Below, one piece after another: positions 1 through 64,000 of a stretch of DNA of 64,000 nucleotides. The DNA is from a virus: the IMG/VR virus record IMGVR_UViG_3300044980_000010, positions 1-64,000 of that record. One strand, written 5' to 3'. The notes below the pieces were generated by a model, which was given only the letters and a program-made list of their open reading frames with translations, had not been told where the DNA came from and did not search any database. Each line of letters opens with the position of its first letter. Positions within the stretch are counted from its first letter, which is position 1. A program made the translations under genes and the position numbers.

Positions 1-1
1 G

Positions 2-304
2 TACTACGATGCACTGGGAAACCCTTTGCCTCGTCCTCGACCGTTCGATCAACGCGCAGCACTCATCCACAGCGAAATCTCAGAAGCCTTCGAGGGGTGG
101 CGTAAGGATTTGATGGACGAACACCTGCCTCATCGCAAAGCCATGGAGTGTGAGTTGGCCGATGCAATCATCCGCATTCTTGACTGTGCCGCAGACAACG
201 GATTCGACATCGGAGGAGCAGTAGTCGAGAAGCTACTCTACAACCGTAAACGCGCAGACCACTCCAACGAGGCTCGTCTATCAGAGCACGGAAAGAAGTG
301 CTAG
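2..304 (+). CDS. MazG-like all-alpha NTP pyrophosphohydrolase (5' truncated by window)
   Basis: Frame open from base 2; 'ALIHSEISEAFEGWRK...ECELADAIIRILD...VVEKLLYNRKR' fits the phage MazG-like ExxE/ExxD pattern. Confidence 0.75.
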   Translation, partial: YYDALGNPLPRPRPFDQRAALIHSEISEAFEGWRKDLMDEHLPHRKAMECELADAIIRILDCAADNGFDIGGAVVEKLLYNRKRADHSNEARLSEHGKKC

Positions 305-745
305 ATGCTTCCATACGTCGTCAAAGTTGACCGCAAGAAGCAGAACTTCACCACCTACATAGGTCGAGCGTGGGCTGGCCTGCCAGAATCAAAGTGGCAC
401 AACCCATTTCACGAATGGCAGTACGGTCGAGCAGCTTGCATTGCCGAGTTTGAGCGGTACGTTCGAGGGAGCAACTTAATGAAGTTCATCCCTGAGCTAT
501 CAGATCAGGCTCTGGGTTGTTGGTGCTACCCTGAGCACTGCCACGGCGACGTGCTGGTCAAGATTTACAAGGAAGTGTGCCAGCCGGGAGTAGGAGACAT
601 GGCGCAGGCTGTGAACATGCACGGGGACTTCATGCTCCCAGAGCCGCTGATGGTCGAGTACATCACCAAACCGTTCAACGAAGAGTGGGTGAAGTTGTCT
701 GGACAGTTGGGACTGGTTCCCAGAAAGCAGGTTGTATGGCCTTAA
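305..745 (+). CDS. DUF4326-type protein
   Basis: YIGR...SKWHNPF...LGCWCYPEHCHGDVL motif. Confidence 0.75.
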   Translation: MLPYVVKVDRKKQNFTTYIGRAWAGLPESKWHNPFHEWQYGRAACIAEFERYVRGSNLMKFIPELSDQALGCWCYPEHCHGDVLVKIYKEVCQPGVGDMAQAVNMHGDFMLPEPLMVEYITKPFNEEWVKLSGQLGLVPRKQVVWP

Positions 746-1188
746 AAAAAGCGTACACTGACGGCGCTTGCAGATTGGGAAACCCCGGCGTCACGAGTTG
801 TGCGTGGGTGATGTATGAGGGCGAGAAAGAGATTGCCTTCGACACACGCTACCTCGGGCACCAGCGCCATACGAACAACTACGCCGAGTACCAAGGGCTG
901 ATCCTGCTGCTAGAGCACCTTTATCGCTACAGCATCAGGAACGTGATCATTCACTCTGATTCCGAGTTGGTAGTGAATCAGACGCTTGGAAACTGGGCGA
1001 TCAACCAAGACGACCTTCGTGGGTTCGCGGCAAAAGCCTACGGCCTGCTGACTCAGGGCTGTCACGTGTTGAAGCACATCAAAGGGCACGACGGAAACAC
1101 AGGCAACGAGCGAGCAGATCAACTCTGCAACATCACGCTCGACGAAAATATGGAGGCGTATGCAAAGTTTTCTCAGCAGTCTTCGTAG
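736..1188 (+). CDS. rnhA: Ribonuclease HI family protein
   Basis: YTDGAC..NPG, TNNYAEY, SDSELVV, HIKGH..N..AD motifs; ATG at 736 overlaps upstream gene end. Confidence 0.9.
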   Translation: MALKKAYTDGACRLGNPGVTSCAWVMYEGEKEIAFDTRYLGHQRHTNNYAEYQGLILLLEHLYRYSIRNVIIHSDSELVVNQTLGNWAINQDDLRGFAAKAYGLLTQGCHVLKHIKGHDGNTGNERADQLCNITLDENMEAYAKFSQQSS

Positions 1189-1411
1189 CATCCTGCGCGG
1201 CTACTGGCTAGTGCTTGAGCGCGATGCTCGTGCGGCGTTCACCGCTTGCCGAAAATGCAAGACCTTGGGTGCATACCCATGCAGCATCTGCGGACTCGTA
1301 CCTCTGTGCGAACGATGCGCTCGTGAGGAGAGCATCAAGCTGGACAAGCACAAGACGACTCGTGCGTACGTCAGGGCCGGAGGCTTCGGTAGCTACAGTG
1401 AAACCATCTAA
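1160..1411 (+). CDS. Small Cys-rich (Zn-binding) hypothetical protein
   Basis: Three CxxC pairs; SD GGAGG upstream. Confidence 0.5.
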   Translation: MQSFLSSLRSILRGYWLVLERDARAAFTACRKCKTLGAYPCSICGLVPLCERCAREESIKLDKHKTTRAYVRAGGFGSYSETI

Positions 1412-1733
1412 GGAGTGGGTCGATTTCTTCGATCCATCTCTCGACCGAACATGGATTCCCACCACATGGTACGGCCAGATGCTATATGGGTTCACTGATC
1501 AGTTCCTGTACTACTTCATCGTGTGCGCGAACATGAGAGCCGTCGCAATCGGCCTAAAGGTCGCAACGGTGAGCACAGATGTGCTGATCACTCTGCAAGG
1601 ATTCATAGGGCACAAGGTTTCAATCGACAGAACAGAAGCACGCACTTGGTGGGTTGGGGCAGGACAGTCAATCGGCGGCGGACTCGGAAGTATACTCAGC
1701 ATCTGGGTGACGCAGAGGATATTCGGGAGGTAG
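1398..1733 (+). CDS. Hypothetical membrane protein
   Basis: GTG start in operon; hydrophobic segments and a GGGLG helix. Confidence 0.5.
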   Translation: MKPSKEWVDFFDPSLDRTWIPTTWYGQMLYGFTDQFLYYFIVCANMRAVAIGLKVATVSTDVLITLQGFIGHKVSIDRTEARTWWVGAGQSIGGGLGSILSIWVTQRIFGR

Positions 1734-1734
1734 C

Positions 1735-2007
1735 ATGGCACGTTTACTCAAGAGAACACCAGTGGAAGCACCCAAGCCTCTCCCTGCACGCGGCAAAGAG
1801 GAAGAGCCGGAGACGTACACCTGCAAAGGTGTGGAGACTGATCTGAAGCCTGAGGACAAAGTTCCTCTGATGGGAATGTGTGTCGATTGTGGCATGCACG
1901 CCTCGCACTCTGAAGTGGATCACCTCTGCTACAACTGCCACAAGTTGAAAGCAGGGTTCGTATTTGATGAAGACCTGAAGCGTTGGGTCAAGAAGGGGAA
2001 GAAATAA
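1735..2007 (+). CDS. Small Zn-finger hypothetical protein
   Basis: CVDC...CYNCH; SD GGAGG. Confidence 0.55.
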   Translation: MARLLKRTPVEAPKPLPARGKEEEPETYTCKGVETDLKPEDKVPLMGMCVDCGMHASHSEVDHLCYNCHKLKAGFVFDEDLKRWVKKGKK

Positions 2008-2432
2008 TGGGATGCGATTCTCAGTTCGACGAACCAAAACAGCGCGGTGACGTGGAGTCTTATCAAGGAGTGAAGAGACTGGTCAAGGACAACGGGCCGC
2101 GTATTGACACAACCCGTATGGCAACTTTACCTGCGCCTCCGGCGTGGAAGTTGAAGGAAACCAGCACGGGGCAGTTCACTCGGGACTTCGATGTACCCGG
2201 ACAGACTGGGCCTGTCGTGGTGGAAGAGAAAGCACTGGAGCCTCTGCAATCGGAGCGCCCACCGCTGATGGAGTTCGAGCAGAAGCTGAAGAGCCTGATC
2301 AACAAGTACTCCATGGAGAACCTGAGCGGCACGCCAGACTTTATCCTCGCGGAGTTTATGGCTCACTGCCTGAAGACTTTCAATCTGGTTACACGCGCTC
2401 GTGAGCACTGGTATGGTCGGAGGGTGTTCTGA
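2007..2432 (+). CDS. Phage hypothetical protein (LINKYSMEN..TPDFILAE domain)
   Basis: Coupled TAATG start; C-terminal helical motif I recognise from phage proteins, function unknown. Confidence 0.6.
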   Translation: MGCDSQFDEPKQRGDVESYQGVKRLVKDNGPRIDTTRMATLPAPPAWKLKETSTGQFTRDFDVPGQTGPVVVEEKALEPLQSERPPLMEFEQKLKSLINKYSMENLSGTPDFILAEFMAHCLKTFNLVTRAREHWYGRRVF

Positions 2433-4296
2433 TGGAGCACACAGAAGCGGTGGTGCAGACTACGATCAGCCTGCATCAAGTCCTGAACGCTCTGGATCAG
2501 TTGTCTTACGATTATCCATGTGAGCGGTTGGCTCCGGCTCAGATCGAGCGCATCGAGGGCGCGGCACGAGTGTTCGGCCAGCGCCTAGCAGAGTACAGGA
2601 TCGCGGCGCAGAAGAAGACAATCGAAAACGCGGTCGCCGGATTGCCGGACTTGCACTACGATGGAAAGCAACAGGTGTGGAAATGACGACTCACGCAAAA
2701 CTCAGTTACATCAAGAGCGCGATCCGAATCCTCGGGTATGCGAACCTGTTCTACGTTTCTCATCACCCTCCCATCTGGGGAGCCGCAGCACTTCTGATCC
2801 TTGCAGAGATCATCGGGATCGTAGAGGAGTTTGGACAATGAACTCAGCATTGATCAGCGCATACGAGTTCAGGACGAACCCAAAGATCGTGGAGACGATC
2901 ATTGACAAGTTTCTGAACGTCAACAACACCGGGACTCTGTGGCTTCACATGGAGCGCAACGGGTCCACCGAGAGCGAAGAGATACAGCGCAACCGCGTTA
3001 ACAAGTGGATCAAGGACCGATGGAACGACGGAGGAGACTTCAGCGACACGGTAATGTTGCTGCTGGACTTCGAGAACTTCTTGCTCACAGAATCAACCCT
3101 GCGGTTTATTGAGTCCAAGAAAAAGGAAGTGAACGATGAACCTGCCAGAGACGTATAACATCACTGTTGATCCTCTGGATCGCAGAGCACTGCCGAGACC
3201 AGAGATCATCCAGTTCACTGCGCGGTACGACTACCTGCTGGCGCTCGCTCACACCGATCACTTCATCTTCCACTGCCCTATCTGGAAAGATGAAGGCAGT
3301 CTGATCAAGGCGGCAATGGGTGAGTAACCTCTGGGAAGTATTCCGCGAAGTGGGTGAACTCTACATCGAGAGTCCAGACAAGGACACTCGCGTGCATGTT
3401 GTGAACACCAACGACGTGCGCTTTGCTCGCGCACTTTGCCATCTGCTGAACAGGACGCCGATTCACGACCTGAAGCGCACCATGGAAGAGATGGATCAAC
3501 GAGGAGTGCCACATGTTGGCTGACAAGCTGGGGCAGGAACTCAAGCCGGGGCGCTGGATCGTCTACGGTCATAACTTAGGAAGATGCGCCGGACTTCGCA
3601 TCGGGCTGTTACTAGCAGCGGAAATGGGAGAATCCAGTTTCCACGGCGTGCCTACTCCATGGAATAGGCAGGACCGCATCACAGTGTGGAGCATCGACGA
3701 TAACCACATAGAGTATCATAGGTTCCACCCGGAAGATGAATGGGCACGACCGAAGCCGTTGAGCAAGAAGAGCACGTTGCTCTTTTCCAGCCGCTGCTTG
3801 GTGATCCCAACAGAGTTGGTTCCTGAGCAGTATAGAAAGCAAATTGCAGAACTCACAAAGGAGAAGCATGCTTAAACGCACATCGAAGATTTACGCCAAG
3901 GACAACAAGCTGGAGATCGAAATCACGATCAGGATCAAGCAGAAAGAGTTCGGCTCATACGCTGCCGTCTCTGAGGCCAGCAGCACACTGAAGAGGATCG
4001 AGGACGAGATCACAGAGAATGTCTTCACCAAACGCTATCACGCTCGCAACATTCAGTTCTCAGCATAACCCTGACTAGGCGACATGAAGATACACGACTT
4101 GAAAAAGCAATGCGAGGACGAAGCCGTTCGCAACGGAGCGCAGTTCATCGTGCTCGTCGCAGATCACTTCCCTCGCGCTGGGTTTCCCAGAGGAGAGTTG
4201 CTGTGCGTGAACTCAGATAGGAAGCAGGTTCGTCGCTTCAAGATTCAAGCGGTGCTCACAGCACTGGACAAGATCATTGCATCACAGAACACATAG
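2432..4296 (+). CDS. Run of translationally coupled small hypothetical genes (2432-2686, 2683-2841, 2838-3158, 3136-3327, 3320-3523, 3513-3875, 3868-4068, 4084-4296)
   Basis: Overlapping stop/start junctions and SD sites, same strand. Confidence 0.6.
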
Positions 4297-4305
4297 CCTC
4301 ACACT

Positions 4306-4338
4306 GGCCCCGCGCCTTTGTGGGGCTATTTTTTTTTG
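4306..4338 (+). terminator. Rho-independent terminator
   Basis: GGCCCCGC/GTGGGGCT hairpin followed by T10. Confidence 0.85.
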
Positions 4339-4467
4339 GCCCAACGGCCTCCGGCTCGCGCCGCTTTCTGCCGCAGGCTTCCCGATTTTTTCCGTGAGGA
4401 CCGCAGCTACCGCGTGTCGCCAAGCGTGTGATCTTCGCGTTCTTCTCTCAGGCAGTCCAGACAACTG

Positions 4468-4926
4468 CTAGCCCTTGCATGGTTTGTTCCAGTGACGCAA
4501 ATACTTGGCAGCGGCTTCGCATCTTTCCGGTGAGTCCTTCAGTAGTCCTATAGCTGAGTTGCAGCCGGGGCACAGCAATGCTCTGGGCACTGGAGGTTTG
4601 CCGTGTTTGTGGTCCGGCACCAACTGCTCTTCACCTTGGCCATGCGGTTGCTCAGGCATTTCTCCGCAGATCGCACAGCGATTACTCTGGGCTTGCTTGG
4701 CAGTTTCAAAGCTGTCTGGCGTCCACCCTTTGTAGCGCAGTGATAGCCTGCGGTTTCTCTCTTTGGTTGTCTCCTCCGGCGCTGCCTCTCCGCGCACCCA
4801 CTGTCGAGACCCAGTTCCACCTCGGGCACGGCTTTGTCCGGCCAGTTCTTTGCAGCGACGATTGCAATACTTCTGCCGCGCTACGCGAGGGGAAAAATCC
4901 CCGTTACACCACAAGCACTTCTTCAT
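4468..4926 (-). CDS. Endonuclease VII-like (His-Me) nuclease with N-terminal Zn finger
   Basis: Q.NRCAICG...DHKH...PRALLCPGCNSAIGLLKDS; SD GGAGG before ATG 4926. Confidence 0.8.
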   Translation of the reverse strand: MKKCLWCNGDFSPRVARQKYCNRRCKELAGQSRARGGTGSRQWVRGEAAPEETTKERNRRLSLRYKGWTPDSFETAKQAQSNRCAICGEMPEQPHGQGEEQLVPDHKHGKPPVPRALLCPGCNSAIGLLKDSPERCEAAAKYLRHWNKPCKG

Positions 4927-4949
4927 TGTGTGTTCCTCCAACTACCTTC

Positions 4950-4979
4950 AGTATATCACAATAGGGTGGTCATTGTCAA
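4950..4979 (-). promoter_or_regulatory. Sigma70-type promoter for the left EndoVII gene
   Basis: TTGACA-18 bp-TATACT on minus strand. Confidence 0.75.
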
Positions 4980-5210
4980 TTTCTAAACGGGTGGTCATGT
5001 ATCATTCTGAGACTAACTGAGCGTTTGCAACGAGTTAGCTTCGCAGTGGTCCTGCCATCTTACTGAATACACTGACTTGGCGTTTTCCAAGGCCGCGCCT
5101 GTGGAACATTTATGAGCACATTCACCCCCGCGTCCGCAAGGAGGCCCCGTTTTCAGGGGTATGCCCCCGGTTGATCTTCACCAAGGATTCGCCCTAGGTC
5201 GGGCTGGGCC

Positions 5211-5548
5211 TTCGCTCTGTGTTCGCCCCGCGTCTGTGTTCGGTGGTCGAGCCTTCGCCTTGCATTCGCCCCGGCGCTCGCCACGCACCAGAGCCTGACC
5301 GTACGCTATACGCCTTCCCTTCGCCGCCCGAGCTACGGGTGAGTGAGAGGCAGGAGCACAGGGTGTTCCCATGCATTCGCTTTGTGTTCGCCCTACCGTT
5401 TCTTTGCTATGACTTAGCTTCGCCATGCATTCGCTATGTCGTTGCAACGCAAGGATCGAGGCTTTCGCAAGGCGTTCGCCACGTTCAGGTGCCATGGGAA
5501 CAGGGCGATGAGTTGGGGCGGGGAAACCCACGGCGAATGCAGAGCGAA
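5211..5548. repeat. Array of TTCGC-N6-TTCGC motifs (5 direct, 1 inverted)
   Basis: Copies at 5211-5226, 5254-5269, 5376-5391, 5419-5434, 5464-5479; inverted copy GCGAA-N6-GCGAA at 5533-5548. Confidence 0.8.
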
Positions 5549-5894
5549 GACTGGGAGTGAGCGAGGAGGATGCAAGGCGAATGAAATGAGAAGGTTAGGC
5601 AGTGGCTTGGTGGCTCAGTGTGTGTTACAACCTGTAGCGTTACACCGTGTAACAAGGCTAGGCAAGGACTCGGGTGTTCGCTATTTGTTTGTTATCAATA
5701 TGTTAACTGGCCTTCATCCATGCTAACACCTACAAAGCAAACGCATGGCAATATGCTGGGGAAACGCACGGAGGGAACACAGCCGTCCCATGGTGCTACG
5801 CTGTGCCTGTCTCCTGTGTGCTTACTCCTGCTGGCATTACGAGTCGTCGGCGCGAAGCTAGGCGCACCGTGTACGCTCAGGCACAACTTAGCTA

Positions 5895-5923
5895 TTGACA
5901 GAGCTAGCATTCCGTGGTATACT
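5895..5923 (+). promoter_or_regulatory. Sigma70-type promoter for the right EndoVII gene
   Basis: TTGACA-17 bp-TATACT with extended TG. Confidence 0.85.
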
Positions 5924-5943
5924 GAAAGTAGATGGAGGAACTA

Positions 5944-6384
5944 ATGCCAAACCAATACAGCCGGACCACTCACTGCAAGCGCAGGCACGAGCGGACGCCG
6001 GAGAACACCACGAAGCGCGGAGGCTGCAAACAGTGCCTAGCGATCCGCAAAGCGAACTGGACGAAAGCCCACCCCGGCGCACAGCATGAGCTAGACCGAA
6101 AGAGGAAGAGGCAGCAAACTGGATGGACAGAGGAACGCTTCGCCACCGCGATGTGTGAGCAAGGCGGGCGCTGTGCCAACACCGCGTGCGGAGTAGAACT
6201 AGTCATCGGCGGACCAAACACTGAGGAGCGATGCTGCGAAGACCACGAGCACAGCGCGGCTGTGCCAACTCCCAGAGGCTTGCTCTGCAATCGCTGCAAT
6301 CGGTCGCTTGGGCATATTGAGAACGATCTAGATCGCGTGGCCGGACTGCTGGCGTATCTCAGGCGCTACGGGAAACACCTGTAG
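5944..6384 (+). CDS. Endonuclease VII-like nuclease
   Basis: THCKRRH..TPENT N-terminus; QGGRCA..CG...DHEH...PRGLLCNRCNRSLG. Confidence 0.8.
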   Translation: MPNQYSRTTHCKRRHERTPENTTKRGGCKQCLAIRKANWTKAHPGAQHELDRKRKRQQTGWTEERFATAMCEQGGRCANTACGVELVIGGPNTEERCCEDHEHSAAVPTPRGLLCNRCNRSLGHIENDLDRVAGLLAYLRRYGKHL

Positions 6385-6689
6385 AGGCACCAGCGCGGCG
6401 CATACGCTTCGATTCTAGCTAGGTTCTGCCCTCTGGTGACAGTCAGAGCCATGGCGCGGACGGCGAGCGCACAGCGGACGCCTAGCGGTCTATATAGTAA
6501 GGTCCGGCATGGTGAAACGCCTGCAAGTGCAGCCGATTCAAAGGCATAGCACGAAGGTGCTAGTGGCAGTGGCCCGATAGTTGTAATCAGCCCAACTTTA
6601 TTCGCTTTGTTTGCAACACTTTGGCACCAAAGTGCCATGCCTTCGCACTTTTGTGCTGTTTTCGTACACGCCCCATGGGCTATGATGGC

Positions 6690-7290
6690 TTCAGTCGCCG
6701 GAGTCCTCCACCGGATGGGCGATCAGCAAAGCCGATATGTCAAGAGGCCGAGCGGGGTTCCCGAGCACGCCGTCAGGTAGATGCGAGGGAGAGTTCAAAG
6801 GCCAATGAAGCGAGCGGCGCACAAAGAGCGCAGCGACGGCAAGCAGTGAGCCGGACACAATCACTAGGCACTTCGCAGAGCACGGAGCGAAGCGACTGAC
6901 AGCATTCCATGGGGTAGGCGACCGAAGGCAACTAGGGCGCGTAGGAACATGGCGTGAGACCAACACCGCAAGACATCAGCCGCACACACGCACCGCAAGC
7001 CGAGCGATTCAGACCGAAGCGAAGACATATAAGGGGAAGCAATCGCAACTACCAGCTTGATCCGTTCTGACGGGCAATCACTGGCGTGACGCCGCGAACC
7101 AACCGCACCTTATATCGAATGGGAACCTTCGCAATAGGACAGCCGAAGCCGTACTGATCAAGTGGACGAAGGCAGACTGTAGAGCGCACGCTGTGAAGCG
7201 TACGCAAAGCACAATGCCCAACCGAGCCCCACATCATTACGTTAAACCCAACGACTACAAAGTCGCTGGCGAGTGAACCTGCACAGAGTG
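6690..7290 (+). ncRNA. Candidate large structured non-coding RNA / leader
   Basis: About 600 nt with no credible SD-led ORF; many complementary segments with A-rich linkers; TATGAT at 6681. Confidence 0.35.
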
Positions 7291-7293
7291 AAC

Positions 7294-7412
7294 CTGTGCT
7301 GTATGAAGTGCATTGCGTCTCATGCCCGAAACCCTCCGACAATGGGAACTTAACTGAAACCCTATAGGACTGAGAGTAGGCCCATCATCGTAATGCATTT
7401 CATACAGCACAG
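7294..7412 (+). ncRNA. Long-stem RNA element A (24-bp stem, 71-nt loop)
   Basis: 7294-7317 pairs with 7389-7412; the only deviations are two G-U pairs. Confidence 0.65.
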
Positions 7413-7524
7413 CGAGCGACCCATGCAGCGAGCGACCCACAGCGCACATCTTGAGCAAGTGTACTGCTTATGCAAACTCTAAATGGTCACACAGACCAGA
7501 GCCTAAGATCAGTAGGCATGAGCA

Positions 7525-10500
7525 GTGCGATTCACTCAAGCCAAACACGGAGGATACGACAATGGCGATCCGTGCCGTGCAGAGGTGCCACGAAAGAACG
7601 CTGGCAGCGTCAACGGCTACTATGTAGAGATCGAAGCCAGTGCGTCAGAGTACGGGCAGAGTTTGAACATAGACCACTTGAGCGTGGAGCAGGCAGAGCA
7701 CATCCTGCAATACCTCAAGGCACAGCCGAAGCGCAGCTAACACGTCAGCCCTTCCCATAACTCACATCTTGCACCACACAGGAGACCACCATGGCAACTC
7801 GCATCGCTCAGAAGTACGCAAACAAACTCCAAGGACAACGGTTCGATGATGCCATCAGCATCTGTGAGCACGTGTCACGCGAGTACGGCGAAGAACTGAC
7901 CGTCAACGATGGCCGCGCCGTTTACAATGCAATCACACCAGCACCCACCAGACTCGACTACCATGTTGAGTTAGCCACAGCACGCGAGTAAAAGGAGAAC
8001 GCCATGTTTGGACTGCAAGAGATCGTCGCACTCAACAACGGCAGCGCACGCATCGTGCCTGCTGCTACGCTCGAACTGAGCACGAATGCCGCTGCACTAC
8101 GCGCCGCAGTCACAGCGCGTGACAGCGTGCATGGTTCGCAACCTGACGCCAACGCTGAAGAGCTACGGCGGCAGAACGCTGGAGGCTTTTGCAGTGGCTG
8201 TGGCAGCACGACGGGTCACTTTGACTTCTGCTACATCGTGAGAGGTCACCGTGGCTAAGAGGGAGCCGATCAAAGAGGGAATCAACAACCTGCTGTACAT
8301 CGTGGTGCTGGCGCTGGGAGTCATCGCCGCGATGTACATACACAGCACTGGCATACACTAGGAGGTGTGCTTTGAAATCACTCGCAGAACTCAAGCGCAG
8401 CATTCACAACGGCTCGCTCCTCAAGATGGTGCGTCACGACTGGTTCAAGGGTGGCGCAATGACTGTGCATGGCAACACTGGCACCTCACAACTCAAAGGG
8501 AACCTGCTTGGAGTCGTGAGACCTGTGACGCTGGTGCAGGCTAACCAGATCGCACTGGAAAAGCCCATCGCAATCGGCAAAGGCTGCTGGCAAGGCGACG
8601 GCAAGAAGTCGTACCTGACTTGGCCGAAGGCGAGCAACGTGCGATTCACAGAGCGCAATGACAATGGCGTGACCGTGCAGGGATTCGAGATCGACCTGAA
8701 CGGCGACGGCAAGTTCAGCGACATCATGGCCTATGAAGATGTCACGTACAAAGCCAACACGCACTGCGAATGCGGAGCAGCTTACGACGTAGTGAGCGGA
8801 GGCTACCTCTGCGCTAGATGAGTACTGACTGACACGCTACCACGGATAACCCGCCAAACGGGACAAACTACTGGTCGCAAGGCGTGCAGACAAGCAACGG
8901 GCTATACGTGAAAGCCCACAGCGAAGCGCGTGACCGCGTGTACAGCATTCTGGTCCGTGGGATTCGGATAAAGCCTGGCCAGACACCAGAGTGCTGTGCG
9001 AGTACGTCACACGGAGGCAATCATGCTCAGTCTCACCAACGATCCTAACCTGACGCTCACAGAGCGCATCGAAGCAGAGCAACGACGCCGTGAGCAGGGC
9101 AACTGGGTGGCAGCTTGCAACGGCACGGAAACACCATTCACTACGCGCACAGGGCGCAGGCTGCTGTACTGCTGGCAACCAAGCACAGGCCGTCACGCTT
9201 ACCTCGATGTCAACGTGGACCTGATTCTGAGCGACGAGGAAGCACGGCTCGCACTCGCAACTTACTAGGAGGACGCTATGAAGTTTTTCACCTATCGCTG
9301 GCTGCACATTCCCACAGGCACAGGCGGCATCAAGTCGGAAACGTTTGTCAGCCGCGAGTCATTCCTGTCCTTTCTCAATAGCTGTAATCGCTCACTGCCG
9401 GGACACTGGCAGTACTGGGAGGCGTGAGCCATGGCACCCCAGTGGATGGATCAAGGCAAGATGTCACGCAAAGAAGCTGTGAAGCTAGGCCGTCACTGGA
9501 CGGCGCTAGGCCACGCAATCAGGACTGAGCCGCTGCACTGGCGCAACATGGTGCGCGTGTACCTCAAGATCACACGGAGACCGCAATGAACCACATCGAC
9601 AAGCAGATCGCGGACATCAGCAGGCGCATTGCAGCAGTGGAGCGCAGAGGGAAGGTAGTCTATACGCAAGAGATTGCAGGCTACACCATCCAGCTTCGCA
9701 AGCGCAGCGCCAACAGTTTTACAGTCGTCTACGGCAAGCAAGTGAAGCCGTTGCTATCCTACGCGGACGCCGCGAAGGAGCTAGGCCAGTGCATCATGCA
9801 CGCGCTGGCATGCGAAGGACGACTCGACTGACTTCTTAGGAGGCACGCATGAAACTCAACTAGGCTGGCACGCCTTGAAGTGGGAACATTGCATTGCTGG
9901 AACCTAATCAACCGCAACACTAATAGCGCAGGAGGCGCAACGTTATGAAACCCGTGCTGGTCAAAGCCAGCAGCAGAGGATAGGAACACAGGCGCACCGT
10001 CTGTGTCCTCTGTCAGCACCGGATATTAGAATCGGATCAAGACCTGCTCAGTAGCCGCGACTATAGCGCGGAGACTCAGTGACCGATGGTGCTAACAGAA
10101 GGCACAGACACAAGGAGACCACCATGAGTGAAAGCACAATCCGCATTCCACACAAGATTGGCAGCGAGTCAGAGTTAGCTGCTACATGCGCTGCTCTTCT
10201 GAAAGAGGGCGTGTTGTTTGAAGCTACGGACGAAGGGCGCGAGTACGTCATCGTCCTGAAAGGATACTGACATGGCATTCGGAGTAGAGATCGAAGTCGC
10301 AGGCCGTAGACGCTGGATCGAGCGTCATGTGCCACTGACACAGCGCGGAGTGCTTGGCAACATTCCGATTGAAGCAGTCGTGACTGTGCAGGCCGATGGT
10401 CACGAACTGGACGAGATCATTCACACCTTCAGCAACGTACCGTGGTCAACGGCTCGCGTCAACAAGTGGCGCGGAGAATGGGCGCGGTTCATCGTTGAGA

Positions 10501-10878
10501 ATCTTCCGTACTGAGGAGCACCATGAGCACAGCATCAAAAGTCGCAGCACACAAAGAGGCGCACCCAGAACTGTACTGTCCGCACACGCGCTGCTTATGG
10601 CGCACAGGTGGATCGCTGTGCAAACGCCACGCATCCGCGCTGGCAACTGGGAAGCCAAAGGAGGAAGCATGCAGCCCGACCACTACACCTTCGCCAGCTA
10701 CGAAAGCACAGGCAATGCTCTAGGCTTGGCAGGCGCATGGGAATGCACAATAAATCTCAGGCGTCACGGTTACAAAACACGACTGGCAACGCGGCAGATC
10801 ACGAGGACCACCATCGTGCAGACTGTAGTAGCAACTCCCCCGGCGCGGCCCACACGTGCAGAGCGAGGTCTACTGTGA
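7525..10878 (+). CDS. Cluster of small early-type genes (7525-7740, 7791-7991, 8004-8258, 8372-8821, 9023-9268, 9278-9427, 9586-9831, 10124-10270, 10272-10514, 10523-10723, 10668-10878)
   Basis: Short ORFs, most with strong AGGAG/GGAGG SD; typical host-takeover region. Confidence 0.6.
8929..9013 (+). ncRNA. Long-stem RNA element B
   Basis: 8940-8954 pairs with 8985-8999 (15 bp, 2 G-U), extended by CGTGAC/GTCAC; small hairpins upstream. Confidence 0.5.
9999..10109 (+). ncRNA. Long-stem RNA element C
   Basis: 9999-10020 pairs with 10088-10109 (22 positions, 1 G-U, 2 C-A); inner ATCGG/CCGAT and CCGCG/CGCGG helices. Confidence 0.55.
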
Positions 10879-11789
10879 CCATCAGGTACTCATGGTATCC
10901 CAAGCCGCACCAAGCACAGAATCTTCAGCAGCAAGTCTCTGGACCCAAGTGCAAAGGGTGCGGAGCATTCACAACGTACAAGCGCGTAAACACGCACGGC
11001 TTGTGCATGAAGTGCGAGTGTGAGTTCACACAGGAGGTGTACATGATGCAGCCACAACGCTGCTACGAGTTCAAGGTGGATGGGTGCGGCAAGCTGGTCT
11101 ACAAAGACTCGCAAGGCAACATCCGCAATCGTCTAAACGGCTGGCGTCACGTCTGCACAGGCGAAGATGTTGTGCAGGGAGTAGTATCACTATCCAGCGT
11201 GCTCCAACGTGTCGCGCCTGCACCTGCTAGTGATTATTTCAGAAACATCACACCAACAAAGTGCGAAGGCTTTTCCTGTGAAGCTTGGGTGTACCAGAAC
11301 AAAGACTACCCCGGTACGTGGTATGGGTACAACACGGGTGTTGCCCACACTTGTACCACAGGCCAACTGAAGTTAACAACCATTCCATCATTCGCAAAGG
11401 AGCGAACCATGAACAACAACGTGAAAGTCATTAGCACTCCCGCTCGCGGTATCTCTGCCTCTTCTCTCAGCATCGGAGAGTACGGGCGCATTGTTGGCAA
11501 CCACTCGCATGTCGGTGATGTTGTGCTGAAGGCTGGCACACTCGTGGTCAACCTCTCAACTCCCAGCATCGTGTGGGATTCACCGTTCTCCGCGCCGTTT
11601 GTTGAACGTCTGAAGACGGGCGACAAGGTGGAGATCACGGTCGGATTCACGCCGGAGTTTGAAGAGTGCATCCGCAACGAAGCACAGCGCGGCAACAAGA
11701 TCATGGCGATCAAGTCCGTGCGCGAAGCGACGAACTGGGGCTTGAAAGAGGCCAAGGATTACGTCGAAGCACTTCTGTTAAAGTTCTAG
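10875..11789 (+). CDS. Cys/His-rich protein ending in a ribosomal protein L7/L12 C-terminal-like domain; internal in-frame starts at 11043 and 11409
   Basis: C-terminus GNKIMAIKSVREATNWGLKEAKDYVE matches the bL12 CTD signature KIxxIKxVRxxTxxGLKEAKxxVE. Confidence 0.75.
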   Translation: MTIRYSWYPKPHQAQNLQQQVSGPKCKGCGAFTTYKRVNTHGLCMKCECEFTQEVYMMQPQRCYEFKVDGCGKLVYKDSQGNIRNRLNGWRHVCTGEDVVQGVVSLSSVLQRVAPAPASDYFRNITPTKCEGFSCEAWVYQNKDYPGTWYGYNTGVAHTCTTGQLKLTTIPSFAKERTMNNNVKVISTPARGISASSLSIGEYGRIVGNHSHVGDVVLKAGTLVVNLSTPSIVWDSPFSAPFVERLKTGDKVEITVGFTPEFEECIRNEAQRGNKIMAIKSVREATNWGLKEAKDYVEALLLKF

Positions 11790-11798
11790 GAGGAGACT

Positions 11799-12065
11799 AT
11801 GGCAATAAGCGCAGATTACAACACCATACCTGAGTCTGCGCTTGTTGCGCTGGCTTTTCTGATCTTGAAGCGTACGCACTTGAGCCTGCTTGTCGCTAAC
11901 CGTGAGCAGGCCATTGCGGTTATCCGTGGCGTTAAACCTGCACCGCCACGCAAACAACCTTTGAGTGTAAAACAAGTTGTGCCTTTATGTGCAGTGTGCC
12001 ATAGGCCCTTACCTGTGGGAACTTTGTGCGATCCACACGGACGCATGCACATAGCATGTAGCTAA
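11799..12065 (+). CDS. Hypothetical protein with C-terminal Zn motif
   Basis: SD GGAGG; CAVC...H..C. Confidence 0.5.
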   Translation: MAISADYNTIPESALVALAFLILKRTHLSLLVANREQAIAVIRGVKPAPPRKQPLSVKQVVPLCAVCHRPLPVGTLCDPHGRMHIACS

Positions 12066-12092
12066 AGCAACTACCGCTAGGAGAACACGACG

Positions 12093-13028
12093 ATGAAACC
12101 AGAGCATCGCCCGAACTACGCAAACACTGTTACGCACCTCAAGGAGTTCATCAACCCACGTGAAGCGAAGAAGATCGTGGAACAGTCGGTGCGCTACTTG
12201 CGCCGCCTTGAGGAGCAAGGCTTGGAGTTCACCACCATTGCTTTCCGTGGCTTGTCCGGCGCATTGATAGCGCCGTCGATTGCTATGGAGATGGACAAGA
12301 GTCTGCTTGCTGTCCGCAAAGTGAAGCGCACAGGGCACGGCAGCAATCCAGTCGAAGGTGATTACAACGCTGGCAAATACATCATCGTGGATGACTTCAT
12401 TGCCACAGGCGATACGTGCCACGAGATTATGCAAGAGATCGACGAGTGCTACAGCATGAAGTACAACGGCGGCACAGCCGTTTGTGTAGGCGTGCTGCAA
12501 GCATACTTCTTCGCGCACCCAGAGTGCCGGGAGTTCCGAGGACACCCCGACATCTTCGACACAACTCTGGTCAATGGCTGGCATCAAGAACAGAGCAGGC
12601 GGCGACAGCGCCAGCAAGAGCAGGCCAAAGAAGAGCGCATGAAGACCGAGCAGGCCATCGCACGGATGAGAAAAACACAAGAGGAACCACGCTGTGAAGT
12701 CAGCATGAATGCCGAAGGGAGATCGACATGGCCGAGCAAGACATACGCGGAGATCGACAGGGACTCTTGGGACCAGTGCAGGTACATGGGACTGTTCAGG
12801 AGCGAACCGAGATCACTCAGCAGCCTGCTGGACATCATGGGACTGCCACCGGAACCGAAACGGCTGGAAGCACCGAAGGGACCGCTGAAGACGTACGTGG
12901 CGAAGGAGAAAGCACGCCTTGCGAAGCTGAAGTCCGACAGGGACAACTTCAACGCACGGATGTCCACAGGCCCTCAGCGATCATTCCCGAGGATTACCAG
13001 TTCGTCGCTCAGGAATATCTCAAGGTAG
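12093..13028 (+). CDS. Type I phosphoribosyltransferase-fold protein
   Basis: GLSGALIA, AVRK, and PRPP-binding loop YIIVDDFIATGDT. Confidence 0.8.
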   Translation: MKPEHRPNYANTVTHLKEFINPREAKKIVEQSVRYLRRLEEQGLEFTTIAFRGLSGALIAPSIAMEMDKSLLAVRKVKRTGHGSNPVEGDYNAGKYIIVDDFIATGDTCHEIMQEIDECYSMKYNGGTAVCVGVLQAYFFAHPECREFRGHPDIFDTTLVNGWHQEQSRRRQRQQEQAKEERMKTEQAIARMRKTQEEPRCEVSMNAEGRSTWPSKTYAEIDRDSWDQCRYMGLFRSEPRSLSSLLDIMGLPPEPKRLEAPKGPLKTYVAKEKARLAKLKSDRDNFNARMSTGPQRSFPRITSSSLRNISR

Positions 13029-13948
13029 AAGACCTTGGGACTGCTTTGTTCCTGAAGGCAGAGCGCGAGAAGATTCAGGCGCACATGGCGAACACTGGTG
13101 GGCGCTACAGTGGTCACGAGCACGGTGGAAACTGCATGGTGTGCGGCAGCGTCAACGCGCTGTACACTATGCTCTTCTACCATGCGAAGACCAACACCTA
13201 CGTACGCATGGGCACCGAGTGCGCCGACAAAGTTTACAATGGCGCAGACTTCGGAATGAATCAGTTCAAGCGCAACGTTCTGGACGCACGAGAGAACCAG
13301 CGCGGCAAGAGCAAAGCACGCTTGCTGCTGGCCGATGCTGGCGTGCCTGCCGCGTACGACATCTACGCAGCCGACTACGACTCACTGCCGCGTGACCCCA
13401 AGACGATAGTGAACCGTGCGGAGAAGCTGGATGAGTTCGGTGCAGTGATTCAGGAGGCGTACCACTTCGCCGGAGACACGTTCTACGAAGAGCGCACAAT
13501 CCGCGACATCGTTGGCAGGCTGGTGAAGTATGGCAGCGTCAACGAAGCGCAGATGAATCTGGTCAAGCAACTGACGGAGCGCATCCCCGACCGCGACCGT
13601 CGCAATGCTGAATGGGAAGCCAAGCGCAAAGCGGAGAAAGAAGCCGCAGCGCCGTGTCCCAAAGGGCGCGTGAAAGTCGAAGGCACCGTGTTGAAGGTGG
13701 AGGAGCGCGAGACTCAGTGGGGATTCCGCACAGTGATGACAGTGAAGGCGACCGATGGTTTTGTACTTTGGGGCAGCGTTCCGTCCAACGTCATTGTCGA
13801 GAAGGACTGCAAGATAGTGTTCGTTGCAACTATAGAACCGAGTGAACAAGATGCAAAGTTCGGATTCTTCAAACGACCTGTGCTCTACATGACACCGGAA
13901 GAGAAGAAGGCGCTGAAAGCAGCACAAGCTAACATCACGCTTGATTAA
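12728..13948 (+). CDS. Hypothetical protein with Zn ribbon and C-terminal OB-fold-like domain (start uncertain)
   Basis: CMVCG...MGTECA; C-terminal GRVKVEGTV...GFFKRP. Confidence 0.6.
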   Translation: MAEQDIRGDRQGLLGPVQVHGTVQERTEITQQPAGHHGTATGTETAGSTEGTAEDVRGEGESTPCEAEVRQGQLQRTDVHRPSAIIPEDYQFVAQEYLKVEDLGTALFLKAEREKIQAHMANTGGRYSGHEHGGNCMVCGSVNALYTMLFYHAKTNTYVRMGTECADKVYNGADFGMNQFKRNVLDARENQRGKSKARLLLADAGVPAAYDIYAADYDSLPRDPKTIVNRAEKLDEFGAVIQEAYHFAGDTFYEERTIRDIVGRLVKYGSVNEAQMNLVKQLTERIPDRDRRNAEWEAKRKAEKEAAAPCPKGRVKVEGTVLKVEERETQWGFRTVMTVKATDGFVLWGSVPSNVIVEKDCKIVFVATIEPSEQDAKFGFFKRPVLYMTPEEKKALKAAQANITLD

Positions 13949-14291
13949 AGGAGGCACTATGCACACGCTGATTGTTGTTCTAGTAGCGTTAGCTGTTCTC
14001 GTGATAGGATTCACAGTGGGACTGTGCATCACCGCGAAGCAAGCTGACGAAGCCATTTACAGAGCACTGCGCGAGCAGGTTGAAGAGAGAACCTGCACGC
14101 GGCCTGCGCCACACATCTGCAAAATCAACGGCCCATGCAATGGGTACCCAAAGGAGAAGCAACGATGAAAGACAAGCAAGTTCTCAGCCACAAGCAGAAG
14201 AGAGTCGCACGGAAACTCTTCAAGAAGCAACCACACTCAACTCGTCCGTTCACCAGCGCGGACTACGCAGCGTTGCCGAAGGGAGGCGACC

Positions 14292-14720
14292 TTGAATAGA
14301 CCGTTCAACCTCTCAGAGGCACTCGCCGGGAAACCTGTGGTCAATGGTCACGGTGAGAAGGTGATGAACATCACAAAGTTCCCAGTAAACGCCGTATACA
14401 CCATATACGGTGTGTTGCACGCAAATAATGAAACTTCGGTGGAGTCGTACACAGCCGAAGGCGTGTTCGTAATTAGCAACCCAAACAGCTCATCCAATCT
14501 ATTCATGGTCGATCCGGTGGATAAGCGCACAGGCTATGTCAACATCTGGCAGAATAGCGACAATTACCCTCCGGTCTACGCGAATTTTCATTACTCACTG
14601 GAACAAGCCGAAGCCGAGCGCACCAGTAGCTGCTCCAACAAGAAAAAGGTTCTGCTGGCGCGTCTGTCGTTTGAGTACACATTTAATCAGGACACCAAGG
14701 AGATCAAAATCAAAACTTAA
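14292..14720 (+). CDS. Phage hypothetical protein (PFNLxxALAGKPV family)
   Basis: Recognisable phage N-terminal motif; SD GGAGG. Confidence 0.6.
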   Translation: MNRPFNLSEALAGKPVVNGHGEKVMNITKFPVNAVYTIYGVLHANNETSVESYTAEGVFVISNPNSSSNLFMVDPVDKRTGYVNIWQNSDNYPPVYANFHYSLEQAEAERTSSCSNKKKVLLARLSFEYTFNQDTKEIKIKT

Positions 14721-14733
14721 AAAACAGTGCAGG

Positions 14734-14818
14734 GACATCCTGCACGATGTGCCTGTGTCCCCGTGTGGAGCACTAAACTGGTAGGGATACGTCCAACAGG
14801 CATGTCGTGGAGGGTGTC
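14734..14818 (+). ncRNA. Long-stem RNA element D
   Basis: 14734-14756 pairs with 14796-14818 (23 positions, 3 G-U, 1 mismatch). Confidence 0.6.
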
Positions 14819-15073
14819 AACATGCTGATCGGATTTGTACTTGGAATTATATTCACCTTGCTTTTGATGAAGAGGAGATAACATGCGTTTAGTGACGCTT
14901 GTTCTGGCTCTGCTAACCGTGGTGCACAACAGAGCAGACCGTGTGGCAGTCATCCGTAGCAATCAAATGATCGTGGCTTTTACAGATGGCATGTTGTGCT
15001 ACGGTACGTACGCTCCACGCGAACCTGTGTGCCACAAAGCCGTACCAAAGCCTACTTACAAGGAGATTAAATA

Positions 15074-15997
15074 ATGCCATTCAAACCGATGCTGGCTCCC
15101 AATGAGACGCCGGACTTCAACACGCTGCGTTTCCCTTTCTTAGCCTCGACTAAACTGGATGGCATCCGCGCCACGCTACAGGGTGGAGTCCTCCTGAGCC
15201 GGAGCCTTAAGCCCATTCCCAACAAGTTCGTACAGGAACGCTTCACCAACCTCGGATTACCTGAAGGTCTGGATGGTGAGTTAATCTGCGGCGATCCGTT
15301 CAGCGATCCGTACAAACGCACTCACAGCATAGTAATGAGCGATGACAAACCGCTGGACTTCTACGGCGACACCATGCGCTGGAACATCTTCGACCGCTAC
15401 AATGAGAAACTCGGCTTCTCATTGCGGTATAGTGATGTGCTGTGTACCATCAACAGCGCCTCGCATGAAGTTCGCAGCGTGGTGAAACTTGTGGAACACA
15501 ACAAACTCACCAGTATTGACGAACTAGAAAACTACGAGCGCAGTGTTCTGGCGATGGGTTTTGAAGGTGTCATGCTCCGCAGCGTGGATGGCCCGTACAA
15601 GCAAGGCCGCGCCACACTGGGACAGGGCTGGCTCCTAAAGGTGAAGCGGTATCAGGAAGCCGAAGCACTCATCTTGGACACTTACGCGGAGATGGAGAAT
15701 ACCAATGAAGAGTTTACTAACGAATTGGGCCGAACGGCTCGTTCGTCTGCGAAAGCTGGGAAGGTTGCAAAAGATCAGCTTGGCGGGTTCCACGTCGTCG
15801 GGCAAGGCGCGTTCTACAACGGGATCGACTTCGATGTCCCGAACTCCAGCATCACGCACGAAGAGCGCAAAGAACTGTGGAAGAAGCGCGACGATCTGAA
15901 AGGAAAGTTGCTGGTCTACAAGTTCTTCCCGTGTGGCAGCGACGTGCGGCCACGGCACCCAGTGTTCAAATGGTTCAGAGATCGGAGGGACGTGTGA
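15074..15997 (+). CDS. ATP-dependent DNA ligase
   Basis: Motif I KLDGIR, LDGEL, EGVMLR, LLKVK and C-terminal OB domain RHPVF. Confidence 0.92.
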   Translation: MPFKPMLAPNETPDFNTLRFPFLASTKLDGIRATLQGGVLLSRSLKPIPNKFVQERFTNLGLPEGLDGELICGDPFSDPYKRTHSIVMSDDKPLDFYGDTMRWNIFDRYNEKLGFSLRYSDVLCTINSASHEVRSVVKLVEHNKLTSIDELENYERSVLAMGFEGVMLRSVDGPYKQGRATLGQGWLLKVKRYQEAEALILDTYAEMENTNEEFTNELGRTARSSAKAGKVAKDQLGGFHVVGQGAFYNGIDFDVPNSSITHEERKELWKKRDDLKGKLLVYKFFPCGSDVRPRHPVFKWFRDRRDV

Positions 15998-16811
15998 GCA
16001 CCTGCACAGTTTGCTTTGTACTCCACGATGAGGAAGTGCCTCTATCGTCTGACGGAGGATGCTTGTGTTGCCAGTCAAACCACGAGCCTTTCTGTGCTTG
16101 TGGTGTGGCTGGTAACGTAGGGCCTGATCCGTACAGCAGCGACGTGGACAACGATGACGAACCCTGCATACTTTGCGACGAGTGTGCAGAGACCAGAAGG
16201 GACGATATATGAGCATGGTGAGAGTGGTCCGGGTCGAACTCACGTACATCGTGAAGGGCGACAACGAAGCAGCATTCAAACAGGGCGTGGCGGCACTGAC
16301 GCACGCCTTCGACAAATACCAAGGACGCACTGAAAGCATCTCAAGCTGCGGCAGAGAAGGTAGCAGCGAAGCGATCTGTGCATCACCCACGCCGAACATA
16401 GTAGTGGAGGGACAGTGAAAGTCGTACACCTACTGCTGCTCATCTGCTTCTTCGTACTCACCCTGACCGTCTACCATCAAGGTGAGACGATCACAGCACA
16501 ACGACAACTGATCCGAGAGATGACACGCAACCCTCAGTGTCTGATCCCGAAGGAGTAAAATGGAAGACGCAAGAGACAAGCGCAAGGAGTGGACGAACAT
16601 CAGAATGCAGCGCGTGCTGTCTAGGCCGTTCTGTCCGAAGTGCTACCTATTCTTGGAGGAGCACGACGACGAAGCCTGCGACATGCGCTGGGAGGAGGAC
16701 AAGCCTGTATGTGCTACATCTGCACCGAAGCTGCCGTCGCTGGAGTCGCTGCAATCGCTGGATGGCGACTCTGGTTTTTCCGGCTCACAGCGATCTTGAG
16801 AAAGTTAAGAA

Positions 16812-17138
16812 ATGAACAAAGCATATAAAGCTGCATGGGCCAGCAGATGGAGAAAGAAACACCGAAAGACTGTGAACGACAGCAAACGTGTGGCCTACCA
16901 CAAGAAGAAAGTACGAGCCATAAAGTTCCTTGGTGGTAAATGTCGAAGCTGCAAACTGAAGTACAACGGAAAGAATGCCGCAGCATTTGAGTTTCACCAT
17001 CGTAAACCCAAGACAAAACTGTTTGCAGTTGGGAACAAAGTCATAACCTACAGTTGGACTAGGATTAAAAGAGAACTGAAGAAGTGCGACTTGACCTGTG
17101 CAAACTGTCACAATATACACCACGGAGGTGAGTGGTAA
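16812..17138 (+). CDS. HNH endonuclease-like protein
   Basis: GGKCRSC...FEFHH...ELKKCDLTCANCH; basic N-terminus. Confidence 0.75.
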   Translation: MNKAYKAAWASRWRKKHRKTVNDSKRVAYHKKKVRAIKFLGGKCRSCKLKYNGKNAAAFEFHHRKPKTKLFAVGNKVITYSWTRIKRELKKCDLTCANCHNIHHGGEW

Positions 17139-18367
17139 TGGATAACCTTTTCGACGTGATTGATGCTGGGAATGGGAGAATCATCAAAGCATGGAAGCGC
17201 GGTGTCCCTTTCGAGGAGGCCGCTGTAGAGCAGTTAAAGAAAACTGCACAATTGCCGTTTGTGTTTAAGCACATAGCGGCTATGCCAGATACTCATTTAG
17301 GCATAGGTGCAACTATCGGGACTGTGTTGCCAACCAAAGGTGCGTGTGTACCAAGCGCCGTAGGCGTGGACTTAGGCTGCGGCATGATCGCAGAGCGCAC
17401 CACGCTGAAGCTGTCGGACCTGAACGGTATCAGCCTGCCGGGACTACGCTTGGCGATTGAAGCGGCAGTACCATGCGGACGCACCAACAACGGTGGGCCG
17501 GGAGATCGCGGAGCATGGCACAACGTGCCGGACGACATCTCCATGGTGTGGACGCGGGAGTTCAACACGCCGTACGAGGAGATGTGCGAGAGGATTCCCG
17601 GCATGCGAGCACGCAACACACGCACGCAACTGGGAACGCTGGGCACTGGGAATCACTTCATCGAACTGACGACCGATGAGGAAGGCTTTGTGTGGATCGT
17701 GCTGCACTCCGGCTCACGTGGTTTGGGCAACAAGATCGGTACGTACTTCACCAATGTTGCCAAAGACCTGTGCGATAAGTGGAGCATTACGCTGCCTGAC
17801 CCAGACCTCGCGTACCTTCCCATCCACACGCAGGAGTTCAAGGACTACAAGGATGCGGTGACTCTGGCGCAGAAGTTTGCGTGGGAGAATCGCCTCATCA
17901 TGCTGGGCCAAGTCAAGAACGTCCTGTCGCGCACTGGTCTGGTGTTCGACAAGAAGCTGCTCGTTCACTGTCACCACAACTACATCTCTTGGGAGAGACA
18001 CTTTGGCGAAAACATCATGGTCACTCGCAAAGGTGCAGTCCGTGTGCAGAGCGGTGAACTCGGAATCATTCCGGGTTCTATGGGCGCACGCACCTACATC
18101 GTCGAAGGTTTGGGAAATCGTGAATCGTTCTGTACGTGCTCTCATGGCGCAGGACGTGCGATGGGCCGCAAGGCCGCTGAACGAACCTTTACTGTTGCTG
18201 AACACGCAGCAGCCACCGCTGGGATCGAGTGCGACAAAACTGCGGATACGCTGGATGAAACGCCGCGAGCCTACAAAGACATCGAAGCTGTCATGGCCGC
18301 ACAGGCGGATATTGTGAAGCCGCTGTTCATCCTCAAACAGTTCCTCAACGTGAAAGGAAAGAAATAA
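17138..18367 (+). CDS. rtcB: RtcB RNA ligase
   Basis: MPDTHLG, VGVDLGCG, QLGTLGTGNHF, LHSGSRG, HHNY, IIPGSMG, SHGAGR, DETP.AYK. Confidence 0.95.
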   Translation: MDNLFDVIDAGNGRIIKAWKRGVPFEEAAVEQLKKTAQLPFVFKHIAAMPDTHLGIGATIGTVLPTKGACVPSAVGVDLGCGMIAERTTLKLSDLNGISLPGLRLAIEAAVPCGRTNNGGPGDRGAWHNVPDDISMVWTREFNTPYEEMCERIPGMRARNTRTQLGTLGTGNHFIELTTDEEGFVWIVLHSGSRGLGNKIGTYFTNVAKDLCDKWSITLPDPDLAYLPIHTQEFKDYKDAVTLAQKFAWENRLIMLGQVKNVLSRTGLVFDKKLLVHCHHNYISWERHFGENIMVTRKGAVRVQSGELGIIPGSMGARTYIVEGLGNRESFCTCSHGAGRAMGRKAAERTFTVAEHAAATAGIECDKTADTLDETPRAYKDIEAVMAAQADIVKPLFILKQFLNVKGKK

Positions 18368-19081
18368 CCATGGCGAAACCAGTCGGACTGCAAAGCAAGC
18401 TGAAGGACAACTCGAAGAAGAAGTACCGCGAGCATGAAGAGTGGATGGTCGCCAAGAAAATCGGGCGGCGCAAACAGGTGTGGGTGTGGGACTTGAAACC
18501 ACTCACCGTCATCACACACGAAGGAGATCAGTCCACCATCACAGAGACAGGGTACGGTCACTGGGAGAAGGTGAGCGCCTGATGCCAGCGAAGATCACCT
18601 ACACTCCACTCTCTGGAACTTCAAGGAGCATCGCGGTGTTCCTTGAGGGAAAGAGAGTTGGGTCAATCACCCAGAGCGTCATCGACAGTCAGTGGCAGTA
18701 CTTCCCGAAGGGCGAGATGGAAGAGGGTGGAGACAAATTCCCCACACTCGCGCTCTGCAAGCAATCGCTGGAGGGAGACTGATGGCAGGCTGCGGAAAAC
18801 CTGACAACAATGGCAAAGTGGTGAGCGGAAGCCCACTGCTTTGCGGCACCAAGCTGTCGTACGGTGTGAACAAAGAACCCCGGCGCACGGAGATTCACCT
18901 GTGCCGAGAATGCGAGGCGAACAGTGGCAGTGGACACGACGCACAACTACAGTCTGGCAACTGACGACGAAGACTTCATCGAGTCTGAGCCGTGGTGGGA
19001 AGAAGAGGAAGACGACTTGTACGCAGATGAGGTAGAGAGCGAAGAAGAGGAATGGGAAAGGCAACAAAACGGCGAAGAACT

Positions 19082-19468
19082 ATGAGTCAGGTTGACCGTG
19101 GATTTGACGCAGCGTTTGCCGCGTCCGAACTGAGCGATGCTCCCCGCATTGGACTCAGGATGGGCGCGGCACTATTCTCTGGCTCTCGCATGCTGTCTGT
19201 GGGTGCCAACCTCTACAGGCGCACGCATCCAGCTTCAGCGCAGGCCGAGGGCTTCGCATACAGCACGCACTGCGAGCACGTGGCGCTACTGCGCCGCCAG
19301 CACTACGATACGCGCAGCAGACTGACGCTGTACGTAGCACGCCGTAAGTCAGACGGCAGCATCGGGAACTCTCGACCGTGTGTCAACTGCCTCAACCTGT
19401 GCAAGCTGGCCGGGGTCACACGCATCTGGTTCTACGAGTACGGGGTGCGGAAAGAGATGTCGCTCTGA
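19082..19468 (+). CDS. Zn-dependent cytidine/dCMP deaminase-fold protein
   Basis: HCE and SRPCVNC motifs, LYVAR strand. Confidence 0.8.
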   Translation: MSQVDRGFDAAFAASELSDAPRIGLRMGAALFSGSRMLSVGANLYRRTHPASAQAEGFAYSTHCEHVALLRRQHYDTRSRLTLYVARRKSDGSIGNSRPCVNCLNLCKLAGVTRIWFYEYGVRKEMSL

Positions 19469-19488
19469 GCCGCATAAACACTGGGGTA

Positions 19489-19517
19489 TTGCATATAGCA
19501 CGAAAGTGTGGTATCAT
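19489..19517 (+). promoter_or_regulatory. Sigma70-type promoter starting the replication block
   Basis: TTGCAT-17 bp-TATCAT with extended TG. Confidence 0.6.
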
Positions 19518-19771
19518 GGTTAAGTCCAAAGGAGCCGAACAATGGTCAAGGTAGTCACAATCGACGCAACGTTCCCAGAACTGAAATCCGGCGCGATGTA
19601 CCAGACTGGCCGAGGGCGCGGCAGTTCTGTGCGTGTGGCCGGGGCGCGAGCCTTTGCCAACCTCCTGCGCCAGCCCAAGCTACGCGGCAAGAAGGGCATC
19701 ACCATGTTCAAAGCCACGGTCTCTATCGGGACCGAGGCTGAAGTTGTCGAGAGCACACCGGAGGCTCAACA

Positions 19772-21112
19772 GTGAAGTTGAAGCTGAAAGACATTTTGCC
19801 GAACCCGTTCCGTGATCTGAAAGCCAACCCGCTGATCGAGGAGAAGATCGCGGAGTTGGTAGGTTCGATCAACCTCACTGGGTTCTGGGACAACGTAGTC
19901 GTGCGAAAGAACGCCGATGGCAAGTACGAACTAGCGTACGGTCATCACCGTCTTGCCGCAGCGATTCGCGCTGGTCTCATAGAGGCTGACTTCATCGTGA
20001 AGAAGCTGGACGATGCCACGATGATCCAGATCATGGACAACGAGAACCGAGACACCTACGGTTCCACTCCCGCATCACTCATTGAATCCGTCAAAGCGAT
20101 TGTCACTGCGCTGGCTGCTGGCTCTATTCCAGCTTTCGCCGTAGCAGAGAAGACGAACGCGCAGTACATCTGCTATGCGCCTTCTTTCGTTCCGGGCATG
20201 CGTCCCCAATCTGGGGACGGACACCCCTACACGACACTGCACATCGCTCAGTTCCTAGGCCGCACAAAGAAGAACGGCACGGAAGCTGAGAACAGCGTGG
20301 TGGCGGCACTGAATGCGCTGTACCTCAAGGAGCGCGGACGCTTCAGCGACTCCATGCTGGTCACAAAGGATCGCACAGGGGCGAAGGTTCCTGTCACCAC
20401 TAACGAACTGCTGAAGATGACTGCCGACATCAAGCGCGATGTTGTGGCAGTCGATGCACGCGCAGCAGAACGTAAGCAGACAGCAGCGGAGTTCGATAAG
20501 CAGCAGCGTGCTATCCAAGCACAACTGAAAGCTGTCGCCGCAGAAGCTGAAACTGCTCGCAAGAAGTTAGTGTCCGATCTGGCGAAAGCCAAGGTGGAGG
20601 AGAACAAGCCCAAGGTTGCCGAGATCAAGGAGAAGATCGCGGAGAAAGAGCAGTACGCTGTAGAGAAGAAACTCGACCTTGAAGTGCGAGCGGCTGAACT
20701 CGATAAGCGTGTCGAGCAGCGCAAGCTGCAAGAAGCTGCCGCGAAGAAAGAGGACGCCTACCTCCCTATCAAACGTGAGGTGGAGCGCATCCTGCACAAG
20801 CTGGAAGGCGAAACAGCCACAACGAAAGAAGCACTGGTCGCGGAGATCAAGTCCTTAGCTCGCCAGCCCATGAACAACACGGACAGGGAGCGACTGCGAC
20901 AAGCTGCACTGAACTACGGCACATGGTACTGCGAGTGGGCAGCACAGCAGTTCTTGCCACCTCTCACCAGCGGCAGTAAGAAGCTGAATGAGTACCGCAG
21001 CCGAGAAGCAGCGAACCGACGCGCCGCCGAGGCGAAAGCCGAACGTGAGCGCGAGAAGGCCGAGCGTAAAGCCGCAAAGGAGAAGAAAAAAGTTGCTCAA
21101 CCTAAAAAGTGA
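19772..21112 (+). CDS. ParB/Srx N-terminal domain protein with long coiled coil
   Basis: PNPFR...LVGSI..TG...YELAYGHHRLAA...EN; K/E/A-rich C-terminal half. Confidence 0.8.
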   Translation: MKLKLKDILPNPFRDLKANPLIEEKIAELVGSINLTGFWDNVVVRKNADGKYELAYGHHRLAAAIRAGLIEADFIVKKLDDATMIQIMDNENRDTYGSTPASLIESVKAIVTALAAGSIPAFAVAEKTNAQYICYAPSFVPGMRPQSGDGHPYTTLHIAQFLGRTKKNGTEAENSVVAALNALYLKERGRFSDSMLVTKDRTGAKVPVTTNELLKMTADIKRDVVAVDARAAERKQTAAEFDKQQRAIQAQLKAVAAEAETARKKLVSDLAKAKVEENKPKVAEIKEKIAEKEQYAVEKKLDLEVRAAELDKRVEQRKLQEAAAKKEDAYLPIKREVERILHKLEGETATTKEALVAEIKSLARQPMNNTDRERLRQAALNYGTWYCEWAAQQFLPPLTSGSKKLNEYRSREAANRRAAEAKAEREREKAERKAAKEKKKVAQPKK

Positions 21113-21769
21113 CAGCATCAACAACAGCCGAGTGAATGACAACGATGTGATTGGCAGCTTCTGCGGCCAGCGCATTGTCACCATCGACGAGATCGGAGCA
21201 GAGGCCGACGATGAGGCTGACCTCTACCTGCGGCTCATGTCGAGTACACACACAAGCGTTCCAGCAGAGATTCTGCCGGGAGAAGAGCGGTGCGCGGACG
21301 GCATCATCCGGCGCGTGACCACAGCAGAAGCCGTGGGCTACGACAACTACCACAACCAAGAGCAGATCGAGAAGGGCCAGAAGCGCGGAGGTCTCGCACT
21401 TGGCAAACTCGCATCGCTGGCTGGCAAGATGGTGTACTGGCGTCCTAACCGTGCGACGATTGAAGTCTACGCGGTGGGCACAGAGCTACCTTGCTTGAAG
21501 AGTGAACCCGAACCGTTCGTCCTGATCGTCGATGAGGGTGACTGATGCTCAAACCCTTAGGAGAGGAGCAGGCCGACATGCGAGCACGTTGGTCTGATCC
21601 TGCCTACAGGTGGGCCAACGATTCAGAACTAAGACGCCGTTACTCAAAGGAGTTTCGACATGACGGAAACAAACCGGAAGTACCTAGCAGCGTGCAGGGC
21701 GCAGGCGGCGAAGTTGAACAAGGAGTACAAGCAGAAAGTGCTCCGCGAGAAGAAGGAGAACGCGAGTAA

Positions 21770-23401
21770 GTGAGTTTTGCTGATCTGATTGCGAAGAAGT
21801 CCGGCTCAGGGTCCGAGGAAGAATCGTACCCTGAAACTGGGCTACCGCAGCGATCTGGAAGTCTGGAAGCATTCATCCAGAAGTTCGGACACGTTACGGA
21901 GGAGTACAAGTTCTACGGCGGCGAGATCACTCTGCGGTTCAACGTAGATGAGCACCGCTACTATCGCGTGGAAACCCTTGGCAACCTGACCGCGCTTAAC
22001 GGTGTGACGAACACTGTTGGCATCATCGACAAGTCCCACATGCTGACTCCGTGGGCGGCGAAGATGGCGATCCAGAAGTTGCTACGCATCATGCCTACCG
22101 AGATGGATTCGGCAGGCGTGATCCGCATCAAGCCGCTGACGTTTGAAGAGTTCACCGTCATTGCGCTGGAAGCAAAGGGAGCACACAAAGAGAAGCTGGA
22201 TGAGGCAGGAGACATCGGTCACTTGGCGCACAAGTGCCTTGAAGACTCGATCAACTTTGCGATGCAGAACGATCCAGAAAAGATCGTTCGGCAACTCATC
22301 AACATCCCCACTGATGAACTGGCTGCGAACGCGGCGAGTGGTGGCTTCAACTGGATGTGCAAGCACAATGTACGCTGGAAGGAAACCGAATCGAAAATCT
22401 ACTCGCGGGAGTTTGAGTACGCGGGAACGATGGACGGTTTGGCGCTCTGTGACTCCTGCGATGATCGTGCGTGCTGCCCTGAAGTGTTCAAGGACAGACT
22501 GTCACTGATCGACTGGAAGTCATCGAACCATCTGAAGATTGAGTACCTGTTTCAAACTGCGAGCTACAAGCACGCGAAGATGGAAGAGTACCCGGACCTG
22601 CAAATCCTCGACACGTGGATTCTGCGTCTGGGAAAGAGCGACGAGGAAGCTGGAAAGTTTGAGCCATGGCACATGACGCCGGACGAGTACGAGGAAGACT
22701 TCCAAGGATTCTTGGCCTGTCTTCGACTCACTCGACTCGTGGACAGTGTTGAAGAACGCATGAAGAAGCAGAAGGGCACCATCCGCGCAGTGAAGAAAGA
22801 ACAGCGCGAAACTGCCAAGGCTCTTGCGAAGGAACAGGAGAAGTTGAAGAAGGCCCTCGACAAAGCTGCGAAGAAGGCTGAGGCCGAAGCGAACAAGAAG
22901 CGCATCAAAGAAGAGGCCAAGGTCCGGCGCGAAGAGTTGAAGGCTGCGAAGAAGGCTGGCATCAAGCCGGGAAGTGTGCGATACAAACCTAGCGATAGCG
23001 AGGAATGGATCGTGACGCAACCGGGGGAACCGCTGTTCTCTACGGCACAGTTTGCCGCAACACAGGTGCTGCTTGAGACTGGCTGGGAACCAATAGAGGG
23101 TAAAGTACAGGAGGAAGAATGTACGTCTACATCCCCGGAACCGATCTCTACCAATGGGGGAACGCCAACAGAGACACAACAGGATTCGCCGTTGGCTTCT
23201 ACGCTCCTAACGGAAACTTCAAACTCGAATCAAAGCACACCAGCGCCAGAGATGCCGCAGCCAGAGTTAACTACCTCAATGGCGGTAGTGGATACGCCAT
23301 CGGAACCCTCCCAATCACTAGCAACGGTGGGCACGGTGTTCGCACAGCAGATTTATGAAGGGGAGATAGCAGCACCTGTGTTTAAGCTGCCCATGGAATG
23401 A
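21770..23401 (+). CDS. PD-(D/E)xK exonuclease (lambda-exo/Cas4-like) with long C-terminal tail
   Basis: VTNTVGIIDK...G..AH...E......YAGTMD...LIDWKSS...Q.ASY. Confidence 0.8.
   Translation: MSFADLIAKKSGSGSEEESYPETGLPQRSGSLEAFIQKFGHVTEEYKFYGGEITLRFNVDEHRYYRVETLGNLTALNGVTNTVGIIDKSHMLTPWAAKMAIQKLLRIMPTEMDSAGVIRIKPLTFEEFTVIALEAKGAHKEKLDEAGDIGHLAHKCLEDSINFAMQNDPEKIVRQLINIPTDELAANAASGGFNWMCKHNVRWKETESKIYSREFEYAGTMDGLALCDSCDDRACCPEVFKDRLSLIDWKSSNHLKIEYLFQTASYKHAKMEEYPDLQILDTWILRLGKSDEEAGKFEPWHMTPDEYEEDFQGFLACLRLTRLVDSVEERMKKQKGTIRAVKKEQRETAKALAKEQEKLKKALDKAAKKAEAEANKKRIKEEAKVRREELKAAKKAGIKPGSVRYKPSDSEEWIVTQPGEPLFSTAQFAATQVLLETGWEPIEGKVQEEECTSTSPEPISTNGGTPTETQQDSPLASTLLTETSNSNQSTPAPEMPQPELTTSMAVVDTPSEPSQSLATVGTVFAQQIYEGEIAAPVFKLPME
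23119..23358 (+). CDS. Small phage protein nested out of frame in the exonuclease 3' end
   Basis: SD AGGAGG before ATG; VGFYAPNG...ES.H....AAARVNYLNGG motif that I recognise from stand-alone phage genes. Confidence 0.65.
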   Translation: MYVYIPGTDLYQWGNANRDTTGFAVGFYAPNGNFKLESKHTSARDAAARVNYLNGGSGYAIGTLPITSNGGHGVRTADL

Positions 23402-23871
23402 ACACTAAGCAGTGCAGTAAATGTAAGAAAAGCAGGCTGCTAAAGTTCTTCGCTAAGAGAACAGACAGGCCGTGCGGAGTACAATCGCGCTGCAAGAAGT
23501 GTTTCCGTGGATACAGCACTAAGTTAACAAAGCAGCGACAACAGAAAGGCAACAAAGAAGCATACCGAACTTATCACAGGCTTTACTACTACACACCCAA
23601 GGGACAAGCCAAAGCAAAACGCAGGCGCTTGAAGATGTATCACCTAACCCTTGAGCAGTGGGAAGCAAAGCTGAAAAAGCAGAAGTATAGGTGCGCCATT
23701 TGTAAATGCAGACTCAAGGTGCCCTACACCGATCACGACCACGCCACAGGTCAAACAAGAGACATACTCTGTGGTTTGTGCAACTGCCTTTTAGGCTTTG
23801 CAAAAGACAATCTACGCACGTTGAGGCGTGCTATACAATACCTCATAAAACACCGGAGAAAGCATGTCTGA
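23398..23871 (+). CDS. Endonuclease VII-like homing endonuclease
   Basis: Q.YRCAIC...DHDHATGQTRDILCGLCN..LG. Confidence 0.85.
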   Translation: MNTKQCSKCKKSRLLKFFAKRTDRPCGVQSRCKKCFRGYSTKLTKQRQQKGNKEAYRTYHRLYYYTPKGQAKAKRRRLKMYHLTLEQWEAKLKKQKYRCAICKCRLKVPYTDHDHATGQTRDILCGLCNCLLGFAKDNLRTLRRAIQYLIKHRRKHV

Positions 23872-24805
23872 AAATCCACTAGTAGTTGTAAACCGAGCGC
23901 CTATTGAACTGGTACAGGCCAAGAAGCAAAACGCTTTGGCAAAATTGTTCCAGTTGAAGCCGAAGACATTGGAGCTAGTCTCCAAGTCCACGCACCAAGA
24001 AGGGGCCGTACCGGGAACGTTCCGCGTCACCTCCACGAACGAGTCGTTCAAAGAGATGCGTGCCGTCATCCTGTTCGAGCCAGTCGAGCAGCGCGAGAAG
24101 TATCGCAAGGGCGAGTACACGAAGGACTCAAAGGAGTGCTTCTCCCTCGACAACGTGCAGCCTCACCCGAAGGCGAAGACGCCGTATGCGCTGTACTGCG
24201 ACCAGTGCCCCATGGGCGACATCAACTGGGTGAAGTACCGCGAAGCGAAGAACAAAGGCATCACCGGGGAAGCACTCTCCGCGTATCTGCCTCCTTGCCG
24301 CAAGTTCTGGCATCTGTTCATCGCGGCGCGTGAGACGCAGCGCCCGTACTACTTCAACGTGAAGGGCGGCAGCGTGAAGCCGTTTGAAGACGCCATGCAG
24401 AACGTGGCCGACCTGTTCCAGATGATCCTGCAAAACATCAAGGCAGAGAACAAAGCGCACGCTCTGAAGAACGAGCCGCTGATTCCTCTCCCTGAGAGCA
24501 TCGGAGACATCATCTGGCACATCAGCTTCACAATGTACGCATGGCAGCAGAACGGCGGCCAATTCAAGCTGGGCATGAAGGATTTCAAGGTGATGTCCGA
24601 AGAGGACCGCAAGGACTTCGGCAAAATCATCGAGGACATCAAAGCACGCCGCGAGGCTGGTCAACTCCAGACTCAGGAAGCCTCTGAAGCTGAAGAGGAA
24701 GCGGCAGCAGTGAGCGAACCAGCAGCCGGAGCCATTCCGGTCGCACAGGTGACCTCTGTTGTGACCGACGAGGTCGCACTGATGAACGCTCAGATTCAGA
24801 TTTAA
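23864..24805 (+). CDS. Probable ssDNA-binding/annealing protein
   Basis: Next to the exonuclease; CFSLD...CDQCP...C Zn site; acidic C-terminus. Confidence 0.5.
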   Translation: MSENPLVVVNRAPIELVQAKKQNALAKLFQLKPKTLELVSKSTHQEGAVPGTFRVTSTNESFKEMRAVILFEPVEQREKYRKGEYTKDSKECFSLDNVQPHPKAKTPYALYCDQCPMGDINWVKYREAKNKGITGEALSAYLPPCRKFWHLFIAARETQRPYYFNVKGGSVKPFEDAMQNVADLFQMILQNIKAENKAHALKNEPLIPLPESIGDIIWHISFTMYAWQQNGGQFKLGMKDFKVMSEEDRKDFGKIIEDIKARREAGQLQTQEASEAEEEAAAVSEPAAGAIPVAQVTSVVTDEVALMNAQIQI

Positions 24806-24876
24806 TGGCAAGCGATCCTGAGCGCGAGTACTCAGGATGGTGGAGGGAAGCCACTGTGGCCTCCCCCGGCGATCTA

Positions 24877-24966
24877 CTCAGGGTCGCCGCAGCATTACAG
24901 GTATAGCGGTATTACCGCCGTACGCACGGCGAGCGTGCCCTGTTGTAATGCTGCGAAGGCCCTGAG
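24877..24966 (+). ncRNA. Long-stem RNA element E with two inner hairpins
   Basis: 24877-85/24958-66 (9 bp) and 24888-99/24944-55 (12 bp perfect); inner GCGGT/ACCGC and GCACG/CGTGC. Confidence 0.65.
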
Positions 24967-25001
24967 CCTTGTACCAAACCCAATCCAAAGGAGAAACACA
25001 A

Positions 25002-25196
25002 ATGGCTACATCACGCACGGCTGACGGAAAGCACACGAAGCGGTTCATCGTTCTGAAGAAGAACTCGGATGATGTCAAGTTCGTTCGGTCCTTCTCGATC
25101 CCCGGCTTCTTCGAGACGCGAGAACTGGCGCAAGCCCAGATCGACAAGGTTTCACCGAACTGTCCGAACGTGCAGTTCAAAGTTCGCCAGAAGTAA
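25002..25196 (+). CDS. Small basic hypothetical protein
   Basis: SD AAGGAG; 64 aa. Confidence 0.6.
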   Translation: MATSRTADGKHTKRFIVLKKNSDDVKFVRSFSIPGFFETRELAQAQIDKVSPNCPNVQFKVRQK

Positions 25197-25622
25197 ATGA
25201 AGCGCGACGACCTGATCTACACAGCAGCACTGATCGACGGAGAAGGGTCAGTGCTGCTGCAACATTCCCGTGCAAGTGAACGACGCTCTCCGGCTGTGAC
25301 TGTACCAAGCACAACTTGGTGCTTCATGGTTTATCTGAAGAAGACTTTCGGTGGCGCAGTTTCATCGAAGCGAACGTACAAGAAGAACCACAGCAAGTCG
25401 TGGAACTGGTCTGTGCGATACAATGGAGCCATAGACCTATTGCGACGGGTACTGCCGTACTTGAAGCACCCTGAGAAGAAACGCAGGGCTAGACTTATAG
25501 TTGAGCATTTCAAAGCTGTGACGCCGCGCAACGGTCGGTACACAAAGATTCAGGCCAAGCGCAAAGCAGAGTTTGAGCGAGCCTTTCTTAGCCGCTCTAC
25601 AAGAACACACGTTAACAGGTAG
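25197..25622 (+). CDS. Free-standing single-motif LAGLIDADG homing endonuclease
   Basis: YTAALIDGEGSV motif, FGG, W.WSV, LPYL. Confidence 0.85.
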   Translation: MKRDDLIYTAALIDGEGSVLLQHSRASERRSPAVTVPSTTWCFMVYLKKTFGGAVSSKRTYKKNHSKSWNWSVRYNGAIDLLRRVLPYLKHPEKKRRARLIVEHFKAVTPRNGRYTKIQAKRKAEFERAFLSRSTRTHVNR

Positions 25623-25960
25623 TTGTAGCGTTGTCGGACTCGGCTTCGATGCCGACAGGTCCACCAAGAGCCACAAGGTTGCACCCCGTTGAAAGGCGAT
25701 CACTCAAGATCGTTACGAGGGTGGTCCCGGTTTTGTGGTTCTTGGTGGGCCTGAACTGGATTCGACGGCGACGGGCTAGGACTCACCTGCGTGTCGGATT
25801 CGCCTTGCCACGTTACGGAGAGGCAAACCAAAAATGCTAACGACGGAGTTATTGTCACTGCACCCAAGGCGAAAGCCATGGGCGCAGCCGCAGGCCGCTA
25901 ACCACGGGCTGTAGCTGTGAGTTTCACCCACACGAACCGGGGGCTGGTCCCCCGGACCTC
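25600..25960 (+). ncRNA. ssrA: Circularly permuted (two-piece) tmRNA: acceptor piece ~25600-25666, intervening hairpin 25667-25746, coding piece from 25747
   Basis: GGGCCTG(25747)/CAGGTCC-ACCA(25656-66) acceptor stem with G3-U70; CTGGATTCGAC 5' signature; GAC plus T-arm; tag ORF 25836-25901 ANDGVIVTAPKAKAMGAAAGR; outer boundaries approximate. Confidence 0.88.
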
Positions 25961-25998
25961 GTAGTGGTAGCAAGGAGAAGTAAGGCACCACACAACGT

Positions 25999-26164
25999 GG
26001 GGGCGTAGCTCAATGGCAGAGCGCCAAGGGGCACAACCGTGGATGAAGTAAGCAAACAGGCACGCCTGTTCTAGACAGGAAGCCGGGGATCAGAGCGATC
26101 CATAAAAGCTGAAGGCCACACCAGTTGTCCTTGGAGGTTGGAGGTTCGAGTCCTTCCGTCCCCT
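25999..26164 (+). ncRNA. tRNA-like RNA with ~100-nt structured insert replacing the anticodon loop
   Basis: Acceptor GGGGGCG/CGTCCCC, D arm GCTC-AATGGCA-GAGC, stem CCAAG/CTTGG, T arm GGAGG-TTCGAGT-CCTTC; no anticodon loop, no encoded CCA. Confidence 0.8.
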
Positions 26165-26620
26165 GCTTACTTACCAGAACGAGGCGTCAGCGCACGCCTA
26201 CCTTGCACACAGGAGATCACATGTTCTATCACGGGCACTTCACACACCCTGAGCTATGGATGATGTGGTTCTCATTCGTGGTTAGTTGCTTCACCACGGC
26301 AGCGGCAATCGCTGCGTTCGCATACCTAATCCTCAAGGAGAAAAAGAAATGAACAAACTGACCGGACTGAGCAAGTTGGCAAACGCCTACAATGACCAGA
26401 AAGCCCAACTGAACCTGATCCCACTCGCCACGGACGAAGAGGGACTTGCAAAGGTACAGGCCAAGGTTGACACCATGCAGACGCTGGCGTATGTGTTCGG
26501 CTACATCCGCCGCAGCCTTCGCATTGAAGACTTGGCACCAGCGGCAAAGCCGACGCCGGAAGAAGTGAAACCTGAAGGTCTCAACGGACCAATGCCGCGC
26601 TATTTCTAAGGAGAACCACT

Positions 26621-26983
26621 ATGGCAACAGCATATAATCACATGAAACCGTTCCAGCGCGTCAACTCGTTCGTTGCAGCTAAGATTTACGAGATTGAAAA
26701 AGAGATCGAACTGCTGGAGAGTGAACGCCGCATGTGGGGTGAGAAAGAAGTTCAGAGCCTGCTGGGTGTCATAGACACTTCGGCAGAGAACTTCAAATGC
26801 AACACGCGCCTCGGGGAGTTGCAAGTCAACGAACTACCGAAGTGGAAGGCGTTCCAAGCGAAGTTGATGCGCTGCCAAGGATGCAACGGCTGCGGAGAAT
26901 ACTACATTCACGAGTCGCAGGACAGTGGGCATTATGAGAAGTGCGTTCACTGTGGTGGTACTGGGAAGAACCCGAACCGATAG
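26621..26983 (+). CDS. Hypothetical protein with DnaJ-type Zn finger
   Basis: CQGCNGCG...CVHCGGTG. Confidence 0.6.
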   Translation: MATAYNHMKPFQRVNSFVAAKIYEIEKEIELLESERRMWGEKEVQSLLGVIDTSAENFKCNTRLGELQVNELPKWKAFQAKLMRCQGCNGCGEYYIHESQDSGHYEKCVHCGGTGKNPNR

Positions 26984-27117
26984 AGGAGCACCATGAAGAC
27001 GTGGATCAAGAACGTGAAGATGCGTAGGGCCGAGATTGCGATGCTGCACGTGGGCCTCAACAGTGGAGTATGGCACCCCATGGACGTGATCTTCGTGCTG
27101 ACATGGTGGGTGATCGG

Positions 27118-27873
27118 ATGAGTGAAATCATTAACCTCTCATCACCCCCTGCGATCTACGGGGAACAAGTCGCCGGACGCGCAGCGCGTGTTCGCAAGCA
27201 ACTCAAAGATTTGAGCGCGGACGTGAAGTCCTCAACGTTCGACATGGCCGACCTTCTATTCGAGGCACAGGAGAACAACTATCCCACAGCGTGGGGCTAC
27301 GCTTCTCTGCCTGATTACGCAGCCAAGGAGTTAGGGCTGAAGGAACGCAAGGCTCAGTACCTAGCACGCATCACGAAGGTCTGTCTGGCTGTGGGCCTGA
27401 AGCGTGTCGAATACGAACCTGCTGGGATCAGCAAGCTGCGGGAAATCTGCACACTGGACCCTGAGGGCACTTACTGGAACGCTGCCGAGCACGTTTCGGA
27501 GCCGCTGGACGAGCACATCGTGCGGCTGATCCTAGACTCAGACAAGATGAACGTGGATCAGGTGAAGCTGGAAGTAGCGAAGCTGAAGGGGCAAATCGGT
27601 AAGGACCGACGAGTGCTCCGCTCTTACTCAACAGACATCACGACTTGGACAAACGTCATCGACGTGGCAATCGAGCGAGCAAGAAAGTTTCTGGGCAGCA
27701 AAGGGCGCGACGACGGCGGCAATGCCAAGGAGTACTCGGAGGGAGAATGCTACGAGTGCATCTGTGCAGCCTTCAACGCGGACCCGAACTACGATGAAGA
27801 CCCCGGCGACAAACCGGAAGTTCCGACTGAGGAAACTCAGGCACCACCAACCCTACCAATGGAGATAATCTAA
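27118..27873 (+). CDS. Hypothetical helical protein (possible DNA binding)
   Basis: WGYASLPDY...ELGL..RKAQYL HTH-like segment. Confidence 0.55.
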   Translation: MSEIINLSSPPAIYGEQVAGRAARVRKQLKDLSADVKSSTFDMADLLFEAQENNYPTAWGYASLPDYAAKELGLKERKAQYLARITKVCLAVGLKRVEYEPAGISKLREICTLDPEGTYWNAAEHVSEPLDEHIVRLILDSDKMNVDQVKLEVAKLKGQIGKDRRVLRSYSTDITTWTNVIDVAIERARKFLGSKGRDDGGNAKEYSEGECYECICAAFNADPNYDEDPGDKPEVPTEETQAPPTLPMEII

Positions 27874-28430
27874 TGTCAGAAAAGCAGAGACTCAAGCACA
27901 TCGCTGATAACGAAGCAGAGCAGGCACTGCTGCTCAATGGCACAGACAAACCAGAGGCCGAACCAACTCCCGATGGTCTGGGCAAGTGGGAAGGCGGAAC
28001 GCAGGCCCTGAAGGGCAGCAACCGCTGGGTGTCGGAGAGGTCGCACGCGCAACGCACTGGCGACAGCAAGAATGCACCGAGTCTGGACTATGCGTCGAAG
28101 ATCACGCACCGTCAGGACGCAGACTTCAATGAGATTCACACTGACGCTGACGGGAACTTCTTCCTGTACAATGTCAAGACCGACAAGTGGGACATTCCCA
28201 CAGATGCACAGACGATCCCGTTCTACGAAGACGCTGAGGGTAAGACCTTCGCGTTTAACTACAAGACCGGGGCATGGGATGTTCCTGTGACAGTCGTGTA
28301 CGAAGGCGACGATGAGCCATACTTCGACGCGGCGGCAATCGAGCACAACACTGTGCAACAGGACGAAGGCGACACCATCGCTGCGGCGCTGACTGACACC
28401 GAGGTGGTGAGTGAATCAACGCCTGCCTGA
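27873..28430 (+). CDS. Acidic protein with internal duplicated beta-motif
   Basis: DADGNFFLYNVKTDKWDIP and DAEGKTFAFNYKTGAWDVP repeats. Confidence 0.55.
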   Translation: MSEKQRLKHIADNEAEQALLLNGTDKPEAEPTPDGLGKWEGGTQALKGSNRWVSERSHAQRTGDSKNAPSLDYASKITHRQDADFNEIHTDADGNFFLYNVKTDKWDIPTDAQTIPFYEDAEGKTFAFNYKTGAWDVPVTVVYEGDDEPYFDAAAIEHNTVQQDEGDTIAAALTDTEVVSESTPA

Positions 28431-28710
28431 GAAGGAATACGCGACCCTCTGCAAGTCGATCTTGCAGAGGGATCGGTACAAGTGTCGCTCGTGCGGACTG
28501 CGAAACAATCTGCACGTGCATCACATTGTATTTCGGTCGCAGCAAGGGCCGGACGAGGCGTGGAACCTGATCACCATCTGCAATGGCTGTCACGATGGCG
28601 TCCACAAAGATGTGAAGGATGGCGTCTACGGGTTGACCATTACCGTGACGTTCGTGCATGACACCACAGTGGTGACTATGATTCGCAGGCCGGGGTGGAA
28701 ACCATGTTGA
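28411..28710 (+). CDS. HNH endonuclease
   Basis: RDRYKCRSCG..LHVHHI..RSQ.G....NLITICNGCH..VH. Confidence 0.9.
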   Translation: MNQRLPEKEYATLCKSILQRDRYKCRSCGLRNNLHVHHIVFRSQQGPDEAWNLITICNGCHDGVHKDVKDGVYGLTITVTFVHDTTVVTMIRRPGWKPC

Positions 28711-29029
28711 TGTACAGACTGAAGCTGGTGTGGGCAGACAACACGGTGACGTTCTCTCAGTTCTGGGAGACACCAGAGTTCTTTCGAGTTCCAGTACGCC
28801 TGCCCATTCAGGGCACCGAGGCGATGGCGCTAGGCAAGTCGCAGTGGAAAGCTGTGATGTTCAAGCGCGAAGGTGAAACCCAAACGTACCACGAGGTTCC
28901 AAGTGAAAACAGTTGAGGTGTTCTTCAAGAAGACGTTCACACTGCGAGACGACCAGCCGGACAACGAACCAGTGAAGAACTGGACGCGAGACATGGGTCT
29001 GACCTACGTCTACCACAGGAGGATCGACA

Positions 29030-29629
29030 ATGAAAACGCTGCTGACATTTCTCTTGATGATCTTGTGCGTTACATCAGCGGAGGCGAAGCGTCACCATCA
29101 ATCGCGGCATGGATTAGCTCTGCTGCCTCCAAGCCGACAATCGCTTCTCTTGCAGAACCAGATGATCAATCAGATGGGGCTGGAGCGCATTGGAGATGAG
29201 CGCAGGCTCTCGCGTTTGGTAGAAGACGGGACACTCGTAGCCCTCCCCATAAACGACGCGGTGAAAATCGCGCCGAGTCTCCCGTCAAGCAGGCGCTATG
29301 TGCTTCCGATGGTGAACGACTTCCTCGTGAAGCTGGCGACTGATTCCGTAGCGGAGAATGATCTGCCCCTACAGGTCAACTCCGCTGTGCGGCCAGTGTC
29401 AGTGCAGAGATGGCTTCGCAGAGTGAACGCTAGCGCCGCACCAGTCCATGGCGAGATGGCGAGCAGTCACGAGGCAGGTTGCACAGTAGACCTTGAACGC
29501 ATCCGCATGTCGCGGCAGCAAAGGTTCTGGTTGCAGCTACGGCTGCTGAGGTATCAGGCACTGGGTTACATCCTCGTCGAAGAGGAGTCGCGGTGCTTCC
29601 ACATCATGGTTCTGAAGGAGATCGAATGA
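29030..29629 (+). CDS. Secreted DUF5715 / Zn-peptidase (M15-like) protein
   Basis: Signal peptide; VNSAVR...Q..LR..N.SA...SSH..G.TVD...EE...CFHIMV. Confidence 0.7.
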   Translation: MKTLLTFLLMILCVTSAEAKRHHQSRHGLALLPPSRQSLLLQNQMINQMGLERIGDERRLSRLVEDGTLVALPINDAVKIAPSLPSSRRYVLPMVNDFLVKLATDSVAENDLPLQVNSAVRPVSVQRWLRRVNASAAPVHGEMASSHEAGCTVDLERIRMSRQQRFWLQLRLLRYQALGYILVEEESRCFHIMVLKEIE

Positions 29630-30028
29630 AGATCGACATCTATCTGCACAGTGACAAAGACTCTGTGTACGACAAGGGACAGGCCGCTGGGCTTTCAGAA
29701 GAGGCTCTGAGGAAGTTCATGTACACGGGGTACGAAGTGAAGATGACGTACGACGTGAATGCCGAGACCGGAGATTCAAAGCTGATCGCCGTGGACGACA
29801 TCACGCTAGGAGCCAAGCGATGATGACCATTGCTGAAGCAAAGATGCGTGCCGCGCATGCCGACTGGATGCTGGCAAAGCAAGCGTGGGGCGAGGCCCTA
29901 GCAGCGATCAATGCTGCGAAGCTGGAGTGGGAGCAGGCGCAAAACGAGTTTTATGGAAGCAAGAATGCCATGAGCACCGCAGCAGGCTGCGGAGGCTGCA
30001 CTGGGTGCAGCACAGGGAAGGGATGCCA

Positions 30029-30589
30029 ATGAGCAGATTCGACGACGCCACAGCAGGCTGCAACGTGAACGCTCTGCCGTTAGACGTGATTTCCGAAGAG
30101 GAGATCGAGCGTGAGCGTGATGCGGAACGTGCAGATGTGATGCACATCACCTGCAAGGACACCGCAGAGGACAACCGCAAGTACGACTTCTGGACGATCC
30201 AGAGCAGCAACGCCTTCAAGCAGGCCAAAGAGGCTGGTGAATATGTAGTGCTGCCGGAGGACAACCAACTCCTGATCGACATCGACTCGCCGGAAGCTGA
30301 GGCGGTCTACAATAAGAACAAGCCGAAGTTCGAGATGCACATCGCCGGGATCGTCACAGAAGAGCGAAAGCCTTCTCGCAACGGCAACACGCACATCTAC
30401 GTCACGCTGGATCGAACCATCGACGCTGAACGCCGCGTGTTGTACCAAGCGTTACTCGGTTCAGATCAGACACGAGAACTGCTGAGTTTTGTACGCATAC
30501 TGAACGAGGACGCACACCCGACTCTCTTCATCGAGAAGCCGCTGCTCCTGCTAGGAGATGGCAATGCTGGACAACCTGACGAAGTGTAA
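30029..30589 (+). CDS. Hypothetical protein, possible primase-polymerase-like catalytic core
   Basis: LIDID and SRNGNTHIY motifs. Confidence 0.4.
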   Translation: MSRFDDATAGCNVNALPLDVISEEEIERERDAERADVMHITCKDTAEDNRKYDFWTIQSSNAFKQAKEAGEYVVLPEDNQLLIDIDSPEAEAVYNKNKPKFEMHIAGIVTEERKPSRNGNTHIYVTLDRTIDAERRVLYQALLGSDQTRELLSFVRILNEDAHPTLFIEKPLLLLGDGNAGQPDEV

Positions 30590-30995
30590 CGCAAACAACT
30601 CAGCCATTTCTCCCGGCATTGTGATGGTCGCTCTCGTAGGGGCCGTCAGAGACCACGAAGTACCTGCGTATGCTCGAATGCACGAGGCCCAGCGCGTTGC
30701 GTGGCACAACTGCGCGATCATGGCGAACGAGGTAGAGTTCAGACCGGACCAGTTGCCAAACTACCCATTCATCAAAGAGACGGTAGGTGGACTGCCCATC
30801 ATAATCGACAATAAGCTGTGCCCCAGCACCGTAGTGTTTCACAATGCTGAGGGAAAGCCTGTGTCGCGGATTCAGATGCTCGCTGTTCCCATCGGGATCG
30901 GTGAGGAGTTTCCGGGGTACACCAACTGCAAGACCTACGAAGAGATCGAGCGCCGCGTCAAAGAAGAAGGCTGGGTGTACGAATAGAGGAGACGC

Positions 30996-32843
30996 ATGCT
31001 AGAGCTACGACCAAGACAAAACGAATGCCTTGACTCGATCCGAAACGAGTACTTGGCTGGTGTGTACCAGCAACTCGTCGTAGCAGCTACGGGAATCGGC
31101 AAAGCCGTGATCCTAGCAAACCTCCGGCGCAGGATGCTGGACCTTCTGCCGGGGAAGATGCTGGTGTTCGCGCACCGAGAAGAACTGGTGAACCAGTTGA
31201 TGGTCACCTTGCAAGAGTGGAACCCCGACTGGAAGATCGGCAAGGAGATGGCAGATGATCGAGCAGATGATGATTGCGATGTTGTTGTGTCTTGTGTTGC
31301 TAGTATCGGTCGTGCTGGTTGTGTTCGTCTCCTACGTTTCGGTGGTTTTGACATTGTTGTATGCGACGAGGCTCATCACAGTATTGCGGCCACGTACCTA
31401 AACGTATTCGAGATCACTGGTGTACTGAAGCCGGACTCCACGAAACTGCTGGTGGGATTCACGGCAACGCCAAAACGCAAGAACATCACGCGCAACCAGA
31501 AGAAGCAGATGACGGTGCTGGACGACGAGGAACTTCTCTCGTTGAAATCGGTGTACCGCAAGATCGTGTTCTCCTACCCAATCCGCAAAGCGATCAAGGA
31601 AGGCTGGCTGGTGCCACTACGTGGCTACCGACTGAAGACCAAGATCGACCTGTCGGAAGTTAAGTCTTCCATGGGTGAGTACAAGCAGGAGGAGTTGGAG
31701 TCAGCAGTCAACACGCCGGAGCGCAACTACGGTATCGTCAACGCATGGCGCAAAGATTGTGAGAACAGGCAAACCGTGGTCTTCTGTGTGCTCATCAAGC
31801 ACGCTGAGGATTTAGCAAAAGCCTTCCGCAGTCTGGGCGTGAAAGCAGAGGCCGTGTGGGGCGTCGATCCGAGACGCGCAGAGAAACTAGCAGCGCACAA
31901 AGCCAAAGAGATCACAGTGCTGTGCAACGCGCAGCTACTGGTGGAGGGTTACGATGACTGGAGGGTATCTTGCGTCGTTGACGCAGCGCCTACTAAAAGC
32001 CCATCTGTCTACACTCAACGAATCGGTCGCGGAACAAGACTCCAAGCAGGTACTGGAAACCTTCTCGAAGCACTTTCCAGAGGTCTCGTCTTGGAGAAAA
32101 AGGACTGCATCGTTCTTGACGTTGTGGACAACAACAAGCGTTGCTCACTCGTCACTCTCCCGTCACTTGTAGGGCTGAATCCAGAGATGGACCTACAGGG
32201 ACAGTCAGTCACCGCCGTGGCAGAGAAGATGGAGGAACTTCAAGAGAAGTACCCCACGATTGATCTGTCGCAGTTGACTGACATCACCAAGGTCGATGCA
32301 TACATCGAATCGCTGGACCTGTTTGCTGCCCCCTACACTGAAGAGGTGGAGAAGTTCTCTAAGCTGACATGGATGGGCTGTTCAGACGGCTCGTACGTGC
32401 TCCAGATTCCAGAGAAGAAAGAACTGAAGGACGCCAAGGCGTTCTCCCAGTTCAAGCATGAGCGGCTACAGATCACACCGAACGATCTGGACGAGTTTGA
32501 GTTGTCCATCTCATCGGTTAGCGTCGAAGCAAAGAAGCTGGGCATCTACAACTCACTGAAAGAAGCGTTCGAGTCAGCAGATGAAGTCATGCAACGCTGC
32601 CGCCCTGATCGCATGAAGCTAGTGACGAGAGAAGCCGAGTGGCACACGCATCCAGCCTCGGAGCCAGCCAAGAAGTTGCTGCGCTCACTGAGCAAGGATC
32701 GGCCTGTGCTATACTGCTTGTGTCCCAATCCCACGAACAGAGTTCAACCTCAGCAGTGTCCGGTGTGCCGCTTGGCGACCGGGATCACCGCTGGGCAAGC
32801 GTCCGTAGCAATCAACCTGCTTCAAGCGAGGAAACGAAAATGA
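30996..32843 (+). CDS. SF2 DEAH-box helicase
   Basis: ATGIGK, DEAHH, TATP, LVEGYD, QRIGRGTR. Confidence 0.93.
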   Translation: MLELRPRQNECLDSIRNEYLAGVYQQLVVAATGIGKAVILANLRRRMLDLLPGKMLVFAHREELVNQLMVTLQEWNPDWKIGKEMADDRADDDCDVVVSCVASIGRAGCVRLLRFGGFDIVVCDEAHHSIAATYLNVFEITGVLKPDSTKLLVGFTATPKRKNITRNQKKQMTVLDDEELLSLKSVYRKIVFSYPIRKAIKEGWLVPLRGYRLKTKIDLSEVKSSMGEYKQEELESAVNTPERNYGIVNAWRKDCENRQTVVFCVLIKHAEDLAKAFRSLGVKAEAVWGVDPRRAEKLAAHKAKEITVLCNAQLLVEGYDDWRVSCVVDAAPTKSPSVYTQRIGRGTRLQAGTGNLLEALSRGLVLEKKDCIVLDVVDNNKRCSLVTLPSLVGLNPEMDLQGQSVTAVAEKMEELQEKYPTIDLSQLTDITKVDAYIESLDLFAAPYTEEVEKFSKLTWMGCSDGSYVLQIPEKKELKDAKAFSQFKHERLQITPNDLDEFELSISSVSVEAKKLGIYNSLKEAFESADEVMQRCRPDRMKLVTREAEWHTHPASEPAKKLLRSLSKDRPVLYCLCPNPTNRVQPQQCPVCRLATGITAGQASVAINLLQARKRK

Positions 32844-33091
32844 AATACATAGCAAACCCTGTGATTGTTGATGTAGAGGAGATAACTGCGGTGTTCTCTG
32901 CTGGTGCCTCGGATCAAGTCACCAGCTACGCTGTGCTGCTTGGCAACGGGCAGAGGATTTCCCTCAGCTACGAGATGACCGCACGCTACGAGCCGAAGGT
33001 GGGTGATTACATTGTCACCCAAGAAGACGGCTACGTATACCTCAACCCAAAGGCTGTGCTGGAACGCAAATACCGACCGCTGGAGAACTAA
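32840..33091 (+). CDS. Small phage protein (GDY.V...DGY....PK..E..Y family)
   Basis: Motif KY.ANPV.V...PKVGDYIVTQEDGYVYLNPKAVLERKY. Confidence 0.6.
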   Translation: MKYIANPVIVDVEEITAVFSAGASDQVTSYAVLLGNGQRISLSYEMTARYEPKVGDYIVTQEDGYVYLNPKAVLERKYRPLEN

Positions 33092-33404
33092 TGGCCTTCC
33101 CACAAATCAACGAAGAGCAGGTGTCCGCGCTTACGGGGATGTCCACTGGTCTAGGGGCCATCTCCGTCGCGGTGCCTGACATGAAGAAGGACAGCTACGA
33201 GAGCTACAACTTGATGACTGCGGAACTTTGCGATCTCAATCAGTTGGTGATCCTCGGGCTGCTGAAGGAGATCACGGATCAGTGCGGCGACAAACTGGCA
33301 ACGATGTACGCCATGTCGAACCGTCACTTCCGCATCTTCGAGATCACGGAAATCGGACGCAAGTTGTTTGATGGAGTCGAACGCACTATTCAATAGGGAG
33401 AGCA

Positions 33405-35489
33405 ATGAACAAGGCTGTACCAGCAGAACTGAGTAAGAGCGCCGCCATGGCGTTTGTTATCTCCCAAGGCTGGAACTGGGAAGGCCCCAACGGTGGGCAG
33501 ATTCAAGTCGAGGTGTGCCCCTTCTGCAAGAAGGGCGAGAGCAAGTTCTACATCGCAGTCTGCGATCCAGAGGAGTCAACACGGGATGGTTTATTCTTTT
33601 GCCACCACGGAAGCTGCCAAAAAACTGGTAATCTACGAACCCTCCAAGAACACCTTGGCTTACGGGTGGCTGGAGTCGATTCTCGCAAGGAGTGGGCGGG
33701 AACTAAGGGCGAACAAGAGCAACTGCCTAACGCCGACATGTGCCACGCAAATCTTCTATCTGATGCGGATGCTATGGACTACCTCTTACATGTCCGTGGT
33801 TTCTCAAGAGAGATTATCGAGAAGCAAAAACTTGGATTGGTGCCGCAGCGGTTCTTTCGTGAGGCTGGAACCGTCAAGGCTCTGGTCATCCCATATCTAG
33901 TCAACGGCAACGTGGTGTTTGCAAAATACCGCACTCTGCCGCCGTCACCTAAGGACTTCACGTCTTCAACTGGGTGGGACGCTCCGCTGTACAACGGAGA
34001 GGTGCTGAACGAGGACATCCACGACGTGGTATTCGTCGAGGGTGAGACCAACACAATCTCTCTGCTCAACTACGGCGTCCACAACATTGTGGGAGTGCCG
34101 GGAGCGAACATCAAGAAGGCCACGTGGATCGAGCAGTTGGACAAGATGATCGAGACCGGACTCAAGGTCTACATCCTGTACGACGATGACAAGGTGGGCC
34201 GCAAAGCCGCACAGGAGATCGCCTCGCGCATCGGCTACGACAAGTGCTACCGCATGATGCTGCCTCGTTTTGAGGTGGTGGTCCCTGTGGATCAGTGCAA
34301 GTTGTGCGACAAGGACGGCTGGGCACTGAAGGACGGCATCGACAAGCACTCACCCTGCGATCACAAACGTTTGGGCAAAGACATCAACGAGTGGTTCCAA
34401 CTTGGCGGCGGTACACTGGAAGCCTTCGAGGAAATGAAGAAGGCCGCAGTGCTCTTCGACGTGACAGGCGTCACAGGTATTACGGACGCTCTGCAACAGA
34501 TCGAGGACGAACTGAACGGCAAGGTTGATCTGGCTCCTACGTACACCTCGCAGTACCCCGAGCTAAACAAGCTGGTGGGATTCGAGGACGGCGACATCAT
34601 CGACATCGTTGCGCCGGAGAAGGTTGGCAAGACGACGCTGGGCCTCAACCTGTTAGACCACATGGTCAAGACGTACGGCGAGGATGGACTTCTGGTCTGT
34701 CTGGAGATGACACAAGCGCGACTTGCTAAGAAGTGGGTCTCGTTGGTGACAGGCTGGGAAGACAAGATTGTAGAGGCTGGCACACCTGAAGCAAAGGTGA
34801 AGCTGATTGAGTTGAAGAGTGCAGTGAAGCAGGCGCGTGACATTCAGCAAACGCGCACCGCAGACCTGTACTTCGCGTACCCACAGATGGTGAAGGAACC
34901 TGAGGACGTTTTCAAACTCATCAGGGACTGCATCCGGCGCTACGGCGTCAAATGGGTCATGTTCGACAACGTGCAGCGCCTGTGCGACGACACTCTGAAA
35001 AACCAAGCGCACCGCACGGTTCACATGTCGCAAATCAGCAAAGGGTTCGCAAAGCTGGCGAAGGATTACCGGATCAAGTTGATTCGCATCCTCCAGCCGA
35101 AGCGCATCGAGAAAGGACAGGTCATCACCACGAACGACGTTGACGGCAGCAGCCAAGTCGCCAAAGATTGCGATTGCATGATTACCATGTGGCGCAAGGT
35201 CGTAGGGGAGATGAAGAAGAGCGAGTATGAGGAAGAATCTGAGGGGTTCAAAGAGACCGACATCTCCTTTGAGCCAAAGACAAAACTTACTGTCGGACTG
35301 TCTCGCTATTCTGCTGGGGGTTCGTGTTACGTCTTTTGTGATGGAGCACGTTCTCAGTTCCGATCCTACAAGGAAGAAGAGAAGGCACAGCTAAACGCGA
35401 ACCTTCAGAAGTTCAACAACCTGATCCCGATGGAGTCCGGCGCACAAGTGCCTGTGGCTCCTGCCTCAACAGCAAACATTCCAATCTAA
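33405..35489 (+). CDS. Primase-helicase (Zn finger + TOPRIM + DnaB/gp4-like helicase)
   Basis: CPFC..CHHGSC; VEGE, YDDD TOPRIM; APEKVGKTT Walker A; LEM; DGSS...DCD. Confidence 0.92.
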   Translation: MNKAVPAELSKSAAMAFVISQGWNWEGPNGGQIQVEVCPFCKKGESKFYIAVCDPEESTRDGLFFCHHGSCQKTGNLRTLQEHLGLRVAGVDSRKEWAGTKGEQEQLPNADMCHANLLSDADAMDYLLHVRGFSREIIEKQKLGLVPQRFFREAGTVKALVIPYLVNGNVVFAKYRTLPPSPKDFTSSTGWDAPLYNGEVLNEDIHDVVFVEGETNTISLLNYGVHNIVGVPGANIKKATWIEQLDKMIETGLKVYILYDDDKVGRKAAQEIASRIGYDKCYRMMLPRFEVVVPVDQCKLCDKDGWALKDGIDKHSPCDHKRLGKDINEWFQLGGGTLEAFEEMKKAAVLFDVTGVTGITDALQQIEDELNGKVDLAPTYTSQYPELNKLVGFEDGDIIDIVAPEKVGKTTLGLNLLDHMVKTYGEDGLLVCLEMTQARLAKKWVSLVTGWEDKIVEAGTPEAKVKLIELKSAVKQARDIQQTRTADLYFAYPQMVKEPEDVFKLIRDCIRRYGVKWVMFDNVQRLCDDTLKNQAHRTVHMSQISKGFAKLAKDYRIKLIRILQPKRIEKGQVITTNDVDGSSQVAKDCDCMITMWRKVVGEMKKSEYEEESEGFKETDISFEPKTKLTVGLSRYSAGGSCYVFCDGARSQFRSYKEEEKAQLNANLQKFNNLIPMESGAQVPVAPASTANIPI

Positions 35490-35756
35490 GGAGAACCATG
35501 AAGAACGTTCTGGCACGCTACGCAAAAGCAATCGCAGGAATCTACGCTCGCGCCGCACGGCGTCAGCAAGTGACACTCACAGACGATCAACTGAAGGGTG
35601 TCGCCTACTACACCGCAGCCGCAGAGACGGTGCAGGCGCTGATGCTTCAGCCGACGCCAGCATGGACCTTCCTGAAGTTTGAGAAGTCACGCATTCTGTA
35701 AGACGCCTTGGGACCGAGCGAGTATCGGTCCCGCCATTTTTGTTTCTGGAGACGAC

Positions 35757-36365
35757 ATGAACAGAATCTACTTCAGCATGGACATTGAGACTGACGGCGT
35801 GGTCGCCGGACGCAACAACATGCTTTCTCTCGGTGCCTGTGCAATCGACATGGAAACGGGAGACATCATCTCCACGTTCAAGATGAATCTGTCACTGGTG
35901 CCGGACCTTCTGGTTGACCGGGACACAATGAACTGGTGGAAGCAACACCCTGAGGCGTACCAAGCGGCAAGGAAAGATGCAGTACCGCCATCTGTGGTGA
36001 TGATTGAGTTCGTGCGCTGGGTGCTGAACTTCTCGACGCCTGATTCCATCATCTTCGCATGGAAGCCTGTGATGGACTTAGCATTCGTCCGTTACTACCT
36101 GCACAGGTTTCACCCGCAGGGAGAGTTTCTGGCGATCCACAGCATCTTTGGGCGTCAGGGCTTCGGGATGGATCAAAAGACAGTCGCGGCGCTAACGCTG
36201 CGCCAGCCGTACCGCAAGACCAAAATGGACAGCCTGCCGAACTCGGTGCGGCTGAATGACAAGAGCGAAGTGATCGAGCAGCACAGCCATGATGCGTTAG
36301 AAGACGCCATGGAGCAGGCACACATCTTCTGGAACTGTGTCCGCAGAATCGGAGTGGAACTATGA
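35757..36365 (+). CDS. DEDDh 3'-5' exonuclease
   Basis: SMDIETDG, D, HSHDALEDA. Confidence 0.85.
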   Translation: MNRIYFSMDIETDGVVAGRNNMLSLGACAIDMETGDIISTFKMNLSLVPDLLVDRDTMNWWKQHPEAYQAARKDAVPPSVVMIEFVRWVLNFSTPDSIIFAWKPVMDLAFVRYYLHRFHPQGEFLAIHSIFGRQGFGMDQKTVAALTLRQPYRKTKMDSLPNSVRLNDKSEVIEQHSHDALEDAMEQAHIFWNCVRRIGVEL

Positions 36366-37597
36366 GTTGGTTCAATCAAGTTGCAAGCGCACGAGCGGAG
36401 AAGACGAACAGCACGCATCGCGTGAACGTCATCCGCATTGACGAAATCCTACCTCACCCAACGCAGGTGAGGGATTACCCAGACGACACAAACAAGCTGG
36501 GCATCGTCTACGTAGGAGGCTACCAGTGCGTAGTCAGCCTGAAGGAGTACAAGGTGGGAGACCTTGCGCTCTACATCCAGCCGGACACCATCGTTCCTCC
36601 CACGGACCCGTTCAAGTTCCTGTGGGCTGACCGTGAGTTCGCAGACGGCACGATCCCAGAGAAGTTGCGACGGATCACCGTACGCCGCTTCCGCAAGGAG
36701 TGGTCTGAAGGTCTTCTGATGCCAATCAGCGCGTTCGGTACGCAGGTGGATGCCGACGTGGCGTTCCTCAACAGCGGCCACACGATGCGCGAAGGAGAAG
36801 ACGTTGCGGCGCTGCTGGGCTTCAAGCACTATGTGGAGCCGGAGCCTGTCGCCAACATCAACGCGAAGCAGCAATACAAGGGTTGGCCGAAGAGCGCGAA
36901 GGGATGGTTCTACTACATCCTTGAAGTCTTGCACATCTACAAGCAGGTTACTTACGGCAGCGACCAGACGAAGCCGCCGAAGCAGTTCTGCCCTGTGTAC
37001 GACGTGGAAGCACTCAAGAACTATCCACGGACGTTCGCAGAGGATGAGAACGTGTTCGTCACTGAGAAGTTGCACGGCTCGAACGCTCGCTACATCTTCA
37101 CCTCAGCGGACCAGAAGATGCATGTGGGATCGCATAACTACTGGAAGTCTGAAGCCTCGACGTGCATCTGGCGCAGGGCGCTGAAAGAGTTCCCGTGGAT
37201 CGAGCAGTTCTGCCGCGAGTTCCCAGATCACGTGCTGTACGGTGAAATCCTGCCGACTCAGACTGGCTACCGCTACGGTTGCGCGAAGGACGAGATCAAG
37301 TTCCGCGCATTCGACGTGCTGAAGCCAGACGGCACCTACGTGGACAAGCAGCAGCTTTACGGCATGGGCCCACTGGGCCTCGGCCAGAACTTGGTTCCGC
37401 TCCTCTACGTGGGACAGTGGGGAACCGGGGAGTCCATCAAGGCTCTGGCTCAGGGCAAGAGCAAGCTGGACAGTTCGCACCTGCTGGAAGGCATCGTCAT
37501 CAGTTCGGCTGTGGAGCGCGTCGTGCGCGGCCTTGGTCGAGCGCAACTGAAGTTGAAATCCATGGCGTTCATGGAGAAGGAAGGCAAAAACAAATGA
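36362..37597 (+). CDS. ATP-dependent RNA ligase (DRB0094/Rnl2-like family)
   Basis: N-terminal OB domain (YKVGDLALYI.PD, SEGLL); TEKLHGSN, YGEI, AFDV, EGIVI, LKLK. Confidence 0.88.
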   Translation: MSWFNQVASARAEKTNSTHRVNVIRIDEILPHPTQVRDYPDDTNKLGIVYVGGYQCVVSLKEYKVGDLALYIQPDTIVPPTDPFKFLWADREFADGTIPEKLRRITVRRFRKEWSEGLLMPISAFGTQVDADVAFLNSGHTMREGEDVAALLGFKHYVEPEPVANINAKQQYKGWPKSAKGWFYYILEVLHIYKQVTYGSDQTKPPKQFCPVYDVEALKNYPRTFAEDENVFVTEKLHGSNARYIFTSADQKMHVGSHNYWKSEASTCIWRRALKEFPWIEQFCREFPDHVLYGEILPTQTGYRYGCAKDEIKFRAFDVLKPDGTYVDKQQLYGMGPLGLGQNLVPLLYVGQWGTGESIKALAQGKSKLDSSHLLEGIVISSAVERVVRGLGRAQLKLKSMAFMEKEGKNK

Positions 37598-37864
37598 CAG
37601 CACTGAACCTGACTCAGACCATAATCGAGTTCTACGAGCTACGGCTCAAAGGTCTCGACGTGCATGGTAAGCCAATCCCCGGCGAGAATCCGACGCGCTT
37701 CACTGCGAACGATCTTCGTCAGTATGTGAACGCCAAGAACTTTGGCACGGCTCCGGCCTCGGCTGATCGCGTCATGCGTAATCTACGCAAGGCAGAGAAG
37801 ATCAACTACGTGTTGACCAACCGAGCGCAGTCGCTGTACACTGCAATCCCTCTGGTGAAATAGT

Positions 37865-38371
37865 TTGATCATCATCGGGATTGACCCCGGCCTCAATGGC
37901 GCTGTGGGAGTGATCGACGAACGTTTGGACCCTCGTTGCAGGGCCAAGGTCTTCGACACTCCCACCATGACGGTATCGGGTGAGAAAGACAAGCGCGTGT
38001 ACAACAAAGCTGCAATGGCTTCGCTGCTGACTCCGTACGTAGGGCAAGATGTCCTCGTCGTTCTGGAGTCTGTCCACAGCATGCCAAAGCAGGGTGTAGC
38101 ATCGTCGTTTTCCTTTGGGCGCGGCCTCGGTATGTGGGAAGGCATCATCGCAGCACTCGCTCTTCCCCTTGAAATGCCCAGCCCCCAGAGGTGGAAGAAA
38201 GAAATGCTTGCCGATCAGGGCAAGTCGAAGGACGCGGCACGCTACAAAGCTGTCCAATTGTTCCCTGAAATCGCAGACCAGTTCAAGTTGGTGAAGCACG
38301 ACGGTCGCGCAGAGGCACTGCTGATGGCTGTCTACGGACAACGACTGAGAAAGCGAGACAATGACAACTAG
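37865..38371 (+). CDS. RuvC-like Holliday junction resolvase
   Basis: IIGIDPG..GA, VLE.V..MP.QGV.SSF.FG, PQ.WKK, DGRAEALL. Confidence 0.88.
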   Translation: MIIIGIDPGLNGAVGVIDERLDPRCRAKVFDTPTMTVSGEKDKRVYNKAAMASLLTPYVGQDVLVVLESVHSMPKQGVASSFSFGRGLGMWEGIIAALALPLEMPSPQRWKKEMLADQGKSKDAARYKAVQLFPEIADQFKLVKHDGRAEALLMAVYGQRLRKRDNDN

Positions 38372-39268
38372 AGAAGTAGAGTTGAAGCAGAGTTGGATGG
38401 AAGCATTCAACAATGTTACCGCGCTGTATTCGATCCTGAAAGCCAACACACAAGCCCTGCGACCGAAGCAGGTTCTGTACCGTGCTGACGAAGCCGAGTC
38501 GTTACCTATCGACTTTGTGATCGACGTGGAAATCAAGGCGAAGCGGCTCTTAGGTGAGTCGATCTACCTCGTGTTCCTGCGTGCGGTGTTCAACGAGAAT
38601 CTGGAAATCCTGCCCGTGTACACACGGGAGGCTTTGGGACGGAACTGGCTGAGTTATGGTCTCGGACCCGAAGGCGCGTACCGCAAGCTGTTCTTTGCGG
38701 TGAAGAACGAACAAATCCGCAGCTACCTCAAGGAGCAAAATGGAAACGGCAACGCCAGTGACGGAAACACTACCTACGCCACCGCTTAACCCACCTGAAG
38801 TCGGAGATACCTTGACAGTCAACGGAGAAGACGTAACCGTGACTGCCGTAGAGGTGAACTCCGAGAACATCCCTGAACCCGCTGCACCGCCTGCTGCGCC
38901 GGATAAGTTGACGCCGAAGCAGATCGGACAACTGCGCCGCCAGTACATCACCAATGTGAACGGCACGGTGAAATCCTGCGGACACAAGGACAACTTCAGC
39001 AAGAACGAGAAGCGAGAAGGCAAGACGCCGAACAACAACTGCGCCGGATGCTGGGAAGCGTACTTTATGACCAGCGTCGATCTGGACTTCATTCACACTG
39101 TCCTGACCACGAAGGGTGCCAAAGCACTCGTGGCGATGAAGGGCACGAAGTTCGTTCGCATGTTCCACGGCTTCCTCTCCAGCAAGATGTTGCCAATGCT
39201 GGCAGCGGAGATCAATAACAAGACGCTACCCGAAGAGGTGGCACCAGCGCAGATCGTAGGAGGAACTT

Positions 39269-40426
39269 TTGGAACAAACGAAGTCAGCGAAGTTTCGTCA
39301 GTTGGAAGCCCTCAGTAAACAACTGGACGAACAGCACACGATCACCAAGATCGGGCGCGAAGTAAAGAACTCTCTGGTTAGGTTGGGGGACAGACCTGTT
39401 CTGCGAGTACCGTGTTTCCACACCGATCTCCCAACGCTGGACTACGATGTGCTTCAGTACGGCGGCATTCCCAAAGGACGCATCATTGAAGTGTTCGGGC
39501 CGGAAGCGTCTGGCAAGACCACCACGTCCTTGTACGTCATAGCCTGCGCTCAGGCGCAAGGTGAGCTAGCGGCCTACATCGACGCTGAACACAAGCTGGA
39601 ACCGTCGTACGCCAAGATTCTAGGCGTGGACATCGACGAGTTGCTATTCAACCAGCCCAACAGCGGTGAAGAGGCACTGGATACGGTAGACAAACTGGTG
39701 GAGTCCGGCACATTGGGCCTCATCGTTGTTGACTCTGCCGCAGCACTCGTACCTGAGGCCGAACTGGCCGGGGACATCGGAGATCAGCACATGGGCCTTC
39801 AGGCTCGTATGTTCTCTCAGGCGATGCGTATTCTTACAGGCAAGGCGGCTCGCAGCGGAACCACTCTGATCTTCATCAACCAGATTCGTGAGAAGATCGG
39901 CGTGATGTATGGCAACCCAGAAACGACTCCCGGTGGACGCGCACTGAAGTTTTACTCCAGCGTGCGACTCAGCATCAGCCGCAAGGAAGCGATCTGGGAA
40001 GGCACCAAGGAAAACATCATCGGGCACAGCATTGACCTTCGCTGCGTCAAGAACGGCGGCGGCATTCCGTTCCGGCGCACGCAGATCAACCTGATCTACC
40101 CCGGCAAGGGGCGGCAACCGGGATTCGACAAGATCGACAACATGATCGAGTTCGCGGACGGTCGCGGCCTGTTCGACAAGCGCGGCAGTTGGTACTGGCT
40201 CGATCTCGGCAATGTCGAGACAAAAGAAGTGAAGGGCGTACCAGTGCCTGCGCTGAAGGACGGAAAGCCCGTGCCTATAGGGCCAGAAAAAATCGCAAAC
40301 GGAATGGACAACCTGAAGGCTTTTCTTGGGACCAGACCGGATGTGATTTCGCTATTGCAAAAACGTGTCACGGCGCTCATCCAGAAAGAAGAAGAGCAAC
40401 CCGTGGGGGCGGTGCCAAGTGTCTGA
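39269..40426 (+). CDS. recA: RecA recombinase
   Basis: GGIPKGRIIEVFGPEASGKTT, IDAEH, VVDS, FINQIREKIGVMYGNPETTPGGRALKFY. Confidence 0.95.
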   Translation: MEQTKSAKFRQLEALSKQLDEQHTITKIGREVKNSLVRLGDRPVLRVPCFHTDLPTLDYDVLQYGGIPKGRIIEVFGPEASGKTTTSLYVIACAQAQGELAAYIDAEHKLEPSYAKILGVDIDELLFNQPNSGEEALDTVDKLVESGTLGLIVVDSAAALVPEAELAGDIGDQHMGLQARMFSQAMRILTGKAARSGTTLIFINQIREKIGVMYGNPETTPGGRALKFYSSVRLSISRKEAIWEGTKENIIGHSIDLRCVKNGGGIPFRRTQINLIYPGKGRQPGFDKIDNMIEFADGRGLFDKRGSWYWLDLGNVETKEVKGVPVPALKDGKPVPIGPEKIANGMDNLKAFLGTRPDVISLLQKRVTALIQKEEEQPVGAVPSV

Positions 40427-40997
40427 GCACAGAGGCATCCTCTACACGTACAGCGGTAAGATTGCGTTCCCCGGTGGAGCGCCCTCACTTCTCGATACAG
40501 CCGTCTCGCTGTCGAGAGAGGGACGCTTCGCCGGGGCGGGGCAGAGATTCTTCCCTGTCGCACTGCACTCATTCGTGGTGGCTGATCTGCTCCCCGTTGG
40601 TTTGCAGTTCGATGGACTGATGCACGACTCTCCAGAGGTCATCACTGGCGACACACCGAAGCCAGCGAAGACTGACGAGATCGAACAGTTTGAAGAAGAA
40701 CTGCTCGCTGCCAAATACACAGAGATGCGTGTAACTTTTCCGAACGAAGGCATCCGGCACACCGTGAAGGAAGCGGATCGCAAGGTCATGCGCGGCGAGG
40801 TCTACACTGTGGGCAACCTGTGGCTACAGGAGTTTTACCAACCGTGCCCAGAGGCAGAGGAGTTGATTTTCAAGTACGTCAAGGAATACACCTACGAGGA
40901 CATGCTTGAGGCAAGCGGTCGAGTGCCCATGGAGTTCATGCGTAGGTTCCGGCTGTACAGGCTTCAGTTATCACCAGATCGTCTTGTGAAGACGTAA
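40419..40997 (+). CDS. HD-domain phosphohydrolase (5'-deoxynucleotidase-like)
   Basis: RFAG...VALHS...LMHDSPE.ITGD.P.P.K...AD. Confidence 0.82.
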   Translation: MSEHRGILYTYSGKIAFPGGAPSLLDTAVSLSREGRFAGAGQRFFPVALHSFVVADLLPVGLQFDGLMHDSPEVITGDTPKPAKTDEIEQFEEELLAAKYTEMRVTFPNEGIRHTVKEADRKVMRGEVYTVGNLWLQEFYQPCPEAEELIFKYVKEYTYEDMLEASGRVPMEFMRRFRLYRLQLSPDRLVKT

Positions 40998-42711
40998 ACT
41001 CACACAAGGAGACCCAATGTGCGCTCAACCCAATACCCCGAACACTCCCAGCACTTCCACCAAGCAGGCGTCCACCAAGCCGGAGCCGAAGTGGTTAACG
41101 TTGAAGAAGAAGAACTTGTCTTCAGCCGGAAGGAACGCAAAGCGTACCGCCAAGCAATCCTCCAGCAGCGCACAGAAGCCAAACCAGCAGTCACGAAACG
41201 AAAAGCGAGCACGGTGGGCAAAGAAAAATAAGCCCACGGCTAAACGCCCAGCCGCGCCGCGTGGTCCCGTGAAGGAGTACCTGTGCGATTGCCATGGAGA
41301 ACCCGCCCGAAAGCCCAGAGCCGGGACGAAGGTAGCAGTGCAAGACCCCGAGTCGAAAAAGATGAAGGACAAGTTTCTCGGCCTCGGGAAGTGGCGCTGT
41401 GCCACTACTGGGAAACGCTGCAAGGTAACTCCTCAGGCTCCGAAGCCCAAAGAAGTGCCGCAGCCAACAATCGGAGGGACGGTGCCGGACATCATCTATC
41501 CGGCCAAGCTACAGACTCCGATGCTCGTTGTGCCACCACCCACGGAGGTGCTGGATGCGACAACTGCGGTCTAACGATTGGGAGTATATCGTGGCGGGGG
41601 TCAATCTGATCCTCGCCTTCATCCTCATCGCGGCGTGGAAGCGTACAGGCAGCGATGCCTACGCTATGGCCTCGGCGTGGTGCTCTGCAACATCAGTGGT
41701 CATGCTCGTTCAGATTCTACGGAGGGTTATCCATGACGGTAGGCATTAAAGGCCAACACATCTTCATCGTTCTGTTCTTCTTGCTCGCGTTGTTCCTGCT
41801 GTTTGAGGAAGAATCTAACGGAGCCGTGGGGAAGAGGCACGACAACTCGCTTGGCACCATGATGTACATGGACAACCCAATGTCGTACGTAGCTGGCTTA
41901 GTCACTGCGATTGCCTACGTCGATGAGGGCAAAGGAATCGTGGTGCGCGTGCAGCCCATTGGGACGTACAGCCTGTACACCGACGAGAAGCTATTCTGCA
42001 ATCCCGGCGCGGTCGAGAAGTTCAAGAACGTGGGGAACCCCATGGTGCTCACCTACCGCACCAAAGCAAGTCGCCTGATCGAAGGTATCGGATGCCACGA
42101 GCTAGTGAGCGTAGACGGCTTGAAGCCGAAGGAGATACAATGAACGTCACACACACAATGTGCGACCGAGAGTTCTGCAAGCACGACCATGCTCTCAAGA
42201 ACAGCTTGTTCAAAGAGAGGAAGGCTGATGGTGCCGGGAGCAGCGAGGACTGGTTCTATGTTTTCGATCTCTGTGCCACCTGTCAACAAACGCTGATCGA
42301 CGAAATCTTTGAGATCGTTCGCGTACGCCCATTCACCGAAGTGGATGCGCTGGCTCTGCTCAAGAAACTCCTTATCAAGTTCAGGGTGGGATAGATGCAA
42401 ACACTGAGCGCAATAGGGAGCGTAGCCTCCATCTTGGGCCTGCTCGTTTCCCTATACGTTCTGTGGAGAGAGTTGGCTCTGCAAGCCGACGTGACAAAAC
42501 TCAAGAAGGAAGAAGAGGATTGGCATGACCACAACCCTCGTCCGTAAACAAAGTTTGATCGAGCGGCTGCTTCGATGCAAGCATACCGCTGGAGAGTTCC
42601 GGTGCTGCAAGTACATCTGGCACCGCTGGTTTGGAACCGACATGAACCGATGGAGCCACTGCTACTACGAAGGGTGGCACACGGACTGCAAAGGCAGCAG
42701 GAGATGGGACA

Positions 42712-43152
42712 ATGAATATGCAGTACTCAAAGCAGGGCCTACAACTCACCGAATCGTTTGAGTCGTGCAGGCTGACAGCATACCCGGACATCAAAGGCAT
42801 CTGGACAATCGGCTGGGGTCACACTGGGCCGGAAGTAGTCGAAGGCTTGGTGTGGACTCAGGACCAGGCCGACAGTCAACTCGTGATCGACCTGCAACGG
42901 GCCGAGAACATGGTGAACAACAACGTCACCGTCGATTTGACGCAGGGGCAGTTCGACGCTCTGGTTGACTTCGCGTTCAACCTCGGCACCAATGCAGAAA
43001 AGGGTTCTACGCTGCTAAAGCTGGTCAACGAAAATGACACGCCTGATGCTGCGAAAGAGTTCGAGAAGTGGGATCATGCCTCAGGCGTCGTTGTGGCAGG
43101 ATTGCTGCGCCGTCGCCTAGCGGAGAAGCAGGAGTTCATCAATGGCGTATAA
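42712..43152 (+). CDS. Endolysin (GH24 phage lysozyme)
   Basis: FE.CRL.AY.D..G.WTIGWGHT, QFDALVDFAFNLG, GLLRRR.AE. Confidence 0.93.
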   Translation: MNMQYSKQGLQLTESFESCRLTAYPDIKGIWTIGWGHTGPEVVEGLVWTQDQADSQLVIDLQRAENMVNNNVTVDLTQGQFDALVDFAFNLGTNAEKGSTLLKLVNENDTPDAAKEFEKWDHASGVVVAGLLRRRLAEKQEFINGV

Positions 43153-44096
43153 TGAGAAGGCGTGGAAGATCGTCAAGAACTACCTGCCCACTCACTACAT
43201 CGGAGCCACTGGACCTTGCTGCGACAGGTGCAGCATGATGCTCCGTGCTGTGGTTGAAGCACAGATGGTAGCCGAGGCCGATAACCGTACCAGTTGTGCT
43301 GTCTCCTACAGGCTGGGCTATGACGCTGGCAAGCACGATGCCCATGTGGACGATCCAGACATGGACGGCACAGACTTCGCGCATCCGGCATGGTGGCGCG
43401 GTCACGAGTACTCCTTTGCAATGATGTGCAGAGAAGTGAATGACATTCTGGACGGCAAGAAAGCGAACGTGGGAACTGCCACGCAGCCATGGCAAGCATT
43501 GCGGCAACGGCTGTACGACATCCGCACGCTGCTAGGTTTAGCCGAGCGAGTCATCACGCAGATGCACTTCGACCGAATGAGCCAGTTCTACACGACCATT
43601 ATGCAGTGGTACAAGGTTCGCCAAGACTACGCAAAGCGCGTGGCTCAAATCCAAAAGGAGAACACCAAGTGATCGTTAAGCACATTGGAGCAGACGGCAG
43701 GGTGCGCCGGACGTTTGAAAACGTCAGTAGCATCTACCAGCACCAAAGCAATCACATCGTCACCGTTAACCGCGCACAACTCTATACCCAGACCGAGGGT
43801 GGCGTACCAACAGGGTTGACAGCCATGGAGGTGCCTCTGAAATACCGCACCGACAGTTTTGGGTGGAGCGTTGAGTACCCCATTTCTCTGATCCACTTGG
43901 CTGAAGGAGAATCAGTGGAGAGAGCAGACGATGAGCCTGCACGGGGTTAACTGGGGCGTTGTCGGAGGCTGGGCCGGAGCGGTGCTCAGTCTCATCTCGG
44001 CAGTGGGCTATGCGTACGCCAGAGACTGGCGGCATGCTTTGTACTTCTTCTTCGCGTTTGGAATAACCGTTGTAGTCATCTGGCCGGGGAGGTAAA

Positions 44097-44561
44097 ATGC
44101 CGAAGGGCGTGTACGAAAGATCGCCGGGACACCTAAAGAAACTGACGGCGCAAGTACTCAGGATCAAGCCTGAGCAAATGCGTGGTGTGTCGCACGGCGG
44201 CAAGGCACCACGTGGCTCTGAAGCCTTCAAACAACTATTGCGCGATGATCGAAACAGATACTCACGCACACCGAAGGGTCGCTACCAGCATTTGAAGTCC
44301 TCAGCGAAGTTACGAGGGCTTGAACTGAACCTCTCCTTGGAGGAGATGGAGGAAGTCAGAGCTATAGCCATCTGCTTTTATTGCAGAGGGCCGCTTCCGC
44401 AATGTGGGCACGGGTTAGACCGACTCAACAGTGACAAGGGCTACACCAAAGAGAACGTAGTGGCCTGCTGTAGCGGCTGCAACCGTAAGAAGGGCAGGCT
44501 TGAGGGGATAGGATTCAAGTTCCCACGGACTGTCGCTCTGATGAAGGAGCTAATGCAATGA
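44097..44561 (+). CDS. HNH endonuclease (paralog of 53053-53460)
   Basis: CFYC.GPL...LDRL.S.KGYT.ENVVACC..CN. Confidence 0.82.
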   Translation: MPKGVYERSPGHLKKLTAQVLRIKPEQMRGVSHGGKAPRGSEAFKQLLRDDRNRYSRTPKGRYQHLKSSAKLRGLELNLSLEEMEEVRAIAICFYCRGPLPQCGHGLDRLNSDKGYTKENVVACCSGCNRKKGRLEGIGFKFPRTVALMKELMQ

Positions 44562-45004
44562 ATCGCATATTTATCGACATGGATGGAGTGCTGGTGGACT
44601 TCCAGAAGCGCATGGAAGAACGCGGACTCACCGGAGACGAACTGAAGCGCGAGCAGGGTGCCTACCTTAGCATGCCTCCGTTCCCCGGTGGGCTGGAAGC
44701 GGTTCGCTCTCTCATTGGCGCAGGCTTCGAGGTATGGGTTGCCACCAAGCCGCCTACGGGAATCTGGTGGGCGTACGCGGACAAGGCTGAGTGGGTCATA
44801 CAGCACCTGCCGGAGTTGAAGCGCCGCATCATCATCACGCATGACAAAGGTCTGCTGGGCGACGAAGGAGACATACTCGTCGATGACAGGCCACACAAAG
44901 CGAACTGCGAGAAGTTCCGTGGTACGCTGATCCGCTTCGGCCAGTTCCAATGGAAATCTTGGACCGAGGTGCTGGGATACCTGTTGAGCAGGAAGCCACA
45001 ATGA
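44558..45004 (+). CDS. HAD 5'(3')-deoxyribonucleotidase
   Basis: IDMDGVLVDF, K..W, LVDDR. Confidence 0.88.
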   Translation: MNRIFIDMDGVLVDFQKRMEERGLTGDELKREQGAYLSMPPFPGGLEAVRSLIGAGFEVWVATKPPTGIWWAYADKAEWVIQHLPELKRRIIITHDKGLLGDEGDILVDDRPHKANCEKFRGTLIRFGQFQWKSWTEVLGYLLSRKPQ

Positions 45005-45913
45005 TCGGAGAAGACATGGAGTATCCGAAGTGCCCCAAGTGTCCGTACAATCAGGATGGACACATCGCACCGTCCACTGTTAAAATAGGAAGCTGGTACT
45101 GCCACAAGTGCGGCTCCTACTTCGACAAAATCTCAGGCATCGCTCCACCTGCTCCCGAGTTGAAGTCTCTGGTCGTTCTGGAGACCGATGAGAACCTTCG
45201 CTGGGCCGCAGAGGAAGTGGAAGGCGCTATCGACAGGGCGCTGGCTCAGTTCTACGCCGGGATCAACAGCACAGACCGTGAACTGCTGGCGAGCAAGCAC
45301 ATCGCCGTCAATGGCGACTTCAGGAGACCCGAGTGAACGCCAGACAGCGCACACCAGAGCAGAACGCACGGGTAGAGAGACTGGCGAAGGACTTGCATCG
45401 CCACTACCGCGCCGGAGAGAAGGCGCTAGGACCTCCATGGATGGAACGCCCACGACCACGGCTGGGATGCGTGCAGCAAGCAGAAGTACTTCCGGCAGAG
45501 AGCCGTCAGAGAACTACGCGGCGTGCTATAATGAAGTTGTGAGGAGTAGATGAAGAACCGTAAGAGTTGGAGACGTAAGAGGTGTGAAGGGTGCAAGAAG
45601 AAGTTCTGGGTGAGACTGTGCTACTTGCGCCGAAGGTGGAACGCCGGAAGATTTTGCAGCATACCATGCAGATCAAAGAAGCCACGCCTTTCGGAGTTGA
45701 GCAAGAAGATAGGAAAGAAAGTCGCAAGGCAGTACCGCCAGAAGGAACTGTTTCAGAAAACTAGGATAAACGCTCTTAGGAGGCTAGTGCTACAACTCGG
45801 TAGCAAGGCTAGGAAGTTCTTCAACGTGAAGTGCAAGGTGTGTAATCAACTAGAATACGTGGAACGATGCTTCGGAGTTCGTAAGCACAGCGTAATCTGG
45901 AGAGGATAAATAT

Positions 45914-46498
45914 ATGCGTATTGGGATAGATTGCGACGACGTGTGTTGTGATTTCCAGAGTTCCTACGTGGCTCTGTTGAATAGGATTTTCGGGAAACCT
46001 CCATTGGGGACAGCACCCATTGACTGGGAAGGTTCCAATCTTCAACTGAACGCAGAGGAAACAGCACGGTCATGGGCTGAGGTTGCCAAAGTGAAGAACT
46101 TCTGGTCAACTCTTGCCCCTCTCCCTTCTTTCGATACAGAGACCATCAGGTTGCTACAGACTGCGTTAACTCTGCATGACGTGTTCTTCGTAACCAACCG
46201 CTTCGAGACACCGGGAGCCAGCCCGTTGAAGCAGACGAAGTACTGGCTGTACATCAACGCTTACATCCAAGCGCCAAACGTGCTGATCGCCAAGGACAAA
46301 GGCCCCATGGCTTCAGTCCTGCAACTCGATGCCTTCATCGACGACCGTCCGAAGAACTGCATCGACGTGCTGGCTGCGCGGCCTGCCTGCAAGATTTATC
46401 TGGCCGACTCCTCGCACAACCAAGCCTTCAACGATCCGCGCTTCCCGCGTGTGAAAGACCTGAAGGAGTTCTTGAAGCTGATCTTGGAGGCTAACTAA
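45914..46498 (+). CDS. Second HAD 5'-nucleotidase-like protein
   Basis: IGIDCDDV, VTNR, TK.WL, FIDDRPKN, HN. Confidence 0.85.
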   Translation: MRIGIDCDDVCCDFQSSYVALLNRIFGKPPLGTAPIDWEGSNLQLNAEETARSWAEVAKVKNFWSTLAPLPSFDTETIRLLQTALTLHDVFFVTNRFETPGASPLKQTKYWLYINAYIQAPNVLIAKDKGPMASVLQLDAFIDDRPKNCIDVLAARPACKIYLADSSHNQAFNDPRFPRVKDLKEFLKLILEAN

Positions 46499-47245
46499 TG
46501 GCGAAGACGCCTGCCGAGAAGATCGCTGATTTGATTCGCAAGACGAGCACGGATAACCGTGGCGACTTGTTCCGCGAGATCGCGGTCGCACTGAAGACTA
46601 ACGGCCAAGCGTACACGGCGAAGGGTTTTGATGTCCTCGCCGTGGTCTACGAGAAAGGATTCTGCTAATGTTCGGAAACGACATTGAAGGTCGCTACAAG
46701 CATGACAGCACGTTCCGGCGCGTCGTGGATCAGATGCGTGCTCTGCTTAGTGCCTACCACATCACTCCCGGCGAACTGCGCGAGGCTTCCATCCTAGCCG
46801 CGACGATGCATGAGTCCGAGAACATACGGCCTCTCTACATCCTCAAGTATGACCGGGATGCAATGATTTATCCCATGCGCTTTGACATGAACCCTCCCGC
46901 TTTGTTTGGTGGCGACTCTCGTACAGGTCGGTGGGTGACGAGCACTCCCAACGTAACCGAGCAGGACAAGAAGTCTGAGCCTGAGAAACCCAAGTACAAA
47001 TGCATCTGTAACTACACTGGCACGGTAGCTGCGCTGCATTCTCAGACGTGCAAGGATTACAACTGGTCCGTGACTCACCCCTCGCTGTTCACCGAGCACG
47101 TGTATGGCGAATGGCACAAAGGTCTGGGCAACGACAATGAGTGGCGCATGTGTATACGGTGTCAGATGAGCAGCACCTACATCGAGCACAACAAGATCAC
47201 CACCTGCACTGGCAAGTACGTTCAACCAAAATCATAGGAGGCACC

Positions 47246-48322
47246 ATGGCACTCTTCGGCACAGCCGCTGCACCAAAGAAGCTGGACCTGACAAAACGAA
47301 ATCCCATTCTCGACCCACTGCTCAAGAAGATGCAGGATCGCCTAGTAGGGCAAGGTAACGCCGCAGAGGTGCTGGTTGACATGGTGGCGACTCACCTGTC
47401 AGGTTTCGGTGCTCCCGGTAGGCCAGCAGGCAATGCGCTGCTCCTTGGGCCTACAGGCGCTGGCAAGACGCACGCCGTGGAGGTTCTGTGCGAGGGACTT
47501 GTAGGGGATGCAAAGGGTCTGATCAAAGTAGATTGTGCCGAGTTTCAACACTCGCACGAGATCGCCAAGCTGATAGGCTCGCCTCCCGGCTACCTAGGGC
47601 ACCGCGAGACACCTCCTCTGTTGACTCAGGAGCGCATCAACGCGCTGCACAAAGAGGGCATGCCGTTATCTGTCATTCTCTTCGATGAGATCGAGAAGGC
47701 TTCGGACGCTCTGTGGCAGTTGCTGCTGGGCGTGCTCGACAAAGCCACGCTGACTCTAGGTGACAACCGCGTGACTAACTTCGAGCACTGCATCATTCTG
47801 ATGACCTCCAACCTTGGTGCTAAGGAGATGCACGCCAAGAAGTACGGCTTCAAACAGAGCGAAGAGATCGAAATCATCAACGATGAGAAGAACGAGGAGA
47901 TCGCGCTCTCTGCCGCCAAGAAGCACTTCACGGCTGAGTTCATCAACCGCCTCGATCACATCGTGACGTTCAATACGTTGACCAAGCCGCAGGTGGCTCA
48001 GGTTATGAAGATCGAACTGGACCTGATCCAGAAGATGTTCTGGGACAAGGCGAAGTTCATCTACCAACTCACCCCTGCTGCGAAGTACACGATCTTGGAA
48101 GAGGGCTACAGCATCGAGTACGGCGCTCGCAATCTGAAGCGCGTCATTGAGAAGCGCCTGCGGCTTCCGCTGGCTGGACTAGTGTCCTCTGGGCAGATTT
48201 CACCGGGAGCTACACTGGTCATCGACCAAGCCCACCCGAAGGACAAGCAGTTCGAGTTCATCTCGACCAAGCTGGCCGGGACGAACATCACATTCAAAGA
48301 TGCCGAGGAGGCAATATTATGA
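47246..48322 (+). CDS. Stand-alone ClpA/ClpB D2-type AAA+ ATPase
   Basis: LVGQ, GPTGAGKT, KLIGSPPGYLG pore loop, LFDEIEKA, MTSNLG, EFINRLD, YGARNLKR. Confidence 0.9.
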   Translation: MALFGTAAAPKKLDLTKRNPILDPLLKKMQDRLVGQGNAAEVLVDMVATHLSGFGAPGRPAGNALLLGPTGAGKTHAVEVLCEGLVGDAKGLIKVDCAEFQHSHEIAKLIGSPPGYLGHRETPPLLTQERINALHKEGMPLSVILFDEIEKASDALWQLLLGVLDKATLTLGDNRVTNFEHCIILMTSNLGAKEMHAKKYGFKQSEEIEIINDEKNEEIALSAAKKHFTAEFINRLDHIVTFNTLTKPQVAQVMKIELDLIQKMFWDKAKFIYQLTPAAKYTILEEGYSIEYGARNLKRVIEKRLRLPLAGLVSSGQISPGATLVIDQAHPKDKQFEFISTKLAGTNITFKDAEEAIL

Positions 48323-48635
48323 AGAAAACAAAAGTAACCGTAAAGTCGCTGCGTGAGGAACTGAAGAACGTGCAAGAGAACTTCGACGTGTACCGCGAGA
48401 AGACTCGCGCTTACATCTTCGAGAACGCCAGTCTGGGAAACCGCCGTCGCCTGATGTCGATCACGCCTGCCAACGAAAAAGGCATGATCAACGGTATGAC
48501 GATTCCAGAACTGGTCATGCTCGTCAACCTCAACGAAGGAACCGGAGAAGTGGTTCTGTTGGAGACTGAGAACAACAAGAAAGACCTCGTGGTCATAGCC
48601 AAGAAGAAAGGGCCGCGCACCCCGGTGGACCTCCT

Positions 48636-49496
48636 GTGATAATCGACCCTCTCTTCAAAGGAACCGCCCTCAGCAACGAAGGGCTGGACAAGGCAGTGGG
48701 CATCGGGGAAGCCTTCACGAAGCTGCTGCAAGTGCTGGACGAAGTTTGTCCAAAGAGCCGCGAGTTCTCCATCGCTCGCACCAAACTGGAAGAGGCTTCG
48801 TTCTACGCAAAGAAATCTCTCACCAACTACGAAGGCAACCGCCAACCGTTGCCAGAAGGGAACTCTAACGTGGGATTCACTATCGAGTTCTCATACAACG
48901 ACGCGCCTTTCACGGCATCCAGCAATGACTCTCTCACCACAAACGGAGAGAGTCTGGATAACGTGGTATTCCAAGATCGCGCAGCAGCGGAGAAAGAAGC
49001 AACTCTGCAAGAACACCAGATGGGAATACGCTACAAATACTGGGTGGTGAGCACTGGCATTACAGTTGCGCCTAGCACTGGTCTTAAAGTTGTGCCTCGC
49101 ACTGCGATCTACGACGCCATTACCAAAGAAGATCAGTACGCGCAGGGCTGGGCAAAGGGCAAGCGCAGCGTGGATGGCACCGTGCCGGACCACCTCGTAT
49201 CTCGCCAGACAGGCCAGCCGTTCTCTTCCATGGAGTGGGTTATCTTCGCAGAGAAGTACCTCAACGAAGCAAAGACGGCCTACGCAAACTTCCTGCCTGA
49301 CATGAACGTGGTCAACATCCGTCTCCTCAAGGCAGCATCACTGCTAGTCAGTGCATTGCAGTGTTCTGCCTCCCAACAGGATTTGGACAAGATCGCGGGT
49401 GTGTCGAGCACTGGGTTCCCCATTCAACATGGAGGACTCTCCGCATTCAAACAGTACGCGAAAGACAATCCAGAGTTCGCAGGAGACCGAGCATGA
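48636..49496 (+). CDS. Fusion of an Acb2/Tad1-like helical hairpin and a MazG-like all-alpha domain
   Basis: N-term CPKSREFSIARTKLEEASFYAKK; C-term AIYDAI..E..YA..W...EW....EKYLNEA...LLKAASL. Confidence 0.55.
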   Translation: MIIDPLFKGTALSNEGLDKAVGIGEAFTKLLQVLDEVCPKSREFSIARTKLEEASFYAKKSLTNYEGNRQPLPEGNSNVGFTIEFSYNDAPFTASSNDSLTTNGESLDNVVFQDRAAAEKEATLQEHQMGIRYKYWVVSTGITVAPSTGLKVVPRTAIYDAITKEDQYAQGWAKGKRSVDGTVPDHLVSRQTGQPFSSMEWVIFAEKYLNEAKTAYANFLPDMNVVNIRLLKAASLLVSALQCSASQQDLDKIAGVSSTGFPIQHGGLSAFKQYAKDNPEFAGDRA

Positions 49497-50323
49497 GCGA
49501 CGGAATAAAGACCATAGCATTTGACGAAGCCAGCAACTTTGCTTGCACCGCTGCCGAAGAAGTTCGCGGCAAGCTGGTAGTGGGTGAGCCGGAGCAGGAA
49601 GAACTGACCATGGAAGAGGATGTCGTCGATGACTTCCTAACTCTGGAGAGCGACGGAGAGAAGCTGGTACTGGAGGCCGGGGATCAGCAACTGGTCCTAG
49701 CCGATTCCGAGTTCCACTCCAAACGCGACATCCGTGAGTTTGCAGACGACGTTCGCAACGTGCTCGAATCGCTGGCGTACTCAGTGACCGAGCGCCTACG
49801 TCAGCGCATCAGTGCCGAGCGCCGGGAAGAGCAGGCGAAGAACCTCAGATTCCTGAAGTTCATGCGAAACGTTTACAAAGCGTTAACGGAGAACTCCATT
49901 GCAGCAGCACAGAAGAAGGCCCAGTTCAAGTTCGACTTCTTGACCAAGGTTGCCTCCTCGGCTTTGACTTCGCTCCGGCAGGAGTTGGAAGGTCTGAAGA
50001 ACGCGCTGGCATCCGAGCGGCAAGAAGTGCGGCGTCTGCTGAACGTCATCAGCGAGAACAAGCGACCAGCGATCTACCTGATTGCTGAGGAACCATTCAT
50101 GGGAGTTCGTCAGCCGGGATGGGTTGTGATCGACGCCACATGGAAGCGCGGCCCAATGCACCTGAACGAGAGCGGTTACTTGGCGACCGCCTCAGAGGAC
50201 TTCAAGCCAACGGTGTTCTACAAGGAAGAAGACGCCCTGAAAGCCATCGAGGACACGCGGAACTTCAACAACGGTTCGCACACGTGGAGCAACAACGTGT
50301 ACTTCGCCGTCCAGATGGTGTAG
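49493..50323 (+). CDS. Hypothetical coiled-coil protein
   Basis: SD AGGAG; last gene before the terminator. Confidence 0.6.
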   Translation: MSDGIKTIAFDEASNFACTAAEEVRGKLVVGEPEQEELTMEEDVVDDFLTLESDGEKLVLEAGDQQLVLADSEFHSKRDIREFADDVRNVLESLAYSVTERLRQRISAERREEQAKNLRFLKFMRNVYKALTENSIAAAQKKAQFKFDFLTKVASSALTSLRQELEGLKNALASERQEVRRLLNVISENKRPAIYLIAEEPFMGVRQPGWVVIDATWKRGPMHLNESGYLATASEDFKPTVFYKEEDALKAIEDTRNFNNGSHTWSNNVYFAVQMV

Positions 50324-50350
50324 TCAAGTTTTCTTGCAAATAAACTGGAC

Positions 50351-50400
50351 AAAAAAAATAGCCCCACCGATTCCCGAAAGGGAGTTGGTGGGGCTTTTCT
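50351..50400. terminator. Bidirectional Rho-independent terminator
   Basis: A8 - AGCCCCACC/GGTGGGGCT hairpin with GAAA loop - T tract, between convergent blocks. Confidence 0.9.
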
Positions 50401-50750
50401 TATTTCCGCATCATTTCTTTGTACCACTGTGGAGGCCACGTGCCGAAGTGTTCCTGCTTCCAGTCATACAACCATGAAGTGGGATCGTTGGCTTCTACGT
50501 AGCGGAACCAGTCGTGGTGATCCAGTCCTTGCCAAGTCTGATGGCCGTCGCGGTTCCACGAATAGACCTCGTTGTGGGCGCACTGCAAACGGTGTGGGAG
50601 AACCACGTCGAACTCTTCAGTGTGAAGAGCGATGTGGAGGGCTTGGCGGTGAGCACGGCGTACGCCACGGGCTGCAAGGGTCTTGTCGTACTGTGCTGAG
50701 TTGTTGCCGCAGATCGCGGCGAAGGGTTGGTGCTTGTAGCTTCTGCTCAT
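50400..50750 (-). CDS. Basic phage hypothetical protein (MSRSYK...K..A.R.VRR family)
   Basis: SD AAGGAG; recognisable phage motif. Confidence 0.65.
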   Translation of the reverse strand: MSRSYKHQPFAAICGNNSAQYDKTLAARGVRRAHRQALHIALHTEEFDVVLPHRLQCAHNEVYSWNRDGHQTWQGLDHHDWFRYVEANDPTSWLYDWKQEHFGTWPPQWYKEMMRK

Positions 50751-50840
50751 GTGACTCCTTAGAAAATCTAAAGTGTCATTGTGAGCCTCCTGTTCTGTCT
50801 GCTACGCGAACCTTTAATAACGATTCGCCTTATTAAAGTT

Positions 50841-50918
50841 TGGTTGCGGTGGAAGGATTTGAACCTCCGTGATCAGGTTATGGGCCTGCGCTGGAACCGG
50901 ACTCCAGTCTACACCGCA
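50841..50918 (-). tRNA. tRNA-Met(CAT), initiator-like, atypical
   Basis: TGCGGTG/CACCGCA acceptor, anticodon CAT, TTCAAAT loop, CCA. Confidence 0.8.
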
Positions 50919-50921
50919 TCA

Positions 50922-50999
50922 TGGTCAGGATGGCAGGATTTGAACCTGCGACCACTCGCATCCGAGGCGAGGACTCTGGCCAGACTGAGCTACATCCTG
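50922..50999 (-). tRNA. tRNA-Pro(CGG)
   Basis: Full cloverleaf, CCA. Confidence 0.92.
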
Positions 51000-51014
51000 T
51001 TGTTGAAAAAAAAA

Positions 51015-51090
51015 TGGTAGGCATGGATGGGATCGAACCACCAACCAGTGGAATCAGAGTCCACCGTTCTGCCAGTTGAACTACATGCCT
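51015..51090 (-). tRNA. tRNA-Gln(CTG)
   Basis: Full cloverleaf, CCA. Confidence 0.9.
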
Positions 51091-51091
51091 G

Positions 51092-51167
51092 TGGTGGGGA
51101 TGGATGGAATCGAACCACCGACGCGCAGCTTTTCAGACTGCCGCTCTACCAACTGAGCTACATCCCC
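51092..51167 (-). tRNA. tRNA-Phe(GAA)
   Basis: Full cloverleaf, CCA. Confidence 0.93.
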
Positions 51168-51174
51168 GTGTTGC

Positions 51175-51552
51175 TTAGGAAACTTCCTGTGCCGATGTGA
51201 CGTTGCCTGCGGCAGTGCTGATGCTGTTGCCGGACGTTGCCAGCTTAACAGTAAGTGTTGCGTTCTGGCCGGAGCCACTGATGGCGGTGACCACGCCGAT
51301 TGCTGTGACCTGATTCCCGACAGCACCGTAGGACTTTCCGTCGATGCTCACTGCAACGTGGTTTGCGTCCGCCTGATGTTCGTTGGTGTAGGCGTCGTTA
51401 GCTTGGATGTTGAAGGTGCTCGCATCGAACGGTGCCTGTACAGTGACTGTTGCTTTCGATCCCGTGCCGGACACGGACGATACTCTTGCTGTGATGGAGA
51501 CGCTATCATTGACAGCGACCGTGGAGCCGTTCTTGTTGATTCCTGTGCTCAT
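51175..51552 (-). CDS. Beta-rich two-repeat protein inside the tRNA cluster
   Basis: SD AAGGA; duplicated halves VSSVSGTGSKATVTV / VTAISGSGQNATLTV. Confidence 0.7.
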   Translation of the reverse strand: MSTGINKNGSTVAVNDSVSITARVSSVSGTGSKATVTVQAPFDASTFNIQANDAYTNEHQADANHVAVSIDGKSYGAVGNQVTAIGVVTAISGSGQNATLTVKLATSGNSISTAAGNVTSAQEVS

Positions 51553-51570
51553 GTGTTGATCCTTTCAAAA

Positions 51571-51644
51571 TGGCACCCGAGGTTGGACTTGAACCAACAA
51601 CGCAGCGTTTTGGAGACGCGCAGTTTGCTTGAGCCTACTCGGGC
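51571..51644 (-). tRNA. tRNA-Trp(CCA)
   Basis: GCCCGAG/CTCGGGT acceptor, anticodon CCA, weak D arm, CCA end. Confidence 0.82.
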
Positions 51645-51654
51645 AAAACTTTTA

Positions 51655-51731
51655 TGGAGCGACCGGAGAGATTTGAACTCTCGACCTTCCCCATGGCAAG
51701 GGGACGCTCTACCAGACTGAGCTACGGTCGC
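51655..51731 (-). tRNA. tRNA-Gly(GCC)
   Basis: Full cloverleaf, U73, CCA. Confidence 0.93.
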
Positions 51732-51810
51732 GGGGTGACGTGTGGAAGTCGAATCCACCAGAACTGGGTTCACAAGCCAGTGCAACAGTTCCCAGAGTTG
51801 CCAACGTCAC
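51732..51810 (-). tRNA. tRNA-His(GTG)
   Basis: GTGACGT/ACGTCAC acceptor, C73, anticodon GTG. Confidence 0.82.
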
Positions 51811-51924
51811 AGTTGGTGCGCCTGTCCGGCGCGAAGCGTCTCAAAACGAGATTAAATAAGTCCTTTGTTTTCAACAAACCCTCATTGCGAGCGTTTGGTG
51901 GCGTTTTGGAGGGACTTTGGCTCC

Positions 51925-51971
51925 AAACAAGGAAAGCCCCATGCGGAGGCTAAACCTCTCTGCACGGGGCT
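51925..51971 (-). terminator. Probable terminator upstream of the tRNA cluster
   Basis: AGCCCCGTGC/GCATGGGGCT hairpin followed by a T-rich tract on minus strand. Confidence 0.55.
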
Positions 51972-51993
51972 GGAATGTGGCCTAGCGTTAGGG

Positions 51994-52302
51994 TTATTCT
52001 ATGGTGCCGATTGGGAATGGAGGCTCGTATTCCACATAAGTTGGAGCCACCCAAGCAAAGATGTCCTGACGGCCAGCATCACGGGCACTCTTGTTCCTGT
52101 AGATCGCGCCGGACGGGCTGACGGGTGCAGTCCTGACTTCCACACGCTTTACCACGGAACCTTTGACTATGATGAGATCGCAGCTTGCATCTGGCGAGAC
52201 TGCACGGAACACTTCCCAGCCTCTCGCCATAAGATCGACACATGCACGAAGTTCGCTCACTGCACCTGTCGTGCTTGTGTGTTTACGTTCTGGCATCTTC
52301 AT
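51994..52302 (-). CDS. PD-(D/E)xK endonuclease (I-Ssp6803I-like homing type)
   Basis: G.VSE.....L...G.EVF......DLI......RVEVRT. Confidence 0.72.
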   Translation of the reverse strand: MKMPERKHTSTTGAVSELRACVDLMARGWEVFRAVSPDASCDLIIVKGSVVKRVEVRTAPVSPSGAIYRNKSARDAGRQDIFAWVAPTYVEYEPPFPIGTIE

Positions 52303-52306
52303 TTGA

Positions 52307-53056
52307 TCACAGCCCTGTCTCTGTCTTGATGAACTGACGAGATACAAACCCTGCGACGTAGCCAATGATGAACCATCGGCGTTTAGAGCGCCTTGCCTCG
52401 GCCTTGACCGTGGCGATCTGCGCGGTGCATACCTTGGCGTCATCCACAGCCTTCGCCTGAAGGCCCGTGATGAGCACGTCGCGGTCGGAGACCTGTTGGC
52501 CTTCTGCCGCAAGCAGGCTCTGTGCATTCTTCAGTTCTTCGGTCTCGGCGGTGAGTTGCTGCTGGAGCACTGGAGCCTTCTCCAGTTCTACCACTGTGGC
52601 AACCGCTCCGCTGTCCGGTAAAGTGACTTGTCCATTAGCCGAGGACGCGCTCGCTTCGGGAACAAGCGTGTTCCAACGTTGCGTCAGTTCGGTGGGCGTC
52701 AGTGTTTTGTCCACCTGCTGTTGCTTGGAGAGCGCCGTCACCAGCGTAACCTGTAACTGTTGAAGCTGTGCATCACGCGCTTCGATCTTCGCGTTAAGCG
52801 CCGCCGTATCCGCGTCGTGCTGGGCAATCAACTTCGCGGTGGCATCGTTCTTCTCTTGCTGGACCTGTGCGACGATCTGGGCTTGCTGCGTCATAGCGCG
52901 GTCATGGTTAATCAGCAAGGTGTCTACCTTACCGAGGGCGAACCACAGGATGAGACCAGCAAAGAACGTAAGAACCAGTCTCTCATGTGCTTTCAAATAA
53001 ACGCTGATCGGGTGCAGCGAGGACACAATAGGTTGTGGTGTTGGCGTGGTGCTCAT
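52307..53056 (-). CDS. Membrane-anchored coiled-coil protein (spanin-like)
   Basis: N-terminal TM helix, long Q/A/L coiled coil, C-terminal hydrophobic segment. Confidence 0.5.
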   Translation of the reverse strand: MSTTPTPQPIVSSLHPISVYLKAHERLVLTFFAGLILWFALGKVDTLLINHDRAMTQQAQIVAQVQQEKNDATAKLIAQHDADTAALNAKIEARDAQLQQLQVTLVTALSKQQQVDKTLTPTELTQRWNTLVPEASASSANGQVTLPDSGAVATVVELEKAPVLQQQLTAETEELKNAQSLLAAEGQQVSDRDVLITGLQAKAVDDAKVCTAQIATVKAEARRSKRRWFIIGYVAGFVSRQFIKTETGL

Positions 53057-53460
53057 TTGTTCTCCTTTACAAGTTCAAACATCAGTTCGACGGTTCGCGG
53101 ATATTCAAAACCAATCTGCTCAAGTCTTCCCTTGCGAGCATTGCAGCTTTTGTCTCTGCTTCCCTCTTTCATTCCACAGCACGCTACTACGTTGTTCATT
53201 GTGTAGCCTTGGTGGTGATCGAGGCGATCTAGGTTGTATCCAAACTCCGACAATGGACCGGAGCAGTAGTAGCACACTGGGTGTTTCAACATGAAGAACT
53301 CGTAGTCCTCCATGGAGATTTCTAGCAGTCTTCCATCGCGTCTTGCTGCACGCTTCAGTTGTGCATACCTGCCGGGAAATGATCTGCGATACTTTGCAAC
53401 TACGTCGGGATTTGCGTCCCTCCATTTCCTAGCGTAACTTGCTCCGAGTCCTTTGCCCAT
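53053..53460 (-). CDS. HNH endonuclease (paralog of 44097-44561)
   Basis: CYYC.GPL...LDRL...GYT.NNVVACC...CN.RKGRLE.IGF.YPRTV.LM. Confidence 0.82.
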   Translation of the reverse strand: MGKGLGASYARKWRDANPDVVAKYRRSFPGRYAQLKRAARRDGRLLEISMEDYEFFMLKHPVCYYCSGPLSEFGYNLDRLDHHQGYTMNNVVACCGMKEGSRDKSCNARKGRLEQIGFEYPRTVELMFELVKENK

Positions 53461-53469
53461 CTGAGTCTC

Positions 53470-54216
53470 CTAGTTGAATAAATCGAAAAAGCTGTGCGGT
53501 ATTTTCTTAGGTTCCGGTTCTGTCTCACTCAGTGAGGCGTCACCTTTACCCACCGCGACGGCTGTGAGTTGTGTTGCGGTGAAGTTCACATCGAAGCTAG
53601 CACTAAGCCAGTTGTCGTCCTTTGGACCCCCGACCATGTACGTCGTGACCGCGATGATCCGTCCATCTTCTCCGTAGATAGCAGAGCCGCTGTCGCCGGG
53701 GATCACATGGATGGTGTAGTACACCAAGCCGTCCGCTTGATCCACTTCGCTGACATCTTGCACTGCAAACGACCTGTACCCTTCTTTGTACTGCGGAGGG
53801 TATGCACCACCACCAGAGCCGTAGAGGTAAACGTGCTCGAACGTCCCGGCTGGATGCGCTCCCGGCTGCAACGGTACGAAGTTGTGAAACTCCTGACCGT
53901 CCACGATGTAGATCACGTGGTCTCTACCGTCGATTGTTTTCGACAGCAGGTGGAACTTCTTCATAGAGAGATCGAGAGTGACCGTGGTGAGGTCAGACTC
54001 ATTGCAGTGTGCTGCTGTGAGTAGAGCATGTGGTCCTACTGCTGTAGCTGTGCATTGTCCATCTGGAAACTTGATGCGGTGCTCTGCTCTCTGCTGGATC
54101 GTGATTGGGCGTTGAACTGCTACTGACTGAATGGGTCTGTGCTTAACAGTGCCCACAACAAGGAGCGTAGCTGCTACAAAGAGCAGTGCGGTCCTGAGGA
54201 ACTTCTTGAACTGCAT
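53470..54216 (-). CDS. Exported trypsin-like serine protease
   Basis: Signal/TM N-terminus; LTAAHC, D, GDSGS catalytic triad motifs. Confidence 0.88.
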   Translation of the reverse strand: MQFKKFLRTALLFVAATLLVVGTVKHRPIQSVAVQRPITIQQRAEHRIKFPDGQCTATAVGPHALLTAAHCNESDLTTVTLDLSMKKFHLLSKTIDGRDHVIYIVDGQEFHNFVPLQPGAHPAGTFEHVYLYGSGGGAYPPQYKEGYRSFAVQDVSEVDQADGLVYYTIHVIPGDSGSAIYGEDGRIIAVTTYMVGGPKDDNWLSASFDVNFTATQLTAVAVGKGDASLSETEPEPKKIPHSFFDLFN

Positions 54217-54408
54217 GGTGTAACCCCGGAAGCCGCTCAGTCCAGAGCACAACGGCTTCGGCCACGTCCGCGTTAAGCGGCCCTCTGTTCGTGGTCTAAC
54301 GAAAGTCAAAGGCTCACCCGTCTCCGTCTGGGGTGAGCCGAAAGGCCGTAGAAGGTGGGAAAGGTTAACCACCAACGGAAAGCCATGCGTCCCCAACTTG
54401 GGGACGGA
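54217..54408 (-). ncRNA. Structured intergenic RNA / 5' leader of the protease gene
   Basis: Consecutive hairpins CGTCCCC/GGGGACG, GGTGG/CCACC, GGCTCACCC/GGGTGAGCC, GAAGCCGTT/AGCGGCTTC. Confidence 0.45.
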
Positions 54409-55110
54409 TTACTGCTTGTTACATCCAAACGGGAAGTTGGTCATCAGTTCGTCGAACGCTGTGACTGCACCTTCCTTGAACTCTTCCAGTGTGCCGTTGT
54501 TTTCGAGGATGATGCTCCAGTCCTCAGGCGACGTGTCTGCAAGAGCCGTTTCCGAGGCATGCGTACTTGGCGGAAGGCCATCGCGCTGCACAAGGACAGT
54601 TTCTCCGTACTGCTTCACAAACGCCATCTCGTTCGGAAAGCGCATATCCGTGATTAAAGCAATCTGCGGCTTCTCCAGTTCGATGCGCTGGGCCAGTTGC
54701 CGCACCCAGTAGTCTGTGTCGATGCTGCGACGATACTCGGTGCCCCACCATTGGAGCAAAGGCCGCTGTTTGCCGAGAGGGTATTGTTCATTGAATTCTG
54801 GATTCTCATCCAGCACTACCCATTCCGGCAGTTCAATCAAGTTCTCATTCGCCTGCACAAAGTGCGTAGGGCGATTTGCAACAAGAAGACTGAACGCGCC
54901 ACCTGCTCTCGCAAGGGCACCGTCCACTTCTTTACGCAGTGCGTCTGCAAAGGAGTACTTGCGGATGTCGTAACGATCCACAGTGTTGAGCGTAAGACCT
55001 AAACCATCCACTGAGTACGTCAAACCGCGCTGCTTAATGATCTCGGCAACGGCTGTGTCCTTTCCGCTTCTCGCTCTGTAGCCGAACCCAAATACTACCG
55101 AATCTATCAC
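54409..55110 (-). CDS. Deoxynucleoside monophosphate kinase
   Basis: GYRARSGKDT, SFADAL, R.LLQ.WGTE.RR, ITDMRFPNE, HASE, NNGT. Confidence 0.9.
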   Translation of the reverse strand: MIDSVVFGFGYRARSGKDTAVAEIIKQRGLTYSVDGLGLTLNTVDRYDIRKYSFADALRKEVDGALARAGGAFSLLVANRPTHFVQANENLIELPEWVVLDENPEFNEQYPLGKQRPLLQWWGTEYRRSIDTDYWVRQLAQRIELEKPQIALITDMRFPNEMAFVKQYGETVLVQRDGLPPSTHASETALADTSPEDWSIILENNGTLEEFKEGAVTAFDELMTNFPFGCNKQ

Positions 55111-55505
55111 TGAGTCTTCCTCCGTTTATGTGGGCAGTAGCCGTATAGACCGCGTGCCGAGTTGCAATTGTGACACAACACACGGAAACCTTTTGGGTAA
55201 CCGTTGCGTTTTAACCAGAACAAAAACTTAGAACCATAAGCATTGAGTTTCTTTCTATGCTTGTTGCCGCCTTTAATGTGGTCGAAGCACAGGAACTCAT
55301 ACCTTGGCTCACCACAGCACTTGCATTTATTTCCATAGTGTTTAAGAACCTCTGTTCTTATCCTACGGAGATATTTTGCATCATAGTGTGGATGGCGTTT
55401 ACGAAAGCGAGCACGCTTGGCTACTAGTTTCTTCCTGTTCTTTTCCCAGTACTTCTTTTGGGCTTTTGCCATTGCTTTGGGGTGGAGTTTCTTCCACGCT
55501 CGCAT
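55107..55505 (-). CDS. HNH-like endonuclease (5' end possibly frameshifted, true start may be GTG 55566)
   Basis: YG.KC.CCGE....L.FDHI.GG...GFRVLCHNCN. Confidence 0.78.
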   Translation of the reverse strand: MRAWKKLHPKAMAKAQKKYWEKNRKKLVAKRARFRKRHPHYDAKYLRRIRTEVLKHYGNKCKCCGEPRYEFLCFDHIKGGNKHRKKLNAYGSKFLFWLKRNGYPKGFRVLCHNCNSARGLYGYCPHKRRKTQ

Positions 55506-55732
55506 ATACGCATTGATTCGTGCTTTGTTCTTCTTGCGATATTTTAAGGTATGCCTTGCGGCTCACCGCAGTGTAACCTTTCCAAGCCGCTTCATCTCGG
55601 CGTTGAGTTGGTCTTTCGTTAAGCCGTAGTTGCCGGACTTGAACAATGCCACGCCGGGGACCACGACCTCTCCCAGTCCGTACGTATAGGCTACGTCGGA
55701 CTGGGTGCGGATGATGTATTCCTGTTGTTCGC

Positions 55733-57394
55733 TCATGCTCTCCATTTGCCGTTCTTCATAGTAACCACTGTGCGCTGCCCGTTTGGGTACTGAATCACGT
55801 GACTCCACGACCAGCTTGAAGGCCCCATCGTATAGTCCCAGTCCTGTGTCAGCTTTGTGGAAGTTCCCGCCACGAAAAGTCCGTGATAGATTCCTGCTGC
55901 ATGGGTGTGGGCTGTGGTAGCTTTCTTTCCTATTTTTGAAAGACTTGCTGGGTTGCCGAACATACCGTTCGGACCAAGATGGCCATGACAGCCTAACTCT
56001 ACTTCACCCACTGTGAAGGACTCATCAGGCAGCAAGAACGCTACTGCTCCCGGCTTCATTCCCGCTTCCTTCTCCATCACAAACTTCACGAGGTTCACGT
56101 TCTTAGCGGACTTCATCTTCTTCAGTTCTTTGAACATGAAGGTCTGCATACGTAAGAACACTTCGGTGTTTGGTGGATCGACGCGGTAGTCGTACTCTTG
56201 CAACCATGCCTTCAACCACGCACGGTCGTGATTCGCGTCTGGGGCGACGGTCTTGCACCATGGACGAAGATACTGCTCAAGAACTTCTCTCGTGCGCTTG
56301 AACTCTTCCTCCACCCTGTGCAACCCACGCAGCCAGACAGTGAACTTCTCGTGGATGGCTTTGTGCTTCCGGTTGTGTCTGTTGAAGCCTGCCCCTTCAA
56401 AAAGATCATGGAGGAACTGGTACTCAGGTCTGAGTGCGTCCAACATTTGCACAGATGCTTCTACCACTGCGGGGTGTGACATTGTTGCGTGCAGATCACC
56501 CCAAGTGATCGCAGAGACTCGGGCATCAGTTGCCACGACTTCTCCGTCTTTGATGCGAACATTCAAGTCTTGAATCTCTTTGCCGTTTTTCCTTGCGGCG
56601 ACTTGTCGCACCCACCAGTTGCCGTCTGCATCGACCTCTACAACGAGGCACGCATAGCGGTGATGGTGTTCAGCTTTGATTCCCAGTTTCTTTTGCAGGT
56701 AGTTCATCAGTGTGACTGCGCCCGTCGTGTAGATCATCTTCACTGGAGTTCCCGGCATGGTTGCAATGGACCGCATCTCAATCTTCGTGTGAGGGAAGAT
56801 AATGCTTGATGCGCCTTCATAGGTCTCCAGACCTGAGATCGGGTTGTCTTCCGTAGGAAGGATGTTCATGTTGCCACACCACTTCAACCCCGGTGCCAAC
56901 TCCCGGCGTGCGTCACTGATGTAAGGCTTGATCGCTGGGTCAAACCACAGTTCATCCTCGTACGGCCTCTTCGTGCCGTTCTTGACGGCCAAGTTTCCAA
57001 AGTTGTTCTGGTTGTACGAGAAGGTTCCCACCAGAATCTTTGCGTCGTAATACTTCGACAAGGCCAAGACGTTTTTCCAAAAATCTTCATGGACAAACGT
57101 GTTGTTCTGAGCAGAGGTCAGAATGTATCTCTTCACTCCCCCAGAGTTCGGTAACGTTTCTTTGATTTCAGCCGCACGTTGCTTACCGCCTGCAATGGGC
57201 TTTTTGATGCCCAGCTTTTGGAGGTGGTGCCACACAGTGCTGCGAGCCAGCCCTGCGGCTCTCGCAATCTCCGGCACTTTGCCAGCATACCGATCATACA
57301 GTTCGGCCACCTTCTTGCGTTGTTCCTCGCCGTGCTGCTGGTGCTTACTCTTCTTTTCCTGCTTCATCGCGTCCTTAAAGTTGAGATATGCCAC
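55733..57394 (-). CDS. Calcineurin-like metallophosphoesterase with N-terminal HTH
   Basis: EIARAAGLARSTVWHHL HTH; GDLH, HD, NHD, HGH, HTH metal motifs. Confidence 0.8.
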   Translation of the reverse strand: MAYLNFKDAMKQEKKSKHQQHGEEQRKKVAELYDRYAGKVPEIARAAGLARSTVWHHLQKLGIKKPIAGGKQRAAEIKETLPNSGGVKRYILTSAQNNTFVHEDFWKNVLALSKYYDAKILVGTFSYNQNNFGNLAVKNGTKRPYEDELWFDPAIKPYISDARRELAPGLKWCGNMNILPTEDNPISGLETYEGASSIIFPHTKIEMRSIATMPGTPVKMIYTTGAVTLMNYLQKKLGIKAEHHHRYACLVVEVDADGNWWVRQVAARKNGKEIQDLNVRIKDGEVVATDARVSAITWGDLHATMSHPAVVEASVQMLDALRPEYQFLHDLFEGAGFNRHNRKHKAIHEKFTVWLRGLHRVEEEFKRTREVLEQYLRPWCKTVAPDANHDRAWLKAWLQEYDYRVDPPNTEVFLRMQTFMFKELKKMKSAKNVNLVKFVMEKEAGMKPGAVAFLLPDESFTVGEVELGCHGHLGPNGMFGNPASLSKIGKKATTAHTHAAGIYHGLFVAGTSTKLTQDWDYTMGPSSWSWSHVIQYPNGQRTVVTMKNGKWRA

Positions 57395-57400
57395 GTGTTG

Positions 57401-57429
57401 AGTATACCACGACTCGTGTTGGGTGTCAA
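57401..57429 (-). promoter_or_regulatory. Sigma70-type promoter
   Basis: TTGACA-17 bp-TATACT with extended TG on minus strand. Confidence 0.85.
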
Positions 57430-57433
57430 CGCC

Positions 57434-57766
57434 TTATTTCTTAGCTGTGCGGCGTCTGCGGATTGGCTGAACCATTGCTGCTTTCAAGTACCCTGTCTGT
57501 TCGGCAAGGTCTAACCGTACTCCGTCTAGGGCCGCTACGGTCTTTCCCAGCAGTTCTATCTGTTGCACTCCCTGCGATTGCAGCGTTGTGAGGCAGTTGG
57601 TACGCTGCTGCACCAGTTCGGCGTGAATAGAGGCTTGTTCAGTTTTCATGTTATCCCATTCCTTACGAACCTTCCTCACAGGCCACAGAAGAATAGCCAT
57701 AGTAGCTCCCACCAAAATACTTACGGCTACCTTGTTCAACATTTGCAATAATTCTGGATTAAGCAT
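57434..57766 (-). CDS. Single-TM protein with coiled coil (holin-like)
   Basis: One TM helix then coiled coil; follows tail genes. Confidence 0.45.
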   Translation of the reverse strand: MLNPELLQMLNKVAVSILVGATMAILLWPVRKVRKEWDNMKTEQASIHAELVQQRTNCLTTLQSQGVQQIELLGKTVAALDGVRLDLAEQTGYLKAAMVQPIRRRRTAKK

Positions 57767-58155
57767 TAGATTTGTGTCCATGGCACATCTGTTCCCGGTA
57801 GCAATCCTCCCGTAACATCTACGAAGGCTTCCAACTGGTTTCGCAAGGCAATGACATTCGTCTGTTGTGTAGTAAGAGGGGTTCCTGTTATGGTGCCCCC
57901 ACCTGACTGCGTGCCATACGTGTAGCTCCATGCCCCGGTAGAGAGGTTGAACTGCACTGTAAGAGTGTAGCCATTTGCCAAAGCAGCAGGGCCTTGATTA
58001 AGGGAGTTGCCCACCAACGCTGTGCCTATTTTGTAGGTAACCGTCAGTGCTCTTGATTGAAAATCATACAGACAGCTTGTGGCTGCTCCTATCGTGTCTG
58101 TTTCTGTAACCCCATTGATTGTGAAAGATACTGGAGTAGTCAATGTTATACTCAT
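57766..58155 (-). CDS. Probable virion / tail-fibre-associated protein
   Basis: T/G-rich beta protein coupled to the tail fibre gene. Confidence 0.5.
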   Translation of the reverse strand: MSITLTTPVSFTINGVTETDTIGAATSCLYDFQSRALTVTYKIGTALVGNSLNQGPAALANGYTLTVQFNLSTGAWSYTYGTQSGGGTITGTPLTTQQTNVIALRNQLEAFVDVTGGLLPGTDVPWTQI

Positions 58156-60002
58156 TACAGGGCCTCACATTTCAAGTGTGCTGAAAAGGTTGCTGTACCA
58201 ACTGTGCCTGTTAAAGCGATGGCGTATTGAATAGCAACACCTGTCTTTGCGTAAATGATGATTTCACCATTCAACGTTGAAGTGGTTGTGTTACCGCTGT
58301 TGCTTGTTGCCGATGCGCCTGCCTGCGTTGCTAACTGCATCACATCCGATTGTGCCACCGAATCGTCACCGTCAGTATATGTAATAGTGATTGGACCTAA
58401 AACCGGACTGGTCCCCGTGTGGGTGATCTTCAGCCTCGTTGATATACGAAACATTCCTGTAACGGTCGGAGTGTAAAGCGTGGTTGCCGAGATAGCCGCA
58501 ACCTGTCCTGTCAAATCAACCGTTGCCAGTTCAGATGGCACGCCACCTGATACCGTCGCAATGTTGTTGTATTTGGTGATTGTTCCGCTTGCGTTGGCAA
58601 GTGTAATCTTTCCTACGCTACCGACCCCACCTCCAATGGTTACGTCAAAATTACCAGACACACTAGAGCTTGAGAACCTAGCAACTTCGGACCCACCGGA
58701 CACAATGCCTACTTGATTGGTATTTCCTCCACCACCCGGACCAACTCCCCCAGTTCCTCCCGCCCATCCATACACGCCTAGGGTAGCGGGAGAGACGATC
58801 TTAGCAACGCCTATCGATCCGCTGTGCGTGATGTTAAGGCTAGGTACTCCGTTCGTCCCAGCAGCAAGAGAAGAACCTATAGACCAAGTATCTTGTGCTG
58901 ACGCTGAACCGTTCCAGTACTGACTTCCCAATTCTATTAGGGGAGATGCGTTGGTAGTCCCTGAGGTAGCGACTGTTGTGTTGTTCCACAGCCAAATTGC
59001 ATTTGAAGTTTGATTAAAAGTGGTAGTGAAAGCTGCATTCGATAAGGTTAGGTTGGCTCCGGCGTTGCCTAAAGCTGACCATAATACAGAACCCGATGGA
59101 GGTGTAGGTGTAGTTCCTGCAATATCTGCATAGTTTACCTGCGCCCATGCTGGAGCAGCAGATATTGTACCATTCCCTGTTTGACTAAGGTACATCTTTG
59201 TAGCTGTGGTGTTACCTGCCAAACGCGCTGTAGCAGGTGTTGCGTTTTCATAAATTATGTCGCCCAGCGTTGTCAGCAAAGAGGTAGCTATGTAAGGAAG
59301 CGTTGGCACATCTGCCGCCACCAGTGATCTGTAAGCTGGCGCTCCAGTGCCGCTTGTAGGCCCTGCCAACACAGAGTTCTGCGCTGCGTTACTCAAAGAA
59401 AAAGACAACGCAGGAGTCGTAGCAGATGTAGCTACAGATGTTGTGAACAAGGGGCTAAGGCTGCCTGCACTGAACGATGTAACGGTCCCTGATCCAAAAC
59501 CTGAAATAGCTGAGGCAAGAACTACCGCCCCAGTGCCAGTTACTCCGTTTGACAAGTCTGAGGCTGATGGTTGAGTTTGTGTAAACACCCCAGTGCTGGA
59601 AGTGTACGATGTTAAGAATTGGTGGGATACGGCTGCAATCGTCACAGGAAGCTGCGGAGTACCTGATATGTCGCTGTACGCTGGTTGCGAAGCTGTGAAC
59701 ATCCCTGTAGTGGAATCATAGCTGCTTAACCAGTTTGAGGTCACCTCTGCTTTTGTGATTGGCAACTGGGGCGTACCGCTTATCTGAGCGTAGGAATAGT
59801 CACCAATCTGCGCTATGACTGCTCCGGTGCGTCCGAATACTGAGGTAACTGCCCCACCGCCTGTTCCTATAGCTGCATCCGCTAGTACAAAGTTCTCTGC
59901 AATTATAGGGTCCATACCTATGATTGTAAACCCTACGTTTAGTGTTTTTGGGTTTGAACTTTGAACGTAGTATGATGGTAGTCCATCGTAGCCTTGTGGC
60001 AT
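58155..60002 (-). CDS. Tail fibre / receptor-binding-like protein
   Basis: VTSVFGRTGAV..Q.GDY motif, repeated ISGTPQLP units, T/S/G/A-rich; lower GC. Confidence 0.75.
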   Translation of the reverse strand: MPQGYDGLPSYYVQSSNPKTLNVGFTIIGMDPIIAENFVLADAAIGTGGGAVTSVFGRTGAVIAQIGDYSYAQISGTPQLPITKAEVTSNWLSSYDSTTGMFTASQPAYSDISGTPQLPVTIAAVSHQFLTSYTSSTGVFTQTQPSASDLSNGVTGTGAVVLASAISGFGSGTVTSFSAGSLSPLFTTSVATSATTPALSFSLSNAAQNSVLAGPTSGTGAPAYRSLVAADVPTLPYIATSLLTTLGDIIYENATPATARLAGNTTATKMYLSQTGNGTISAAPAWAQVNYADIAGTTPTPPSGSVLWSALGNAGANLTLSNAAFTTTFNQTSNAIWLWNNTTVATSGTTNASPLIELGSQYWNGSASAQDTWSIGSSLAAGTNGVPSLNITHSGSIGVAKIVSPATLGVYGWAGGTGGVGPGGGGNTNQVGIVSGGSEVARFSSSSVSGNFDVTIGGGVGSVGKITLANASGTITKYNNIATVSGGVPSELATVDLTGQVAAISATTLYTPTVTGMFRISTRLKITHTGTSPVLGPITITYTDGDDSVAQSDVMQLATQAGASATSNSGNTTTSTLNGEIIIYAKTGVAIQYAIALTGTVGTATFSAHLKCEAL

Positions 60003-60007
60003 AGTAT

Positions 60008-60568
60008 TTAACCTCTGGTTGCTTGCCGGAGAATCTGCTTCAAGTGGTCCGACATCAATGGTGTGTCCGGCGTGTTGCCATCGGTGCCTTGTACGGCTTC
60101 GCCGGGGTTAGCGGCGTTGAGAGGTGGCACTGGGTGCTCCACGTTGATCTCTGTGGTGCTAGAAGGTTCAGACGGTGGGGCCGTAGCCGCGCTCTGCATT
60201 GCCTTCTTGTGCTGCTCTTCAATGAACTCTTGTTTGTTGATCTCATCGACCAACCACTGCAACTTTGATTCTTGCAGTTTGCGTGCCTCTTCGGCTGCGG
60301 CCAGAGAGTTTTCCAAAGCGATACGCGCTCTGGTTACTTCCTGAGCACGCTCTTGAGCCTCGGCTTCTTCTTTGGCCTTCTTGGCTTCACGCTTCTTCTC
60401 TGCCTCTTGGTACTCTGCCAGCCGTTGCTGGCGTTCAGCTTCCGCGAGTTGTGCGCGTTCGGCCACTTCTTTGCTGAACTGCTCTGCTTGCTCTTTGCGC
60501 TGCTTGTCGAGTGCTTCGATGCGCTCTGAAAGCTGGCGCTGTAGTTCCTCTACGTTCACGTTTTCCAC
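60008..60568 (-). CDS. Coiled-coil hypothetical protein
   Basis: E/Q/K/A-rich; SD AGGAG. Confidence 0.65.
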   Translation of the reverse strand: MENVNVEELQRQLSERIEALDKQRKEQAEQFSKEVAERAQLAEAERQQRLAEYQEAEKKREAKKAKEEAEAQERAQEVTRARIALENSLAAAEEARKLQESKLQWLVDEINKQEFIEEQHKKAMQSAATAPPSEPSSTTEINVEHPVPPLNAANPGEAVQGTDGNTPDTPLMSDHLKQILRQATRG

Positions 60569-60640
60569 ACTGAGTCTCCTGAGTTAAATGTCTACCCCGG
60601 CTGTGACGGGGCTTGCTAGGAGTTTCACCTAATACCGAGA

Positions 60641-61393
60641 TTAAATCTCGATCTTTCCTATTGCCAGACCTGAACCAATGATCGAAGTGAACTTGAATCG
60701 CAAGAAGCGATAGTTCACAATGTTTGCTCCACCGGGGTTCGATGTGATCGTGCCGGGGGTTGCACTGGGGGCAATGTTGTCAGAGCCAGTCTGGAACGTT
60801 TCGCTGGTGCCTGCACCAGTGACTGCTGAGAACGTGTGGATGGTCTTGTACTCGCTGTCCACGTCGAAGTCCGATCCTTGCAGAACGGCTACGATGCCTG
60901 ACAGGCTTCCACCTGAAGGCAGGTTCAATGTCGCAGTGAGGGACTTTCCTTCTTGCATCTCTGGGTTGTTGAACGGGATCGCAACCGGGACGGATGCGTA
61001 CGAAGAACCAGAGACCGTTTCTCCAACTTCTGGCTGAGGGATGAATACCTGTCCGCCGTCTGGAGTCGAAGACTGAGTGGTGCTGGCGATGGTGTAGGTA
61101 ACGGTGCAAATGCCAGCGTCCGTGGTAGACACAACGGTGATGGAGGCGTTTGTGACGTTGAAGTTCGCGCTGTTAGCGCAACCCACAACTGTGATCAGGG
61201 CACCAGTGACTGGCACGTTGCCAGACACAATGCGGAACACCAGAGTTCCAGTCGTGGTAGCCGCGCTGTTGCTCTGGACATACCCTAGAGTTGGTCCGGT
61301 CTTGTCGTTCCAGCTTCCCAGCAGGTACGACGGGGTTCCGGCTACAGCCAACTGAGGAGATGGCTTGAATGGTGATGCAATGTACTGAGACAT
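60641..61393 (-). CDS. Probable virion structural protein
   Basis: Beta-rich, S/T/G-rich; SD AAGGA. Confidence 0.6.
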   Translation of the reverse strand: MSQYIASPFKPSPQLAVAGTPSYLLGSWNDKTGPTLGYVQSNSAATTTGTLVFRIVSGNVPVTGALITVVGCANSANFNVTNASITVVSTTDAGICTVTYTIASTTQSSTPDGGQVFIPQPEVGETVSGSSYASVPVAIPFNNPEMQEGKSLTATLNLPSGGSLSGIVAVLQGSDFDVDSEYKTIHTFSAVTGAGTSETFQTGSDNIAPSATPGTITSNPGGANIVNYRFLRFKFTSIIGSGLAIGKIEI

Positions 61394-61465
61394 TTGTGTT
61401 GATTCCTTCCGACCGATTCTACGGTCTCATTCACGTTGTGGGGCTGGGTGAGCAGCCCCTTGCGG

Positions 61466-64000
61466 TTAGCGTACGCTTCCGAGTGGCGACTTCTTTTTCT
61501 TCTCACCAAGTTTGGTTAGACCAGACTCTTCATTCTCGAAGTCTGCTGGGTCGAACCGAGTCGCTTCATCACGGGGTTGGATCGTGTGTCCCGCGCCGGG
61601 GTTGTTTCGGTGCTCGAAGGCTGGGTTTTCTTTGAAGAGATTTCCTTGGACGCTTTTCGGTTCGGGGATTGCTCCTCGCCCTCTAGCTTCTTCGATGCGA
61701 TCCCTAAGTTGCCCAACACTGTGAGCAGTAGTTGGCGAACCTCTGCCGGAGACTTGGGGCTTTTCTCCGATGGCTTCGAGTTTGCTGTCGAGTTGTTCAA
61801 GATTGACTCCTAGTCCTTTCAGAAGGTCTCGGGTTTCGAGATCGTTTGCAAGAAGGTCTTTGAAGTCCTCGGAGTAATGACGTACCAACTCTGGGTCTTC
61901 TGTTCCCTTCTCGGTTAAGGCTTGCGTGAATGACCAGATTGCGGCTTGCGCTTCTTCTGGCTCCCAACCCAGTTCTTCGGCTGCTGCGCGAGTTGCAACG
62001 GACAGTGGGTGATAGTTCTCCGGCTTCGACAGTGCTGATTTGTCGATGCCTCCGAACAGTCCCATCCAGCTATCGTTCGTTACGTGCTTCGTACCCGTGC
62101 TCTTGCCGTCGATCCATTTTCTCAAGTTCTCCGCGAAGGATGGTGCCTTGAATGCCTGATTCTTCGTCAGGTCCGGCCACATCGGTTCTCCGTTAAGAGC
62201 CTTGATGATGTTGGGCACCTTGGTCTCAGGGAGGGTGAGATTCTTCAACAAAAGATTCTCAGCTTTCCACTTGGGTCCGGTAGGTGCGTAGTCCCAGTGC
62301 ATTGAGGCACCTTTTGCCATGCCTCGTGCTCTTGGGCTACCATCTTCTTTCCACGCTTTGTCAGTCTCTTCACCAAACTTCTTCCACTTATCCAGATCGA
62401 ACTTCGGACGACCAGCGTCGTTCCATTCTTTCCAGAAGCCAAGGGTCTCACGCAGGTTCATTGCTACGGACTGCTGTGGTGAACTGCCAGCCAGCACGCC
62501 CATGAACTTTTGCTTGTCACCCTCTTTGAAGTAGTCCGGTGCCTCTTCATGCATTGCGTCGAATGCCGCTGTGCTGCGGCTATACCATTTTCTAGCGCCT
62601 TCGCCCTGCTTGGCAATGTCCACATATTCTTGGACTGTCGGGATGTCCACCATGTTCTTGACGAACTTCTCGGTGCCAGCGTTGCGCGGTTTACCTGTTG
62701 CAGTGGTAGTGATGCTTGCCTTCTCTTCTGGTGTCAGGTGTTCTTGTGCCAGATCGGGGAGACGTTCCTGCAACTGCTCCGGCGTAAGGGGTGTGCCCTT
62801 CGCCATTTTCGTTCCTGCCTTAGCAGAGCCTACGCTTTGCTCACCACCGGGACCAGTTCCGCCCTCGCGGTACTTGTCCATATCCACAGTGTACTGTACC
62901 TGACCGTCTTTGAAGTCCTTCTTGGTGATGGCTTCAGGATAGTCAGCAGCCAACTTAGACCAGACGCCTTTCTCGGCGTTGGAGTTGCTGATGTCACTGC
63001 GTACAGTGTGAGTATCTTCGCTCACGCTGTCCAGAAGGTGCTTCATTTGGTCGTAGCCTCTGCCAGCACCTCTCAGGTTCTTGTCATACACCTGATCGGA
63101 TCGAACAGTGACTTCGCCATCAGCCGTGTCTTGTGCAGACACTTCACCAATCTTCTTTCCGCTGTCATCTTTTGTGGTGACACGGTGTTGTTGGTTGCTG
63201 TTCTCGATGCCCTCTGGTTTATGCTCGTAGGTCAAATCCTCGGCATGTCGGTTGGTGGCTTGATACGTGGGCTTTGTGCGCGGTTCCTCTTCCTTGTCGA
63301 AGTCCACAGACACGCTGAATGGCTTTCCAGCCACGGTGCTGTGATAGTCCTGCTTCTCTGCCTCTGGACTCTCTAAGATTCCAGTGGAAGGATGAACAGT
63401 GTTCTTCGCTAGGTCGTGAATACCCTGCTTCGTCATCACAGAGGCTTGGCCGAACTTGCGGCTAACCTTTGCGGCGTCTTCAGGCGTAATGTCAGGAACG
63501 AAGAATGAGTTCTCCTTCTGTCCCTCTACATCTTTCACGTGGCCTTCGATTGGTGTGGGCTTGTAGCCCATCTTCTCCAACTCTGCCTTCATCTCTCGGT
63601 TCTTCTGCGCGTTCTGCTCAGGTGTCGCTCTTTCGTTGTTCGGGTTCTCGGCGGTGAGGAGAGCGTAGTCCTTACCAGACTTGATGTGGTCGATCACAGC
63701 TTTCGGATCGGGCGCATCTTCGTTGAATCGCTCAGGAAGTATTCCCGCCTTCTGCTCAGGAAACTCATTGCCGCCGTTGAAGAAGGCAGCTACTTGTCCT
63801 TTGGTCTCAGTGGTCATGGCAGGGATGGCTTCTTTGCTCATCGTCTGGCGGTGAGTGTCAAATGCGTTTTGCTCACCTTTCTCGCTGAAGTCGTTGTCAT
63901 GCATCAGGTGCCCAATGGCATCATGCACGGCGCGGAACATCACGTTATACGTCTCTCCAGTCTTGGGGTCAACTTGTGCCAGCGGGTGATCCTTCGGTAG
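61466..64000 (-). CDS. Large multidomain polyvalent-type protein (5' truncated by window)
   Basis: FRAVHD.IGH segment; LLTAENP (DUF3293-like); GNAT-like LRGAGRG; KWY...LA.SSPQ.SV..N...VT.D.WM glycosylase-like domain. Confidence 0.6.
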   Translation of the reverse strand, partial: LPKDHPLAQVDPKTGETYNVMFRAVHDAIGHLMHDNDFSEKGEQNAFDTHRQTMSKEAIPAMTTETKGQVAAFFNGGNEFPEQKAGILPERFNEDAPDPKAVIDHIKSGKDYALLTAENPNNERATPEQNAQKNREMKAELEKMGYKPTPIEGHVKDVEGQKENSFFVPDITPEDAAKVSRKFGQASVMTKQGIHDLAKNTVHPSTGILESPEAEKQDYHSTVAGKPFSVSVDFDKEEEPRTKPTYQATNRHAEDLTYEHKPEGIENSNQQHRVTTKDDSGKKIGEVSAQDTADGEVTVRSDQVYDKNLRGAGRGYDQMKHLLDSVSEDTHTVRSDISNSNAEKGVWSKLAADYPEAITKKDFKDGQVQYTVDMDKYREGGTGPGGEQSVGSAKAGTKMAKGTPLTPEQLQERLPDLAQEHLTPEEKASITTTATGKPRNAGTEKFVKNMVDIPTVQEYVDIAKQGEGARKWYSRSTAAFDAMHEEAPDYFKEGDKQKFMGVLAGSSPQQSVAMNLRETLGFWKEWNDAGRPKFDLDKWKKFGEETDKAWKEDGSPRARGMAKGASMHWDYAPTGPKWKAENLLLKNLTLPETKVPNIIKALNGEPMWPDLTKNQAFKAPSFAENLRKWIDGKSTGTKHVTNDSWMGLFGGIDKSALSKPENYHPLSVATRAAAEELGWEPEEAQAAIWSFTQALTEKGTEDPELVRHYSEDFKDLLANDLETRDLLKGLGVNLEQLDSKLEAIGEKPQVSGRGSPTTAHSVGQLRDRIEEARGRGAIPEPKSVQGNLFKENPAFEHRNNPGAGHTIQPRDEATRFDPADFENEESGLTKLGEKKKKSPLGSVR

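What the first reader, a model, noticed from the sequence alone, without database searches (positions are those of the whole stretch)
25836..25901. Non-canonical tmRNA tag (…KAMGAAAGR), possibly paired with a phage Clp ATPase
Seen: after a pk1-like element and an A-rich resume context (CAAAAAT-GCT), the frame reads ANDGVIVTAPKAKAMGAAAGR-stop. It starts like the E. coli tag (AND) but is 21 aa and ends in Gly-Arg. Known: ClpX recognition needs a free C-terminal Ala-Ala, and charged termini stabilise tagged proteins. Inference: the phage tmRNA either rescues ribosomes without dooming the product, or redirects tagged proteins to the phage's own single-ring Clp-type ATPase (47246-48322). That would be an orthogonal trans-translation/proteolysis circuit.
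Basis: partly seen in the sequence, partly recalled or inferred. Interest (0 to 1): 0.75.

Follow-up and report, generated by a model that had tools for sequence, protein, structure and literature searches.

The report
Phage tmRNA with capped alanine tag
A soil phage that probably infects Acidobacteriota carries its own two-piece ribosome-rescue RNA whose "destroy-me" tag ends in Gly-Arg, not the usual Ala-Ala; every related phage with such a capped tag also carries a one-ring Clp unfolding motor, but nothing yet shows that the motor reads the tag.

Summary
Window 25607-25901 (+) holds a circularly permuted, two-piece tmRNA (Rfam RF04321, 67 bits against a cut-off of 47). It resumes at GCU 25836 and encodes ANDGVIVTAPKAKAMGAAAGR, stopping at 25899-25901.

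The frame is real. Relatives keep ...KAMGAAAG-x through synonymous changes, and all four Gly codons are used. The last residue varies (R, C, V, A).

The phage is related to Tunturiibacter (Acidobacteriota) podophages. All 33 Acidobacteriota host tags that I read are short and end in [L/Y/I]-Ala-Ala, so the Gly-X cap is specific to the phages.

The ATPase at 47246-48322 is a single ClpC/ClpB D2 ring with a conserved x-Gly-Phe ClpP-docking loop. It belongs to a family found on the chromosomes of more than 588 Acidobacteriota genomes.

- All 11 fairly complete phages with Gly-X tags carry the ATPase.
- All 17 records of 36 kb or more in the phage-only ATPase clade carry a permuted tmRNA.
- The ATPase also occurs with uncapped AAA tags and in phages with no tmRNA.
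- Three complete tmRNA phages lack the ATPase.
- The records are related to each other, so these counts are not independent.

The "orthogonal circuit" is therefore plausible (about 0.3) but not shown. This scan has noted tmRNA with Clp ATPase pairings in other, unrelated phages, equally unproven.

The parts
25607..25666 (+). tmRNA acceptor piece: 3' strand of helix 2, T-arm (loop one base shorter than consensus), acceptor 3' strand CAGGUCC, discriminator A73, encoded CCA
   Evidence: Rfam RF04321 alignment; sequence; the same tRNA-like-domain 3' end is found on viral contig L002
25667..25746 (+). 80-nt intervening segment of the permuted gene, presumably removed in processing. Its ends (CCAAGAGCCACAA / UUGUGGUUCUUGG) pair and extend the acceptor stem.
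   Evidence: Sequence read directly; insertion in the RF04321 alignment. Removal is inferred from known two-piece tmRNAs.
25747..25835 (+). 5' part of the coding piece: acceptor 5' strand GGGCCUG (G3 pairs with U70), 5' strand of helix 2 (CGGCGAC..., CGUGU), pk1 region, and the A-rich resume context CCAAAAAU
   Evidence: Acceptor-stem covariation across the family: six different compensated stems, all keeping G3:U70 and A73. pk1 not verified.
25836..25901 (+). Tag reading frame: GCU resume codon, 21 codons (ANDGVIVTAPKAKAMGAAAGR), TAA stop
   Evidence: Register from the Rfam alignments; frame conserved with synonymous changes in L052, L053 and L188; Gly-X ends in 8 further phage tmRNAs
25902..25967 (+). 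3' trailer of the coding piece: hairpin CCGGGGG-CUGG-UCCCCCGG (25937-25955) inside an outer stem CCCACACG / CGUAGUGG
   Evidence: Sequence. The same arrangement appears in L053, L052 and L188. The true 3' end is not mapped.
47246..48322 (+). Single-ring Clp/Hsp100 D2-type AAA+ ATPase (358 aa from Met 47246): Walker A GPTGAGKT, pore loop GSPPGYLGH, Walker B ILFDEIEKA, P-loop KKYGF, D2-small domain
   Evidence: Pfam AAA_2 1e-33 and ClpB_D2-small 9e-15; PDB ClpC 3j3t 6e-55 with KKY-GF aligned on NKYVGF; family alignment. The upstream GTG start at 47141 is not conserved.

Best explanation
This is a working phage-encoded two-piece tmRNA of a roughly 104-kb podophage of soil Acidobacteriota. It has no SmpB of its own. 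It must therefore use the host's alanyl-tRNA synthetase, SmpB and EF-Tu to enter stalled ribosomes and add Ala plus the 21-residue tag. The tag is the Ala-rich core A-[M/F]-x-A-A-A of this phage tmRNA family, capped by two extra residues, Gly-X (here Gly-Arg). The cap removes the free Ala-Ala carboxyl end that ClpX reads, so products tagged by the phage are most likely withdrawn from the host's ordinary ClpXP route (inferred). The capped peptide is still under purifying selection, so something probably reads it. The leading candidate, unproven, is the phage's own ClpC-D2-like single-ring ATPase, which has a ClpP-docking loop and would work on host ClpP. Shown here: the RNA, its tag, its conservation, canonical host tags, the ATPase's family and loop, and the co-occurrence counts. 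Inferred: loss of ClpX recognition, and any reading of the tag by the ATPase. The confidence given is for the whole statement with the ATPase only as leading candidate; the tmRNA and its tag alone stand at about 0.9, and the ATPase reading the tag at about 0.3.
For: The tmRNA is real: RF04321 67 bits against a cut-off of 47, with G3:U70, A73, CCA and helix 2 intact. Across the family there are six compensated acceptor-stem variants. Peptide-level selection: in the four closest genomes K-A-M-G-A-A-A-G differs only at third codon positions. Across the 12 Gly-X tags the Gly uses GGC, GGU, GGG and GGA, while the last residue is R, C, V or A. The phage has no SmpB, ClpP or ArfB. Candidate hosts have SmpB, tig-clpP-clpX and one-piece tmRNAs, and all 33 tags read end in [L/Y/I]AA. 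ClpX reads the terminal Ala-Ala-COO- (PMC7652416). Host assignment: the primase-helicase is 46% and 41% identical to those of Tunturiibacter phages Tunturi_3 and Tunturi_4, and the ATPase's best 80 cellular homologues are almost all from Acidobacteriota. ATPase: it matches ClpC D2, and a conserved x-G-F loop sits where ClpC and ClpE carry the VGF ClpP-docking motif (PMC13125188). A predicted complex with a candidate host's ClpP gave weak support: score 0.37, best of 3 controls 0.00. That mark was reached by 51 of 78 solved complexes and 2 of 108 mismatched pairs, but at 0.60 or under by only 5 of the 78 solved complexes and by all 4 mismatches that passed. The runs agree in at least 79% of contacts and the partner's pLDDT is at least 83. 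Similar Clp-ClpP complexes are solved, so the pass may come from likeness. Co-occurrence: all 17 records of 36 kb or more in the phage-only ATPase clade have a permuted tmRNA, against 2.3% of phage genomes in general (PMC9004378). The tmRNA lies about 600 bp upstream of the ATPase on the same strand in G031, G032, G033, G037 and G042. All 11 Gly-X phages have the ATPase, including G065, which was found from the tag pattern alone. The three complete relatives without the ATPase (Tunturi_3, Tunturi_4, G059) have ordinary ...LAA or ...VAA tags.
Against: The ATPase is not specific to capped tags. About ten ATPase-bearing records have tags ending AAA, AAAA or MAA. It occurs without any tmRNA in G005 (98% complete), G019 (93%) and provirus G024, and tmRNA occurs without it. 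With only 3 or 4 ATPase-less genomes, Gly-X against ATPase is not significant (hypergeometric about 0.1, my arithmetic). The records are also related, so the counts are not independent. In this genome the two genes are 21 kb apart. The ATPase family is a chromosomal gene of the hosts, so it may serve an unrelated purpose. No ATPase column in a pore loop tracks tag type. Loss of ClpX recognition is extrapolated from E. coli. The T-loop is one base short, ARAGORN missed the gene, pk1 was not verified, and expression and processing are untested.
Confidence: 0.5

Rival explanations
1. Rescue without destruction. The phage tmRNA frees stalled ribosomes, and the Gly-X cap simply stops all C-terminal-degron proteases, so tagged (mostly phage) products are left alone. 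The ATPase is an unrelated host-derived auxiliary gene.
For: The cap removes the Ala-Ala-COO- end that ClpX needs (PMC7652416). The last residue is free to vary (R, C, V, A), as expected if only blocking matters. The ATPase occurs in phages without tmRNA and with uncapped tags. It is a common host chromosomal gene.
Against: A tag that needs no reader should drift. Instead K-A-M-G-A-A-A-G is kept through synonymous changes, and Gly at -2 is invariant over all four codons. All 11 capped-tag phages keep the ATPase.
Confidence: 0.2
2. It is still an ordinary degron. The Ala-rich stretch near the C-terminus is recognised by host proteases (ClpXP with relaxed specificity, ClpAP, Lon, FtsH or the host's own single-ring ATPase), perhaps after trimming of Gly-X. 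The cap would be a tolerated lineage variant.
For: Capped and uncapped tags alternate among close relatives. For example, G029 (AAAA) is nested among G034, G035 and G041 (AAAAGR) on the ATPase tree. This suggests easy interconversion. Hosts carry a 50%-identical homologue of the ATPase as well as ClpXP.
Against: The cap recurs and persists in two deep subclades, with Gly invariant. None of the 33 host tags read has anything like it. E. coli ClpX depends strongly on the terminal dipeptide and its carboxylate.
Confidence: 0.2
3. It is not a functional tag: a decaying tmRNA gene, a tRNA-like-domain-only decoy that titrates SmpB, or a different resume codon.
For: The T-loop is one base shorter than consensus. 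ARAGORN does not call the gene. The +1 frame is also open in the window (read). A tRNA-like-domain-only phage tmRNA (DS6A) is known to inhibit tmRNA (PMC4131195).
Against: The full tRNA-like-domain identity set is intact. Only the stated frame is conserved, with synonymous changes, across about 30 phage tmRNAs that all start A-[N/T/K/E/D] and end Ala-rich. The Rfam register agrees.
Confidence: 0.04

Closest known systems
Two-piece (circularly permuted) tmRNA of Alpha- and Betaproteobacteria and Cyanobacteria, and of marine phages such as OM43 phage Melnitz (Rfam RF04321, RF01849-51; PMC11915505, PMC9004378)
   Same: Permuted gene order; acceptor piece ending in CCA; an intervening segment; a coding piece with resume codon and tag; G3:U70 alanine identity. 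It scores above the RF04321 cut-off, and its best subtype match is beta_tmRNA.
   Different: It is below the beta_tmRNA cut-off (55 against 84 bits). The likely hosts (Acidobacteriota) use one-piece tmRNA: 60 of 61 genomes sampled, a count that includes two unpublished genomes, G090 and G115. The tag is 21 residues and ends Gly-Arg. The T-loop is one base short. The paper describing the nearest cultured phages (Tunturi_3 and Tunturi_4, PMC11924767) does not mention tmRNA.
E. coli ssrA tag AANDENYALAA and its ClpXP / SspB / ClpAP degradation route
   Same: The tag starts A-N-D, has an Ala-rich C-terminal part, and is added by trans-translation.
   Different: The terminal Ala-Ala-COO- that ClpX reads is buried under Gly-Arg. 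The tag is twice as long. No SspB-like adaptor was found.
ClpC / ClpE / ClpA D2 ring (ClpP-partner Hsp100 unfoldases) and ClpX
   Same: AAA_2 plus D2-small domains; a GYxG pore loop; an x-G-F loop at the position of the ClpC/ClpE VGF P-loop; like ClpX, a single ring.
   Different: There is no N-domain, D1 ring, middle domain or zinc finger. It belongs to an uncharacterised stand-alone D2 family that is abundant on Acidobacteriota chromosomes. Its substrates are unknown.
Other phage pairings of tmRNA with a Clp ATPase noted in this scan (e1-5988688, e1-5997463, e1-4433704, e1-5857519)
   Same: A phage tmRNA with an unusual tag, together with a phage-encoded Clp-type unfoldase.
   Different: Those are unrelated phage lineages with different tags (long or acidic) and different ATPase architectures. 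None shows that the motor reads the tag. They are leads only and were not tested here.

Membership tests
Two-piece (permuted) tmRNA, Rfam RF04321 | Covariance-model score at or above the curated cut-off | tested here: met
   67 bits against 47, E 1e-10 over the 64-kb window
Two-piece (permuted) tmRNA, Rfam RF04321 | tRNA-like domain chargeable with alanine: 7-bp acceptor stem, G3:U70, A73, CCA, T-arm | tested here: met
   GGGCCUG pairs with CAGGUCC, followed by A and CCA. Six compensated stem variants in relatives all keep G3:U70 and A73. One deviation: the T-loop is one base short.
Two-piece (permuted) tmRNA, Rfam RF04321 | Permuted order with an excisable spacer, and helix 2 formed between the two pieces | tested here: met
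   CCA at 25664-25666 lies upstream of the 5' end at 25747. The ends of the 80-nt spacer pair with each other. ACACG/CGUGU and GUUGUCG/CGGCGAC pair between the pieces.
Two-piece (permuted) tmRNA, Rfam RF04321 | Resume codon and short tag frame conserved at the peptide level | tested here: met
   same register, with synonymous third-position changes
Two-piece (permuted) tmRNA, Rfam RF04321 | Pseudoknot pk1 upstream of the resume codon | tested here: inconclusive
   RF04321 does not model it. Comparing four relatives by eye gave no consistent pairing.
Two-piece (permuted) tmRNA, Rfam RF04321 | SmpB partner available | tested here: met
   There is none in the phage. SmpB is present in 3 of 3 candidate host genomes. 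Binding cannot be tested here.
Two-piece (permuted) tmRNA, Rfam RF04321 | Transcript processed into two pieces and active in trans-translation | not testable with these tools
   Needs RNA mapping and tagging assays
ClpX-type ssrA degron | Free C-terminal Ala-Ala (usually [L/V/Y]-A-A-COO-) | tested here: not met
   The tag ends A-A-A-G-R. All 33 host tags read meet this feature.
ClpP-partner Clp/Hsp100 unfoldase (ClpC/ClpA D2-like) | AAA_2 module with Walker A and B, an aromatic pore loop and a D2-small domain | tested here: met
ClpP-partner Clp/Hsp100 unfoldase (ClpC/ClpA D2-like) | ClpP-docking [L/I/V]-G-[F/L] loop | tested here: met
   K-K-Y-G-F aligns on ClpC N-K-Y-V-G-F. x-G-F is conserved in phage and host members. 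The variant here is Tyr-Gly-Phe.
ClpP-partner Clp/Hsp100 unfoldase (ClpC/ClpA D2-like) | Physical docking on ClpP | tested here: inconclusive
   Predicted complex with a candidate host's ClpP: weak support, score 0.37 against a best control of 0.00, with the calibration counts given in the For line. It may reflect likeness to solved Clp-ClpP complexes.
ClpA / ClpC / ClpB proper (two-ring Hsp100) | N-domain plus D1 ring (plus middle domain) | tested here: not met
   The protein is 358 aa and only the D2 module matches. All NCBIfam equivalog scores are far below their cut-offs.

The most novel reading that the evidence does not exclude
An insulated phage tag-and-degrade circuit. The phage tmRNA writes an Ala-rich degron capped with Gly-X. 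Host ClpX cannot read this tag, but the phage's single-ring, ClpP-docking ATPase (captured from the Acidobacteriota host and then diverged) can. The phage would thereby decide which rescued products are destroyed on host ClpP, independently of the host's ssrA/ClpXP system.
Probability: 0.3. Interest if true: 0.8.

Novelty: new variant of a known kind. Interest (0 to 1): 0.55.

Why it matters
Phage tmRNAs are known, but their purpose is not. In this lineage the tag has been altered at exactly the two positions that the host's main tag reader needs, while the rest of the tag stays under selection. Every phage with that alteration also carries a protease-docking unfoldase. This gives a concrete, cheap experiment: reporters ending ...AAA or ...AAAGR, tested with host ClpXP and with the phage ATPase plus ClpP. 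The experiment would show whether phages re-route trans-translation products. If the answer is yes, it would be the first orthogonal degron and unfoldase pair tied to tmRNA, and a useful tool for controlled proteolysis. The work also points to a large, unstudied family of single-ring Clp ATPases in soil Acidobacteriota, and shows that the cultured Tunturi_3 and Tunturi_4 phages carry tmRNAs not mentioned in the paper describing them.

Tried and rejected
- A nucleotide search of the tmRNA region against cultured phages found no match.
- A tblastn search with the ATPase against cultured phages found only hits below 37% identity, so it gave no close isolate.
- Tunturi_3 gp38, annotated 'ATPase', is not a homologue.
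- No one-piece tmRNA is hidden in the ATPase-bearing phages that lack a permuted tmRNA; the hits there were tRNAs only.
A tighter pattern returned 5 records. Four are phages that turned up in my other searches and carry the ATPase. The fifth, L272 (5.8 kb), has no recognisable tRNA-like domain.
- I looked for ATPase alignment columns that separate Gly-X from Ala-Ala tags. Only three columns did, and none lies in a pore loop.
- I looked for a conserved adaptor gene next to the ATPase. The immediate neighbours are conserved only in the closest relatives. The one wider link, gene 27070-27873, looks like a DNA-binding protein and not an adaptor.
- pk1 pairing could not be made consistent by eye.
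- A tag and ATPase complex could not be modelled because the tag is shorter than the tool's 30-residue minimum.
- I considered and rejected the idea that the tmRNA 3' end is an attP remnant of integration into ssrA. The gene is complete, permuted and conserved in relatives that include a lytic isolate.

Full report
**The observation.** Rfam's tmRNA_permuted model (RF04321) matches window 25607-25874 on the + strand with 67 bits, against a gathering score of 47 (E 1e-10 for the whole 64-kb window). beta_tmRNA gives the same register at 55 bits, below its own cut-off of 84. ARAGORN does not call the gene.

Read directly, the parts are:
- The acceptor 3' strand CAGGUCC (25656-25662) is followed by A73 and an encoded CCA (25664-25666).
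- It lies upstream of the acceptor 5' strand GGGCCUG (25747-25753). The two pair over 7 bp and include the alanine determinant G3:U70.
- The ends of the 80-nt spacer pair with each other.
- Helix 2 forms between the two pieces (ACACG/CGUGU and GUUGUCG/CGGCGAC).
- Both Rfam alignments put the resume codon on GCU at 25836.
- One irregularity: the T-loop is one base shorter than consensus.
- I could not verify pk1.

**The frame is translated and selected.** The window is the first 64 kb of a 103,946-bp IMG/VR virus record estimated 94% complete.

Its closest relatives carry the same gene:

| Record (locus) | Tag |
|---|---|
| G001 (L053) | ANDNIVSAPMKAMGAAAGR |
| G002 (L052) | ANENIVVPKAKAMGAAAGC |
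| G055 (L188) | ANDNTVVTPKAKAMGAAAGV |

Within K-A-M-G-A-A-A-G the four genomes differ only at third codon positions. The last codon changes its amino acid (CGC, UGC, GUU).

More distant phages have these tags:

| Record (locus) | Tag |
|---|---|
| G035 (L062) | AETKPLAMAAAAGR |
| G034 (L063) | ATPKRAFAAAAGR |
| G041 (L067) | AKTNTLAMGAAAGR |
| G056 (L190) | ATEKPMVMAAAAGR |
| G065 (L290) | ATTKPRAMAAAAGR |
| G023 (L066) | ANTNVLAMSAAAGA |
| G021 (L069) | ANTNVKAMSASAGA |

Across the set the Gly uses all four of its codons.

Other family members end without the cap: AMSAAA, FAMAA, AMAAAAA, AFAAAA, AMEAAA or AMAAHA. The window's tag is therefore the family's Ala-rich core A-[M/F]-x-A-A-A with a two-residue cap. 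In the cap Gly is fixed and the last residue is loose.

Acceptor stems across the family come in six compensated versions (GGGCCUG, GGGGACG, GGGGGCG, GGGCGUG, GGGGAUG, GGGCUUG). All keep G3:U70 and A73.

**The host and its tags.** The primase-helicase at 33405-35489 is 46% and 41% identical to those of Tunturiibacter phages Tunturi_3 and Tunturi_4. These are podophages of Acidobacteriota from tundra soil (PMC11924767). That paper does not mention tmRNA, but both genomes contain a permuted tmRNA above the Rfam cut-off.

The ATPase's cellular homologues are almost all from Acidobacteriota. In a sample of 61 Acidobacteriota genomes, 60 have a standard one-piece tmRNA. This count includes two unpublished genomes, G090 and G115, whose loci I did not read further.

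All 33 tags that I read end in [L/Y/I]-Ala-Ala and are 8-10 residues long. Examples are ANQQMAYAA, ANDTQFAYAA and ADTQLALAA. Candidate hosts also have SmpB and a tig-clpP-clpX operon. The phage has no SmpB, ClpP or RF-1/ArfB gene.

**The ATPase.** ORF 47141-48322 matches Pfam AAA_2 (1e-33) and ClpB_D2-small (9e-15). It also matches the D2 ring of ClpC and ClpB in the PDB (3j3t, 6e-55).

The N-terminal 35 residues are not conserved.

The family keeps Walker A, the pore loop GSPPGYLGH, Walker B, and an x-Gly-Phe loop: KYGF here, and GFGF, GMGF, GIGF or DLGF elsewhere. This loop aligns with the VGF P-loop of ClpC. That motif docks ClpC and ClpE onto ClpP (PMC13125188).

A predicted complex with ClpP from a candidate host gave weak support only:
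- The score was 0.37 and the best of 3 controls was 0.00.
- The mark was reached by 51 of 78 solved complexes and 2 of 108 mismatched pairs.
- At 0.60 or under it was reached by only 5 of the 78 solved complexes and by all 4 mismatches that passed.
- The runs agree in at least 79% of contacts, and the partner's pLDDT is at least 83.
- Because Clp-ClpP complexes are solved, this may reflect likeness and not binding.

The family is not a phage invention. More than 588 stretches in bacterial genomes encode relatives. The best 80 are 46-52% identical, almost all from Acidobacteriota, and many lie on megabase-sized contigs. In one complete chromosome the neighbours are fpg, an M13 peptidase and a DUF4015 hydrolase. 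An earlier follow-up in this scan (e1-930619) described the same host family.

**Co-occurrence.** Searching IMG/VR with the ATPase gave 49 viral loci. Of these records, 19 have a permuted tmRNA above the cut-off.

A FastTree of 130 ATPases shows:
- There is a phage-only clade of 24 rows that includes the window.
- Every record of 36 kb or more in that clade has the tmRNA: 16 records, or 17 with G065, which was found later from the tag pattern alone.
- The clade members without a tmRNA are fragments of 10-35 kb.
- In G031, G032, G033, G037 and G042 the tmRNA lies about 600 bp upstream of the ATPase on the same strand. Four of these five are near-identical.
- Other viral ATPases nest inside host clades. 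At least four changes of the viral/host label are forced by well-supported branches.
- Among those, G005 (98% complete), G019 (93%) and provirus G024 have no tmRNA of either form. The jumbo records G018, G012, G030 and G015 have both genes.

Sampling by primase instead of ATPase, tmRNA is present in all four complete relatives. The ATPase is missing from G059 (109 kb, terminal repeats, tag ...GQLSVAA) and from Tunturi_3 (...FATMLAA) and Tunturi_4 (...NRYAVAA).

The table is therefore:
- Gly-X tags: 11 of 11 have the ATPase.
- Complete phages without the ATPase: 3 of 3 have ordinary xAA tags.
- About ten ATPase-bearing records have uncapped AAA, AAAA or MAA tags.

With so few ATPase-less genomes this is not significant (about 0.1 by my own hypergeometric arithmetic). 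The records also share ancestry. The general rate of tmRNA in phage genomes is 2.3% (PMC9004378). Within this lineage tmRNA is close to a core gene, so the enrichment says little by itself.

**Reading.** The secure part is a functional-looking phage two-piece tmRNA that depends on host SmpB and alanyl-tRNA synthetase, with a tag that selection maintains.

The cap hides the Ala-Ala carboxyl end that E. coli ClpX reads (PMC7652416). No host tag has such a cap. Escape from the host ClpXP route is therefore the most economical consequence, though it is extrapolated from E. coli.

The capped peptide, including Gly at -2, is still conserved through synonymous change. A tag with no reader is therefore less likely than a tag with a different reader. 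The phage ATPase is the best candidate reader: it is a ClpP-docking unfoldase, it is present in every capped-tag phage, and it sits next to the tmRNA in one subclade.

The evidence is circumstantial and runs one way. The ATPase also occurs with uncapped tags and without tmRNA, and no ATPase pore-loop column tracks tag type. I put the full 'orthogonal circuit' at about 0.3, rescue without degradation at about 0.2, and an ordinary degron with a tolerated cap at about 0.2.

**Novelty.** Phage two-piece tmRNAs are documented: 53 were called two-piece among 133 unique phage tmRNAs in PMC9004378, and the 2025 database holds 79 unique phage tmRNA sequences of all forms (PMC11915505). Clp ATPases in phages are also known.

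What I did not find described:
- This Acidobacteriota-phage tmRNA lineage.
- Its recurrent Gly-X cap.
- Its contrast with uniformly canonical host tags.
- The pairing with a host-derived single-ring, ClpP-docking ATPase.

A full-text search for 'phage-encoded tmRNA' found nothing. I file this as a new variant of a known kind.

Earlier notes of this scan report tmRNA with Clp ATPase pairings in unrelated phages (e1-5988688, e1-5997463, e1-4433704, e1-5857519). None was resolved. I treat them as leads, not evidence.

Noticed in passing
window 25999-26164 (+): A tRNA scaffold with good acceptor, D and T arms (Rfam tRNA 45.9 bits) has a 101-nt insert where the anticodon loop should be. It starts about 100 nt after the tag's stop codon (25901). 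Tunturi_3 has a partial tRNA-like element in the same position (L080 1323-1380). The insert is too short for a group I intron.
   Followed up: partly
window 27070-27873 (+): This 267-aa protein has only weak leads to HTH / DUF3102 / ParB-like families. Its homologues lie directly upstream of the ATPase, on the same strand, in seven relatives (L036, L043, L322, L037, L046, L023, L031). Here it lies 1.1 kb after the tmRNA and 20 kb from the ATPase.
   Followed up: partly
L079 / PP885687.1 43532-44293 (Tunturiibacter phage Tunturi_4): A permuted tmRNA abuts an RF-1-domain (ArfB-like) gene, gp53. That puts two ribosome-rescue functions side by side in a cultured phage. The published description does not mention the tmRNA.
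   Followed up: partly
L054, L057, L060, L061, L063, L064, L066, L069, L191, L080 (after the tag stop): 13 of 29 phage tmRNAs carry, just after the tag, a hairpin whose loop holds the motif YYNxAACAGAA (for example CUUGGAAACAGAA). The window's tmRNA lacks it. Its function is unknown.
   Followed up: no
L002 4850-5126 (-), IMGVR_UViG_3300021467_000042: A one-piece, 277-nt mini tmRNA (RF00023, 60.9 bits). Its T-arm and acceptor 3' end match the window's two-piece gene exactly over 31 nt, and its 5' acceptor stem is also GGGCCUG. One possible tag frame shares AKAKA with the window's tag. Together they form a one-piece / two-piece pair that could show how the permutation arose.
   Followed up: partly
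window 25197-25622 (+): An HNH endonuclease gene (phrog_5046, 1.6e-19) ends 16 nt inside the 5' end of the tmRNA gene.
   Followed up: no
L097 9968-11146 and 79 other genome loci (L081-L160): The stand-alone Clp D2 ATPase with an x-G-F loop is a chromosomal gene in more than 588 genomes, nearly all Acidobacteriota. It sits among housekeeping genes and is not next to clpP or ssrA. The family is large and apparently unstudied.
   Followed up: partly
window 50841-51731 (-): A cluster of six tRNA genes (Arg-GCG, Pro-CGG, Gln-CUG, Phe-GAA, Trp-CCA, Gly-GCC).
   Followed up: no
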